From NCBI GenBank assembly GCA_026936335.1, contig JAPMXV010000054.1, positions 368,962-432,961 on the forward strand: a DNA stretch of 64,000 bases, read 5' to 3'. Origin of the DNA: Mantamonas sphyraenae STR306. Its lineage: Eukaryota > Protista > CRuMs. The notes beneath the pieces are model-generated. The model searched no databases and was not told where the DNA came from. It saw nothing but the letters and a program-made list of their open reading frames with translations. Shown one piece after another: positions 1 through 64,000 of this stretch. The position numbers were made by a program, and so were the translations under genes. Each line of letters starts with the position of its first letter. Position 1 is the stretch's first letter.

Positions 1-445
1 GTTTGCTGATCTCGTCCAGATGCTGACCAAGTTGGCACGCGACAACAACAAACGCGACCGCAAGACCACACGCAAACACACACGAAGCGTCTTTCGCGAA
101 ATCAGGGACACTGTACGCTATGGGGGCTGTCGCACAGAAACCCTGCACGTACGCCACGTTGCCGTCAAGTTTGGCGACTGGGCACACAAAATCATCCTGC
201 GCGACGTCCGCTCAGCCCTCGGCACAGGCCTGCAGAACCACCTGTTTGCAAACACTCTCCTCATGGACATGTTTGGCTACAACTACACCCCTGCCCTCGA
301 GAGCCAGGACTCCCTCTCGCAGGACTCCTGGGCACTCAACGACGCACGCCAGGCTGAGCGCCGTGACCGCCAGCAACGCCGTGCCAAGCAGCGCAACAAG
401 AAGATCCAACAACGCGGAGCCGTCGACGATGACCAAGAGGCCTGA
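1..445 (+). CDS. IFRD family (interferon-related developmental regulator) protein, 3' end only
   Basis: Open frame from the window edge; RSVFREIRDTV...W...VRSALGTGLQNHLFANTLLMDMF and a basic C-terminal tail resemble the IFRD_C domain. Confidence 0.75.
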   Translation, partial: FADLVQMLTKLARDNNKRDRKTTRKHTRSVFREIRDTVRYGGCRTETLHVRHVAVKFGDWAHKIILRDVRSALGTGLQNHLFANTLLMDMFGYNYTPALESQDSLSQDSWALNDARQAERRDRQQRRAKQRNKKIQQRGAVDDDQEA

Positions 446-542
446 GGTTTCCGCGAGTGTGCGTGTGCGTGTGCGTGTGCGTGTCCAGTCCACTCCACCC
501 CAGTCAACAACACCATTTTCATTTTTCGTTTCATTCCACACA

Positions 543-580
543 GCACTCACTGGCACTCACTGGCACTCACTGGCACTCAC
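543..580. repeat. 10-bp tandem repeat (GCACTCACTG), about 4 copies, intergenic
   Basis: Read directly from the sequence. Confidence 0.85.
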
Positions 581-631
581 GCACAACCATCACATCACAC
601 CACATCACCTCGCTGCACCAGCAGCCCAGGC

Positions 632-1873
632 TCATCCAAGGCGCATACGCTTCGAGGAACCTACGTTCCTCCGCCCCACCATGTCTTTGCGCTTGCTCTT
701 GCCGTTCTCAGACAGCCAGTTGTGGTATGCCGGGGTCTGTTTCCACAGGTAATAGTAATGAATCACCTCGCGTTCAGACTTGGTGCCCACGGCGGAGGCA
801 ACAGCCGCAAAGTTCTTCCCGTAGTTGCTCAGCGCCAGCCGGAAACTCCTCTTTTCCTCGTTTGTCCACTCGTTGGCACGCTTACCCCTCTGCGACTCTT
901 CCAGCAAGTCGTTCAATGCTTGCACCGTGTTGTGCTTGCGTCCCATCAGAACGCCCAGCAGATCGTCCACCTGGGCCCCTGCCATGCCAAAGAGCATGTT
1001 GCGTGCCGTGTCCACGTATGCATCCACCTCCTTGGATGACAACTTGCCCGTGTGCCACATCAACTTGCCTCCCTCCTCCTCCTCCTCACTCTCGGCCCGC
1101 CCTCGCGCCGCCGTGTTGTTGCCTTCCTTGCTTCCCACCTCCTCCTCCCAGCTCGGCACCTCCACCTGGTGCGTCGGCCCCACAAAGATGCCCCGCTTCT
1201 TCCCTTTCTTTCCTCCCAGCGCCTCTCCGCCCTCCGACCCGGACATGCTGCTCCCGACGCTTTCGTCCTCCGAGCTTTCTCCCTCCTTGCTCGATTTCCG
1301 GTTCCTCTGCTTCCCGTACGCCTTGCCCTCGGCCCCACCTTCCCCACCTGCCTCCTGCCCGTCATACTCTGCCTCTTCCGATTCATACTCCTCCTCCTCT
1401 TCTTCTTCCTCCTCCTCCTCCTCATCGTCGTGGTCATCGCCCCAGTCGTCGCCATCGTAGTCGTCGTCATCCTCCTCGTCTGACGAAAGATCCTTGTCTG
1501 CAAACACGGCCGCCAGCCCTTGCCGCCCCTCCTTCAGTTTCTGCAGATGTTCCCTCTCCAATGCCCGTTTGTGTCGCTTCTTCTCCTTCCGCAGAGCCTC
1601 TGCCCTCTCCGTAGCCCCTGCCGCTCTGCCTCTGTCGCCGTGACTGCCATTTGTCACTTCCTTCTCCTCTTCCTCCTCCCGTTCTTCCCCTTCCTCTCCA
1701 TTCACATCCGCCTCGTCCTCCGACTCTTCTTCCTCCTCTTCCTCCTCCTCTGCCTCCTCCATCTCGTCTTTCCTCCGTTTTGACCCCTGCTTCGCCGCCC
1801 CGCCATACAGCGAGCGTGTCTTTTCGCTGTCGCCAGTGCCCAGCTCCAGGCTGTCGTCGCTGTCCGAATCCAT
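632..1873 (-). CDS. ELM2-SANT domain protein (MIER/CoREST-like HDAC co-repressor)
   Basis: Acidic N-terminus; IFVGPTHQVEVP (ELM2); WTNEEKRSF...YGKNF...VGTKSEREVIHYYYLWK (SANT). Confidence 0.85.
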   Translation of the reverse strand: MDSDSDDSLELGTGDSEKTRSLYGGAAKQGSKRRKDEMEEAEEEEEEEEESEDEADVNGEEGEEREEEEEKEVTNGSHGDRGRAAGATERAEALRKEKKRHKRALEREHLQKLKEGRQGLAAVFADKDLSSDEEDDDDYDGDDWGDDHDDEEEEEEEEEEEEYESEEAEYDGQEAGGEGGAEGKAYGKQRNRKSSKEGESSEDESVGSSMSGSEGGEALGGKKGKKRGIFVGPTHQVEVPSWEEEVGSKEGNNTAARGRAESEEEEEGGKLMWHTGKLSSKEVDAYVDTARNMLFGMAGAQVDDLLGVLMGRKHNTVQALNDLLEESQRGKRANEWTNEEKRSFRLALSNYGKNFAAVASAVGTKSEREVIHYYYLWKQTPAYHNWLSENGKSKRKDMVGRRNVGSSKRMRLG

Positions 1874-2046
1874 GGTTCACTTTGGTCTTGCTCTCGTTCT
1901 TCTGGGTGGACTCTGTGCGAAAAACGCAAATGGGTCGCTCGACGCGGGGAAAAACAGTGGCGCAGCGGTCGCCGCTTTGTCCTAATTTTCCTTTGGCCTC
2001 CATTTTGTCCATCCCCCTTCCACTCTTTGCCTCCTGTGCCCCCAAC

Positions 2047-3932
2047 TCACTTCATGCTGAGATCAATGCCCAGGCTCACATACGGGTAGTAGTCGCCTTC
2101 CACGGTGCTGTCGATGTACTTGCTGTCGTCCTCCGTGTCCTTGTCCTTCTTCTTCTTCTTGCTTTCGGCAGACGCAATCACAGAGTCTGGGAACAGTGCC
2201 TCCAGCACCTCGCGCACTTTCTCCCCCTGGCCCTTGGACGGCTTCACCAGAGCACTCATAAACGGCGTCTGCACACCGTAACGCAGCTTGCTCTCCACAA
2301 ACCCGCGGATGGCCTTCAGGTGGATCCACGCCGCAAACACTTCGCCAAAATTGGCCCTGCACCAGTTCCTGTACGACGTCCACGTGCGGTACACGCTCAG
2401 CTCTGTGCTTTCGCGCTGTTCCTTCAGCGCCGCCACTGCATCCTCGTCGTACTCAAAGTCGCGCACTGTGAAGCGATGCTCGCGGCACTTGCCCTTGAAC
2501 TCGTCCACAACACGCTTGAACAGCACCACCGTCCACAGGCCGTACTCGTCGTCCTCGTGCAGTTTGCGCGACGACCGCGGCACAACCTTGTCTGAGAACG
2601 ACTCGTACGTGTTGAGCCATTCATCCGTGCTATACCGCCCCACAACCACCAGCATCGTCGTCAGGTTCTCCGTTTCCACAAAGTCCTTCTCCTCCACAAA
2701 CTCGTTCAGGTCGATCGTCAGCAGGTTGCCCACCGTCTTCTTTTCCACGCTTGCAAACTCGTTGCGTGCACTCGTGTAGTTTGCCGACTTGGTCTTTTGC
2801 TCCTGCTCCACTTCGTGAACCTGATCCTGCACAAGCGCTGTCAGCTCCGCCACCGTCAGTGTGTCCGGGTACTTGGCGTTGTCCCACGCAAACTTGGTCA
2901 GGTATGTCTCCATCGGCACTGCCACAACCATCCCACGCCGTGTCCCCTGTGTCAGTTGCTTGTCCACTCCCTTGCGTGTGCATCTATCCTCCGTCTCTTC
3001 CTCCTCATCCATCTCTCACACACTTCTCTCTCTTGTGCTCGCCTCTGCAAGGGGGGACCGCAACTCTGCCGCACGGCCTCCCCGCATGTCCAAAGGGGCC
3101 TCCCACGCACAGCCCACCCATTGGCCGCGTGTGTCCACTCAGCCAAGGCATTGGCATGGTTGCGTCACAAGCCATGCCAGTCCGTGCCACTGCTTCCATC
3201 TCTGTTTGCACCCTCCTGTGCCCTCCAGGACAAACGTCCGCCCCTCAAAAAACCCTCCCCCCTCAGTGTCCACAAAACTCACCTCCGTTGACGTAGAGCG
3301 CCGACTGAGCCTCTTCCTTGCCCTTGCCCTTGCCCGATGACCGCGTCGACTGCGACGACGAGCCCGACGACGACGAGCCCTGCTCCGTCTTGCGCGGTGC
3401 CTTGCTCACCAGGCCAGCGTACTCGCGTCCGATCTTCTTCACCACCTGCTCGATCTGTACATCCACCTTGCCCAGGTCGTCGCTCAGTCCAATCAAGTCG
3501 TTCAACGTACCCACGCGCAGGTCTGTGTTGTGTGTTCATGCCCCGTGTCCATGTCAGCGCCTCCGCCTGCCCCTCAAGAAAAACACCTGCTCCGCTCGGG
3601 TTTGCAATCGCCGCGCCAGCTGACCGCGTGAACGGGTCTTTGCCACCGCCCGCAATCTGCCACAGCCATCTCTTCACCTCCCGTCCTTCCCTCTTTGCAT
3701 GCAATCTCTCTTTCCCTCCCCTCTCCCGAGCCCTCCCGTCCTTGCTTCCCCCTCTTCACCGCCTCCCATGTCCGCCCTTTGTGTCCCAAAACTCACCCGG
3801 AATCCCAAACTTGTAGTTGACCGAGATGTCGTTGCCACGCGTCGTCGCTGCCTGCAGCCTGTCCCACGTCTTGCCCGGCGAGTCTTCCACCGCCGCGCTG
3901 ATCAGCCAATACTCTTCTTGCGACTGCGACAT
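2047..3932 (-). CDS. ATP6V1C: V-type H+-ATPase subunit C; 3 exons (3932-3797, 3522-3283, 2918-2047)
   Basis: YWLISA, LRVGTLNDLIGLSDDL, FAWDNAKYP, AWIHLKAIRGFVESKLRYG, YYPYV; GTGAGT...CAG introns join the exons in frame. Confidence 0.95.
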
Positions 3933-4143
3933 GGACAAAAAGGTGTCGTTCTGGTGGACTGCGTTGCGCTGCACCACGCTCTCAAAACACATCTGCTCGC
4001 CAGCCACATCCCACAACCCATCCATTTCTATCCAACCTATCCACAGTCCCCCCCACAGACCACCAAATCTTTTCCATTCTCCACAATTCTCTCGCCCCAG
4101 AACGGGCAAAATCCATTGTCTTCCCCACGCGCTCACCCCCTCC

Positions 4144-6123
4144 TTACTTCTTCGTGCTGCTGCCGCTGCTCCCAATCGACTCCTTGTTCTTGTCACGCAC
4201 GCGTGTCACGACACCCACGCCCACCGTGTTGCCCTCGTCACGGATCATGAAGCGCCCGAGCTGCGGAAAGTCCTTGAACGTCTCCATGCACACCGCCTTT
4301 TCAGTCTGGAAGCGACACAGCACCGTTTCGCCCTCCACCGCAAACTTGGGTCGCTTCTCCGTCTTTTCGCCCGTCTTCTTGTCCACCTTGTACAACAGCT
4401 GCGACAGCACGATCTCCACAATCTCGCTGTGAATGTGCATCACAGCCTGGTAGCCGCTCGAGATGATCGACTTGTACTCCAGGATCATAAACTGCGCCTC
4501 AAACTGCCGCACCGTCGGCACAAGCGAGTTGTCTGCCGTCGCGCACAGCACGTCGCCAACGTGCACGTTTTCCTCGTCCACGCCCTTCAGCCGCAGCTTC
4601 ACGTTGTCTCCCGGCTCGGCACGCTTGATTTCCACGTCCTCCAAGAACAGTGCCTCCACCTTCACGTTCACCCGGTTCGGCATCAGCACGAGCTCGTCGT
4701 TCAGGTTGATCACCCCCGACTCCAGCTTGCCCATCACCAGCGTGCCCATGTCCTTGTACTTCTCAGCCACAGGCAGACGCAGAGGCACGTCGTACAGGCG
4801 TTCGGGCGGCTTCATCTTGTCCAACAGCTCCAGGAACGACGGGCCCTCAAACCATGGGCACACACCGTCTGCGAAGCGGTCGCGCAGGTTCGCCCCATCC
4901 ATGCCAGATACAGGCATAAAGTACATGTCCTTCTTGCTGTATCCACACGTCTTGCGCAGGAACGGCTTCAGGCCATCCACAATCTCGTCGAAACGCTCCT
5001 TGGCGTAGTCCACGCTGTCCATCTTGTTCACCAGCACAATCAGCTGCTTCACGCCGACCGTCTTGGCAAGCATTGCGTGTTCTCGTGTCTGTCCACCGTT
5101 CTCAAAGCCCGTCTCAAACTCGCCCTTGCGTGCACTAATCACCAGGATGCCAATGTCCGCCTGCGAGGCTCCGCCAATCATGTGCGGCACAAAGTTCTTG
5201 TGGCCCGGCGCATCCAGGATCGTAAACACCTTGTTCTCCGTCTCAAAGTATGCCCGTCCGCACTCTTCCGTCTTGCCCTGTGTGTCGTGTGCGTGTGTGC
5301 ATCCCGCCCATACGCCGCGTACGCGCGTGCAACCGCCGCCCTCACGTGTCAGCTCCTGGCTTCCGTCCGTCCCCGGTAGAAAACAACCCCTCCTCCCCAT
5401 CCTACGCCCTCTGTATGTACACCTGCACAAACACATGCCCTCCCTCCGCCCTCGCCCTGCTGTTCTCCTGCTTTCCATCCACACACAACCCACCTTGGCT
5501 CGCTCCTGGTCCGTTGTGTCCACAGCCCACGCGAACTTCCAAGTCGCCCGGTTTTTGGCCTCCGCCTCGCGTTCGTACTTGGCCAGCGTGCGGTCATCAA
5601 GCATGCCTGTCAGGTACCTGTGTGCATGCATCACCCACATGCCCCCGTCCAGCAACACGTCCCATCCCCACTGCGTCAGTATCCGTCCTGTGCCCCATCC
5701 CCTCACAACATGCACCCGTTTTTCCCGGAACGCCCCACGCCCACGAAGCAACCTCTTCCCGATAAACTCTCTCCCACTTTCCGCTTACATCAAATGACCA
5801 CTGATCGTCGACTTTCCGGCGTCCACATGCCCAATGAACACGATGTTCACGTGCTTCTTGGGAGGCCGCACCTCCTCCTCCTCCTCCAGACCCTCAATCA
5901 CGACCTCCTTTCCAGAGCTGCTGCTGCTGCTGCTGCTCCCTTCAGCCCCTTTTTCGCTTGTCTCTTCCCCCTTTACTTCCTCCGCAACCGCCTCACTTGC
6001 CTCCTCTGCGGTGCTGGTCTCCGCCTCGTTCGACTCGGCAGGTGTCTCCTGCGTCTCCTGCGTCTCCTGCTGCTCCTCCGTCCCCTCCTCAATTGGCGTT
6101 TGCTGTTGCTCTTCTTCAGACAT
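4144..6123 (-). CDS. SUP35: Translation release factor eRF3 (Sup35/GSPT); 3 exons
   Basis: VNIVFIGHVDAGKST, GKTEECGRAYFET, DAPGHKNFVPHMIGGASQAD, GGQTREH, NKMD, FPQLGRFMIRDEG; acidic N-terminal extension. Confidence 0.95.
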
Positions 6124-6197
6124 GGCGATCAAGCAGGGGTGTGATTTCAGTGGCACAGACTGCGCGCACGCTAGCGCAACCCTCACACATCCCCACC

Positions 6198-8648
6198 ATG
6201 GTCGGCAAGAGTACGTCCTTTCCCATCCCGTTCCATCCTCATCTCTCACCTCACTTCCATCTTGCAAGCTCTGCCTGCTGTCCATCCATCGCACACAACA
6301 CTCACACACCCGGGCAACAGAGCACAAATCCAAACGCACCACCCTCAAGCAAAAGTACAAGGTCGAGCGTAAGGTCAAAGAACACCACCGCAAGGTTCGC
6401 AAGTTGGCCAAGAAGAGCAAGAAGGCAGGCATGCCCTCTGTCAAGGAACAACGTACGTGGCCCCTCCTGTTCATCTCATTTCCCGGTACCCCCCCCCCAG
6501 GTTCCCATCACTCCCTCTACCACACCGTTTCCTCTTTACCATCCCCGCTTGCCCTCCCGCTTGATCTCCTATGCTCTTTATGCCTCCCCTGAGCCTCCCC
6601 TCGGTGCTTCTGCCCATAGTTCAAGGCGGTGGCGGCACCCAGCTGCGAAAAATCCGCGGACGCATGCGTTCAAGCGCCCGCCTGCTGACGCGCCACCTTC
6701 TCGCCTCCCTGCAGAATTGAAAAAGGACCCCGGCGTGCCCAACCTCCACCCATACAAATTGCACATGATGCGCCAAATGGAAGACCAGGCCAACCGACGT
6801 GAGGAGCAGCAGAAGCGCAACAAGATGGAACGAGCCAAGCTCCGCCAGAAACGTCGCAAAGAGCGTGCCCTCGCCGCCCAGGACGAACACAGCAAGCTCG
6901 AACGCATGATGCGAGAGGCTGCCCGCCGCAACCGCGACTTTTCCCGCGACCATGGCGACATCGACTTTGAGCACGGCGGCGAAAGCTCCTCTTCCTCCGC
7001 CGCCGCTTCCCAGGGCTACTTCCGCAAGCGTGATGGCAGCCAGCGTGCCTACCAGAAGGAAGTCATGCATGTGATTGAACAGTCCGACGTCATCCTCGAG
7101 GTTCTCGACGCACGTGACCCCATGGGTTGCCGATGCAAGGGTGTGGAGCGTCTCGTCAAGGCCTCCGGCAGGGACAAGACTCTCATCCTGCTCCTCAACA
7201 AGGTCGACCTTGTGCCCCGCGAGGTTGTTGCCGAATGGCTCACCTTTTTGCGCCAGGAGCACTCCACGTATGCCTTCAAGAGCTCCACTCAGACCCAGCG
7301 CCGCAACCTCGGCCGCTCTTCGCAGGACATCACCACAGCCAGCCAGGGCGCCCTCCAGACCAGCGAGTGTCTTGGTGCTGGTCAGCTCATGACCGAACTC
7401 AAGCGCCTGTGCCTCACCGGCGGTGACGCAAAGACCAAGGCGTCCATCACCGTCGGTCTCATCGGCTATCCCAACGTCGGCAAGTCCTCCGTTATCAACT
7501 CCCTCAAGCGCCAGCGCGCGGCCACCGTCGGTGGCACTCCCGGTGTCACCAAGGAACACAAGGAAATCAAGCTTGACAGCAACATCAAGCTCCTCGACGC
7601 ACCAGGCATTGTGTTTTCCCGCGGCAACATGATCGACTCGGATGTCATCCTGCGCAACGCAGTCAAGATTGAGCAGCTGGGTGATGAAGCCACCGATGCC
7701 GTGCAAGCCATCCTCGACAGGTGCAACAAGCAGCACTTGCAGGATCTGTACAAAGTGGGCGACTTTGAGAACGTCCAGGAGTTTCTGTACGAGTTTGCCC
7801 ATGTGCGCAAGATGCTCGGCCATGAGGGGGTGCCCAAGTACATTGAAGCTGCAAAGAGCGTACTCCAGGACTGGACCAAGGGCAAGATCCCCTTCTTCAC
7901 ACAGCCTCCTCGACGCAACCGCAACGTCACCGCCTCCCGCCTCGTCGGCCAGGACGAGGACGAGCAAGACGAAGACATCCTCGATAAGCTCACCTCCCTT
8001 CGCTCCTACACAGACGGCTTTGTTTCCATGCAACCAGGCGACACTGTCGACAACGAGCTCGACGTCGACAGCGAAAGCAGCGACGACGAAGAGGGCAATG
8101 ACGGCGAATGGGATGTATCGGACCTGCACAGCGATGACGATGACTTTGACGACGACGAGGAGGAGTATGAAGACGATGACGAAGACGACGACGACGACGA
8201 CGACGGACTCGACGAGGAAGACATGGACGACCAAGCGGGCTCATCCAAGCGCAGGAGCATCTCTTCTGCCTTGCAAGCTCGCCGTGAGGCAAAGGAAGCC
8301 CAGGAGATGGCCGACCGCAAGGGCAAGGGCAAGGTGCGCGCCCCCGTACAGGACATGGACGAATTCCAGGACAGGTACAACCCTCAAACCAACAAGAACC
8401 TGCGCAAGGCCGCCAAGGAAGCCAAGAAGATGAACAAGAAGCAACAACGCAAGCAACGCGAAAAATTGGTGCAGGCTGCGTACGGCAAGCTCGACGACGA
8501 GGACTTTGATTTTACCAGCGACTTTGTCGCAGACAACGATCGGGAGGGAGCGAGCAGTGACGACGAGAACGACGACGAAGACGACGAGCGCCAATGGCCT
8601 GACCCCGTGGATGAGCTGTTGGAGAGCGATGATGAATTCTCTGACTAG
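6198..8648 (+). CDS. GNL3: Nucleolar circularly permuted GTPase GNL3/Nug1 (nucleostemin-like); 3 exons
   Basis: SKRTTLKQKYKVERKVKEHHRK (Grn1 N-terminus), EVLDARDPMG, NKVD, GYPNVGKSS, LLDAPG; two GTACGT...CAG introns. Confidence 0.93.
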   Translation: MVGKSTSFPIPFHPHLSPHFHLASSACCPSIAHNTHTPGQQSTNPNAPPSSKSTRSSVRSKNTTARFASWPRRARRQACPLSRNNVRGPSCSSHFPVPPPQVPITPSTTPFPLYHPRLPSRLISYALYASPEPPLGASAHSSRRWRHPAAKNPRTHAFKRPPADAPPSRLPAELKKDPGVPNLHPYKLHMMRQMEDQANRREEQQKRNKMERAKLRQKRRKERALAAQDEHSKLERMMREAARRNRDFSRDHGDIDFEHGGESSSSSAAASQGYFRKRDGSQRAYQKEVMHVIEQSDVILEVLDARDPMGCRCKGVERLVKASGRDKTLILLLNKVDLVPREVVAEWLTFLRQEHSTYAFKSSTQTQRRNLGRSSQDITTASQGALQTSECLGAGQLMTELKRLCLTGGDAKTKASITVGLIGYPNVGKSSVINSLKRQRAATVGGTPGVTKEHKEIKLDSNIKLLDAPGIVFSRGNMIDSDVILRNAVKIEQLGDEATDAVQAILDRCNKQHLQDLYKVGDFENVQEFLYEFAHVRKMLGHEGVPKYIEAAKSVLQDWTKGKIPFFTQPPRRNRNVTASRLVGQDEDEQDEDILDKLTSLRSYTDGFVSMQPGDTVDNELDVDSESSDDEEGNDGEWDVSDLHSDDDDFDDDEEEYEDDDEDDDDDDDGLDEEDMDDQAGSSKRRSISSALQARREAKEAQEMADRKGKGKVRAPVQDMDEFQDRYNPQTNKNLRKAAKEAKKMNKKQQRKQREKLVQAAYGKLDDEDFDFTSDFVADNDREGASSDDENDDEDDERQWPDPVDELLESDDEFSD

Positions 8649-8678
8649 CAAAATGAAATGGCTGCAAAACTCCTCTCC

Positions 8679-11600
8679 TCATTTCATGCCCCGTGCCACT
8701 TCTGCAAACTCGGGCCCACTGCGCACATACGACTCACACACCTGCACTACCCCATCACACACACGCATCACTTGCCACCAGCCACCGCTGCCAATTGCTC
8801 CGTACACGACGCCATCATGTTGGCCTTCCCGCTGCTGGGCAAGCCCAAGCATAATGGACGCCACCTGCGCTTCCTTCTCCACAATTCCCTCGAGGCCAAT
8901 GGCTACGTCGACTACCATGAGAGCCCCCGTAGCCGTGCTCAGCCAGCGTGCCTTGGACCCGCTCTCCGAAGTCAGAACAAAACGTGCGTGCGTGCGTGCC
9001 AAAGGCACCCAGTAGCCCGCGCATACACTGGCCCAGTGGGGCGCATCTTCGTCCAGCACCACCTGCTGAAGCTCCTGCATGACCTGAAACTCCACCACAC
9101 GTTCGCTGCCAAAGCCACTTGCTGCCTGCAGCCATGCGTGCTGCGGTGCAGCCACGTCACACGCCGTCCACTCCAGTCCCTTCCACACATCCATTTTGAT
9201 GCCTGTGTCGCGTACGTTGCCCACCCGCTGCACGCCCACCGCCTCGCCAACCACATACAGACGCACCGTGCCCTCGCTCGCCTCCACCGCTGCGTCCAAC
9301 TCCAGTTGGCTGCGCACACGTACAAGGTCTCCGTCTTCGTCCATAAATTCCAGCCCGTGGATTCCTGCCACACCCATCGCCGCACACACCTCCTCCTCCA
9401 CGTTCTCCACCAGCAATTCGTCGTCCTTCATCGTCAGCATGTGAACCTCTGTGCCAGCGTACACCTTGATGTGCACATCTTCTGCGCGATGGAAGAGACC
9501 AGACTTTTTCTTGCGCCTCTTGCCCATCGTGTTTGATCGCCGCCTCTCTGGCCGATCCTCGCCTCCTTCGCTGCTGCGCGTGCTTCCTCCTCCCTCGCTG
9601 ACCCCATCCTCTGTGCTGACGCTGTCTTCTCCCCCATCCGCCACACTAGCGTTCGTGGCCTCGCTCTCGCTGTCGTTCACCTGCACAGTCGGCACCGTGT
9701 GTGTGCTCGCCGTGCTCGTGCCCGAGTCACGGTTGCTCGACTCCGCCTCACTGTCCACGCTTAGGCGTCCGTCGCCAGTGTCTTCCGTGATGCCAGGCAG
9801 TTCCAACTCTCGCGCAACGCTCTTGCGGCTGAAGCGACCGCGCAGGGAAAAGCGGTTTGACGTCGTGCTGCTGCTGCGCGACCTGCCCATCTTGGCTGCT
9901 TCCGCCCCGATGCCCAGTCCCGCCCCTGAGCCCAACATCATCGACTGACCACGGTTGCGCATAGCTGCTCGTGGATCAGACGACGAGGATGCCGTCGAAT
10001 CGTTCGATTCGCCACCCGATCCAAGTGGAGACACGCCCGAGTGCAGATTCGAAGCTGACGCTGACGAAGTCGACGAAAACGAAGACGCAGAGGACGACGA
10101 GACCGCCACACTAGCGCGCACGCTGACCTGCTTGGCCAGGACTGCTCCCAGCTGCGAACTGAACTGCGCGTTTGCTGCGTTCGTTGCCTGCCGCGCCTCT
10201 GCATTCCAGCGCAGCTCGTCAAACATGTGCTGTTTCGCCGAGCCCATTGTGTTCAGAGCGAGCACCGTCGGCTCACACAGCTCTTGAGTGCTCTTCTTAC
10301 CCCCAAACACAAGCAGGCGGTTGCCGCCCACAGCAGTCATGGTGTGGAATGCGTGTGCTCCGGGTCGGTTGCGCAGCCGGGTTTGCACCCACTCGTACGA
10401 GTCTGTGTCCAGAAGGAACAGATCCGAAAACAGACCCGAAGGATGTGACCCACCAAACACAAACAGACGCCTGCCCACGGAGCACATGCTCGACGCCACC
10501 CGCTTCGTCAACGCCACGTTCTCTTGCGTCGCCACGTGCGCCCATTGCATCGTCAGCGTCTTGAGCACGTACACGTCGCAGAAGAACTGGTTCGTACGTC
10601 CGCCACCAAACATGTACATCGACGAGCCCATTTTGCTCACAGCATGCCACGCACGCCCAGACGGCTTGTCTCCAAACGTTTGTCGAAGCTCCCACTCTTC
10701 CAGTTTGACGTCGTACACCCACAGCTCGTCGCTGTAGTCGTTGGCCGTGCGTCCTCCGTACACAAACACGCGCCGGTTGATCGTGATTGCGCTGTGTGCC
10801 GAGCGTGCATCAGGCCACTGGCTACTCTGCTGTCCAGCCGCCTGCCACGTGTGAGTCTCCAGATCAAACAGGTACGCATCGTTCAACTTGTTGCCCTGCG
10901 AGTCTGCACCCCCAAACAGAAACAGCATGTCTGCACCCTCCACGTTGACTCGACTCAGCGTGTGCATGTGTCGTCCACACGGCAGATCTCCTTGGCACTG
11001 CAGCGCCTCCCAGTGGCCCTCGCGCAGACGGTACATGGTGTCTGAACACTGCTTGTTCGCGTCGGCGCCTCCAAACAGGTACATGTCGTGGCCCACACCG
11101 ACGGCAGTGTGACCATACATCGACCCAGGTCCCTCCTCTGGGTTGTCCACCGGCTCTTCACGCCAAGACAGCGTGTCCCGGAACGGATCGTTGTTCTCCT
11201 CCACCTCGTTGATTTGCGTTTCGATTGCGTCCATCCACGTCTTCTTCTCCTCGGCCGAGCTGCAACGGATGTGAATGATCTGTGCCTCGCCCGATGGCGT
11301 TGAAGTGCTGTTGCTGCTGCTGCTGCTGCTGTTGCCACCCGACTCGCCGGTTTCGTTCGAGTGCAGCTCAAAGTCGGTGGAGCTGTCCATGCACGGGTCG
11401 ATCAACGTCTGTGCCAGGTCAAACGTGTTGTGCCATTGCAGCGACTCCTTCTTCTTGTTCTTGTACTCGCCCACCACCAGCATGTCGTTGAACAGCAGCA
11501 ACACGCGTTCCTTCTTCTTGCCTCCCCGACGCGTCACCTTGTGCACCTCGCCCTCCTTCACAAACGAACGTTTGGAATCGATCAGCACGGGTGCCTTGTG

Positions 11601-13062
11601 GTCGCCAGAGAACATCTGCTGGACGTTGATCACCTTCTCCCTGTTCTCCGCCTGACGTTTGCGCTCGTCTGTACACGCGTGCAGCCGAGGTGGATTTCAA
11701 GCACACAGGCCCCGCACACGAGGGCGAATCCATGTCAAGTTCCGTGTTAGCGGTGACGTAGAGCCGTGCTGTATCGCTGTGCACTGTGGGCGAGCCGTTT
11801 TCGCTTTGTCTGAAAGTCACAAAAGCAAAGCCGACCAAAATGGCGCCCTCCGACACGCCTCTGCCCAACACAGCACCCGTGACACTCTCTTGCACCGGTC
11901 CCCATGCAACTTACTGATATACTCGGCTATTTCCTCGATGGTCTTGAGCGCATCCTGCACTGCTGGCTGTGTAGCATGCGCCTCGTCCGTGTGCTTGAGG
12001 ATTTCGGCAAGCAGCAGCCTGTAGCGAGGGATGCGCTGAACTGGCATGATCAAATACGAGGGCAAATCACGCAGAGACTGGCCTTCGAGGGCACCCGCCA
12101 CAAAGCGGGCAAACTTCTTGTTTGTGCCAAGCAGTTTGGCCAGCGTGGGCATGGCGGACGTGTAGTTGTTTACGTACTGCGCGTACACCTTGAGGTATGG
12201 CGCCTGTGGGACCATGCAACGCAACACAAGGCCAACGCCAATGTGTGGTGCACCAATGGGCAGTGCGTCGGGGTGAGAAACGGGATGTGAGCGTCAGCGG
12301 CGGGTGTTAAAAAAAAGAAGCGCGCGGTGGAGGAAACGCTCGCTGCGCGGTCGGAAAGTGCCCTTGCATGGCCCCAGCACATGCATGGTCCATGAAACAC
12401 GCTGTAACCCAAGGCCATGGGTGGCAGTATGAGCAACATACCACGTTGGTAAACACAATGCCAATGTCCGCCGTCGGGTCCCGGTTGGCCGCCTTCAGGT
12501 CTGTGAGCAGCTTGCTGGAAATCGACAGGATGGTTTCCACGACCGAGAACACCTTGCTGATCTGCTGCTCGTTGAGCATCCCCTGTTCGCGCACAGGCAT
12601 GAGAACGTTCTGGATGAGGAAGCCCAACGCGTTGCAGTACGTCTCCTCAGTGTCAATCAATTCGCGGAGGACACGAAAGCGGATGCGCGCGTTCTTGGCG
12701 TCGTCACTGTCTTTGTACAGGTTGATGGTATCCCACCAATTGTCGAGGATGCGTCGACGCAGAAACCACCGCTGCAGAATCGTTGCGGCCATCTCTTCGT
12801 TCAGTTCGCCCGAGTCGTTGCGCGGTACGCGGTCAAACGCGTGCCGCGACGCCAATTCGCCAACTGTCTGTTCTGCCGACATACGGTAGCCTGGCTCAGG
12901 CGACAATGACAGCGTGGACAGCACTGCGCCGAGGGCACTCGTGCTGATACGCTTCGAGCCGCGCGACGACCCTCCGCTGTTTCTTTTGTCCGCCTCTGTG
13001 ATGGGCTCCTCGCTCAGCGAGTGGATAGCTGTGCTGAGTGAGACGGGATTGGGTGATTGCAT
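8679..13062 (-). CDS. IQ-RhoGEF(DH)-PH-Kelch repeat-PB1 multidomain protein; 3 exons; start approximate
   Basis: AATILQRWF (IQ); RELIDTEETY and YLIMPVQRIPRYRLLL (DH); LLLFNDML...WMDAI (PH); about 6 Kelch repeats (LFGG/VYGG); FMDEDGDLV (PB1); introns near 12440-12204 and 11915-11668. Confidence 0.85.
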
Positions 13063-13146
13063 CCGCACAAGCCTCAAAAAGGACGGGGTTTTGTTTGCAC
13101 CGCCGAGCGTGTCGGCTCCAGCCGCGCTCACACACGCACACAGTGA

Positions 13147-16100
13147 TCACGATTCTCCGAACTGCTCCCAAAAGTCGCTTTCGTCGTTGGGGCTCTCACC
13201 CACGCGCATCACTTGCACCTTGTTCGTGTTCAACTCGCCCAGGTAACCGTGGCGTGAAAACTTGTGGAACACGTCAAATGCGTCGTCCACCGAGTGTGCC
13301 ACCGTGTCACCCGCCCAGAGCCACACTCGAGTGCTCTTTGACCCGTGTGGGAACAACAGCACAATGCGGTCGTCCTTCAGGTCGCTGCGGTCAAACACCC
13401 CCACGCCCTCCCACGACGACCTATGCCAATTGCGAGTCCAAAACAGCAAAGGGATGACGTGATCCTCCTCGTCCTCATCCTCCTCCTCGTCCTCATCGTC
13501 ACCCCAGTGCATGAAATGGCCCTTCTCAGGCGTGTGACGCCCTCGGCGCGTATGGCCAAACCCGTCCCTTCCCTCGCCTTCAGCGTCTTCCTCATCGTCG
13601 TTGTCCTCTTCCTCGTCATCATCATCTTCTTCGATTCTTTCTACAATGGCGTCTTCAAAACTTGGGATGGCCAGCCCTGAGCTGTTGCGCGTCATGGGCG
13701 AATCCAGACCTGTGACCATTTCCTTGTGCGAGACACCGGAGCGCTTGTGCCGCGCCGTGGTGCTTCCATTGCCAGACCAGGTGGATGAAAGCGTCGGACG
13801 AGCACGTGCAGCTTTGCGCTGGCTGCGTGTGCCTTGCGGCGCCTCCTTCTTGTTTGTTTCGTTCGCAATCTTCCCAGGCAGTTGCAAGTGCAAGCTGCGG
13901 TGAACCGAGGCGTACTGAAAGTCCGCGTCGTACTTGCGGTTGTGTTCGATGTCACCCTTGTTGCCCAGCAGAGAGTAGAAGCGCTGCAAATCCTGTGATG
14001 CGACGTCGTCCTGGTGCACGCGTGTCACGTTGTCGATAGCCACGTCAAAGCGCCGCAGACGTGCAATGTGGTCGTCCACCACGTCTGCATGCTCTGAAGA
14101 GTGCTCCGAACCCACCCAAACAAACAGTTCGGATCCAGCGTGGAGCACAAAGACACCGCGCGGATCCAGGGCGTCCAGAGTGTGCGAGCGCACAAGCTTT
14201 AGCGTGAGGAAGGAATCGGACATGAAGGTTGTCTGCGGTGCCACACGGTACAAGGTGAGTTCGTCTGTGTCGCGGTTGGTGCGCCGACGATGCCAGCTCA
14301 TGAGCTGCAGCACAAAGCCCAAATTGGGGTTGCAGATCGACCTGCGCTCCTTCACGTATTCGTGAGCACGTTCGTAGTCCCAATCGTAGTGCCACATGAG
14401 GTATGCAATGACCATGGAGCACGAGCGTGATACTCCCTGCTGGCAATGGACAAGCACCGCCCCACTCTCGGTGTCATTGCGTACGCTCTCGATGTACTCG
14501 ATCACTTCCAGAATCAGGTATGAGATGTCTTGGTTGGCGTTGTCGTTCAGGCACAGTGTCTTGTACGCAAACTCCGACGTGTGAGGGTTCTCGCAAATCT
14601 GGGCGGCGCAGTTGACAATGTGCGTGATGCCGTTGGCTTGCAGGATGTGCTTGTTGGCAGCCACCTTGGCTCCGCCAACAAAGAGAAAGTCTGTGATGCG
14701 CGAGGCCACATTGTCAAATTGGGCGAGCTTCTGCTTGCGCTTTGCGTCTTCATCACCCATGTCTGCATCGGTGGATTTTGAGATGACGGACAGGTCGAGA
14801 CGCAGCCCTCCCTTGCCCAGGCGCTTGCTGCTGCGCATGGGAGTGCTCGACGTCATGTTGTTGGCCACGAGTTCAGGGCTTTGTGTGAGGTTTGGGCTGC
14901 TGCTGCTCTTTGTGATCTTGTGCGGGATCTGAGTGAGCGTGGGCAGGGTGGACGACGGCTCCCCGTACGCGTCGTCATCATCGTCGTCGTCATTGTAACC
15001 CGGTGAATCACCGCGCATACGCTGGGCTTGTGCATGGTGTTGGCTGTTGGTACTTGTGTGCCTGCGCGCAGTGAGTGGGGGCACGGCGTCAAAGCCCTGC
15101 TCTGGATCGTTGCCCGAGTTGGCTTTGTTGTCGTTGGCCGCATGTGTGCTGATGTTAAGGGTGGGGCGCGTGCGGCGCTGTGTGGGTTTCCGTGGCTCCG
15201 AGTTCATGCCTGATTCAAAGCCTCCCTGGCCGTCCCAGACGGGAGTTAGGCTGACGGTGAGGGGCGAAAACGAGGCGCTGTCTCCATCGGCCAGGGTAGC
15301 GACGGGGTTACCGTTGGCTGGCGAATTGGAATGGGAGTTGGAAGAGGTGGAGACGACGGAGGCGAGCGTGGCCGGGGGCGTTGGAGAGATGGCCACTGTG
15401 CCGTCGGTGATGTCGCGCTGGTTGTCACGTTTGGAAGCTTCATCGCCAGGATGAAAGTGTTCGCGCACAATCCAAAGGTGGAGGAAAGCAGAGCCAATGG
15501 GTGGAAGGAGGAGAAACAGGAGGACTACCACGCCCAGGCTGTCCAGACCGGCGGCATCGAGATCGGCAAGGTAGGCGTACATAAGGCCCAGGGAGAGGAT
15601 GTGACACGCCGTACCCAACAGATGTGCTCTGTATAGCCTGATGTCGAGATAGGGCTCGCGGCGAAGCAGTGCAGCAAGTGTGACGACTGCAAGAAGGAGG
15701 AGGAACGCGAGTTGCAGCGAGAAGGGACCGTAGACAAAAAGGCCAGCCACAAGGGCGACGGCGGTGCGGATGACGTATTCGCCGATTCCAGCCAGATAGT
15801 TGGATGGGGTGTAGAGGAGATACAGGGCGCCGTACTTGTGGCGGGTGCTGGGGTGGTCAAGGCGTTGGTTGTTGTTGACCAGGAGGGCGAGCATGGCTGC
15901 AGGGGCACCAAGCGCAGTGACAATCTGAAGGGGGTGGGGAAAGGTGAAGGGGTGAGCCATGAGAGGGTGAGCACATGGGAGCGAGCGTTCGAGGCATGGC
16001 CAAGGTTGGCAGGCGTGGGGTGGGTGTGACGAAGCGGGAACGGACACGGGATGGAAGAGGGCCAACGGTTGGGCGCGAGAAGAAACGTACGAGCCACAAA

Positions 16101-16612
16101 GCGAGAGCGACGAGATTGCCGATGACCGATGAGACAACAGCAGCATCGGGAGAAGAACTGTACAGGGCGATGCGAGCTAGCTCGAGGGAGGTGGCAAAGA
16201 CAAGGGCGGGCCCGAAGAGGAGAAGGAGGCGGACAAGCGTGGAAACGGCGGTGCGTTGGAGATGCTTGGTGAGGGTGACGTGGGATAGGTCACGATTCTC
16301 TGCTCCACAATACGCAAGGTAGAGTGCATAGGCTGTGTATCCAAGCAGGGTGCAGCCCAGAAGGATGAGGAAGCAGAGGTGAACGTTGAGAAACAAGTCG
16401 CCCGGTGTCGAGGCGAGTAGGCCCGTATACGCTTGTAGAGAAGGATTGGCCTTATCTTGGGGCAACACTGGATTAAGTGATGCGAGTGGAAGGAAGAGGA
16501 GTGACCAGGAGAAGCCTTGCGCGCTGACGAGCGAATGTGCTGTTGGTATCCTTGCTGCCGCAAGGACGCCCGTCAGGCTGATGAACTGAAACTGTGTGAT
16601 TAGCCGCTGCAT
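13147..16612 (-). CDS. Multi-pass TRP/Flc-like membrane domain in frame with an MKP1-type dual-specificity phosphatase and gelsolin-like domains; intron 16090-15925
   Basis: TM region QFQFISLTG...KYGALYLLY...EPY; DSP motif VLVHCQQGVSRS...NPNLGF; LDPRGVFVLH...FVWVG; no stop codon between the two parts. Confidence 0.7.
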
Positions 16613-16799
16613 GCGGCAGGACTGTTTGAAACGATGGGAAGCGCGACGGGAAACGCGCGGTGGATTGTGCGGGAGTTGGAAAAAGTGTTGGTGGTGGCAG
16701 CGCGTGTTGCAAAAGAAGAGATTCATTGCACTGTGCACAGAGTGAGGATGGTGCTCAGGCTGCAGGCTGCTCGGATGGGTGGATGGGTGGATGGGTGGA

Positions 16800-19490
16800 T
16801 TACATGTCGGCCAGCGCCTCTTCGAAGCGCTTTCCCTGAGAAAAGGCGGCACGAAGCTCGGTGACGACCTCACCGATAGGATCGGAAGAGGAGGAGGCGA
16901 GCTGTTCATGGACAGCATCCAGAGTAGCGCTGATGTCAAGCTCGATGGCACTGCTTTGAGCGTGCGTGTCGTCGTGCACAAGCGTACCCAAGGCAACAAG
17001 GTAGCGGAAGGCAATGTCTGCCTCTTGCTCCTCTGACAAGGCCTCCTGGATGGCAACGATGAGCTGCAGCTTGGCTTCGTCGTCTTGTTCGTTGGCTACC
17101 TTTGCAAGGCGCATGGAGGCATTCTGGATAAAGGTAGCAAACGCGGTTCGCACGCCCTTCTTGTCGTGGGTGGCGCAGGACAGAGTGCTGTCGATGATGT
17201 CGGACAGATGTGCATCCATGACCTGCTTGAGGGCCAGGCGAACGTACATGTTTGTGAGGAAGCGCATGACGAGGATAGAGACGGGGGCCGGGGGCGGGTT
17301 GTCTTCTTCTGCAAGGAGGCTTGCGAGTTGAAGAGCAACGTGGTTGTCTGAGGGCGTGCCAAAGTGATTGGCTGCGTCCGGGTGCAGGATGACGAGGCGA
17401 AGAAGGTCGATGGCAGGGAAAACCTTTGCAACGGGCCATTTGAGGAGCTTGTGGAGCACGGCAATCTGGGCGTCGGTGAAGTGGGAGCTGTGGTAGCGCG
17501 AGGTTTCTGTGGCGACTTGGACAAGCTGGTCGAGAATGGCAATCTCGTCGTCATCGAGAGCGAGGGACTGATCGTCGAGTGTTTCGTTGTTGGAGTGGAT
17601 CTTGGGCAGGAACTTGTCTGCGTTCTTTTGGTCAAACAGCACAAACTGGGTCTTTGGAAAGTGCTTGAAGCGCGACTGAGGGGTGGCGACCGACTGGCGC
17701 GCAGGGGCGCGTGCTTTCGACCCGGTAAAGGGATCCGGGTTGCCCTGGGATTTCCAGCCTTCCAGACCGACCTTTGCACGGATGGACTCTGCAATTTCCT
17801 CGACGAAGCTCTCGTCGAGGCCATTCTTGTAGACAAAGGCCTGGGCAGCATCCCAAGGATCCATACCCTTGCTCCAGCCGAGTTTGTAGGAGCCGCCAGT
17901 CTCTGTGGAGATGTCCCAGACGTAGTCATACTCGACGCCGTCGATGGTGGGCTTGCCCGAGCCGCTGAGGCCGCCATGGTTCGCTTCCTGGATGGGGTTG
18001 TTATTTGCATCGACGAGCTGACCTGTAAACTTCCATTGGGAGGCTGCTGCGTCCCAGTTGTAGAGGACGAGCATGCCGGCCTGGTTGATGAAAGCGTTTT
18101 CACCATCGGTGGTGCCTGGCGTCTGCAGGCGCTCCATTCCTGGGTACTCGCTGACCTTCATGCCGTTGAATTCATCGGAGGCCCCACCAGAGGCAGCGTT
18201 GGCGGCCTGCTGGGACAGCTTCTGATGTGCAGCCTCGACCTGCTCGACAAAGTCGGCTTGGACCTGCGGGTCTGCGATGCGAGCGTCGCTGCGAGTAAAG
18301 ATGCGTACCATGCGATCTTCGCAGGCAGTGACGATGTCGCCGTTGGGCAGCGGGACGACGCCAAAGACGACGTGCGGATGCTTGATGGTTTGCACACACT
18401 GGTCGTCGCGGTAGATCTTTGCAGTGCGATCCTCGCTGGCGGTGGCAATCTCACCAGACTCGAGAACAGAGCCCGAGTAGACAATGGAGCCTGCGGGATC
18501 AAAGAGGGATTTGATGACCTCGAAGGACTGGAGGGAGAGCAGGTTGTGGACGCCGTCGTTGGTACAGGTCATGAAGCCAAAGCCGGGCACCTGGAAGAGA
18601 CCCTGAACGGTATCATCGTGCTTCTTGATGACCGAATGGCATTTCCCGTCGCGCCAGATGCGTACAGAGCGGTCACCGGAGGCGGTGGCGATGTCGCCGC
18701 CTGGAAGGGCAAGGACAGCCTTGATGGGGTGTTCGTGGCCTTGGAGAGTGGCGACGGCGACACCATCACGCCAGATCTTTGCAGTTCTGCGGAAGAGGGA
18801 ATGGAGGGCGGAAGGAGTCAGTCAGGCACGGGCTCAGGCAGTGCGACGTTTGTGGAGGTATTTGACAACGTACGCGTCCCAGGAACCAGTGATGATGTCT
18901 CCGTCCTCGGAGACGTCAACGGCAGAGATTTGGGCCGTGTGGGCATCGGGGATGGTGTACAGAGGTTCGCAAGACTGTCAGGGTGGGCGAGGGCGAGTGT
19001 GAGCCGGAATGGAATTCGGGTGCAGCGGGTGAGCGCGGCGGAAAGGGGAAGTTAAGCGGTGAGTGGACGTACGGTGGAATCTGGAGAGGCATCCCAGAAG
19101 TTGATGCGCATGTCACGGCCAACAGTGACGAGGAAGTTGCCTGTAAAGTCCTCAGGAAGGGTCTGTACGAGCGAGGGAAGGAAGAGGCGATGAACGTAGG
19201 TGATGCCGGTGACCCAGCTGCTGTGGCCGAGAAGGGTGCGTTCTTTCTCCCATTGGGGCTGATCTTCGGAACCAACGTTTCGCCAGATGATGGTGATGGC
19301 ATCACGGCCGCCAGTGACAAAGCGGCCGTCAGGAAGCACCTTGACGACGCGTACTTCGCGCTCGTGGCCAGCGAGCACAGCCGAGAGCTGGAAAGGGATG
19401 TATGCTTCAGTCCTGTGCGAAAGACAGGAACGAATGGGAATGAGTATGAATGGGCAGGACGGGAGATGAGGGATGGAAAGGAGCGTACAT
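16800..19490 (-). CDS. PLAA: PLAA/Doa1/Ufd3 (WD40-PFU-PUL), multi-exon
   Basis: FQLSAVLAGHEREVR WD repeats; ACEDRMVRIFTRSDARIA; GVEYDYVWDI...DPWDAAQAF (PFU); WPVAKVFPAIDLLRL and FRYLVALGTL (PUL). Confidence 0.93.
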
Positions 19491-19585
19491 GGAGCAAGTT
19501 GTCTCTCCGGGTGTTCGTGTGGTGGGCTGGGGGCGCAGGGCACCCGAATATCTTTGTTTGGATGATGGAAGGTTGCAGGTGGAGG

Positions 19586-20746
19586 TCACAAACGCCTGTT
19601 CACGGTGGGCTTGATCTCATCGGGAACGTTTGTGTTCTTGCCGGCGCCGTTGGGGTCGACAATGGAGACGACGACGACGGCGATGATGCCCAGAACGACG
19701 AGGAAGAGCATGAGCATGATAAACTTGTCGGTCATCATGCGGCGAGCAAAGTCACGGACAAGGCGGTCGGCACGATTGAGGTCTGCGTCAATGCGGTCGT
19801 TGATCTCGTCGATGCGCTGGATCTGTTCGCCTTGCCTTTCGAGCTCTTCAAGGGTGTTCTTGCCCACCTCCATAGTCTGCTTGTTTGTGGCCAGGGCACT
19901 CTGGGCAATGGCAAGGGTATCCTGTTGAACCTTTTTGCCGTGGGCAATCTGGTCTTCGCGTGTGATGGTGGTTGGGTCTGCAGGGAGGGGGGTACACGCG
20001 GGGTAGGTGGACAAGGTGAGCGTGTGCAAGGACATGGGAGAGGGTGAATGGCCGGGAGGGAGCACGGTTGGCGTACGTGTCCGGGAGGATGGCGGGAAAA
20101 GCGGCAAAGGCGGCAGTTCCCAGATTTTGGCGGCCCTCTCGGACGCGCGTTTGCGCGCGTCGCGTGCAACATAGCATGGGTGGACATGGAACGTACCGAC
20201 ACCTCGACCTCCCTCAAAGAGGGCGCCACGGTCTGCAGCATTCTTGGCTGTCTCGAGCTCCTGGTTGAGGGCAAGAATGCGCTTGCGGTGGCGCTCGGTT
20301 TTCTGCGCGGTGAAGAGAGTGCCGTTTTTCACAAAGGGTGAGTCCCACGGCGAAGTCTGGGGACGGGCGAGTGGGCAGGAAGCGAGGAGCACATACGACT
20401 TGCCAAGGCTTGGCCTCTTCGGGCTCGAGATCCATCATCTCGACCTTGATCTGCTTGAGGTATTCGCGAGCTCGCTGGAGGCGCTTTGTCAAGTTGGAGT
20501 GCATCTGTGACGAAATGGGCGGCGGCGGCGGCAGTGATGTTAGCGCATGCGACGGAAGGATGGAGAGGCAAGGATGGAGGCAAAGGCGGTAGCAACGTGT
20601 AGAGACAGTGGGGGCGAGGCAAAGGCCATCGGGTAACATACCTGCTGGCGGCGAGGACCCTCAAGGTTCTGCATGTCCTGGATGCCCTGCTCGATCTCTT
20701 CATAGGTCTTTTCAAGGAGTTCGTTGAACTCTTCCACTTCTTCCAT
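19586..20746 (-). CDS. NPSN: Qb-SNARE of the NPSN type; 4 exons
   Basis: Habc-like N-terminus, SNARE motif ELERQGEQI, MTDKFIMLMLFLVVLGIIAVVVVSIVDPN (NPSN-type TM and tail). Confidence 0.8.
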
Positions 20747-20898
20747 CCCGTTCCGTGCCCCAAGTGTGTTTTTGTGTGGATGGGTGAGCGGGGCGAGGCA
20801 AAGGAGGAAGCGCCGGCTTGGCAATAAGTTCCAGCATGTCCAGGTGAGTGTGTGCAACAAGTGTCGGCGAAAGGATGTGATGGCATGATGAATTCGCA

Positions 20899-23574
20899 TT
20901 GGAGGATGGGCAGGTGATCGAGAAGTGCAAAGGGCGATGGGGTGAGAGAAGGAGGGAGGCAGAGGGGCATGGAGAACTGACCGTTGGTGCAAACATCAGC
21001 CCGATAACGCAGGATGAGGCAGCTGTCAAGATCCAAGCACAGGTGCGTGGACGACAGGCACGCAAGGAAGTGGAGGAGATGCGTACGAAGCAGACAGGTG
21101 CGGCAGATCAGCCAGCAGCTGAGGAAGAACAGGCCGCTGTGAAGATTCAAGCTCAGGTGCGAGGACGACAAACGCGCAAGGAGATGGCCGAGAAGCAAGA
21201 TGCAGCTGTGAAGATCCAGGCCAACTACAGAGGGCACCGTGTACGCATGGCGCAAGAGTCTGCACCGCTACCGGCCGGGGGTGAGGAAGAGGCTGAGGAG
21301 GATGTGCAAGCTCAGGAAGACGCGGCTGTGAAGATCCAGGCACAGGTGCGTGGAAGGCAGGCACGCAAGCAGGTGGAGGGAATGCGTGCAGAGGGACAGG
21401 CAGAAGCACACCCGAGCGATGGGAACGGTGAGGATGAGGAAGCAGCGGCTGTGAAGATTCAAGCACAAGTGCGCGGAAGGCAGGCACGGAAGGAGATGGC
21501 AGAGAAGCAAGAGGCAGCTGTGAAGATTCAGGCGAACTACCGAGGACACAAAGTGCGAGCGGGGACGGGAGGGAAGAATGAGGAAGGTACTGCGGAAGAG
21601 GCGAGTGGCGGAGAGGAGGAGGAGGCAGCGGCTGTGAAGATTCAAGCACAAGTGCGTGGAAGGCAGGCACGGAAGGAGATGGCAGGGAAGCAAGAGGCAG
21701 CTGTGAAGATTCAGGCACAGGTACGTGGAAGGCAAGCACGCAAGGAAATGGAGGAGAAGCAAGATGCAGCTGTGAAGATCCAGGCCAACTACAGAGGGCA
21801 CCGCGTACGCATGGCGCAAGAGTCTGCACCGCTGCCGGCCGGGGGTGAGGAAGAGGCTGAAGAGGATGTGCAAGCTCAGGAAGACGCGGCTGTGAAGATC
21901 CAGGCACAGGTGCGTGGAAGGCAGGCACGCAAGCAAGTGGAGGGAATGCGTGCAGAGGGACAGGCAGAAGCACACCCGAGCGATGGGAACGGTGAGGAGG
22001 AGGAAGCAGCGGCTGTGAAGATTCAAGCACAAGTGCGTGGAAGGCAGGCACGGAAAGAGATGGCAGAGAAGCAAGAGGCAGCTGTGAAGATTCAGGCGAA
22101 CTACCGAGGACACAAAGTGCGAGCGGGGACGGGAGGGAAGAATGAGGAAGGTACTGCGGAAGAGGCGAGTGGCGGAGAGGAGGAGGAGGCAGCGGCTGTG
22201 AAGATTCAAGCACAAGTGCGTGGAAGGCAGGCACGGAAGGAGATGGCAGGGAAGCAAGAGGCAGCTGTGAAGATCCAAGCACAGGTACGTGGAAGGCAAG
22301 CACGCAAGGAAATGGAGGAGATGCGTACGAAGCAGACAGGTGCGGCTGATCAGCCAGCAGCTGAGGAAGAACAGGCCGCTGTGAAGATTCAAGCTCAGGT
22401 GCGAGGACGACAAACGCGCAAGGAGATGGCCGAGAAGCAAGATGCAGCTGTGAAGATCCAGGCCAACTACAGAGGGCACCGTGTACGCATGGCGCAAGAG
22501 TCTGCACCGCTACCGGCCGGGGGTGAGGAAGAGGCTGAGGAGGATGTGCAAGCTCAGGAAGACGCGGCTGTGAAGATCCAGGCACAGGTGCGTGGAAGGC
22601 AGGCACGCAAGCAGGTGGAGGGAATGCGTGCAGAGGGACAGGCAGAAGCACACCCGAGCGATGGGAACGGTGAGGATGAGGAAGCAGCGGCTGTGAAGAT
22701 TCAAGCACAAGTGCGCGGAAGGCAGGCACGGAAGGAGATGGCAGAGAAGCAAGAGGCAGCTGTGAAGATTCAGGCGAACTACCGAGGACACAAAGTGCGA
22801 GCGGGGACGGGAGGGAAGAATGAGGAAGGTACTGCGGAAGAGGCGAGTGGCGGAGAGGAGGAGGAGGCAGCGGCTGTGAAGATTCAAGCACAAGTGCGTG
22901 GAAGGCAGGCACGGAAGGAGATGGCAGGGAAGCAAGAGGCAGCTGTGAAGATTCAGGCACAGGTACGTGGAAGGCAAGCACGCAAGGAAATGGAGGAGAA
23001 GCAAGATGCAGCTGTGAAGATCCAGGCCAACTACAGAGGGCACCGCGTGCGCCTGAACCCTCGCCGCAGGGCCAACGGAAAGGCCTCTGGGCAGCGTGGA
23101 ACCCAAGAGACTGTGGTTGGCGTGTCCAAGATGTCGCGCAGGCACTTCTCGCTCTCAATGGGGCCTGTAGTAGCCAGCATCAAGCGTACGGCGGCTCCGT
23201 TGCAGCAGGCCAAGTTGACGGCCGAAGACGGAGTGGACTTTGTTGCCGACCACGTGGAGAAGTTTGAGTGCAGTGAGCTGGTGTCGAGCATCCTTCTGCA
23301 CTCGGAAACGTCGATGCTTCTACAGTACCTCGTCATCTTCAGCCGACCGGAGACAGAAAGGCCGATTCCCAGTACGACGGCCTCACTGTTGTTCACGGTG
23401 TGGAGCGAGGAAGACAACATGGGTGGGTACACGACACGTGGGTGCTATGTGATGGAGAACACAAAGCACGTCCGGTACACAGCAACCAGCCAAGGCATTT
23501 CGGAGCGATGGATTCAGCGCACGCTGGCAAGCAAACTACGAGTTCGGGAAAACACACGAGTGCACAGGTTCTGA
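20899..23574 (+). CDS. 22 x IQ-motif protein with C-terminal AKAP28/AKAP14-like domain; true start uncertain
   Basis: 22 copies of AAVKIQA(QV/NY)RGxxxR; C-terminal FSRPETERPIPSTTASLLF...YVME...ERWI. Confidence 0.75.
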   Translation: MEDGQVIEKCKGRWGERRREAEGHGELTVGANISPITQDEAAVKIQAQVRGRQARKEVEEMRTKQTGAADQPAAEEEQAAVKIQAQVRGRQTRKEMAEKQDAAVKIQANYRGHRVRMAQESAPLPAGGEEEAEEDVQAQEDAAVKIQAQVRGRQARKQVEGMRAEGQAEAHPSDGNGEDEEAAAVKIQAQVRGRQARKEMAEKQEAAVKIQANYRGHKVRAGTGGKNEEGTAEEASGGEEEEAAAVKIQAQVRGRQARKEMAGKQEAAVKIQAQVRGRQARKEMEEKQDAAVKIQANYRGHRVRMAQESAPLPAGGEEEAEEDVQAQEDAAVKIQAQVRGRQARKQVEGMRAEGQAEAHPSDGNGEEEEAAAVKIQAQVRGRQARKEMAEKQEAAVKIQANYRGHKVRAGTGGKNEEGTAEEASGGEEEEAAAVKIQAQVRGRQARKEMAGKQEAAVKIQAQVRGRQARKEMEEMRTKQTGAADQPAAEEEQAAVKIQAQVRGRQTRKEMAEKQDAAVKIQANYRGHRVRMAQESAPLPAGGEEEAEEDVQAQEDAAVKIQAQVRGRQARKQVEGMRAEGQAEAHPSDGNGEDEEAAAVKIQAQVRGRQARKEMAEKQEAAVKIQANYRGHKVRAGTGGKNEEGTAEEASGGEEEEAAAVKIQAQVRGRQARKEMAGKQEAAVKIQAQVRGRQARKEMEEKQDAAVKIQANYRGHRVRLNPRRRANGKASGQRGTQETVVGVSKMSRRHFSLSMGPVVASIKRTAAPLQQAKLTAEDGVDFVADHVEKFECSELVSSILLHSETSMLLQYLVIFSRPETERPIPSTTASLLFTVWSEEDNMGGYTTRGCYVMENTKHVRYTATSQGISERWIQRTLASKLRVRENTRVHRF
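21012..23050 (+). repeat. Near-identical intragenic tandem duplications (564/678-nt sub-periods, 1242-nt super-period)
   Basis: ATGGCGCAAGAGTCT at 21247, 21811 and 22489; ATGCGTACGAAGCAGACAGG at 21079 and 22321. Confidence 0.9.
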
Positions 23575-23589
23575 GTGTGCAACGGTGCG

Positions 23590-25980
23590 ATGGGGAAGCC
23601 AATGGAAAGGGAATCACAAACGGCGGTTCTTGTTCAACTTGCTCGTCCGGTGCAGGGCTTGCTCTTTCAGTACAGTGCTCACTCGACGTTTGCTCTTTCC
23701 TCCCTCTCTGTGACCGAGTATGAGCTGGAGGCCCTACCTCCCTCCAGCATCAGTGTGTACAGCGTCTCTGGAGGCAGCTCCGGCTCCTCTGCTTCTTCCT
23801 CCTCTGCCTCGACACATATCCCTCTGGAAGCACAGGAGATGATTTCTTCGGTTGTAAGGTGTTCACGCTGGTGTCATCTGGACCGTGTGGGGCCCCTTAC
23901 GGTCATCTTGGCAGAGAAAGCGACGCTGTTGGACGGGTCACAACGGACGCAACACCAAGTCGTGCTGACTCCTTCGCAGCTTCAGCAAGCCGTTCGAATG
24001 CGCTTGTTTTCATCTGTGACCGATTTGGCAGCTCTTTCCATATGTACAGCGTTCCTGGGCGTCGAACCGCCGCGTGTGGTGCCGCAGCTGCCCAGCCTCC
24101 CGATAGCAACTGAGGTGCCATCATCCCGCACGAAAGGGGGCCGGCACGAATCACACCGCGTGGCGTCTACAGCTGCTCTGATGCCAGCAGTCGAATGGGA
24201 CTTGAACGAGCACCAGGTTCACATGGGAGTGTACGAAACGCTGCTTGTTTGCTTACCCGCTGCCGCAAGCGACAAAGAAGAATCCGCACTGGCCAGTATG
24301 GCCACCCAGCTGGGCATCTCGAAGCGCAAGCGCTCAGAACTGGCCTCGGTGCTTCAGGATGTGCCGGCAGAAACGATAGGCGACGACTTTGCGTGGCGTG
24401 CAAGGGCGCTGCGCTGCCGTGCTTCCACATTGCACACCGAAGCGACTTGGACGCGGCGTCAGCTCGCTTTCTTGGGCGTGCGTGTCGACGATGAGGACCA
24501 AGAGGATGAAAACGCGCAGCAGGCTGTACAGGCGGGTCGAGAAATCGAGGCGGGTGTTGAGGCTGGCCAATGCGTCGATGAGGGCACGGTAGATGTGTAC
24601 ACAAAGGCCATGGTTGCAGTGCAACATCGGCACGTGTTTCCTTTGAACGTTGTGTCGTACCATATCCTGGTGGGCACGTGCTTCGACAGCGAGAGCGGAC
24701 AGATGACGTCTGCACACAGGGAGATCCTGCGGCTATTGGATGCGCACGTGCGCGGCCCGCTCGAGGTAGATCCTGTGACCCACGGCGCCAGTTATGCTCT
24801 GCATTTGTTCCGAGCGTTTGCGTTGACAGGCGAGGTGGAACATCTGGAACATCTGCAGTCAGATCGGCCCCACTACCCGGGGCTGGGACCCATTGTACGC
24901 CATGCGTCGGCAAACGCCGATGGATTCGCGGGGTTGGTTGTGTCCACGTGCAAGGCGGAGGTGGAGCAGTATTTGGAGTCATACCACTCGTGGTGGGACG
25001 CAGATCGGCTTGGTACTGTGCTGGACCTTCATCACGCTCTGGGAGGCGACGCTACTGACCTGGGTGATGTGTTGCAGCGTGCTGTGGCCACGCACTTTGA
25101 CAATGTCACTGCAGGGCTTCCACGTCCGTTGACAATGGCGGACGTGGACGGTTTGTGCCACACTGTGATTGGGCTGTTGGATGAGGAAGAGGCCATGGTG
25201 TCCCCCATGAGCGAGTGGCACCCGGATCCAATGGATATCGTACGGCGGATGTACGGCACAGAAATGCACAAGGAGCTGTTGGCATGCTTTCGTGCGCAAA
25301 CGGTTCTGGATCGCGACAGCGTGGCTGCTTTGGACGGATTGCAGGTGCTCTCCCGTGCAGTGGGCTCGCTCGATGTTCAAGCACTGTACGAGCCGTTGAT
25401 TCGGGCATGGGCGGATGAGCAGATCACAGCCTTTCGCGGGTATGTGCATCAGGCTGTGGAGATGGATACATTTGAACCCGATGGCAAAGCCAATGTTGCC
25501 CACAGCACGTCCATTTACGACATGATGGTGATGGCCCGCCAAGTACTCGACTTTGCGCTGGAGGTGCCGGCCGACCGGGTTCTGGAACGGGCGGCGGCTA
25601 TTGTGCGGGCGTCGTTGGGCGAGTATGCCGCGGTTACACATCACACGGCGCAGACGTGGCACGCAACGCTCGCCCCAGCGCATGGGGAACAGGATGGACG
25701 GTGGAAGAAGCTGTGGAACAAGAGGAAGCGGCGCGGGAAGGATGCGGTCGAGGAAGTCAGCCAGAACGCAGACGAAGAACTGCTTCACAGGCGGTTGAGG
25801 ACACTGGACGCCAACTGGCAGTTTGCACTGGCAAAAGCCAAGGACATGGAGCAGTCTGTGCACGAATGCCTGGACACACGCTCAGAAATGCGGCTTGGAG
25901 ACTCGACGCGTGTGCGTGCGCTGTGGGATGTGAGTATGTGGGATGTGTGGCCGGATTCGATGGACAAACATGAAGAGTGA
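23590..25980 (+). CDS. DUF810/PATROL1-like (Munc13 MUN/MHD1) tethering protein; start uncertain
   Basis: FPLNVVSYHILVGTCFD, YLESYH, YEPLIRAWADEQ...AVEMDTFEP...HSTSIYDM. Confidence 0.65.
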   Translation: MGKPMERESQTAVLVQLARPVQGLLFQYSAHSTFALSSLSVTEYELEALPPSSISVYSVSGGSSGSSASSSSASTHIPLEAQEMISSVVRCSRWCHLDRVGPLTVILAEKATLLDGSQRTQHQVVLTPSQLQQAVRMRLFSSVTDLAALSICTAFLGVEPPRVVPQLPSLPIATEVPSSRTKGGRHESHRVASTAALMPAVEWDLNEHQVHMGVYETLLVCLPAAASDKEESALASMATQLGISKRKRSELASVLQDVPAETIGDDFAWRARALRCRASTLHTEATWTRRQLAFLGVRVDDEDQEDENAQQAVQAGREIEAGVEAGQCVDEGTVDVYTKAMVAVQHRHVFPLNVVSYHILVGTCFDSESGQMTSAHREILRLLDAHVRGPLEVDPVTHGASYALHLFRAFALTGEVEHLEHLQSDRPHYPGLGPIVRHASANADGFAGLVVSTCKAEVEQYLESYHSWWDADRLGTVLDLHHALGGDATDLGDVLQRAVATHFDNVTAGLPRPLTMADVDGLCHTVIGLLDEEEAMVSPMSEWHPDPMDIVRRMYGTEMHKELLACFRAQTVLDRDSVAALDGLQVLSRAVGSLDVQALYEPLIRAWADEQITAFRGYVHQAVEMDTFEPDGKANVAHSTSIYDMMVMARQVLDFALEVPADRVLERAAAIVRASLGEYAAVTHHTAQTWHATLAPAHGEQDGRWKKLWNKRKRRGKDAVEEVSQNADEELLHRRLRTLDANWQFALAKAKDMEQSVHECLDTRSEMRLGDSTRVRALWDVSMWDVWPDSMDKHEE

Positions 25981-26007
25981 AGCGTTTATGTGCGGTTTTG
26001 CATTGGC

Positions 26008-27767
26008 TCAGAGGCCAGTGTTGCGTGTTTGGCCGACATTGTCTGGCGTGTCGAGATCCTTGAGGAGCTCGTGGCAATCGAGGCCATCTTTGCACTTGAG
26101 GGATTCGTAGAGACTCTGACCGGTTGCGCGGAGGGCTTCGCGGGACTCGATGCGCTCGTTGAAGAGATTGAGGATGGGGAGGGATTGTGCAGCAGGCGCA
26201 GGACGCTGCTCGTTGTAGAAGCGTGCGAGATAGTTTCGAGGCGCCAGTGGGACAGTGTATCTGTCCTTTGGGTGTTCAGTGTCGTTTTCCTTGATATGAG
26301 TGCCCACCTCCATGTGGTTGGTGCTGAAGGACGTCTCGTTGGGAAAGTTGGGGTAGAGCATGTACCAGCCCCGCAGGTACATGATCTCGATGAGGTGTTT
26401 GACCCACGATTCGGTCCATCCGTTGCACTGGCAATTCTCGATGAACACGTCTGTGATCTTGCTGCGCCGCCACATGAACTTGCGGAACATGCGCCAGTGT
26501 TCGGGAAAGTAGACGGCGCCCCAGGAGCAGGGCATCTGGAGGAGGTAGGGCACGGGGCCCATGTCTGCAAACTCCTTGTATGGGTGATACACAAACTTGG
26601 GGTACAGCGTCTCCACCTCTCTGCGAGCGGGGAGGCGGAATTGCGTGTGTGAGGAGGTGTGTGTCAAAAGGACAAAGTCTCACACACAAGGTTTCCTACC
26701 TGGGCGTGTACAAGCTGATGCCTGTGGAGTGTGAGAGCAAACGCAGTACAGTGCGTGCATGTGGCATGGGGAGGTGGCAAGCGTATGGGGTGGGGGGGGC
26801 AATGCGTGAGCGTTCAAAGACAGGAAGGTACGACGCTGGCCAACCGTTTCGGCCCTCAAACAACCGCCGGCGCCCTCTTCGGGCAATGACCGCTTGCACA
26901 CTTACCAATGATGTTTGGATCGCGGTTTGCTTTGCTTCCGTAGCGATAGGTATTGATTGTCCACAACACCCAGTGGTACCTGGAAGGGCGAAGTGGGTGA
27001 GAAGCACGGCGCGCGTGTGAGTGTGGGAGTGACCTGATGACGATCCGGCCGTGGGAGGCAACACAACGGGCCGTACCAGTCTGGAGCCACTTCAATGTCA
27101 TCCTCTGCAAACATGACATAGTCGTCATCGTGGGCAGGATACCTGTGAGTCATGTGATAGACATGAGCAGTGGCCTGTGTGTGAGCACAATGGGGCTGCA
27201 AGAACGAGTGGCTGGACCCCGAGGCCCCAGCTGTCAAGAAAACCCACCAGCTCTCTAGGATGGAGATCTCCAGGCCGCCCTTGCGGTGTCGCAGGCGCAC
27301 AGCCTTTTGACCGTGAGGCCATTGAAAGGCGTCGACAAAGTCCACCGTCTCCTTTGTGGCTCCGCTCTCGACGTGGAAGTGCAGATTGACGCGGTTGCCC
27401 ATGTAGTCCGCCTCCAACAGCGACTGGCAAAGCCGCGCCAGCGACTTGTGCCTGTTGTATGTCACCACGTTGATGGTCATGGAAAAGTTGGAGGGCACAT
27501 GAGTGAACTGCATGGGGTGTTGGGTGTGTTTGTGTGTGGTTTTGGTGCTTGTCAGTGGATCTGCGGTTCGCAAGCAGCGCATGCCCGGTTGCCGAGTCTT
27601 ACCTGTGACGCCTGTCCGACACTCCTCGAGTGTGTCCATTCATCATTGATGCGAGTTTGCAGTGCAAAGAAGCCCATTGCAGCAACCACGGCCAACAGGA
27701 GCACCAGCAGCTTGCTCTCGGACGACAAACCGCGTGGACCGGGGCGTCCGTCGGGTTTTCGAATCAT
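26008..27767 (-). CDS. Type II membrane GT-A fold glycosyltransferase, multi-exon
   Basis: N-terminal TM; VVTYNRHKSLARLCQSL, FQWPHGQK, ESW|YP...FAEDDIEV (DxD), YLLQMPCSWGAVYFPEHW. Confidence 0.8.
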
Positions 27768-27842
27768 CGGCTTTGGCCACCCTGCGCAAGTTTGCTGTCA
27801 CGTCAATCATTGCATTTCATTGCACTGGTGGTCTCTCTCACA

Positions 27843-30800
27843 CTACATTTCGTCCACACCGACAATGCACAGGTGGCCCTGAAGCAAATCCAGCCCCTCG
27901 GGGAGACCCTGGACAAGGTTGTCTTCCAGATCGACAAACATCCGGCGGCCATTGAGTGGCATCTGTGCAAGCAGATCCACAGACCCAGCGGCTGCCTTTT
28001 GCTCCTCTTCTTCGTCAATAAATGCGGCAGTTTGGCGTCGTTTGCGTAGAGCTGCCTCTTGGACGGCCTGCATCTCGCGCAAGACTTGCAGCTTGTCCTG
28101 GTCCACGAGGATATCCTTGGCCAGATCGACCAGCGCTTCTGCGCCACGCTCGCTGATGCGGTTGTGGCCCAGATGCAGCTCCTGAATGGTCGGATGTCCT
28201 TGGAGGGCGACCGCAAGTTGAGCGCAGCCCGTGCTGCGGATTTCCTGGCGCTCCAGAAAGAGACGCTGCAACGAGACGTTGTTGGCCAGACCCATGGCAA
28301 AGGCACTGGTGCCTCGGTTGGCAAGTCGCTCTCCGCGGGAGCCCAGGGGACCGTTGAGGCGTAGTTCGACGAGGGAAGTGCACTTGGCCACGGCCACCGC
28401 CAAGGCCTCGCCACACTCCTGGTTGAGCTCATTTCCTCCCAAGTCCAAGGTGTGCATGTGTGCCGCATGGCAAAGCATGGCTGCAAACTCACGGGTGCCC
28501 TCCGCCTCCAGTTCGTTGTCGCTTACGTCCAGTTCCCGCACGTTGCCGTTGTGCTGGATGCCGCGTGCAATGTGTGTGGCACCTGCACCGGACATGGCCA
28601 CGCTGGCAAGTTTCAGCATTTGCAGGGTGCTGTTTTCGCCCAGGCCTTTGCTGATTGCGTGACAGCCGATGGCACCCAGAGGATTGCGAGCAAGCTCCAG
28701 GCGTTCGAGCACGCTGTTGCTTTCCAGCATGTCCTCCAAGGCATCTGCCGTCTCCTCTGCCACTCCGCTGACTGGATCGATGTTTGCATTGAGTGCAAGC
28801 CAGAGCACAGACTTGTTCCTGCACATGGCTTGCAACAACGCCTGCATGCCCTCGTTGTCGAGAGCACACCCGCTCATGTCCAGATACCGCAGTTGGCAAT
28901 GACGTCGAGAAAGTACGTTGGCCATGGCAACTGCACCTGCTTCGCCCACTGTGTTGCGCGACAGGTCCAGAGTTTGCAGAACACACATCTCGGGGCTGTC
29001 CAGCAAGCGTTGGGCCATCAACGTCGCACAGCCGTCCAGTAGCTCGTTGTGACGCAGCACGATCGTTGCTCCTTCTCTTCCTGCCACAGAAGTGCTTTCT
29101 TGGGCCTTTGTGTCCTGGTTGCTGCTGTTGTTGGTGGACGCTGTGGCTGTGGTGGTGGACGCCTTGTCCTTTCCTCGTCGGGCGTGACGCTTGCTTTCTC
29201 GTCGCCTGGGTGACATGGTTTCAGAGCCACTGCTTGACTTTGTGCTGCTGCTACTGCTTGAGGTCTTGTCAAAGCGCGAGAAGTAGTCGTCGTCGTCGTG
29301 GTTGTGCTTTTGTTTTGCGCCGCGTGCACTGCTTGCATCGGTCCATTGCAGGTCGTCGTGGGGAGCATGGGTCCGGTGATGCTCGTAGTGGCGACGCACT
29401 TCGTCTTCCAGGACGGTGTTGACGTTGCGACCCGAAACAAAGCCCTTGTGGTGTTGAATGCGACCCCGACGTGTGCCGTGCTGCGTCCGGTACAGAGAAC
29501 TCTGGGCCTGGTGCATGGTGTCGTCTGCGTTGCGCACAGAAGCAACCATGGCAAAGTTGTTGGCCATGCGCACGCGCTCAAGCTGTTCGGCTTCCATCTC
29601 CGCCGCGGCCCGTTCGATTTCTTCGCGTTCTGACAGGGCTGCCGGACGTTCTTTGTGGTGCACCATGTCCCGCACACGCACGTAGCCACCCTTGGAATCG
29701 ACCACGTTGCCTTCGAGGTGACCCACGCGGTTTGCACTGCCTTGCACGCGTGCCAGCCTATGTGCAGGCACCTTGCGCAACAGGAAGCGCGGGATCTCAT
29801 CCATGGAGCGTTGCTTGCGCTGTTCCTCAATGTCTCTGCGTCGAGATTCGTCGCGTGAGCTTCCCAGGCGCTGCGACAGCTGAGTAGCAACCGATGCAGC
29901 CGTCATGGGCCGTGTGCCGTCGCTGGGTGTGTCGTTCTCGATGGCATCGCCGTCGTTTTGTTGGGCCTGGTCGTTTGCTTCCAGTTCCTGCTCCTTGAGC
30001 ATGGCTTCACGCAGCTCGAGGATGGTACGCCTGTGCTTTGCGCCAAGATCCATGCGCAGCGCCTTTTCTACGCTGGCAAACGCTTCCTCTGACACGACAG
30101 GCTCGAGGACAGGGCCGCCACGATCGACGATTTGGTTGCGCAGGCGCTTGGCATCGCGCTTGCGCTGCTCGCGGTCGTTGAACTGGTAGTCCTCAATGGT
30201 GCGCACCTTGAACGACTTGGCCACCGGCCGGAGTTTAGTGCTGCGGTCTGCCGCTTTGGACGATGGACGGCGAGCAGAAGCGGAGGTAGAGCTGCTTCGT
30301 GTGTCCGAGGCGGTGGAGGCAGCAGCGGCCGCGGTGGACGTGGACGTGACGTAGGCCATCTGCTCCCGGATTTGAAACAATTCGTCGACGGGTGTTTGCT
30401 GGGTGAGCTGAGCGGAGCGAAGGTGGTGGGAAGGGGCTAGGGCGGGCCGCTCGACAATGGAAAGCTCGGCGACGGTTTTGCTCATGGATCGGAGGGAGTT
30501 GACGCTGGCCACAGACAAGGAGCTCTTGTCCAACATGCGCTTGCGCCGCTTGTCCATAGTCTCGCGGAGGCGTTGGATGTGGTTGGTGGGAGTCTTGCGA
30601 ACGTGGATGGTGCCGGCAGGGTTGTATGGATCGAGAATTTGTACGCGCTTGCGCTCCTGCGCAGCAGGCACTTGGCTGGCTTCTGTGTGCGTGTTCTCCT
30701 CGTTGTCATTGAGGTCTGACGCGGCGGCGCCGCCGTTGCTATCGAGGAGGAGCACGCCGGCCTGCTTGCGCCGCTTGTTGTATGCGTCTAAGACGGCGTA

Positions 30801-32200
30801 AGACTTGATGAGCGCTGTACAAAGGTGTTCGCAGCCTTGGACTGTCAAGCCGGTGTTGTGCAGGTCGAGGTGACGAATCTGAGTGCGGAGACCAGCGGCA
30901 ATAAGGCCGGCAGCCACGGCCTCGCCGCCCTCCTCGTCCACTTGGGCGCCGGTGAGGTCGAGAAAGTGGAGGTTTGTGAGATGAGAGCAAAGGGAGAAGA
31001 GATCTGTGGCCGAGAGGGGTGTGGAGGGGGAGAGTTGGACACGGCGGACGACGGGCGCGAGCATCTTGATGGTGCGTCCCAGGGCGACGTCGTCGTCTTG
31101 GTCGTGGACAGTTGTGTTGAGGGTGCGTGTGAGATGCCACTCGATGCAGACGAGGCGGATGAGGCGGTCAGAGGCCGGGGAGACGGTACGGTCCAACAAG
31201 GATTTGGGGGAGGTGTCGATGATGTTGCGTGCCTCAAGGGCATAAACGGGAGGCACGTTGAGGGAAGAGAGGTAATGGAGACGGTTGTGTGCCTTGTGGA
31301 GAGCCCAGTGCCAAGTGTCAAGGTGCTGGGCGGCGTAAAGACGGCGCCAGCCAGCGGAGCAACTGACGTCCTTGTGCTCGATGCGCAACAGGTGTTCGGC
31401 GCGACAGAGATGATCCACATTGTCCAGCTGGGCGACGATCCTGAGGATGAGCTCGTTGGGCACGTCACCAAAGGCCGGAAGGGCTGTGTGCAGGGCGCAG
31501 GGCGCAGGGAGCGAGCAAACGGGGGACACGAGTCAGCTTTGGGCGGCCTGTGTTGCTGGAAGCGGGTATTTGAACGGATGAGGGACAGGGACAGGGGCAT
31601 GGACGGGGAGTACGTACAGTCAAAGTATTCGCAAATGGTGGCTATGCACAGGTCGACGAGGCCGGGGAGCTCGAGGTAGGCGGCGGCCATGAGGAGCTCA
31701 ACGGCAAGTTCCGGGTTGGGCTGAAAGGAGACGGAGGAGGTGAGGCGAGTGGTGCGTAGGGATTCAAGCTCGTGTGCAAGCTCGTCGAGCTTGATCTGGG
31801 CACGTCGGAAGAGGGTGCCACGGTCACTAAGGAGCTGGAGGCGGCGGACCTCGTCGTGTTGCAGCTGGTGGAGGTTTTGCACACGGTTGAGGTCTGCCTG
31901 GAGGGATTTCTTTTCGTCCTTGAGGCGCTGGACGTCGTTGAGATAGGCGGTGACCTGTTTGAGGATGTCTCCGTCGATGGAGGGGAAGTAGATCTTGCGC
32001 TCAACGGCCTCACGGAAGTAGAAACGCTGGGAGCCGAGAATCTGCGTTCCTGCAAGCATGGACTGGACGACGGAAGAGAGGGAGGCGGCCTCGATGGAGA
32101 CCTGTTCCATAGTTTCATCGTTGGCGACCATGAGGACCTGGTCGGAAGCAGATGGGACGATCTGCACCTTGACCTGGTCGCCGGGGTCCTCGGGCTCCAT
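27843..32200 (-). CDS. Skp1/Elongin-C-like domain + F-box-like motif + RNI-type LRR protein; intron 31617-31484
   Basis: AASLSSVVQSML...FREAVERKIYFPSIDGDILKQVTAYL...ELLMAAAYLELPGLVDLC; spliced in frame to LPAFGDVPNELILRIVAQL; LxxLxLxxN repeats. Confidence 0.75.
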
Positions 32201-32266
32201 GGTGGTGGATTGGTTTGGCAGTGGGAGGGCAAGGGCAGGTGAGGTGAGTGTTTGCTGGGTGAGTGT

Positions 32267-33529
32267 TTACTGAGTGCGTTCAAAGCCATCGCCGATGTAG
32301 GAGCGGCTGTAACGGTCGCCAAGGGAGGTGAGGATCTCGTAGCCGATTGTGCCAGAGGCGTCGGCAAGATCGTCGACGGTGGTGTGGGTCCCAATGAGGT
32401 CGATAGGGTCACCTACGGCAATGCCTGGGACATCGGTGACGTCGAGGGTGGTTGTGTCCATGGAAACGCGGCCAATGATGGGCACAGGCTTGTCGCCGAC
32501 GTGGGCAAAGGCCTGAGTGGGCACGGTGCCTGTGCCGATGCTGCGAAGGAAACCATCGGCATAGCCGACGGCGACGGTGGCGACGCGTGTGGGGCGTGTG
32601 GCACGGAAGGAGGCGCTGTAGCCGACAGTCTCGGGAGGCTCGACGGTGCGGAGCTGGATGACTTGTGCGCGGAGGTTGACGACGGGTTTCATGGGGTTTG
32701 GCTGCTCCTTGTTTGGACGGGAACCGTAAATGGAGATGCCTGGGCGAATGGCATCAAACATCCAGTCGTCACCGAGGAAGCAGGAGGATGAATTGGCGAG
32801 CATTGCGGCACGAGAGGGTCTGGGCAGTGCGGCTTGGACGTCTGCAAAGCGCTCCTGCTGTATGCGGTTGAGCGGGTCGTGGGGCACGTCGGCAGAGGCC
32901 ATGTGGGTCATCAGGTAGCGCATTTCAAAGTTGTCGAGACGGTGGAGCTCGCGGCGAAGGATATCAAACTCGGAGGGAGGGAGTCCGAGACGGCTCATTC
33001 CGGTGTCGACATGAACGCTGGCGGGAAGAGGTGTGTTTGCACGAGCACTGTACTCGGCCCAGCGGGAGATCTGGCCGAGGTCGTTGAGGGTGGGCATAAT
33101 GTATAGATGGTGGTAGAGGGCAGGGTCGTCAGATGGAAGGAGGCCGTTCAGAACACCGACCTCGACGTCAGGGTGGGAGTGGGTGGGCAACACGTTCCGC
33201 AGCTGAACGGCTTCGTCGAGATGAGCGACGAAAAAAGTGCGACAGCCTGCGTTGTAAAGAGCTGGGACGACGCGGCCAAGGCCACAGCCGTAGGCATCGG
33301 CCTTGACGACGGCAGTGGCAAAAGCTCCGGCTTTTTGGGCACGATCTCTGAGGAGACGCCAGTTGTCGGTGAGGGCATCGAGGTCTACGGTGAGGTGAGT
33401 GGGGCTGTTCTGGAACCAGGAGTCGTAGTGGTCTGGACGTTCGCCCGAATGGTGAGAGTAGGGGCGTGTGGTGAGGGAGAGTGTGGTGGTGGGACGCGCA
33501 GAGGTGGAGCGGAGCGAGCGAGTAAACAT
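32267..33529 (-). CDS. alr: Alanine racemase (bacterial type, PLP-dependent), intronless, with N-terminal extension
   Basis: AVVKADAYG (PLP Lys), HVDTGMSRLG, MTHMASAD, ANSS, RPGISIYG, VGY, GYADG, GRVSMD, TIGYEILT. Confidence 0.95.
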   Translation of the reverse strand: MFTRSLRSTSARPTTTLSLTTRPYSHHSGERPDHYDSWFQNSPTHLTVDLDALTDNWRLLRDRAQKAGAFATAVVKADAYGCGLGRVVPALYNAGCRTFFVAHLDEAVQLRNVLPTHSHPDVEVGVLNGLLPSDDPALYHHLYIMPTLNDLGQISRWAEYSARANTPLPASVHVDTGMSRLGLPPSEFDILRRELHRLDNFEMRYLMTHMASADVPHDPLNRIQQERFADVQAALPRPSRAAMLANSSSCFLGDDWMFDAIRPGISIYGSRPNKEQPNPMKPVVNLRAQVIQLRTVEPPETVGYSASFRATRPTRVATVAVGYADGFLRSIGTGTVPTQAFAHVGDKPVPIIGRVSMDTTTLDVTDVPGIAVGDPIDLIGTHTTVDDLADASGTIGYEILTSLGDRYSRSYIGDGFERTQ

Positions 33530-33531
33530 TC

Positions 33532-34371
33532 TCAAGGGGCAGTTTGTTCTTCAGGTTGGATGTGATGGCGCAGAAGGTCCATGGCGTGAATGTCGTTTGC
33601 ATCGGCGCCGGCGAGGTCGATGAGACGCAAGGCAGTGTCGACATGGCCACGTGAGGCGGCAACAGAGACGGGAGAGTGTCCGTCCTTGGACGCGTGGACG
33701 TCTGCACCCTGATCGACAAGGATCAGCGCGGTTTGTGTGTGTCCACGATGTACAGCACGAAGTAGCGGGGTCCAGCCATCGTCTGTGGTTGCGTTTGGAT
33801 CGGCACCGCGTTGGATGAGGAGCTGTGCAACTTCGGGCTGGTCGTAGACGGCAGCAGACATGAGAGCAGTCCATGAGTTGCTGACAGATGCGTCCACTTT
33901 GGCGCCTCGGTCGAGAAGGGCTGTGATTGTCTGGATGTGACCACCCTGGGCAGCAAGCTGGAGGGCAGTTTTGCGAGCGTTTGGTGGTGGAGCCAAGGAG
34001 GCGCCATGGTCGATGAGAGCGATGAGTGCATCTGTGTTGCCAAGTTCGGCGGCGTACATGACTGCTGTCCATCCACTTGTAGCGGCGTCGAGGTCTGCCC
34101 CGTGGTCGGCGAGGGCGGCGATGGAATCGGCATTGCCGAGCTGGGCAGCCAACATGAGGGCTGTAAGGCCATCCCTACGTTTGGCCTCGAGATAGCAACC
34201 GGCTTCCGCGAGCATGTGGACAATGTGTGGGTGCTCGACGGCGGCCATGAGGGGAGTGCCGCCCCAGAGGTCGCAGGTGTCGAGGGCAGCACCTGCATCG
34301 ATGATGTCCTGCACAGCTTCGGCGTCCCCCTCCTTGGCTGCTTCCTGAAGAATGAAGCTGTAGTCGGACAT
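33532..34371 (-). CDS. Ankyrin repeat protein
   Basis: About 7 repeats such as GGTPLMAA, GLTALMLAAQLG, WTPLLRAVHRGH. Confidence 0.88.
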   Translation of the reverse strand: MSDYSFILQEAAKEGDAEAVQDIIDAGAALDTCDLWGGTPLMAAVEHPHIVHMLAEAGCYLEAKRRDGLTALMLAAQLGNADSIAALADHGADLDAATSGWTAVMYAAELGNTDALIALIDHGASLAPPPNARKTALQLAAQGGHIQTITALLDRGAKVDASVSNSWTALMSAAVYDQPEVAQLLIQRGADPNATTDDGWTPLLRAVHRGHTQTALILVDQGADVHASKDGHSPVSVAASRGHVDTALRLIDLAGADANDIHAMDLLRHHIQPEEQTAP

Positions 34372-35164
34372 GCTCTTAGGTGCGGGGTGGAATTGGGTGG
34401 GATGGGGCATCTCGGCGATCTGTGCTAATGCAGGAACGTTGGAAAGGGAATTCGTGCCGAATTCGGAGGGTGGTGTGTGATTGGGCAAGGATGACGATGA
34501 AGGGTGGGAGAGAGAGGGGGGAAGGTGAAGAGGGGGCGGGAGAGCAAAGGGGGAGAGGGATGATGGTGCGAAGGGGTGCGATTGAAATTGGAAACTCGAT
34601 GGAGGTTGAGTTGCGAGGTGAGCAGCAAGTGTTGCACAGGTGTGGAGTTTCGGAACTGGTGGGGATGTCGGGTGGGAGCAGGATTGGTTGAGGGTGGTGC
34701 ACCGAGGAAAAAGATGGCTCTCAATGCGACAAAAAGTTGATTTCCGAGAGACAGCGATGTGGCCTTGCGAGCTGAATGACGGTGATGATGGGGAAAGGAA
34801 GTGGAGGGGAAACGCGAGAGCAAGGGGAGAGTCTGGAGATCCTGTGATGGGATGGACGGGGATGGTTGTGAAGGTGTGGCAGAGAGCGGGGCGATCCTGA
34901 CTCGGGAACGTGCTGCGACGAGGCACTGCTGTGCATGATGGTGGTGGAACGAAGCGGGAGGCAGACGAATGGATGTGATGGGCTGAGAAGCAGTGCTTGG
35001 ATGTGATTTGGAGCAGGTCCGCGGTGGAGGGAGGGATTGGCAGGAGACAGGGGAGCGGAAGCGGGTTGAAAAGCGGAAGGGTGGAAGGCGCCACCTGGGG
35101 CAAGAAGACCGAGATGACGAAAAGATCGTCGGGATTGTTTGGCGAGTTGGTGAAGGCAGTGCCA

Positions 35165-38100
35165 ATGTCTGCGCGCTCACAGCTGTCGTCGTCGGCAGCA
35201 TCTGCGGCGACGGCGCTGGTGGAGCGGCTGGAGGCAGTTGCAGCACGGCTGGAGGCGCTGGCAGGAGCAAACGGGGTGCAGTGGAATGTAGATGTAATGG
35301 AGATGGAGGAAAAACGGATTGCCTGCGTGAAGGAGGCACAGCACATTGTGACGCCATCTGGAAAGGCCATCGTGCACAGCGGAGCAAAGATCGTGCCGCA
35401 CCCAACCAAGGATGAGGTTGTGGCAAAGATTGAGAACGAAATGTCGGAAACATGGGACGATGATGATGAAGAAGAAGGTGAGGAGGAGGAGGAGAGCAAG
35501 GTGAACAAGGAGGAGGCGGAAGCGCGAAAGCAGGAGGAGCAGGAGGAAACGACAAGGAAGGCCATCGAGAAGTCGCTGAAGCAAACGCGGACAGCATTTA
35601 CGATGCTGGAAGAAAGCGAGGAGCGTGCGGAGAAGGAAGCCAAGGATCTGCGGCGAATGGAAGGTGCACTGAAAACGGCGCATTTTGGGGATGGACTTGA
35701 GGATCCCTCGACGAAGCGAGCGCTTTCGCGGCTGTTTGTGGGGATTGGGAAGCGGATGCCGAGGGAAAAGGAGCTGGAAGCGGTGGCGGAACAGAGCGGG
35801 CTGGGGATGAAGGAGCTGCGGGAGTGGTTCTTCCAGGCGTGCGGGAAAGAGCAGCGGAAGCAAATGTCAAATTCGATGGCCCGGGAGTTGCGTGACTGGT
35901 TCATGCAAAAGCAGGCGGACGAGGAGTCGTCATCGGATTCTGGAGAGGAGGAGAAAGGGATGGAGGTGGAAGGGCCCCAGGAGGAGGTAAAGAGGAAGAA
36001 AGAGAGCGAGAAAGGAAAGGGCAAGGTGGGGCAGGTGAACGCGGGCAAACGCAGCAGGGCGTCGCCAGTGAAGGGAAAGAAGAGGGAGGACGGGTCGCGG
36101 GCTCTGAGCAAGAGCATGTTTGATCAGATTGTGAGGCCACTTGTGGAGGCAACCGGGAAGCTGAAAGGTGTGGAGACGGTTTCTGGTGTGGCGCGGCTGC
36201 TGCGAGGCGATCACGAAAAGCTAAAGGGCCGTGTGATGACGCGGCAGCAGGCGGAGATTGTGCTGGCGCTGCTGTGGCGGACGAATGACCTGAGTTTTAT
36301 GGAGGCGTAAGTTGCGGAGAGGGAGAGGGAGAGGGATGGGTGTGGGGTCGAGGCTGGAGGCGGGGTTGCATGTTCTGACACGTAAGGGCGGGGGAGACAG
36401 GTTTATGAAGGAAGGAGGGCACGTGGAGCTGGGTAAGGCAGTGGAGGAGTATGGAAGGGCTGCGAGTGGCCAGGGGCCGGCTGGAAAGCAGGGAGAGCTG
36501 CTTGCAGTGACGTTTGGCGCGTTGGAGGTGCTGCGTCGCCTGCCGCTGCGCCGGGAGGATCTGAAGGAGAGTGGACTGGGCAAGACGCTGGCACAGTTTA
36601 TCAAGCAACCAGGGGTCAGTTCAAAGGCGGCACAGTTGGGCAAGGTGGTGCTGCGGCAGTGGAAGGGCGCGATGGACCAAGGACTGGAGCACTGCGTGGC
36701 GCGAGGGGTGTTGCAGCTGGACGGGAGCACACGGACGCTGCGGGGACTGTCGAGTGGAAAACGGAAGGAACTTGTGGTGGGAGGAGGAAGCGGGAGCGGG
36801 AGCGGGGTCGGTAGCGCGACTGCGGGGTCGAGTGGAGGGGAGCCTGACCGGAAGCGAGCACGTGTGATTGTTCTGGCGGGTTCTGTGGGTTCTGTGGGGT
36901 CTCCGAGGGCGGGAGCAAAGAAACTGGGTGTTATGGGGCTGGGTGGGGAAAGGAAAGGGGCGACGACGGTGGGCGGGGAGAAAAGCAAGTTGCTCTCGGT
37001 GGGCCAGGCAGGGACGGCGGGACAGGGAGGTGAGATGCGAGGCAAGGAGAAGGAGGCAGAAAAGCAAGGGAAGGGAAAGAAAGAGGAGAAGCGTGAGGAG
37101 ACAGAGAGGACGAAGGAGAAAAGGGAGGAAGGGTCGGTGGGTGAGGGGACGACGGACGCCATGGTGGTGGAGGAGGAGAAGAAGGTGGTGACGAGGTGGA
37201 AGCCAAAGAGCAAGAGCGAGAAAGGAGAGGGCAAGGGCAAGGAGGTGGTCGGGGCAAAGATGGAGGTGGAGCAGCGCAAGAAGCGGGTGCGGTGGAAGGC
37301 GCCGAGCGAACTTGTGCAGGTGCGTGAAATTGAGGCGAAGGAAGACTCGATCAACTACAACCCTATGCGAGGAGGAGGAGGAGTGGGAGGAGTGGGAGGA
37401 GGCGGGGAGGACTTGTTTGCGCTTGAGCGTGAGCGGGAACGGAAGAGCGTAGTGGAGCAGCGGCTGAAGGAGGAGTACATTCGGGAGCAGCTGGGCCGGA
37501 TGGAGGCGCGGTGTGCATGGAAACGACCTGTTAGGATGCGTGGGACACGCGGGGGAGGGACTGTGCGTACGGTGGAGAGCGGGGAGGAGCACAAGCGCGT
37601 GGGCAACTCGCTGGAGGTGTTTTACGTCCGGCGGGACGACATTCCGCCGTCGCCGGCGTCACCATTTCGGTTTGACCGTGGGACGGAAGGAAACACTGCG
37701 GTGCCAGAGATTCCGTGGAAGGAGCGGAAGAGTAGCACTGGGTTTTTTGAAGGCGGGAAGCGGAAGGAAGAGACGAAAGCGGAGGAGCAGGGGCGTTCTA
37801 TGGGCATGGATGGGATGATGGTGGAGGAGAGTGGGAATGGTGGAGGGGGTGGCGGAGGGAATGGTGGAGGGGGTGGCGGAGGGAATGGGAGTGTGGTTGT
37901 GGGTGGGATTGTGCTGACGCTGGAGCAAATCCAGGCGTTGCAGCAGCTTCAGAGTGCTCTGTCTGGGATGGGAGGAGGAGGTGGTGGGGTGCAAGGTGGG
38001 GTGCAAGGTGGGGTGCAAGGTGGGGTGCAAGGTGGGGTGCAAGGTGGGGTGCAAGGTGGGGTGCAAGGTGGGGTGCAAGGTGGGGTGCAAGGGGTGCAAG

Positions 38101-38507
38101 GGGTGCAAGGAGTGCAAGTGGCGCAGGGTAGTGGGCAAGGGGTGCAAGGGATGCAGGGTGGTGGGCAAAGGATGCAGGGGATGCGGGGTGGTGGACAAAG
38201 GATGCAGGGTATGCAGGGGCATGGGATGCAAGGTGGTGGTCAAGGGATGGGCCACATACTGCAGCAGATGGCTAATTATGACAATGGCCAGCAATCGGTG
38301 CAATCGTGGCAGCAGAACTTGCAGCAGAGGATGAAGAGCAACAGCAGCCGAGGCGGTGGCGGCGGAGGAGGCGGAGGTGGAAGTGGTGGCGGTGGCGGTG
38401 GTGGTGGTGGTGGGAAGAAGAAAGGCAAGAAGAACATCCGCTGTGAATACTACAAGCGGCCTGGTGGCTGCATGAGGGGAAACAAGTGCATGTATTTGCA
38501 CGAATGA
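35165..38507 (+). CDS. PNUTS/PPP1R10-LUMINIDEPENDENS-like PP1 regulator; intron 36307-36400
   Basis: Homeodomain-like segment (ELEAVAEQSGLGMKELREWF); TFIIS-N-like (LRRLPL...LKESGLGK...QW); RVxW PP1 motif KKRVRWK; terminal CCCH finger CEYYKRPGGCMRGNKCMYLHE. Confidence 0.75.
37983..38118 (+). repeat. Coding 12-bp minisatellite (GTGCAAGGTGGG, encoding VQGG), about 8 copies, then degenerate VQG units
   Basis: Read directly from the sequence. Confidence 0.9.
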
Positions 38508-38654
38508 AGCCGTTTTTGGAAACATTCCGTCAAGCATCGTGCGAACAGCAAACGTGGGGTTTGCGCAGATCCTGGTGTGGTCGCAAAGTCAAAATTTCAT
38601 AGTCTGTGTCCTTGATCTTTTGCGTAAACTCCGACGTGGGTAGTCGAAGAAGCA

Positions 38655-38759
38655 GTCAGTGTGGCCGAGTGGTTAAGGCGGTGCACTCGAATTTCCTTCC
38701 ATAGGAAAACTGAAATGCATTGGTGTAATGCTGCGTAGGTTCGAATCCTGCCGCTGACG
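38655..38759 (+). tRNA. tRNA-Ser(CGA) with canonical 23-nt intron at 37/38 (38692-38714)
   Basis: Acceptor GTCAGTG/CGCTGAC with G73; A-box TGGCCGAGTGG; anticodon stem GTGCA/TGCAT; long variable arm; GGTTCGAATCC; downstream T-tracts. Confidence 0.92.
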
Positions 38760-38952
38760 TCATTTCTTCAATTTTTCTTTTTGCCCAGGTCTGCCCCTGC
38801 TGTTGGCATCACCACGCAGCATGGGCTGTTCGCACCCTCTTCACTCTCGGGACTGGTCTGCTCCTGCTTCGTTGTTCATGCTGCAGCGAGGCATGTGTGA
38901 GCAGCGGACACAAACCACGCAGCCGCACCCATCCCAACACCACACACACACA

Positions 38953-39948
38953 ATGTCTTCCATTCACGACACCATCCGTGAGGGTCGCTACAAGAAGGAG
39001 ACCATCCCTGTGCTGGAGAAGCACGTTGGCACCATGGCTGCCGAAGGCGTATGTTGCTCCCGGAACGGCGGTGGCGTCGGTGAAGGCTCGCGTGCTCACC
39101 CTGCTCTCTCACCCCACAGACCTACGATCAGGAGGCCGTCCATTCACTTATCAAACTCTACCAGTTCCACCCGGATGCCGTGGACACTGAAGTTCTGTCG
39201 CTGGCACTGGGCCTGGCCCTGATGCAGCTGCCGGAGAACGACTTTACGCTGTGTCTGTACATGCTGCCCGAGGCTGTGGTAAGTGAGCGCGTGCTCGCAT
39301 AGGCCTAATGTCCCATGTACGTCTGTCCCTGTTTCCCCATGCTCACACCCCGCACAGCAAGAGCAGGAGCCGCTTGCGACGCTGGCCAAAATGCACGCCT
39401 TGCTCCAGACGGGCGCGTTTGCCGATTTTTGGACCGCCACCACAGACATCCGCTCCTCGCTTTTGGACCGCCTGAGCGGGTTTGATGATGCGGTGCGCAA
39501 CTGTACGTGTGCCTTGGTCGTCTGCTACACCGCCCCGCCCCACTGCATGCTTGCCGCGCACTCACGCTCTGCTACCCGTTGAACCCACACAGACATCCGC
39601 GTTGTGTGTGCTCTTACCTTTCAGACCATGTCCGCCACCCAGGTCAAGGCCATGTTTGGCGTGGACTCGCTGGTACGTGCGATGTTCCCGGCCACCCTGA
39701 TTGTTTGTTCTCTTCCTGCCACGACCTGCTTGGTTGTACGCACACGCACGCACGCACGCATGCACGTACGTACACACTCACACGCAATCGGACCCACACA
39801 GGACCATCTCAGTGCCTACGACGACTGGACGGTGGGCGACGACGGACGTGAAGTGACCATCGCTGCCAACTTTTCCAACACCGCTCAACTGCCCGCCAAG
39901 AAGGATTACTCGGTGTCGTTTGAACAGCTCGGGAGCATTCTGCAATGA
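38953..39948 (+). CDS. EIF3K: eIF3 subunit K, multi-exon
   Basis: RYKKETIPVLEKHV...YDQEAVHSLIKLYQFHP...ALMQLPENDFTLC...LLQTGAFADFW...GFDDAVR. Confidence 0.9.
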
Positions 39949-40020
39949 ACGCTGATGGGTGAGGGGGACGAGTGAGAGAGTCGATCAAATGAAACAGCGC
40001 AACCGCAACCAACCCAACCC

Positions 40021-40802
40021 ATGTCCTCCAGCTGGTTCTCGTGGCTACAAGACGCATGGTCGTCGATGGCCCCATCCTCTTCTGCCTCTTTGGCGTCGTC
40101 GTCCACTCGTTTCGAGCAGGAGTTGGCGTCCAAGCGTGCGTTGCCCCCGTTTACCGCCGAGGTGATGGCGCAGTACGCAGATCTAGAGTCCAGGCATGGC
40201 CAGCAGGCACGCGTGGTGTTCCAGGTGTACACAAACTTGCTTATTGTTGAGCGCTGGAGTGAGATTGAGATGCGCGAGTCGGAAACCGTCGCTGTGCCGT
40301 ACCTTGTGGCGGCTGTGCGCCCACACGTGCGTTTGCCCATCCCAGTGTCTCTGCCTTTTCCAAACACACACACCACTGACTCGTAGCCGTGTGTGCACAG
40401 ACACCCGTACAGGTAATTGTCCCTGTGAAGGCCACCCAGGACGTTGACCTGGCCTGGGTCCACGGCCTGCTCGATTCGATCCCGCATCCGGTACACGGCC
40501 GCGTCCTGGGCAGTCTGCTGCTGGCTGTGGTCGACAGCGACAGCACTGTCGTGTACTACCGCATCAGCGATGGCCTGCTGCACCCAGAGGCCGAGCAGGA
40601 GCGCAAAAAGGAAAGGGTCGAGTCGCTCACCACAGAAGTGGCCGTGGCCCGGCGACTGGCTCAGTCTACGGCCAAGAGGCGGAGGGACAGTGTCAAAGAG
40701 GAGGAAGAAGAGGAGGAGGACAATGGTGCACGAGGAGACGGCAGCGGGGACGTGCAAGAGACGGGCGCCGGCCACAAACGGCAGCGAGTCGGGAACGCGT
40801 GA
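40021..40802 (+). CDS. TSEN15: tRNA-splicing endonuclease subunit Sen15; 2 exons
   Basis: FQVYTNLLIVERW and LLAVVDSDSTVVYYRISDGL (Sen15 signature). Confidence 0.85.
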
Positions 40803-40881
40803 GGGGTGCCAACCAAATCAAAAAGTCGAGGATTCCCAGCGCATGAAGCACGTTGGCACAATGAAGATTCCAGGTGACACA

Positions 40882-41934
40882 ATGTCACCCAGGAAAGGGG
40901 TTGTATGTGCGCTTGTGTGCCTGGCAATTTTGGCGAGCAGCACACACGCCTTTACACCCACTCACGAATGGCAAGAGGTTCCCAAGGGAGAATCTGTACC
41001 CCCGGGGCTGCACTACCGGTTCGACTTTGAGCAGGACAAGGTGTTTGCCAAGCTGCAGGCGGACAAGGCGGAAAGTGACGGGTCTGGGGCCGGGGCTGAC
41101 GTCATCGCACATCCGGCTGTGGTGATGAAAAAGTCGGAGGAAGAGACTCAATTGGAGACACAGATGGCAGACAGGGGCCTGAAGAGGCTGGCGGGTGAGC
41201 AAGCGGCTCAGGTGAGGGCAGCTTCGAGCGCGTTGTGGTCGGCGAACGACACACGTGTGGCGGAAGCCCTGGAGGAGCTGACCGAGGATGCAGACCTGGT
41301 GGATGTGGGCATGGCTATCCACCAGCTCAACGGCACTCGTGCACTGGCGGCTCTGCTGCAGCAGAAGCGTTTGCAGGGACCTGCGCTGGGCTTGCTCGGA
41401 GTCATGGCCCAATCTGCGCCGCAGGTGCAGCAGGCGGCCGTGAGCGCGTATGCACTGCATCGCATGGTGGACATCATTGGAGACGCAGAAGCAGAGGAAG
41501 CTGTGGTGGCCAAGGCGTTGTTCGCGTTGATGGCTGTGTGCGGGTCGAACGAACGGCACACGCGGACGTTTGTACGTGCCCAAGGCCCGCTCGCGCTGCG
41601 AGGATGTGTGCAGCGGCACGCAGCGAGTCGCAGAATCCAACGCAAGGTGTGGTCGTTTGCAGCTGTGGCAGGGAACAAAGTGGCCGAGGCCTTGAGGAGC
41701 CGGTTGCCAGAGGCAGTTCGCTTTGCCGCCGAGCAACAGGACATGGTACTGCTCGAACACCTGGTGGACGTAGGGATGCAGCTGGAGGTGCCCGCGCAGG
41801 TGTGGCATGCCGCCGTGGAGCATATTGAACAGCTGGGCAGTCAGGCCAGCGACTTTGAACAAGAGCTGCTCGCGAGGATGCAAAAGAGGGATGCAAAGGG
41901 CACTGGCGAGGAGAAGGAGGAGACGAGGGAATAA
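40882..41934 (+). CDS. SIL1: SIL1-like ER Hsp70 nucleotide exchange factor
   Basis: Signal peptide, then FTPTHEWQEVPKGESVPPGLHYRFDF...AKL; armadillo-like repeats. Confidence 0.8.
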   Translation: MSPRKGVVCALVCLAILASSTHAFTPTHEWQEVPKGESVPPGLHYRFDFEQDKVFAKLQADKAESDGSGAGADVIAHPAVVMKKSEEETQLETQMADRGLKRLAGEQAAQVRAASSALWSANDTRVAEALEELTEDADLVDVGMAIHQLNGTRALAALLQQKRLQGPALGLLGVMAQSAPQVQQAAVSAYALHRMVDIIGDAEAEEAVVAKALFALMAVCGSNERHTRTFVRAQGPLALRGCVQRHAASRRIQRKVWSFAAVAGNKVAEALRSRLPEAVRFAAEQQDMVLLEHLVDVGMQLEVPAQVWHAAVEHIEQLGSQASDFEQELLARMQKRDAKGTGEEKEETRE

Positions 41935-42063
41935 CAAACGCTCAATTTGTTGTCACTTGTCAATGATTGGCCAAAGGGGCCACGCGTAGCGTGAGAGGAA
42001 GGTGGGCACAGTTGTGCTTGTGCTTGTGCTGCTGTGTGTGTGCGTGTCGTAGACATGTCCATG

Positions 42064-42811
42064 TCACAGGGAGAGACTGTAGGCACGAAGGATGGACACG
42101 TCGTCCTGGGGCCTGTCGTCCTCGTCGGTGCTGACGGCGCCCATCTTCTTGACGACGTTCATGCCAGAGGCGACTCGGCCAAAGATGGTGTGGTTGCCGT
42201 CGAGATGGGACTGGGCGGCCAACGTGATGAAAAACTGGGAGCCGTTTGTGTTTGGGCCACTGTTGGCCATGGAGAGGACTGTGGGCATGTGTGAGTGGAG
42301 AGCGGCGCGGAATGCGCGCGAGGGTGCTGCCTGGCTTTGCCGTCAACTCACTGCCTGCACCTGTGTGCCTGAGTTCCTTTGTGATCTCATCCTCGAAAGG
42401 TTCGCCCCAGATGCTGTGTGAAAGGGAAGTGGGAGTGTAAGCGGGGTGCTGGAGTCCAGCGAGGCGACGTGTGTCGTGTGTGCGCGTCGACCGACCTTTC
42501 GCCGCCGCGGCCTGTGCCGCTGGGGTCGCCGCCTTGCACCATAAAGTCGGCAATGATTCTGTGGAAGATGACGCCGTCGTAGTAGTTGGAGTCGGCGAGT
42601 TTGGCAAAGTTGTAGCAGGTCTTTGGCGCGTGGTTGTAGTACAGCTCCAACGCAATCTCGCCCATGGTTGTCTCCAGCACTACGTGAGTGGGTATATCGC
42701 CATACTCGCTCGTCGTCTGTGTGGGTAAGGCCTTGGGTGTCAGTCACCGGGGGATGGGGGGGGGGGAGGAATTGGGCTTGTGGTTGGCGGTGAGATGGAA
42801 AGAAGTACCAT
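42064..42811 (-). CDS. PPIL1: Cyclophilin PPIL1; 4 exons, the first coding only ATG
   Basis: [58 protein letters not shown]. Confidence 0.9.
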
Positions 42812-42863
42812 CCTGCAGTTTTGATGGGTGTGGGTGGGGAACAGAGAAGGGCGTGACGCTAAA

Positions 42864-42870
42864 TGAGAGA

Positions 42871-42903
<33 letters not shown>
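42864..42903. repeat. (GA)n microsatellite
   Basis: Read directly from the sequence. Confidence 0.9.
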
Positions 42904-42905
<2 letters not shown>

Positions 42906-42910
42906 TGTGT

Positions 42911-44168
42911 CTATTCTGCCTTGGCACCCTTCTTCTCGGCTTCCTTGGCGTACTCCTTGCGCGCGAGGTGCTTCTGGTAGTTGACGTCGGTGCCGTTGAG
43001 GCGGTCCATGTGCATAAAGATGCTGGCGTAGTTGGAGCCGTAGAATTGGTGGTGATAGTCATGGTGCTGGGCGCCGGCGTAGAGGGGGATCCACTTGCTC
43101 GGAGACCAGGGGAATTCGTAGCCACTGTGGGCCTCTGTGACCTGAGTCAGGCGCAGAAAGAGGAACACATAAAAGGTAAAGGCATGCGGGGCCACGAGGA
43201 CGGGCCCAGCCATGGTGGCGGCGCCGAGGATAATGGTCTCTGCCGGGTGAGCGTACTCGCCGGCAATGCCCATGGGCGCAGCGTGCTCGTGATGGATGTA
43301 GTGGATGTTGTTGTAGCCCCACTCGGTGTGCAGGAACTTGTGGCCCCAGTAGAAGATGCAGTCTTCGATGAGAAAGAAGATGGCCACCTGCACGGCAACT
43401 TCCAACAGCGAGGGCAGCGGGAGCGTCATCCGCATGCCGGTCGCCTTGAAGAACGGGTAAGCAAAGTACATCATGGGCAACTGGACAAACACGTGGTCGG
43501 CCAGCACTCCAAGCACACACTTGGTCAGCTTGCGCCAGTCGTTCTCCTTGTCCTGTTGGGGCACGGACCGGGAGAGTGGGAAGGATGCACGTGCGTGTGT
43601 GAGTGTCCACTTGGTGGGTGCTTGTTGTCCATGCACATGGAGCGTGTATGGGGGCAACGGGAGGCGGAAAGGCGCCGAGCGACGTCGCCGACGGCAGCGG
43701 CCACGCTTCCGCCCCACTGTACAGCGGGGCAGAAGGCTCAGCCAAAGTTGACGTCGTGTGCATGGGAGCACAACACGACATAGCAGCAGTAGCCAGGCGG
43801 GGGAACGGAAGCATGCAAGGTGAAGGAGCAGCGGAGGCAGTGGGAAGGAGGTGGGGCGTGGCGTTGGCACTCTCTCATGCACTCTCTGGAGGTTTCGGCG
43901 GGAGAGAAGCATGGGGGAGCGACGGGGTGTTCGAGGCGGGACAGGCTGACGCATAGGGCAAAAGAAGCACACAGACCAAGGCACGCACCTGTTGGATCTT
44001 CCATCTCTGCATAAAGGGCAGGTAGTCGCAGATGAAGTAGGGGATGTAGCTGCCAAAGTAGACGAGCTCGTGGAGCCAAAAGGTACCCCAGACGAGCAGG
44101 GAGCGCTCGCCGTAGGTGTCGAGGAGGTACTGCCAATAGTAGGTGGCTGTCTGCATAGGGTCGATCAT
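42911..44168 (-). CDS. ERG25: Sterol C4-methyl oxidase (ERG25/MSMO1); 2 exons
   Basis: WLHELVYFG...WKIQ; His boxes HKFLH, HYIHHEH, HHDYHH; AGEYAHPAE, HSGYEFPWSP. Confidence 0.9.
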
Positions 44169-44180
44169 CACGGGCGGTTG

Positions 44181-45743
44181 ATGTTGCGCGAATGGGCGCA
44201 AGGTGAAATGTCGGTCGTCCACGCGAAGGCGCCTGCCTCGGGCAAAGACGCGCCGTTTGGGCGCTTCCTGTGGGAGTCCATGAAGGGGGGCATCGGCATG
44301 TTTAGCGAGTCCTACTTTCTGTTTGCCATCGGCAACATCAAGGAGATGTTCCGCATTGCGTACCCAACGTGCTGGGGCGATGCGCCTACTGAATGCAACC
44401 CGGAAATGGTCAAGATGATCACTGCGATGGAGATTGTGGGCGTGATTCTGGGCATGACAATCTTGGGCCCACTGTCGGACCTGGCCCAGCGTCGCGGAGG
44501 ATCGCGTGCAAGCGTGGCGCTGCTGATTGGCTGCATCATGTGTTTGGCTGGCGTGTTGATTACGCTTCCGTTGGCGCCTGGCGACGTGGTGACCACGTTT
44601 ACCATCTTTACTGCCTGTGTGGCGTTGTTTGGCTTTGGTGTGGGAGGAGAGTATCCGTCGGCAGCGTCGTCTGCTGCGGAGCGAGTCAAGGGGAGCACGG
44701 GCCCTCAGCGCGGCGGCGCGGTTGCGTTTACTTTCCTGATGCAGGGGTTGGGCAGCTTTGTGAACACGGCGGTGATCATTGTGGTGCTGCTTGCCACAGG
44801 GCAGTGGGACACGTACGATCCGCTGGAACTGCGTTCTGTGTGGCGATACCAATACGCGGTGGGCTGCCTTTTCCTCGTGCTGATGGTGATCTACCGGTAC
44901 CAGCAGCACCGTGGCAGTGGAGACGAGGCACACGCAGGCGACTACGCGTCGCTGGAGGATGAGAGCATCAAGGACAGTAGCGAGGACAATGAGAACCGAA
45001 GCAGCACGTTCCGCACGTACCTGCGTCTGTACGGCCACAAACTTGTGGGCACAGGCATTGGATGGATGGTTTGGGACGTGACGTTCTATGGCAACAAACT
45101 GTTCCAGGGCAGTATCATCGAGGCCATCGCAGGGACGCGTGCCCTGAACGTCGTGCTGCCGTACACACTGCTGAACACGTTTGTGGCCCTGCTCGGGTAC
45201 ATTGGCGCGGGCTTTGTGTTGCGCTGGGGCTGGATGGGTCGTCGAAACCTGCAGATGCTGGGATTTGCTGCGTCGGGCGTCCTGTTTCTGGTGAGCGCGG
45301 TGGGCTACGAGTTTTTCACGGGCTCCAAGGAGGGTGCGGTCATGTTTCTGATCATCTACCTGCTGTCGTCGTTCTTTGGACAGTTTGGGCCGAACGTGAC
45401 GACATGGTTGCTGGCTGTGGAGTGCTACCCCGAGGAGTTTCGTGCGCAAAGCCACGGCCTGAGCGGCTCGGGCGGGATGACAGGAGCACTGATCTCTGGC
45501 CTGACGTTTCCGTACATGGACACGGTGGGGCGCTTTTCGTTGTGTGCAGCCTGCAGCGTCGTTGGCATGGTGCTGACGTACGTGTGTGTGCCTGAAGTGG
45601 GTTCGCACGACCTGGCCGAGGTGGACGCCCTGTGGGAGCGCGAGAAGCATTTGGACCGCTGGGTGAGCAGCCCGTGGAACACAAAGTGGCAAGAGTGGCG
45701 TGGGATCGAGAGCGAGCGCGTGCGCGTGCACAGCCGGGATTGA
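44181..45743 (+). CDS. MFS inorganic phosphate transporter (PHO84/PHT1-like); start 44181 or 44208
   Basis: GMFSESYFLF, GFGVGGEYP, MQGLG, WDVTFYG, FGQFGPNVTT. Confidence 0.85.
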   Translation: MLREWAQGEMSVVHAKAPASGKDAPFGRFLWESMKGGIGMFSESYFLFAIGNIKEMFRIAYPTCWGDAPTECNPEMVKMITAMEIVGVILGMTILGPLSDLAQRRGGSRASVALLIGCIMCLAGVLITLPLAPGDVVTTFTIFTACVALFGFGVGGEYPSAASSAAERVKGSTGPQRGGAVAFTFLMQGLGSFVNTAVIIVVLLATGQWDTYDPLELRSVWRYQYAVGCLFLVLMVIYRYQQHRGSGDEAHAGDYASLEDESIKDSSEDNENRSSTFRTYLRLYGHKLVGTGIGWMVWDVTFYGNKLFQGSIIEAIAGTRALNVVLPYTLLNTFVALLGYIGAGFVLRWGWMGRRNLQMLGFAASGVLFLVSAVGYEFFTGSKEGAVMFLIIYLLSSFFGQFGPNVTTWLLAVECYPEEFRAQSHGLSGSGGMTGALISGLTFPYMDTVGRFSLCAACSVVGMVLTYVCVPEVGSHDLAEVDALWEREKHLDRWVSSPWNTKWQEWRGIESERVRVHSRD

Positions 45744-45877
45744 TGGGTGGGGTTGTTTGGACTCTCCGCAAATGGAATGGATGTTGTGTGAGGTCCAGCT
45801 ATGCTTACTAAGGTTGTTTGGATGGGGGTTGTTGTTTGGGTTGAGGACGATGCGGCATCGGGAGCAAGGGACGAAGG

Positions 45878-47929
45878 ATGTCGCGCAAGGCTAGGAAGCG
45901 GATCTTTTCGCAGCTGTTGGCCATCGGAATTGACCACGAGGGCTCGGGAGAGGTGACGGTGTTGGCAGAGTACGGTGGGACGGGCAAGTCGGCCGGGTTG
46001 TCGTCCATGGCGCTACGTGGGAGCGCGCCAGCGTTTGCGTTTCCCGAGGTGGATCCAAAGGCGCCTGAGGTGGAGCAGCTGGTGGATTCGCAACGGATGT
46101 TTCAGTTTGTGTTGACGGACGACGCAGGAAGGCGGCAGAGTGGGTACTGCAAGCGGTTCGGGCAGGGGGGAGACGTGGTGTGCCTGTGCTGGGTGAGCCG
46201 CGAAAAGTTCCAGAGCTTGTTTGCCGAGGCGTTTGAGGCGGTGGGGCGGGTGCTAGAGAGCGAAGCGAGTTTGGATGGGGCCGAGGATGGAGGGGCGGTG
46301 TGGCACGTGTCGAGTGTGAGCCGAGCGCAGCGTGCTGTGATAGACGGGAGCTTTGCGTTTGCAGGGGGCCTTTGGGCAAAGCCCGTGCCGTTTCCAGGGG
46401 AGGGGTTTGTGGTGATGGGCGAACGGCTGTCGCGACCTGACGACGACAATGTGCCACAGGCAGGTCTGGACTACGGAGCTGTGTTTGGATGCCTGAAGGA
46501 AGACACAGTCGTGCGCATGTTGGCGGCGGTGCTGCTGGAGCGTCGGATCATCCTCGTGTCGGAGCACCTGGACCGGTTGTCGAGTGTGGCTCATGCGCTG
46601 ACGGCCATGTGCTATCCGTTCTCGTGGCAGCATATCTTTATCCCGGTTCTGCCACGTGCGCTGCTTGACTACTGTTCTGCGCCAATGCCGTTTATGCTCG
46701 GGGTGCACGCAGGAAACATGGCGGCGCTGCAGAAGCAGCCGTTGGAGGAGGCATATGTGTTGGACATCGACGCAGACGCAGTGCACACGGACCTGGACGA
46801 CGTGGCGTTGTTGCCCAGCGGGGCGGCGAGCACGCTGCGGGGCCGCTTCAAAAAGGTGCGCAGTGCGCAGCGGCGAGGCGAGGAGGTGGCTGGAGCCGTG
46901 AGCGAAGCATGTATGGGCTTCTTTGCGAGCATCTTTGGGGAGTATCAGGAGCACATGCGCGCAGGGGAGCTGGACACGGCCGGGCTTGTGGACGCCGCGA
47001 CGGGCACGACACATGTGTTTTTGAAGGCGTTTACAGAGAGTCAGATGTACGAAGTGTGGGCGCGAGAGCGCGAGTCGATGCGGCAGCGCGTGCTGCGGGG
47101 TCCGTTTGAACAATACTTGGCTTCGCTGGCCGAGGGAGGACGGGGCGAACGTGTGATCCAAGCGCTGGGTAGGCTAAAGAGCGAGGTCGGGGTCATTGGC
47201 GGCGTGGTGGGAGAATGGCGTGGGCGGCTGAAGTGGAAGGGGGTGGCTGGTGCGGTGGAGGTGGAGCGAGGTGGAGAGGGTGGGGCTGAAGGGGTTGGCG
47301 AACGAGTGGAACTGCCAGACTTCCTGGAGCTGCACAGCCGGTTTTCGCCGCACGATGGGGCTGTGCTGACGGAAGCGAGGGCACGAGATGACGCGGGAGG
47401 AGGTTTGGTATGGGAGGAAGAAGAAGCGAGTGAGGCCGTGGTGGAGGCAGAAAAGGAAGTGAGTGCAGCAGAGGAGGAAGAGGAGGCGACACTGATCGAT
47501 TTGAGCGACGCAGGAGTGGGCACGGAGACGGTGACACACTTTGGACAGGCGGGACAGGCAGCACATCTGGACGGAGCGTTTTGGGGTGCGGGAGGAAGTG
47601 GGAAGCGGCAGAGCCAGGACGTGCAACCGCTGAGCAGTTTGTTTGATGGAGGACAGGGTCAGGTGGAGACTCTGGTGAGTGCAGACGACGACGTATGGTC
47701 GCTACTGGGCCAATTGGATAGCCAGGGAAGCCAAGGAAGTGGGGCGGGGTGGAACACAGGGAACATGGGCGGCGGAAATGCGGGCTCGGCGGCGATGCTG
47801 GATGCGTTTGGAATCGGGAGCGGGACGGAGCCAAGGAACAATGGGCAGGCGGGCACACGCACCAAGAAGGGACAAGGGACAGCACAGGATGACCCGTTTG
47901 CGGATCTGTTGAGCGGTTTTGGGAGGTGA
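45878..47929 (+). CDS. DENN domain Rab GEF (DENND1-like)
   Basis: FQFVLTDDAGRRQSGYC, LLERRII, YPFSWQHIFIPVLP...APMPFMLG; C-terminal LIDL and DPF motifs. Confidence 0.9.
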   Translation: MSRKARKRIFSQLLAIGIDHEGSGEVTVLAEYGGTGKSAGLSSMALRGSAPAFAFPEVDPKAPEVEQLVDSQRMFQFVLTDDAGRRQSGYCKRFGQGGDVVCLCWVSREKFQSLFAEAFEAVGRVLESEASLDGAEDGGAVWHVSSVSRAQRAVIDGSFAFAGGLWAKPVPFPGEGFVVMGERLSRPDDDNVPQAGLDYGAVFGCLKEDTVVRMLAAVLLERRIILVSEHLDRLSSVAHALTAMCYPFSWQHIFIPVLPRALLDYCSAPMPFMLGVHAGNMAALQKQPLEEAYVLDIDADAVHTDLDDVALLPSGAASTLRGRFKKVRSAQRRGEEVAGAVSEACMGFFASIFGEYQEHMRAGELDTAGLVDAATGTTHVFLKAFTESQMYEVWARERESMRQRVLRGPFEQYLASLAEGGRGERVIQALGRLKSEVGVIGGVVGEWRGRLKWKGVAGAVEVERGGEGGAEGVGERVELPDFLELHSRFSPHDGAVLTEARARDDAGGGLVWEEEEASEAVVEAEKEVSAAEEEEEATLIDLSDAGVGTETVTHFGQAGQAAHLDGAFWGAGGSGKRQSQDVQPLSSLFDGGQGQVETLVSADDDVWSLLGQLDSQGSQGSGAGWNTGNMGGGNAGSAAMLDAFGIGSGTEPRNNGQAGTRTKKGQGTAQDDPFADLLSGFGR

Positions 47930-47969
47930 GAGCGTGTGTGGAACCATTGCAAAACGAGTGGAATCCACG

Positions 47970-50900
47970 ATGTCGCAGGGTGATGATGTAGAGGCAGTCT
48001 TGGAGATGCTTGAGCTGATGGCGATGCAAAACACATCGGACGTCATGCGAGGCACGGAGTACATGCGGGAAGCACTGGCAGACCCCGAGGTGATGGTGGA
48101 ACTGATGGAGATCGCGCAGGCAGTGGAGGAGGTGCCTGGACACCTGCGGCAACTGGCACTGGTGTTGTTCCGCAAAAAGGTGACAGGCCACTGGATGCGC
48201 TTCTCTTTGGAGCAGCAGCGTGGGTTCAAGGACACGCTGCTGGGCATTCTGACGTCGGAGGACGAGCAGTAGGTTGGAGGCGTGTTTTTGGCGCCAATTT
48301 CGCGCGCTGACACTTTGGGGCGGGCAGGCCGGACGTAATGCGAGCGGCATCGGAAGTAGCTGCGCTGATTGGCAAGCACGAACTGCCGGAAGATCAATGG
48401 GATGAACTGATGGACACACTGTTTGATCTGTGCGAAGCAACGTCTGCGCGGCAGCGGCAGAACGGGCTGCATGTGTTTGTGGTGCTGCTGGACTCGATTC
48501 CGCTGTTTATGCAGCAGCACTTTGATGCAATGACCTCACTGGTGGCGAGCCTGTTGGCGGACGAGGCAGCGCGTGTGCGCAAAGAGGCAGTGGAGTAAGT
48601 GGGAAGGGCAAAGAAGGAGCGAGGGAATGTGCATGTTGTTTGCTGACACGATGGAGCGGACTACGCACAGAGCGACGTCGAAGCTGATCTTCATTGCAAG
48701 CCGCGAGTCGGAATTGGCGCGTGGATTCCAGGATACGTTGCTGGAGCCTCTGATCAACCTGATTACGGCGGAGATCAACGAGAGCGAGGACGACGAGATT
48801 GCGCTGGCCGGGCTGCGCCTGCTGAGCGAGTTTGCGCCGGGATCGGGACGCAAGGTGATTGAGGGAGAGGAGCATGCGCTGGTGGACTATGTGCTGGAAA
48901 TTGGAACGGAGCCTGAGCTGGAACCAGCGATCCGGCAGACGGCTTTGTCGTTTGTGATCAACCTGTGCATCTTTGCGCCGACACTGATCTACAAGTACGA
49001 CTACGCAGACGCAGCGCTGGACGTGGCGCTGTCGATGGCGTCGGAGGCGGAGGACGAAGACTCTGTGGAGCTGTGTAACTTTAAGTTTGGGTGCCAGATG
49101 TGTGATCACCTGGCGACCAATCTGCCGCCGGGGTACACGTTTGACCGGATCATGGCGTATGTGCGGGACAACTCGGAAGAGCAGGAGGAGGATGCACGCA
49201 ACAGTGCCATTGCGGTGCTGGGTGTGGTGACGGAGCCGTTTGCAGACGACATGCGTTTGGACCTTGCGCCGTACGTGGAGTGCGTGGAGGGGATCCTCGG
49301 CAAGGAGCCGTCGGGAAGGCTTGTGTCGAACATGTGCATGACGCTGGCAGAGATGGCAGAACACACGCGGCCGGAGATTGGGGCGTACCACGATCGGGTG
49401 GTGCCTCTCCTGATGGATGTGATCGACCGGACGGACAAGGACGACATTGTGTCGCTTGCGCTGCACGCAATGGAACACTTCATGGAGGTGATTGGAAGCG
49501 AGGCGCAGGTGTACATGGACGATGTGGTGCCACTGTGCCTGGACCTTGTGTCGAACGAGAATTCGTCGGCGGAGCTTGCGCAGGTGGCGCTTTCGGCTCT
49601 GGCCGAATTTGCAGCGGCGACAAACAGCCACTTTACAAAGTACGCAGAGGAGGTGATGGGCGTGTGTGTGGACCTGATGGGCCAGGTCGACGACGACCTG
49701 CTGACGTTGCGTGCAATGGCAACGGAGACGGCCGGACTGGTGCTGCTTGCGGTGGGGCCGGAGTTTGCAGAGGAGTACATTGATGAGGTGGTTGATCTGG
49801 GAGTGCGTGGGTTCAAGCTGCAGTACTACCAGCTGCGGGAGCTGACGTTTTCGATGTTCAACAACCTGGCGGAGCTGATGGAAGAGGAGTTTGAGCAACA
49901 CATGAGCACGACGATCACGCTGGCGGTGGCGTCGATGATGTCTGCGGACGGGTACACGGAGCAGGGAGACGACGCGGCGGGGGGCATCTCTGACGACGAG
50001 GGCACGGACATGCGTCTGCCGCGATTTATTGCGGCGGAAAAGGCGGCGGCGGTGTACCACTTGGGCAAGCTGGCAGCGTGCACGCGGGAGGCGTTTGATC
50101 CGTGGTTTACAAAGAGCGTGGACGCAGTGGAGGCGCTGAGCAGCCACCACAGCGAGGAGGTGCGGATGACGCTGGTGCGTGTGATGCAGCAGTTTGTGGA
50201 GTGGCAGCTGGGGATGGAGCCGACGGAGATGCCGGACACGCTGGGGCGAGCGATGGAGATCTGGGTCGGGTATCTGGTGGACGACGAGGACAAGGAGGTG
50301 ACGGCGCGGTGCGCAGAGTGCTTGACGTGGGCGCTTGGAGAGTTTGGGGGAGAGGCACTGGCTTCGGAGAAGCAATTGGACGAACTTGTGTCTGGCATTG
50401 AGCTTGTGCTGAAGCGGGAACACTCGTGCTACGACGGAGACGACTATGACGAGGAGGAGCCGCAGCACGACATGGTTGTGATTGACGTGACGGTAGACAT
50501 GATTGCGGTGCTGATGCGTGCGGTGGGGGAGGAAGGAGTGGAGGCGCTGCAGGACACGCTTCTGGACCCGCTGCTGGTGTACCTGGAGCCGCACCACGAC
50601 GAGCGGGACAAGTACATGGCGATTGCGGCAATCTCGGACATCACGACGGAGCTGGGAGCAGCGATGCCGAGTTTGGAACGGCTGTTTGGCCTTGTACTGG
50701 AGGAGCTGAAGGAGACGGAATCGAGCAAGATCCGGCACAATGCAGCGTACACAGTGGGCGTGCTTGCAGAGGCGCTGGGCCCGCAGCAGCCAGAGTGTCT
50801 GGCAGAGGCGCTGGAGGCACTGGTGCCCGTGTACGAAGACCCGACGCCAGGAGTGCAGGACAATGTGTGCGGGGCGATTGCGAGGTTGATCACGACGGGG

Positions 50901-51275
50901 CTGGAGGAACTGTCTGTGGAGCGTGCCGTGGAGGGATTGTTGATGGGCATGCCGCTGAAGGAGGACTTTGAAGAGCAGGAGAGTGCGTTCCGGGCAGTGT
51001 TTACGCTGTTCCGTGAGGCAGACTTTGGGGATCTGGTGCCGTATGTGCCTGCTTTCTTTGAGGTGTTTGGGCGCGTGCTGGGCGGGGTGGACGGGGCAAC
51101 GGACGAGGGAATCAGCGACGACGTGAAGCTGGAGATGTGCGCGCTTGTGATTGCGCTTCTGGAGAGCGAAGAGGTCGGGGATGCGGTGCAGGGGATTGTG
51201 GATGGATTGGATGCGGATGTGAAGAGTGGGTTGATGGACGCCGTGGAGTGGGTGAAAGAAAATGGAACGGATTGA
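47970..51275 (+). CDS. IPO4: Importin-4/Kap123-like karyopherin; 3 exons
   Basis: LRQLALVLFRKK (IBN_N); HEAT repeats; EKAAAV; RHNAAYTVG; DNVCGAIARLI...MPLKEDFEE. Confidence 0.8.
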
Positions 51276-51357
51276 GGCGGTGGTCGCAGAAGCGTGCGTT
51301 GGTTGCGTGTTGGGTGGCGTATGTAGCGTAGAATCGGCCGAGTGGAGTGTAGTTGTC

Positions 51358-51459
51358 GCTCGACTAGCTCAGTAGGTAGCGAGATTGTTCTTCGGAGCAA
51401 CCACCAATAGCGCAGGTCTCATAATCCTGAGGTCGTGAGTTCGAGCCTCACGTCGAGCA
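51358..51459 (+). tRNA. Elongator tRNA-Met(CAT), copy 1, with 29-nt D-arm insert/intron (51380-51408)
   Basis: Removing the insert gives a 73-nt cloverleaf: acceptor GCTCGAC/GTCGAGC, D-stem GCTC/GAGC, anticodon loop CTCATAA, T-arm GTGAG-TTCGAGC-CTCAC; poly-T terminator follows. Confidence 0.9.
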
Positions 51460-51731
51460 ACACTCTTTTTTTTTTTGGGGGGGGGGGAATGGGATGGGGG
51501 TGGGGTGGAGGGGATGGGGGTGGGGTGGAGGGGGGGAGTGTGGGATGGGAGGGTGGGAGGGGGTGGGAGGGTGGGAGGGTGTCGTTGCTAGGGAGGAATG
51601 CGAAACGGGCGCCACAGGAAAGTCCGATTCAACGTCGAGTCGTGAGGTGGAATTGTCTTTGCCCGGAGGGTCCTCAGACACACAGGTATACTGCATACTG
51701 GTCTCTCATCACTTTGCTTTTGCTTCGGGTC

Positions 51732-54700
51732 ATGTCTCATCGAGGGGGCTTGTGTGGGAAACGGGGGAGGAGCCGGGGAAAGTGGGTCTGGGTGCTGTGC
51801 GTGCTGGTCGTGGCATTGCTTTCGACAGTGGAGAAGGTGCAGGGCGACTACACGCAACAGTGGCGCGACAAGACAAACATGGCGGCGTGCGGGTTTGCAA
51901 GAGATGAGGAGCTGAACTTTTACGTGGGTGGCTCGCTGCTGAAGGGCGGGGTAGCGCTGCCGGAAGTGTGCACCACGGGGCCACAGTCGAATTTCTTCGG
52001 CGAGGCTACTCTGACGAAGGTGGCACACAACGGGTCGGTGCTGTGGACGACAAAGCCGGCGCCGGGGAGCGGTGCGGAAAATGGGATCCACGCAAGCGAG
52101 GGGACGCCGCGCTCGGTGATCCAGAAAGTGGCGTTTGTGGAGGGCATGCTGTGGCTTAACTACGTGTTTGGCATGCAAGACAGTAACCAGGTGTGGCACG
52201 GGCAAAGCACGCTGCTGCGTGTGTCTTTGGAGGACGGGGCGGTGCTGGCCGCGGTCAACACAACCGCGTACATACAAGACATGCAGACGGTGGAGGGGAG
52301 GTGGTTGTACGCGGTGGGGCAGTTGTGGTCGCCACAGCAGTTTGCGGTCCTCATCATCGATCCGCGTGATCCGGAGAACATGCGCACAATGCCGACCACC
52401 GTCGGCCTGTCCTCGGCCACCTTTACGTTTGACAATCGCACGGGCCAAATGCTGGTGTCGGGGCACAACAACGACATGTACATGCTGCACATCAACGAAA
52501 CCGCGTGCTCGCTGCAGTGGGAGGCGTTCCTGAGCACCGTTGTGGATCACCAGATCGTCAACGGGCTGACGGCCAATGTGGCATGGTCTCTGCAGACCAG
52601 AGACACGCCGTGTCAGAACAACCAGGGAGGGACGACGCCGTGCAGCCAGCTGCGCCGATGGGACAGGAACACGGGACAAGAGATCACGCAACCCACGCTG
52701 ACGGTGTTGGGCACACCCTCGGCCCTCACAAACCACTACGAGGATCCAGACAACCAAATGTGGGTGCTCACGTCCAGCGGTGGGCTGATTTGGAACCGGC
52801 TGGCCGAAAACACAACTGTGATCGACACCAAGCAGCTTTCGCAACACGTGCAGAGCACCATCCACTTTCAGGGTCACCAGATGACGGCGTATGCAGACAC
52901 ACAGACCATCATGACCGTGAGCGACACGGAGTACGACGTGGCGACCAAGTGGGTGACGAACTCGTTGTGGCTGGGCACCTTGTCCGAGTTTTCCGAGGTG
53001 CTGCATTGTCCAGCTGGTACCGAGCGGGGATGTGTCGCATGCCCTCCCACTCTGTCGTCGTCGTCTCTGGCATGCTCCTTGTGCGCCCCAGGTTGGTTCT
53101 CAAACACGACTGACATGGAGTTTTGCCAGCCGTGTCCGGCCGACTCGCCTTCGTTGCTTCCGGGCTCGACGACGTGTGTGCCTGTGCTCACGCGCATCGC
53201 ACCCACGCTGGGGCCATCTTCGGGAGACACGCTCGTGGACATGTGGGGCCACAACATGCAGCCTGGCGTGCCTGTGCCCTTTCTGCATCCAAGCAACTCG
53301 AGCGGCCATGCCGACGACCGAAGCATGCACACGTGCACAGTGTTCAACCCGACGCACATGAGATGCTTCACGCCTGCTCTGACCACTCCACAAGACAGCG
53401 TACGTCAGGCAGGTATCCAGTTTGCGACCGCTCTGCGCCAGGGAACGTATATTCCGTCGTTTGTCTTTTTCCACCCGACCCTGACGTTTATGGACCAGTT
53501 GGCGGGGCCGTACACGGGCGACACGACTATACGCGTCGTCTTTGAGGCAGGATCTGTGCCCACGGGGCTGCCGGAGCAGCCGCAGGCCGAATGCCGTTTC
53601 TCCCCATTGCACGGCACGGAGGGAGAGGCACGAGAGGTCAACGCAACCGTGCTGGACGCGACAAACGTGGTGTGCAAAACACCCGCCCTGCCCGGTGCGG
53701 GCATGTACGACGTCTCGGTGTCGTTCAATGGCGAGCAGTACACCACTGTGAACAACACGCGCCTGCAGGTGTACAACACCACGTTGATGGAGATTTGGCC
53801 GCCCTTGGGCCCGCGAACGGGTGGCACAGAGGTGGTTGTACTTGGACAGGGCGTGGAGGCTACTCCGTACACGCCTGTGGTGTTGTTCACGCCGGATGTG
53901 GCAAACTCGGTTGCGGTCCAGGTGCGAGGCACGGTGGCAAACGGGTCTTTCCACGCGACCACGCCGTCGCTTACAAACACACCTCCGATTGCGCCGGGCA
54001 TGTTGATGGAGGTGACGGTGCAGGTGATGCCGAATGCGGTGCAGAATCTGCCCGACGCGGTACAGTTTCGGATGTACGAGGATCACGGGCTGGGCAGTGT
54101 GCAGCCGCAGAGTGTGCCGTCTGCGCTGCCGTGGGTGTCCATCACGCTGGTGCCGCGTACGACGTCGAGCTTTGCAAACACAGGATCGTTTGTACGGGTG
54201 CGCCTGCGAAGCGACGACGGTGTGGTCGATGTCACGCAGGCTGCGAGCTGGCACAGCCCGTCAAACATCACCACTGAGGTGGACATGGTGGCTTGGAGGG
54301 CGAGCACGCAAATGCACGTCTCTGTGGCCCTCAACGGGGTTCAGTTCAGCCCCGAGGTGAGCGTGTTTGTCTTTGCATGCAATGCGTCGCGCCGTGCATG
54401 GTCACCCACGGCCGGCGGCGCCACATTGCACATCCACGCGACGGGCATTAACGGGCAGCAGGTCACTCGGTGCCGCGTGGGCTCGATTGTGTCGAATGCA
54501 CAGGTGGACGGCAGCGACCTGACCTGCACGACGCCTCCACTGCCCGTTGGTGTGTATCCGTTGGCCGTTAGCGTGGGTGACTCTCCGTACGGCCCATGTG
54601 CTGGATCACATGTGCATGCGTACACAGAGCCTGTTGTGGAGGGCGTCCAACCGCAGAGTGTACCTCGCGGAGCCTCGACGGTGATTACTGTGGTGGGCAC

Positions 54701-57008
54701 AGGATTTGTGGACACTGGCGTGGCCGCAATCAAACTGGGCACGCTAGAGATGGACGCGGTTGTGCTCAACGGCACAGCCATGCGCACAGCAAGCGCAGCG
54801 ACGTTTGGCGAGTCGGCGACGCTGGCTGTGACGGTTGCGCTGAACGGGCAGCAGTTTACGTCGCCGAACGGGGTCAATTTGCGTGTGGGCGCAGCGTGCC
54901 CTGCGGGTACGCAGTCTGTGGAGGGACACAGTGGGTGTGAACCGTGTCCTGCAGGCACGTTCAAGCCGTACGAAGGAAACCAAGCCTGCAGCCGATGTCC
55001 AGCCGATCACTACTGCGGCCAGGGGGCGGTTGAGGCAAACACATGCCCCACAAACACCTACTCGCCAGTCGGATCGGCGAACCTGACGCAGTGTGAGTGC
55101 GCAAACGGATTCTTTGCTGTTGGCTCAACGGCGAAAGGGTGTGAACCGTGCCCGCACGGCGCGCACTGCGCAGGGAACCACGAGCTGCCCGTGGCAGACC
55201 CTGGATGGTGGGGAGCCAACCCGTACAACTTTACGCGATGCCTGGACCCAAGCGCGTGCCTGGGCAACAACTCTTGTGCGGTCGGGGCAAACGGCCCACT
55301 GTGCGGGCATTGCCAAGCTGGCTACTACCACGACGGGGTGCGATGCAACGAATGCTTCTCGCGTTCGTCGTCTTTGCTTGTGTTTCTCCTTGTGTTGATG
55401 GTCGTGTCGGCCACGGCGCTTGTGCGCGTGCTGAACAAGGGCGGCGGGCAGAGCAGCTTGTCGCTGTGCCTGCCGCATCTGCAGGTGATTGCGTTGGCTG
55501 TGGGCACCAACATCCCGTTGACAGACACACTGCGTGCGCTGCGAGGCGCGTACCAGACGACAAACCTGTCTGTGAGCTTGCTGGGACCTGAGTGCGCAGA
55601 CGCGTGGCAGTGGGATTTCAACACGGAGATGCTGCTTGCGTTCTCCACTCCTGGGTTGATCATAGCCACTCTGTGGCTGCGAATCGTTGCCATACGCATC
55701 ATGGACGCCGTGTATCCCAAGGATGGACTGTGTGGGTTGCCTGGGCGCGTGCGGAACTCCTCGGAGGAGCACCGGGCGATGTTTGATGGGATGCTGAACG
55801 ACGCACTGTTTGTGCTGGATTTTCTGTTTATCCCGGTGAGCATGCACATCCTGCGAGCTTTCTCTTGCGTGGATGTGGGCGACGGCTCGGTGCTGGTGGC
55901 GGACACGAGCGTGACTTGCTGGACGTCGGCGCAGCATGCCCAGATCGTTGGCACTGCGACGGTGCTGGTGATCTTTTTCGTTGTGGGTGTCCCGTTGCTG
56001 ATCATGGTAATTGGAGCGTACGGATCGCACAAGTCGCTGTACCGCTCCGAGGTGTTTGAACGCAGGTTTGGTTCGATGTACGCACAGTTCTCGGCGGGCT
56101 CGATGTGGTTCGAATCTGTTATTCTGGCACGTAAGGTCAGCGTGGCAGCGTCCAATGTGTTTGCGCACCAGGAGGTTGTGTTCCAGAATGGTCTGGCGCT
56201 GCTGGTGGTGCTTGTGAGCAGCGTGTTGCAGCTCAGGCTGAGGCCGTTCCGTACCCACGCGCAGAATCGCACGGAGGAGTCGCTGCTGGTGATGAGCTCC
56301 ATGATCATCCTGTTGACAATGATGATGAGCGTACCGTTGTCTCAAGGCACGGTGGACACGCTGACGTGGCTTGTGGTCGCACTGTTGCTGCTGGTCGCCT
56401 TGCAGGTGGCGTGGGCGGCGTACGACACACTGCGCTCACAAGCGCTGCCTTCGTGGGTCCGCAGTGCGCTGCACGAACGCCAGGTGGCCAAACTGAGCGA
56501 GGAAGCGCTTGCAGAGGGCGACGACGGAAGCGACAAACGGCGTTTGGACGATGTTGGCTTGTTGGGCAAACAGGCACCGCTGCACCTGGCAACAGTCACA
56601 TTTGAGTGGCAAGGCGAAGTGGGCAATCTGTGGGAGTGGCTGGAGTGTGAGGCACAGCTGCGTGCGCGTTGCATGTGCATGGCTGAACCAAGTGTGCAGC
56701 AGGCGTTGATGCTGACGATGCTGCACGAGATCGAGTCGATGGCCATGCACAACGAAAGCGACGTGGAAGCAGCCACCAACATTATGCTTGAGAGCTTTGA
56801 GCACATGGTGCAGGCGGCCAGCGATACGGCGAAAAAGGAGATTGTCGTCGATGCGCTGCGAATGTGGACCGGGTTGCGCCCCAAGCATGGCCTGGCTGCG
56901 TGGCTTGTGTCGGGCGAAGCAGTGCACGTGGATTTGATGTCACAGGTGATTACGGGTGCGCGCGAGCGCACACAGGATGGGCAGGGCAGAGGTTTTGCGG
57001 GAAAATGA
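51732..57008 (+). CDS. Large intronless receptor-like protein: signal peptide, IPT/TIG repeats, Cys-rich GCC2/GCC3 repeats, multi-pass TM C-terminus
   Basis: PTLGPSSGDT, PPLGPRTGGT and VSVALNG (IPT); CPAGT...CEPCPAGTFK; GPLCGHCQAGYY; TM helices with RFGSMYAQF...WFE and RPF. Confidence 0.8.
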   Translation: MSHRGGLCGKRGRSRGKWVWVLCVLVVALLSTVEKVQGDYTQQWRDKTNMAACGFARDEELNFYVGGSLLKGGVALPEVCTTGPQSNFFGEATLTKVAHNGSVLWTTKPAPGSGAENGIHASEGTPRSVIQKVAFVEGMLWLNYVFGMQDSNQVWHGQSTLLRVSLEDGAVLAAVNTTAYIQDMQTVEGRWLYAVGQLWSPQQFAVLIIDPRDPENMRTMPTTVGLSSATFTFDNRTGQMLVSGHNNDMYMLHINETACSLQWEAFLSTVVDHQIVNGLTANVAWSLQTRDTPCQNNQGGTTPCSQLRRWDRNTGQEITQPTLTVLGTPSALTNHYEDPDNQMWVLTSSGGLIWNRLAENTTVIDTKQLSQHVQSTIHFQGHQMTAYADTQTIMTVSDTEYDVATKWVTNSLWLGTLSEFSEVLHCPAGTERGCVACPPTLSSSSLACSLCAPGWFSNTTDMEFCQPCPADSPSLLPGSTTCVPVLTRIAPTLGPSSGDTLVDMWGHNMQPGVPVPFLHPSNSSGHADDRSMHTCTVFNPTHMRCFTPALTTPQDSVRQAGIQFATALRQGTYIPSFVFFHPTLTFMDQLAGPYTGDTTIRVVFEAGSVPTGLPEQPQAECRFSPLHGTEGEAREVNATVLDATNVVCKTPALPGAGMYDVSVSFNGEQYTTVNNTRLQVYNTTLMEIWPPLGPRTGGTEVVVLGQGVEATPYTPVVLFTPDVANSVAVQVRGTVANGSFHATTPSLTNTPPIAPGMLMEVTVQVMPNAVQNLPDAVQFRMYEDHGLGSVQPQSVPSALPWVSITLVPRTTSSFANTGSFVRVRLRSDDGVVDVTQAASWHSPSNITTEVDMVAWRASTQMHVSVALNGVQFSPEVSVFVFACNASRRAWSPTAGGATLHIHATGINGQQVTRCRVGSIVSNAQVDGSDLTCTTPPLPVGVYPLAVSVGDSPYGPCAGSHVHAYTEPVVEGVQPQSVPRGASTVITVVGTGFVDTGVAAIKLGTLEMDAVVLNGTAMRTASAATFGESATLAVTVALNGQQFTSPNGVNLRVGAACPAGTQSVEGHSGCEPCPAGTFKPYEGNQACSRCPADHYCGQGAVEANTCPTNTYSPVGSANLTQCECANGFFAVGSTAKGCEPCPHGAHCAGNHELPVADPGWWGANPYNFTRCLDPSACLGNNSCAVGANGPLCGHCQAGYYHDGVRCNECFSRSSSLLVFLLVLMVVSATALVRVLNKGGGQSSLSLCLPHLQVIALAVGTNIPLTDTLRALRGAYQTTNLSVSLLGPECADAWQWDFNTEMLLAFSTPGLIIATLWLRIVAIRIMDAVYPKDGLCGLPGRVRNSSEEHRAMFDGMLNDALFVLDFLFIPVSMHILRAFSCVDVGDGSVLVADTSVTCWTSAQHAQIVGTATVLVIFFVVGVPLLIMVIGAYGSHKSLYRSEVFERRFGSMYAQFSAGSMWFESVILARKVSVAASNVFAHQEVVFQNGLALLVVLVSSVLQLRLRPFRTHAQNRTEESLLVMSSMIILLTMMMSVPLSQGTVDTLTWLVVALLLLVALQVAWAAYDTLRSQALPSWVRSALHERQVAKLSEEALAEGDDGSDKRRLDDVGLLGKQAPLHLATVTFEWQGEVGNLWEWLECEAQLRARCMCMAEPSVQQALMLTMLHEIESMAMHNESDVEAATNIMLESFEHMVQAASDTAKKEIVVDALRMWTGLRPKHGLAAWLVSGEAVHVDLMSQVITGARERTQDGQGRGFAGK

Positions 57009-57095
57009 AGAAAAATGATGGTCGCCAAGTTGGGAGCAGAGGTGTGGTTGGGCGGCTCTCGAAGCACGAAATTGACTCGGGTTAGTACGTTTGTC

Positions 57096-57197
57096 GCTCG
57101 ACTAGCTCAGTAGGTAGCGAGATTGTTCTTCGGAGCAACCACCAATAGCGCAGGTCTCATAATCCTGAGGTCGTGAGTTCGAGCCTCACGTCGAGCA
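57096..57197 (+). tRNA. Elongator tRNA-Met(CAT), copy 2, identical to copy 1 including the 29-nt insert (57118-57146)
   Basis: 102-nt sequence identical to 51358-51459; own poly-T terminator. Confidence 0.9.
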
Positions 57198-57255
57198 GCA
57201 ACTTTTTTTTTCCCATGGGACTGCGCCGTCGCGAGCACGTAGTAGTCTCTTGTCG

Positions 57256-59145
57256 ATGGCAGACTTCTGGGAAAGACTACTGCGCTGCCAGACCGGTGGC
57301 CAAACCATTGCTCTCAAGAAGAGGCTCTGTGCCATTGAGTACGGGCTCGCAGTGCTCGCATTTGTTGTTGGCGCATTTTTGATTGTCCTTCCTCCCGTCT
57401 TTGTTGGGAGCCACAACGAGGCTGGTCTTAACGCCTACCAGAAAGAGCAAGCTAAATGGGTGTTTTCCGCTGGCAAGCTGCCTTTGTCCAACCCAGGAGT
57501 CGCCTCCGATCCAAACACGGCGCAAAGTCTTGTCGCCGAAACCAGCAACGCAGCGCGTTTCGTCAGCACGCGCTTCACAGCCAACGACGTTCCTCTGCTC
57601 CTTGGTTGGCCTCAGAGCAAGGATGATTCAGTGCTTAAGGACCGTGCGACCAACGTCAACACCACACAGGCACAGGAACAACTGCTAAACGTCCACCTGA
57701 ACGTGGAGGGTGCTGTCGAGTTTGGCTCCTTCTCCGGTGGGGCCACCACACGCGATGTCAACCTTTGTGGCAGCTTTGTGTGGGTTGGTGACGAGTACTC
57801 ACGATCGCCCGGAAACTTTCAGAGCAATGGCTACCTCATGAACTTCTGGGGAGCCAAATTGGTTCGGAAAACCTGTGCGACACTTGCCCTCAACGTGTTT
57901 CGCATGCAAGGCACCCAGGCTCAAGTGGCTACACGTATCTGCCTACTCGTTCCTGGAGACAAGGATGTGCCCACCAGCGTGGAGAGTTGTTTCGGTGGTG
58001 ACATTGCCGAGGGCTGGCAGAATCTGGCTTCGGGTCAGAATGCCTCTGTGGTTCTCGAATTGCGCCAGAAAGGGGATCCTACTCCGTGGCTGGCTGGCCA
58101 AACATCTAAAACGGAGTTGGGCACGTTTGCACCGATGTTTGTCCAAAGAGTTGACCCAGAAACCATGGCATTGATGCAGGGAATCGGCGCAGGATTCCTT
58201 GTGCTTGGATTTTACCTCCTGTGGGCACCCTTAGTGCCTGGTGCCTACCGAAATTCCAATTCCAAGACACAATTCATGCTTTTGCTGTGGATTTGCATGG
58301 TGATCTTTGTCGCCTGGCTTGCTGCATCAGCAACAGGGGTGTCGCGGGACGTATCCATTCTGGCAACCGCCGAGCGGATTGCTCAAGATGATTACGCATG
58401 GAAGACTGTGGGCATGCAAGATTTGATGTCTCCAATCAATGTGACTGTGGACGGAGTGCAAGCACAGCGTGTGGGCGACGTTGTTCCCACGTTTGAGGAC
58501 AAACGCAAGACAACCAATCTTGCGTGGTACTCCACGCCTCTCAACATGCGCTGGAAGGCAACTTTGCCCACCATCAATGGCAGCGATTTCAACGCGGGTG
58601 CCACCAGAACGCTGCAGATCCGTGTGACGCCAGCGAATGGAGGGCCAACGGAGTCCATCGGGCTGTCGTTCAAACCGTACAAGAAGACGAGCAGCTCCTC
58701 CAATCCTTCTGAATTCAAGGCTCGCCAACTCTGTGTGCGTCTCAACGGAGCCCAGTTCAAGGGCAGCCGGTACGCCTTCAACAGCAGTGTCCTCACTGGC
58801 CTTCGATGCGGGCAACCTTTTACTACCACATCCAAAACGGTCTCGGAAGCTGACTCGAACCCAGTGATGAGCGTTGCGGCTCTGAATGATCCTCACCCGT
58901 TGGAAGTGGTCTTTCGTCATCCCCTGGACCCAGCGCTGACTGATTTCGAGGTACAGTCGCCGAATGGGATCCGGAGAGAGAGTGCCGTTCTGTACTACCT
59001 TGCTCCCATGGTGTTGGTCATTGTGGTGGGCGTGATCATGCTGTTCTTCAGCGCGTTTACGCTGCGCCCAACCGTTTTGGCTTTGTGGGAAAGTCCATCC
59101 GATGCTCAGAAGCTGCAGGAAACAGACACCGCAGGTGATGCGTGA
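57256..59145 (+). CDS. Uncharacterised 4-TM membrane protein with two related halves
   Basis: Long ORF; TM-loop-TM-TM-loop-TM layout. Confidence 0.7.
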   Translation: MADFWERLLRCQTGGQTIALKKRLCAIEYGLAVLAFVVGAFLIVLPPVFVGSHNEAGLNAYQKEQAKWVFSAGKLPLSNPGVASDPNTAQSLVAETSNAARFVSTRFTANDVPLLLGWPQSKDDSVLKDRATNVNTTQAQEQLLNVHLNVEGAVEFGSFSGGATTRDVNLCGSFVWVGDEYSRSPGNFQSNGYLMNFWGAKLVRKTCATLALNVFRMQGTQAQVATRICLLVPGDKDVPTSVESCFGGDIAEGWQNLASGQNASVVLELRQKGDPTPWLAGQTSKTELGTFAPMFVQRVDPETMALMQGIGAGFLVLGFYLLWAPLVPGAYRNSNSKTQFMLLLWICMVIFVAWLAASATGVSRDVSILATAERIAQDDYAWKTVGMQDLMSPINVTVDGVQAQRVGDVVPTFEDKRKTTNLAWYSTPLNMRWKATLPTINGSDFNAGATRTLQIRVTPANGGPTESIGLSFKPYKKTSSSSNPSEFKARQLCVRLNGAQFKGSRYAFNSSVLTGLRCGQPFTTTSKTVSEADSNPVMSVAALNDPHPLEVVFRHPLDPALTDFEVQSPNGIRRESAVLYYLAPMVLVIVVGVIMLFFSAFTLRPTVLALWESPSDAQKLQETDTAGDA

Positions 59146-59229
59146 CACCGCAGGTGAATGGGGAGGGGAGGATGAGTGGGAAGGACACGGAAATGAAAGG
59201 GGTTTGTGCAGGTCTTTGGCGTTGTGTGG

Positions 59230-59996
59230 GGCGCATGGGTGGTGGCAGGAGGAGGAGCTTGCAGACACTGGTCCTCGACAGCAACAGCATTGGGATAGAA
59301 GGAGCAGCAGCACTAGCGCAGGCACTGAGTGAGAACAGCAGCTTGCAGACACTGAAAACGTACAACAACGGCATCGGGGCAGAAGGCGCAACAGCACTGG
59401 CGCAGGCACTGAGGAAGAACAGCAGCTTGCAGGCACTGTACCTCGACAGCAACAGCATCGGGGACAAAGGTGCAGCAGCACTGGCTCAGGCGATGAAGGG
59501 CAATCGGTCCTGCTGGAAGATCCAGGGCATTCGAGGTGACGCCTTGCAGTCACTGTTGGAGGGAAACAAGGAGCAGCATGTGGAGTTCGTGGAGTGTGGA
59601 GATGTGGAAACGATGGAGGCGTTGAGGGAGTGGGGTGTGCCTGTGGACACGTTTGCAGGGGATGGAGGGAAGGAGACTGCGCTGGAGAGAGCAGTGAAGG
59701 GTGGGGAGGAGGGGTTGGTTGAGGTGTTGCGGGGGTGGGGAGCGAGACCGAGGATGGAAACGGTGGAGATGGTGAGGGAGGCAGGGTGGAGGAGGGCGTG
59801 GCATTGGATTGGATGGGGTGGGGAGGTGGATGAGGCGATGGAAGTGGCGTTGGTGATGAATGGGGAGGAGAGGGAGGCGATGTTTGAGTGTGGTGGGATG
59901 GAGGAGTATGTGGAGGAGAGAGGGTGGGGAGGGTGGGTGACACTGCCGGATGAGGTGATGGAGAGGGTGATTGGGTGGGTGGGGAGGGGAGGGTGA
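59230..59996 (+). CDS. NLRC3/RNI-type LRR fragment with ankyrin-like tail; possibly a truncated gene or pseudogene
   Basis: Three 28-aa repeats SLQTLxLxxNxIGxEGAxALAQAL; ETALERAVKGG; no convincing N-terminus. Confidence 0.55.
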
Positions 59997-60013
59997 GAGA
60001 ATGAAGGTGTGGT

Positions 60014-63000
60014 TCATTCGAGGCGTTGGCGTTTGGAGGAGGAGGAGGAGGAGGAGGAGGAGGAGGAGGAAGGGTCTTTGCGCTTGGGGAGGGTGAACGA
60101 GGGGATGGGGTAGGCGTTGACGGCATCGACGGTGGTGGGACGGGTGGTGATGTGGGGTGTGATGCGGTCGATGAGGGTGTGGAGGAGGGTGTGCAGTGTG
60201 GCGTCGCTGGGTTTGGGGTTGTCGAGCCAGGCGATCTTGAGGGAGAGGGAGGTGACGCCGCGGGTGAGGGTGTTGCTGATGGCACCTTGAACCTGCTGGT
60301 AGGTGACTTGTGGTCTGAGGAGACGGACAAAGAAGGCAAGGTCGATAGGCGGCACAGCAACGTTGCCCAGCACCAGGATGATGTGTCGCAGCAGGGACAG
60401 CTTGCTGCCGTTGTTGATCAGCTCACGCAGTGCATCGGTCTCGTATGTGAACTGATGGCGAGGGTGCTTGGATGCGCGTGCCTTCATGTGTGCCAGCAGC
60501 GTCTGGAACTCCCGCTCAGTGCAGCTCCCTCGCTCGTCGTTCGGACCAGTGCTCCAGCCGCTGCGCACAGACAGAGGATGCCACTTGTCCACCTTGTTGG
60601 GGGTGAGGTGGTGGTCGTAGTCGCATTGTGTCCAGTGTGGGTCGCTGTCGATATCAGCAGGGCGTCGTGCTTTCTGCAGCCACAGCTGGGTCTGCTTGTG
60701 CTCCTTCCAGGTGGTGGGATGGGGCCTGTTGCCAAGGGTGTCCACCTCTGTCATAAGCAGGTGGAGGAGGGCGTAGTTGGGGTCGCCGTGGTCGTGTGGC
60801 TCCTCCAGCCAGCACACCTTCAACCCAGCCTTTGTCACACCCATGGCCAGACCAGCGTTCTTGATGGCTGCACTGCATGCATTGTGATCCACATCATGGC
60901 CTAAAAGGGTGAGGCAGAAGGCCATGTCGCCCTGCGAGAGGGGAATGTTGCCCAGAGAGAGCTGAATCTGTCGGACCAGCGTGTTCAGGGTGCCATGGCA
61001 GACCACAACACGCGCCTGCAGGGTCATGAGGTCGGAGATGTCGTCGAAGGGATGCTCGTTTGCCAGATTGTGCATGTGGTTCAACAGCGCCGTGTGCTCC
61101 TTCTTGTTGCTGTGGGTGCGCTCGCTCTTGCGCCAGGGCGTCCAGCCACTGCGCACAACGCCATCTGGCAGTCCATCCTCCACGGCCATCATCTCCTCCT
61201 CTGTTGGCTCGGGCAGAACAAGCTTAGGGATGCGTAGGGCGTTGACGGCGTCGACGGTGGTGGGACGGGTGTTGATGTGGGGTGTGATGCGGTCGATGAG
61301 GGTGTGGAGGAGGGTGTGCAGTGTGGCGCCGCTGGGTTTGGGGTTGTCGAGCCAGGCGATTTTGAGGGAGAGGAAGGTGACGCCACGAGTGAGGGTGTCG
61401 CTGATAGTATTTCGCATCTTCTGGTAGGTGAGGTGTGGCCTGAGGAGGCGGACAAAGAAGGCCAGGTCGACAGGCGGCACGCCAACATTGCCCAGCGCCA
61501 GGATGATGTGTCGCACCAGGGACTTCAGGCTGCCGTTGTTGATCAGCTCACGCAGTGCATGGTGCTCGTGTGCGTGCTGATGGCGAGGGTACTTGGCTGC
61601 GCGTGCCTTCATGTGTCCCAGCAGCGTCTGGAACTCCCGCGCCGTGCAGATGCCCCGCTCGTCTGCGGATGTGCTCCAGCCACTGCGCACAGACTCTGGA
61701 TGCCACTTGTCCGCCTTGTTGGGGGTGAGGTGGTGGTCGTAGTCGCATTGTGTCCAGTGTGGGTCGCTGTCGTTATCAGCAGGGCGTCGTGCTTTCTGCA
61801 GCCACAGCTGGGTCGCCTTGTGCTCCTTCCAGGTGGTGGGATGGGGTATGTCTCCGAGAGTGTCCATCTCTGTCATAAGCAGGTGGAGGAGGGCGTAGTT
61901 GGGGTCGCCGTGGTCGTGTGGCTCCTCCAGCCAGCACACCTTCAACCCAGTCTTTGTCACACCCATGGCCGGACCAGCGTGGAGGATGGCGAGTCTGCAC
62001 GCCTGATGATCCACATCATGGCCTAAAAGGGTGAGGCAGAAGGCCATGTCGCCCTGGGAGAGGGGAATATTGCCCATAGCGAGCTGAATCTGTCGGACCA
62101 GCGTGGTCAGAGTGCCATGGCAGACCACACCACGCGCCTGCAGGGTCATGAGGTCGGGGATGTTGTCGATAGGATGCTCGTTGGCCAGGTCGTGCATGTG
62201 CTTCAGCAGTGCCGTGTGCTCCTCCTTGTTGCTGCGGCTGCGCTCGTCACTGTGTCCCACTGACCACCCTTTGCGTACAACACCATCACGCAACTTGTTC
62301 GTCTTGTCTACGCTTGCTTTCTTCCGTGCGCCGGTGTCTCCGTTCTTGGCCCTCCTTGCCCGTGTGCTCGACGTTCCTGTCTCTGTGCCACTGCCAGCCG
62401 TGACCCTGCGCCTGCGCTGTTCGCTGCCTTTCATCTTTTGTGGACCAGTCTGTCGGCTGTTGTGGCCTCTGAGACGTCGTCTGTGGCCTCCACTTGTGCG
62501 TCTCGGCTGCCATTCGTCCGTGTCCTCCTGTTCCATGTCGTCTGTGTCGTCGTCGCTATCGTCTTGCGGCATGTACTCCTCATCCATGGCATTACCGGTG
62601 TCTGCATTGCTGACTGCGCCCTGAGTTTCCATCTCGTCGTCCAGGTGCTGCTGGGTTGTGTCGTTTGCCTCGCCGTCTTCGTCGTACGCCTCCATTCCTG
62701 AGCTGCTCATCCACTCTGAGTTGCTGGAGACTGACCGTGGTTCACGGTGGCCAAAGTCCAGGAACATCAGGTCCTCCACGTCGCCGGTGTCATGTGTGTG
62801 TGTGTCCTGGTCTGCGTCGTCGTGGTCGCTGTCTCCAGTCTGCCGTGTGGCCTGGTGGGAGGAGGACGACGTGGTGGTGGTGGATGTGGTCCGTGTGATA
62901 CCGACAAAGGCAGGGCTGATGCGTTTGGGGACGCGATTGTGGTTTGTGGTGGGTTGAGTAGGCGGAGGGTGCAACGGAGGCTGAGCGAAGTGCATCTGGG

Positions 63001-63199
63001 CGGTTTGTCGTGGCTGAGGAGGCGGCGGAGGAGGGTAGGCGTAGTATGGGTGGCCCTGATGAGCATATGCGTAGTGCTGCTGGGGATGGGTGTTGACAGG
63101 GACCCAGATGATGGGTGGTTGTGGGTGCTGGTACGGGTTTTGTACGCCAGAGACGGGCAGCATGTTCGGAAACGGCTGGGCGGCCATGGGAGGGACCAT
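60014..63199 (-). CDS. Subtelomeric orphan protein with a tandemly duplicated ~375-aa unit
   Basis: 1061-aa ORF; Pro/Gln and acidic N-terminus; repeated RxGW...LVRxIxLxxGN...LKxxWL modules. Confidence 0.7.
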   Translation of the reverse strand: MVPPMAAQPFPNMLPVSGVQNPYQHPQPPIIWVPVNTHPQQHYAYAHQGHPYYAYPPPPPPQPRQTAQMHFAQPPLHPPPTQPTTNHNRVPKRISPAFVGITRTTSTTTTSSSSHQATRQTGDSDHDDADQDTHTHDTGDVEDLMFLDFGHREPRSVSSNSEWMSSSGMEAYDEDGEANDTTQQHLDDEMETQGAVSNADTGNAMDEEYMPQDDSDDDTDDMEQEDTDEWQPRRTSGGHRRRLRGHNSRQTGPQKMKGSEQRRRRVTAGSGTETGTSSTRARRAKNGDTGARKKASVDKTNKLRDGVVRKGWSVGHSDERSRSNKEEHTALLKHMHDLANEHPIDNIPDLMTLQARGVVCHGTLTTLVRQIQLAMGNIPLSQGDMAFCLTLLGHDVDHQACRLAILHAGPAMGVTKTGLKVCWLEEPHDHGDPNYALLHLLMTEMDTLGDIPHPTTWKEHKATQLWLQKARRPADNDSDPHWTQCDYDHHLTPNKADKWHPESVRSGWSTSADERGICTAREFQTLLGHMKARAAKYPRHQHAHEHHALRELINNGSLKSLVRHIILALGNVGVPPVDLAFFVRLLRPHLTYQKMRNTISDTLTRGVTFLSLKIAWLDNPKPSGATLHTLLHTLIDRITPHINTRPTTVDAVNALRIPKLVLPEPTEEEMMAVEDGLPDGVVRSGWTPWRKSERTHSNKKEHTALLNHMHNLANEHPFDDISDLMTLQARVVVCHGTLNTLVRQIQLSLGNIPLSQGDMAFCLTLLGHDVDHNACSAAIKNAGLAMGVTKAGLKVCWLEEPHDHGDPNYALLHLLMTEVDTLGNRPHPTTWKEHKQTQLWLQKARRPADIDSDPHWTQCDYDHHLTPNKVDKWHPLSVRSGWSTGPNDERGSCTEREFQTLLAHMKARASKHPRHQFTYETDALRELINNGSKLSLLRHIILVLGNVAVPPIDLAFFVRLLRPQVTYQQVQGAISNTLTRGVTSLSLKIAWLDNPKPSDATLHTLLHTLIDRITPHITTRPTTVDAVNAYPIPSFTLPKRKDPSSSSSSSSSSSSKRQRLE

Positions 63200-63863
63200 G
63201 TACCCGTAGCTGTGGGGAGACGGGGAGGGGCAACGCGGGGTGGCAACGGTGAGCGAAAGGCGGAATGGACGCCGTCAGGGCAGAAGCGGGGTGAAGGGAG
63301 GCTGGAACGAGCAAAGAGGGAAAACGAAAGGATTGGCAGACGGGGAAACTGGCAACGGGGAGGGCAGTGACAGGGGAGAGGGGATCGGAGAAGGGCGGAG
63401 AAGGCAGCGGCGGTGGTGATGTGGAAGTGAAGATGCAGGGGAGGAGTGCAGGGAAGCGACGGAGGCATGGAGGAGGCAAAGAAGCGGGAGAAGCTGGCAG
63501 TCAGAAAACGGAGTGGCAGGCAGAACGCACGCTGGGTAGGTGTTGGGTGTGTGTTGTTGCTTCGGAGTGCTTGAGTAGTCTTCGTCCATCGTGGCGGTGG
63601 TTGTGGTGCTGGAGTGGATGTGGATTGTGTTGGACGAGTGGAGGGTGTTGTGGGTGTTGGTGATACTTTGGTTGAAGGGGGAAGGGCAGTGCTGACTGCG
63701 CGGCGTCGCAGGACGACGGCCACTCACCAGCAACATTTCCACTCCCACCCATTGCCCACTGCCCCAGGTCACCACGCAACTCAGCCACACCGCCAGCAAT
63801 CACAAGCACAACTCACACAAACTAGACCGGACTCACATCACAACCTAGACAGGGAAAAATGAC

Positions 63864-64000
63864 TTAGGGTTAGGGTTAGGGTTAGGGTTAGGGTTAGGTT
63901 AGGGTTAGGGTTAGGGTTAGGGTTAGGGTTAGGGTTAGGGTTAGGGTTAGGGTTAGGGTTAGGGTTAGGGTTAGGGTTAGGGTTAGGGTTAGGGTTAGGG
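63864..64000 (+). repeat. Telomere (TTAGGG)n, right chromosome end; one TTAGG variant near 63894
   Basis: Continuous array to the end of the window with the G-rich strand on +. Confidence 0.98.

What the first reader, a model, noticed from the sequence alone, without database searches (positions are those of the whole stretch)
51358..51459. Nuclear tRNA-Met with an archaeal-style BHB intron in the D-arm (position 22/23)
Seen: a 29-nt insert (CGAGATTGTTCTTCGGAGCAACCACCAAT) lies between G22 and A23. Removing exactly these bases restores the GCTC/GAGC D-stem and gives a 73-nt elongator tRNA-Met. The insert has a TTGTTC-UUCG-GAGCAA hairpin. The junctions fold into a relaxed bulge-helix-bulge: central helix AGGT/ACCA (3 of 4 pairs), 3-nt bulges AG|C and AT|A, flanked by T-G/G-C and G-C pairs. 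Cutting after the second nt of each bulge, the BHB rule, gives the same boundaries. Known: eukaryotic tRNA introns are almost all at 37/38; D-arm BHB introns are typical of archaea and a few algae such as Cyanidioschyzon. Inference: this organism splices non-canonical tRNA introns, and standard eukaryotic tRNA scans would probably miss such genes.
Basis: partly seen in the sequence, partly recalled or inferred. Interest (0 to 1): 0.92.

Follow-up and report, generated by a model that had tools for sequence, protein, structure and literature searches.

The report
Archaeal-style tRNA splicing in Mantamonas
A bacterium-eating flagellate from a lineage next to the animal/fungal branch appears to need archaeal-style cutting in the D-arm to make its methionine, arginine and proline tRNAs, a trick so far described in eukaryotes only from algae, although it has the human-type four-subunit enzyme that is thought unable to do this.

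Summary
The genome is Mantamonas sphyraenae (CRuMs; assembly statistics match exactly). The gene is an elongator tRNA-Met with a 29-nt insert. Removal at 22/23 is the only deletion that gives a perfect D-stem, an 8-nt D-loop and a bulge-helix-bulge (BHB) register together. An identical copy lies at 57096-57197, and no intact standard elongator gene was found. The Met BHB alone is weak (shuffle p about 0.08; not the lowest-energy fold). The case rests on the genome. tRNA-Arg(UCU) has a near-perfect BHB intron at 14/15, and every tRNA-Pro gene found is circularly permuted with a D-arm BHB junction: 22 of 25 predicted pairs over five sites, against 11 in shuffles. TSEN2, 34, 54, 15, RtcB and a TFIIIC subunit are present. 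The scan's first-stage notes had already flagged the Arg and Pro genes on other pieces of this genome; I verified them. Such genes are published for red algae, prasinophytes, nucleomorphs and archaea; I found no report for CRuMs. No RNA data were available, so splicing is inferred, not shown. Verdict: new variant of a known kind.

The parts
51358..51379 (+). tRNA-eMet copy 1, 5' exon (positions 1-22); holds the intact A box and the 5' strand of the central helix (51374-51377)
51380..51408 (+). 29-nt D-arm intron at 22/23 (inferred); UUCG-capped hairpin; 3' strand of the central helix at 51403-51406
51409..51459 (+). tRNA-eMet copy 1, 3' exon (positions 23-73): CAU anticodon, U31-U39, A37, U54, B box, A73
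51466..51476 (+). run of 11 T, Pol III terminator-like
   Evidence: sequence
57096..57197 (+). tRNA-eMet copy 2, identical to copy 1 (exons 57096-57117 and 57147-57197, intron 57118-57146)
57203..57211 (+). run of 9 T, Pol III terminator-like
   Evidence: sequence
40021..40802 (+). TSEN15 gene (structural subunit of the tRNA splicing endonuclease), two coding pieces in different frames; exact start and splice sites not fixed
   Evidence: Pfam Sen15 E 4e-12 for the 3' piece and 0.028 for the 5' piece; best PDB hits are human TSEN15
38655..38759 (+). tRNA-Ser(CGA) with an insert in the anticodon loop (canonical-type intron), showing that both intron classes coexist

Best explanation
The two genes are the cell's elongator tRNA-Met genes. 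Pol III transcribes them from intact internal A and B boxes (the intron lies between the boxes) to the T run. The precursor forms a relaxed bulge-helix-bulge across the D arm, the tRNA splicing endonuclease cuts after G22 and before A23, and an RtcB-type ligase joins the exons to a normal 73-nt tRNA. The same activity removes the 14/15 intron of tRNA-Arg(UCU) and circularises the permuted tRNA-Pro precursors at 14/15, 18/19 and 21/22. Shown: gene anatomy, the five BHB registers, lack of intact standard alternatives in my searches, presence of TSEN2/34/54/15, RtcB and Tau95 genes. Inferred: transcription, splicing, the exact register, and that the four-subunit enzyme (rather than a sub-complex) does the cutting.
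For: Unique 22/23 solution. Only five CAU tRNA genes found: one initiator (C46; A1-U72, A54, A60), two atypical genes (C30) and the two interrupted ones. The interrupted gene scores 49.5 Rfam bits even with the insert, against 49.3 for the uninterrupted atypical gene. Arg(UCU) at C1:187.3k: 29-nt intron at 14/15, central helix 4/4, flanking helix 5/5; removal gives the same D-loop as the intact Arg(ACG) gene. Permuted Pro(UGG) C42:619.4k (helix 4/4), Pro(CGG) twice at C70:110.5k and 118.3k (3/4), Pro(AGG) C70:284.3k (3/4); no unpermuted Pro gene found. Over five sites 22 of 25 pairs against a shuffle mean of 11.2; none of 200,000 shuffles reached 22. TSEN34, TSEN2, TSEN54 and TSEN15 each best match the human subunit; Tyr, His and Lys of the catalytic triad are recognisable by eye in TSEN34 and TSEN2. 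RtcB and Tau95 present. Precedent: D-arm introns are spliced in C. merolae (PMC3728597) and Chondrus (10.1101/2021.12.21.473619); 22/23 is a known archaeal position (PMC4090602).
Against: No RNA evidence. The Met BHB alone is not significant (p 0.08) and is a minor fold in prediction. The two copies are identical, so there is no covariation. An uninterrupted CAU tRNA of unclear role exists twice on C30. The shuffle test is somewhat favoured by register choice: for Pro(AGG) the junction was picked by BHB among four equivalent ones, for Arg partly so. Human and yeast four-subunit TSEN is described as limited to 37/38 (PMC10485636). Genome searches were pattern-based and are lower bounds.
Confidence: 0.75

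Rival explanations
1. The insert is spliced by the same enzyme but in the 20/21 register, the D-loop position used throughout Chondrus crispus, giving a mature tRNA with U22 (C13-U22 mismatch) instead of G22.
For: This register also has a 3/4 central helix and one flanking pair, and gives 73 nt with the same D-loop.
Against: No pair next to the 5' bulge on the intron side; it loses the fourth D-stem pair, which 22/23 restores.
Confidence: 0.1
2. The two genes are pseudogenes with a random D-arm insertion, and the uninterrupted CAU tRNA on C30 (two copies) serves elongation.
For: D- and T-arm insertions in eukaryotic tRNA genes are usually taken as pseudogenes (PMC4090602). The Met BHB is weak. 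The C30 genes have a full cloverleaf and T runs.
Against: The interrupted gene has no other lesion and carries the elongator hallmarks. The C30 gene has initiator-like A1-U72 and A54 plus atypical G37 and C73, and a low Rfam score. The genome must process D-arm BHB junctions anyway to make tRNA-Pro and Arg(UCU). A candidate C/D guide for C34 pairs poorly with the C30 tRNA (-10.8 against -15.3 kcal/mol).
Confidence: 0.08
3. The insert is kept: the tRNA works with an extra hairpin looping out of the D-loop near position 20, using the last insert bases as A21 and U22.
For: A 3-bp D-stem with G18G19 and an A21 equivalent can be drawn without splicing; ARAGORN-type scans cannot exclude it.
Against: From general knowledge, a 29-nt extension at the elbow is unlikely to be tolerated on the ribosome; the BHB register matches the stem-restoring boundaries; sister loci have clear BHBs.
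Confidence: 0.03
4. Splicing occurs at 22/23 but by a different nuclease or by a TSEN sub-complex lacking TSEN54 (as speculated for C. merolae), the full heterotetramer being kept for 37/38 introns.
For: TSEN54 contacts the D arm and acceptor stem of the folded tRNA, which a D-arm intron would disturb (PMC3728597, PMC10485636). Only two PF01974 genes were found, so a separate EndA-like enzyme is not indicated; a sub-complex is not excluded.
Against: No third catalytic subunit. Xenopus TSEN cuts a BHB placed in an mRNA (PMC10485636), so the heterotetramer has latent BHB activity. This rival overlaps with the best explanation on the RNA side and differs only in the enzyme form.
Confidence: 0.2

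Closest known systems
Cyanidioschyzon merolae disrupted nuclear tRNA genes (PMC3728597, PMC3978253)
   Same: Nuclear genes with D-loop and D-stem BHB introns, double-intron genes, and permuted genes in one genome; a tRNA-Arg with a 14/15 intron; relaxed BHB forms.
   Different: Red alga; 79% of genes disrupted against 7 genes of 5 species found here; junctions all over the cloverleaf, here only D arm found; no Sen15 and no A/B-box-binding TFIIIC identified there, whereas Mantamonas has TSEN15 and Tau95; no permuted tRNA-Pro and no permuted junction at 14/15, 18/19 or 21/22 in the 2014 table.
Chondrus crispus non-canonical tRNA introns (10.1101/2021.12.21.473619)
   Same: D-loop introns, splicing shown by RT-PCR; eMet is among the genes with a non-canonical intron.
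   Different: Fixed positions 20/21 and 58/59; no permuted genes (PMC13578239); red alga.
Archaeal non-canonical BHB introns (Crenarchaeota and relatives; PMC4090602)
   Same: BHB geometry; 22/23 is a listed position; RtcB-type ligation.
   Different: Symmetric EndA enzymes; here a eukaryotic Pol III gene and human-type TSEN subunits. No sequence link to archaea was tested or claimed.
Permuted tRNA genes of prasinophytes and the Bigelowiella nucleomorph; Guillardia theta nucleomorph introns (PMC3978253, PMC4090602)
   Same: 3' half before 5' half with a short spacer (7, 13 and 49 nt here; 1-74 nt known); non-canonical introns in eMet of G. theta.
   Different: Green-lineage junctions are nearly all at 37/38; all are algal or alga-derived genomes.

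Membership tests
Eukaryotic elongator tRNA-Met | CAU anticodon in a 7-nt loop with A37; G1-C72 rather than A1-U72; U54 rather than A54; U31-U39; A73 | tested here: met
   cloverleaf; contrast with initiator L019
Eukaryotic elongator tRNA-Met | Expressed, methionylated and used in elongation | not testable with these tools
   no RNA run listed
BHB-type non-canonical tRNA intron | Removal restores a canonical cloverleaf at a position other than 37/38 | tested here: met
   unique 29-nt removal at 22/23
BHB-type non-canonical tRNA intron | 4-bp central helix with 3-nt bulges cut after the second nucleotide, flanked by helices | tested here: inconclusive
   Met: 3/4 helix, 2-bp and 1-bp flanks, p 0.08 alone, not the lowest-energy fold; five sites together 22/25 pairs, 0 of 200,000 shuffles
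BHB-type non-canonical tRNA intron | Excised in vivo by the splicing endonuclease | not testable with these tools
   no reads; enzyme genes present
Circularly permuted tRNA genes (Pro genes elsewhere in the genome) | 3' half upstream of 5' half, short spacer, leader and trailer forming a BHB, T run after the 5' half | tested here: met
Circularly permuted tRNA genes (Pro genes elsewhere in the genome) | Circular RNA intermediate | not testable with these tools
   needs RT-PCR
Four-subunit (human/yeast-type) TSEN | Distinct orthologues of TSEN2, TSEN34, TSEN54 and TSEN15 | tested here: met
   best PDB hits to each human subunit, E 9e-25, 2.5e-22, 1.7e-19, 6e-4; Pfam Sen15 4e-12; best-hit evidence, no tree built
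Four-subunit (human/yeast-type) TSEN | Subunits assemble as a heterotetramer | not tested
   no structure prediction or biochemistry done
C. merolae-type system | No Sen15 and no TFIIIC; upstream TATA-driven transcription | tested here: not met
   TSEN15 and Tau95 present; B-block domain only a weak match below cut-off; no TATA-like element evident upstream of the Met genes

The most novel reading that the evidence does not exclude
The human-type four-subunit TSEN of Mantamonas itself cuts D-arm BHB motifs. Broad, archaeal-like specificity would then be the old state of the eukaryotic enzyme, found on both the algal and the animal/fungal side of the tree, and restriction to 37/38 would have come after the heterotetramer arose. 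D-arm tRNA introns would be widespread in protists and routinely missed, as two probable stramenopile metagenome contigs also suggest.
Probability: 0.35. Interest if true: 0.9.

Novelty: new variant of a known kind. Interest (0 to 1): 0.8.

Why it matters
A 2026 review places non-canonical eukaryotic tRNA introns in certain algae (PMC13578239), and a 2023 review proposes that only simpler two-subunit-type enzymes can handle them, while the four-subunit enzyme of Amorphea is limited to 37/38 (PMC10485636). Mantamonas is a plastid-free heterotroph from the group branching at the base of Amorphea (PMC10492846). It has all four subunits and apparently depends on D-arm BHB processing for tRNA-Pro, eMet and Arg(UCU). 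That makes the link between enzyme architecture and intron position directly testable with recombinant protein, bears on whether the trait is ancestral or convergent, and shows that tRNA sets of protist genomes are under-annotated.

Tried and rejected
RNA evidence: the look-up of sequencing runs listed no run. One step went against the operators' note: one search was a typed 23-letter pattern spanning the predicted splice junction, that is, a joined model sent to a search tool. It returned no hit, I do not use it as evidence and did not repeat it. All other searches used exon-only or gapped patterns. Joined models were otherwise built only inside local scripts for folding and ARAGORN. A mobile element flanked by tRNA repeats was considered for the 5.7 kb between the copies and rejected: it holds a TIG/ephrin-like/TRP-like membrane protein gene, not an integrase or transposase. 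Assembly duplication rejected because the flanks differ. A C/D guide with perfect fit to the eMet arm was not found; a looser pattern found a candidate at C41:82.0k, but it pairs at least as well with the initiator, so it does not identify the elongator. No Leu(UAG) or Arg(CCG) gene was found; they may be absent or hidden by T-arm disruption, which my patterns would miss. No relocated A box was seen upstream of the permuted genes with a strict pattern. Viral contigs gave no D-arm-insert eMet. Contigs carrying relatives of the gene beside the L119 tRNA had no tRNA nearby, so no covariation could be gathered. Two of four metagenome hits (L117, L118) were ordinary tRNAs.

Full report
Organism. 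The window is G000:C54:368962-432961 of a 25,061,354-base, 78-contig assembly. These figures match the Mantamonas sphyraenae assembly in PMC10492846: 25.06 Mb, 78 contigs, mean 321,299.41 bp, GC 59.19%, longest contig 751,365 and N50 375,077; contigs C29 and C35 have exactly those two lengths. Mantamonas belongs to CRuMs, which that paper places at the base of Amorphea. The paper does not mention tRNA, and I found no paper on its nuclear tRNA genes.

The observation. The gene is at 51358-51459 as stated. Rfam finds it with a D-arm insert (49.5 bits); ARAGORN misses it. Among all deletions tested, only 29 nt at 22/23 gives a 4/4 D-stem, the standard 8-nt D-loop, a 3/4 central helix and pairs on both flanks, and the product folds as a 73-nt tRNA-Met. 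It has elongator features (G1-C72, U31-U39, A37, U54, A73). The intron lies between the A and B boxes, so the internal promoter is intact, and 11 T follow. An identical copy lies 5,738 bases downstream with unrelated flanks.

How strong is this BHB? Weak on its own. Shuffled inserts match it in 7.9% of trials, the hairpin is not unusually stable (p 0.15), and the BHB fold is about 6 kcal/mol above the predicted minimum. A 20/21 register is possible but poorer. The finding therefore needed support from the rest of the genome.

Is there another elongator gene? Rfam, T-loop-plus-terminator and anticodon-arm searches gave five CAU genes: an initiator on C46, the two interrupted genes, and two copies of an atypical gene on C30 with A1-U72, A54, G37 and C73, which scores only 49.3 bits without any insert. 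No intact standard elongator gene was found. The C30 gene keeps the pseudogene rival alive at low odds. These searches are lower bounds.

The genome-wide pattern. First-stage notes pointed to other disrupted genes without coordinates; I located and tested them. tRNA-Arg(UCU) on C1 has a 29-nt intron at 14/15 with a 4/4 central helix and a 5-bp flanking helix, plus a 13-nt canonical intron; removal gives the D-loop of the intact Arg(ACG) gene. All tRNA-Pro genes found are permuted: UGG on C42 (junction 14/15, helix 4/4, spacer 7 nt), CGG twice on C70 (18/19, 3/4, 13 nt), AGG on C70 (21/22, 3/4, 49 nt). The Pro(UGG) and Pro(CGG) genes are cut at different places yet give the same D-loop, which cross-checks the junctions. 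Over the five sites 22 of 25 predicted pairs form, against 11.2 in shuffles and never 22 in 200,000 trials; register choice inflates this somewhat for Pro(AGG) and Arg. Since the cell needs tRNA-Pro, D-arm BHB processing is very likely essential here. In all I found 44 of the usual 46 eukaryotic tRNA species plus tRNA-Sec; most are uninterrupted, six species carry anticodon-loop introns, and five species (seven genes) are disrupted in the D arm.

The machinery. The genome encodes two catalytic subunits, on C55 and C62, whose best solved relatives are human TSEN34 and TSEN2, TSEN54 on C34 and TSEN15 in this window. RtcB and the TFIIIC subunit Tau95 are present; the B-block domain gives only a weak match. 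This differs from C. merolae, where no Sen15 or box-binding TFIIIC was identified (PMC3728597).

Mechanism. Most likely (0.75): Pol III transcript, relaxed BHB across the D arm, TSEN cuts after G22 and before A23, RtcB-type ligation. Transcription, cutting and ligation are inferred from precedent in C. merolae and Chondrus, where D-arm introns were shown to be spliced. Whether the whole heterotetramer or a sub-complex does it is open. Rivals: 20/21 register (0.10), pseudogene pair (0.08), retained insert (0.03).

Beyond this genome. A gapped exon pattern over JGI metagenomes returned two further eukaryotic eMet genes with D-loop inserts. L119 has 18 nt at 15/16 with a 3/4 helix and both flanks; its neighbouring gene's closest named relative is from the chrysophyte Spumella vulgaris. 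L120 has 13 nt in the D-loop with a 4/4 helix (shuffle p 0.009) beside a mitochondrial-type rps9 gene. Both give canonical D-loops after removal. They are single contigs and could be pseudogenes; I treat them as leads.

Comparison with what is known. Non-canonical introns and permuted genes are known from archaea, red algae, prasinophytes and nucleomorphs (PMC4090602, PMC3978253, PMC13578239). Position 22/23 is listed for archaea, and C. merolae has D-stem introns and an Arg with a 14/15 intron, so the mechanism class is known. New, within the literature I could search, are the lineage (non-algal, CRuMs), the coexistence with all four human-type TSEN subunits and TFIIIC, and permuted tRNA-Pro with D-arm junctions absent from the 2014 table. 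PMC10485636 states that the four-subunit enzyme removes only 37/38 introns and proposes that non-canonical splicing belongs to simpler enzymes; Mantamonas is a direct test. Subscription papers are largely missing from the library, so a prior report cannot be excluded.

Limits and disclosure. No reads were available. No contig was taken for human, and no step needed referral.

Noticed in passing
G000 genome-wide, e.g. C52:268318/273877, C34:412867/425295, C60:19485/24430, C42:576318/581739, window 51358/57096: Many tRNA genes occur as identical or near-identical pairs 4-13 kb apart, mostly inverted, with unrelated sequence between them; suggests a local duplication or gene-conversion habit.
   Followed up: partly
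L045 (C30:470057-470130 and 470278-470351): Two tandem copies of an atypical CAU tRNA with A1-U72 and A54 but G37, U31-G39 and C73; role unknown.
   Followed up: partly
L133:1411-1521 (C41 about 81,885-81,995): Candidate box C/D RNA between coding pieces of an MTHFR-like gene; its antisense element places tRNA-Met C34 five bases before the D box, like SNORD97 (PMC6601510). It pairs with both initiator and elongator arms.
   Followed up: partly
L119:3012-3103 (-) and L120:about 1355-1441 (+): Elongator tRNA-Met genes with 18-nt and 13-nt D-loop inserts in BHB register on freshwater metagenome contigs, probably stramenopile (L119 likely chrysophyte).
   Followed up: partly
L019 (C46:344605-344677): Initiator tRNA-Met has A29-U41 in place of one of the three anticodon-stem G-C pairs.
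   Followed up: no
G000:C70:254326 and C5:366480: Two RtcB-family genes, one strong (494 bits) and one more divergent; no search for a Trl1-type ligase was made.
   Followed up: no
L083 (C1:190.6k): tRNA-Ile(UAU) with a 46-nt structured intron at the canonical position.
   Followed up: partly
L112 and L113 (C34:613508, 623888): Isolated 3' halves of tRNA-Phe about 200 bases downstream of intact copies; no 5' half seen nearby, probably fragments.
   Followed up: no
window 51435-57008 (+): Long intronless ORF between the two tRNA-Met copies with TIG, ephrin-receptor-like and TRP-like matches; true start is downstream of the listed one.
   Followed up: partly
G000:C23:43917-44004 (-): tRNA-Sec gene (64.6 bits).
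   Followed up: no
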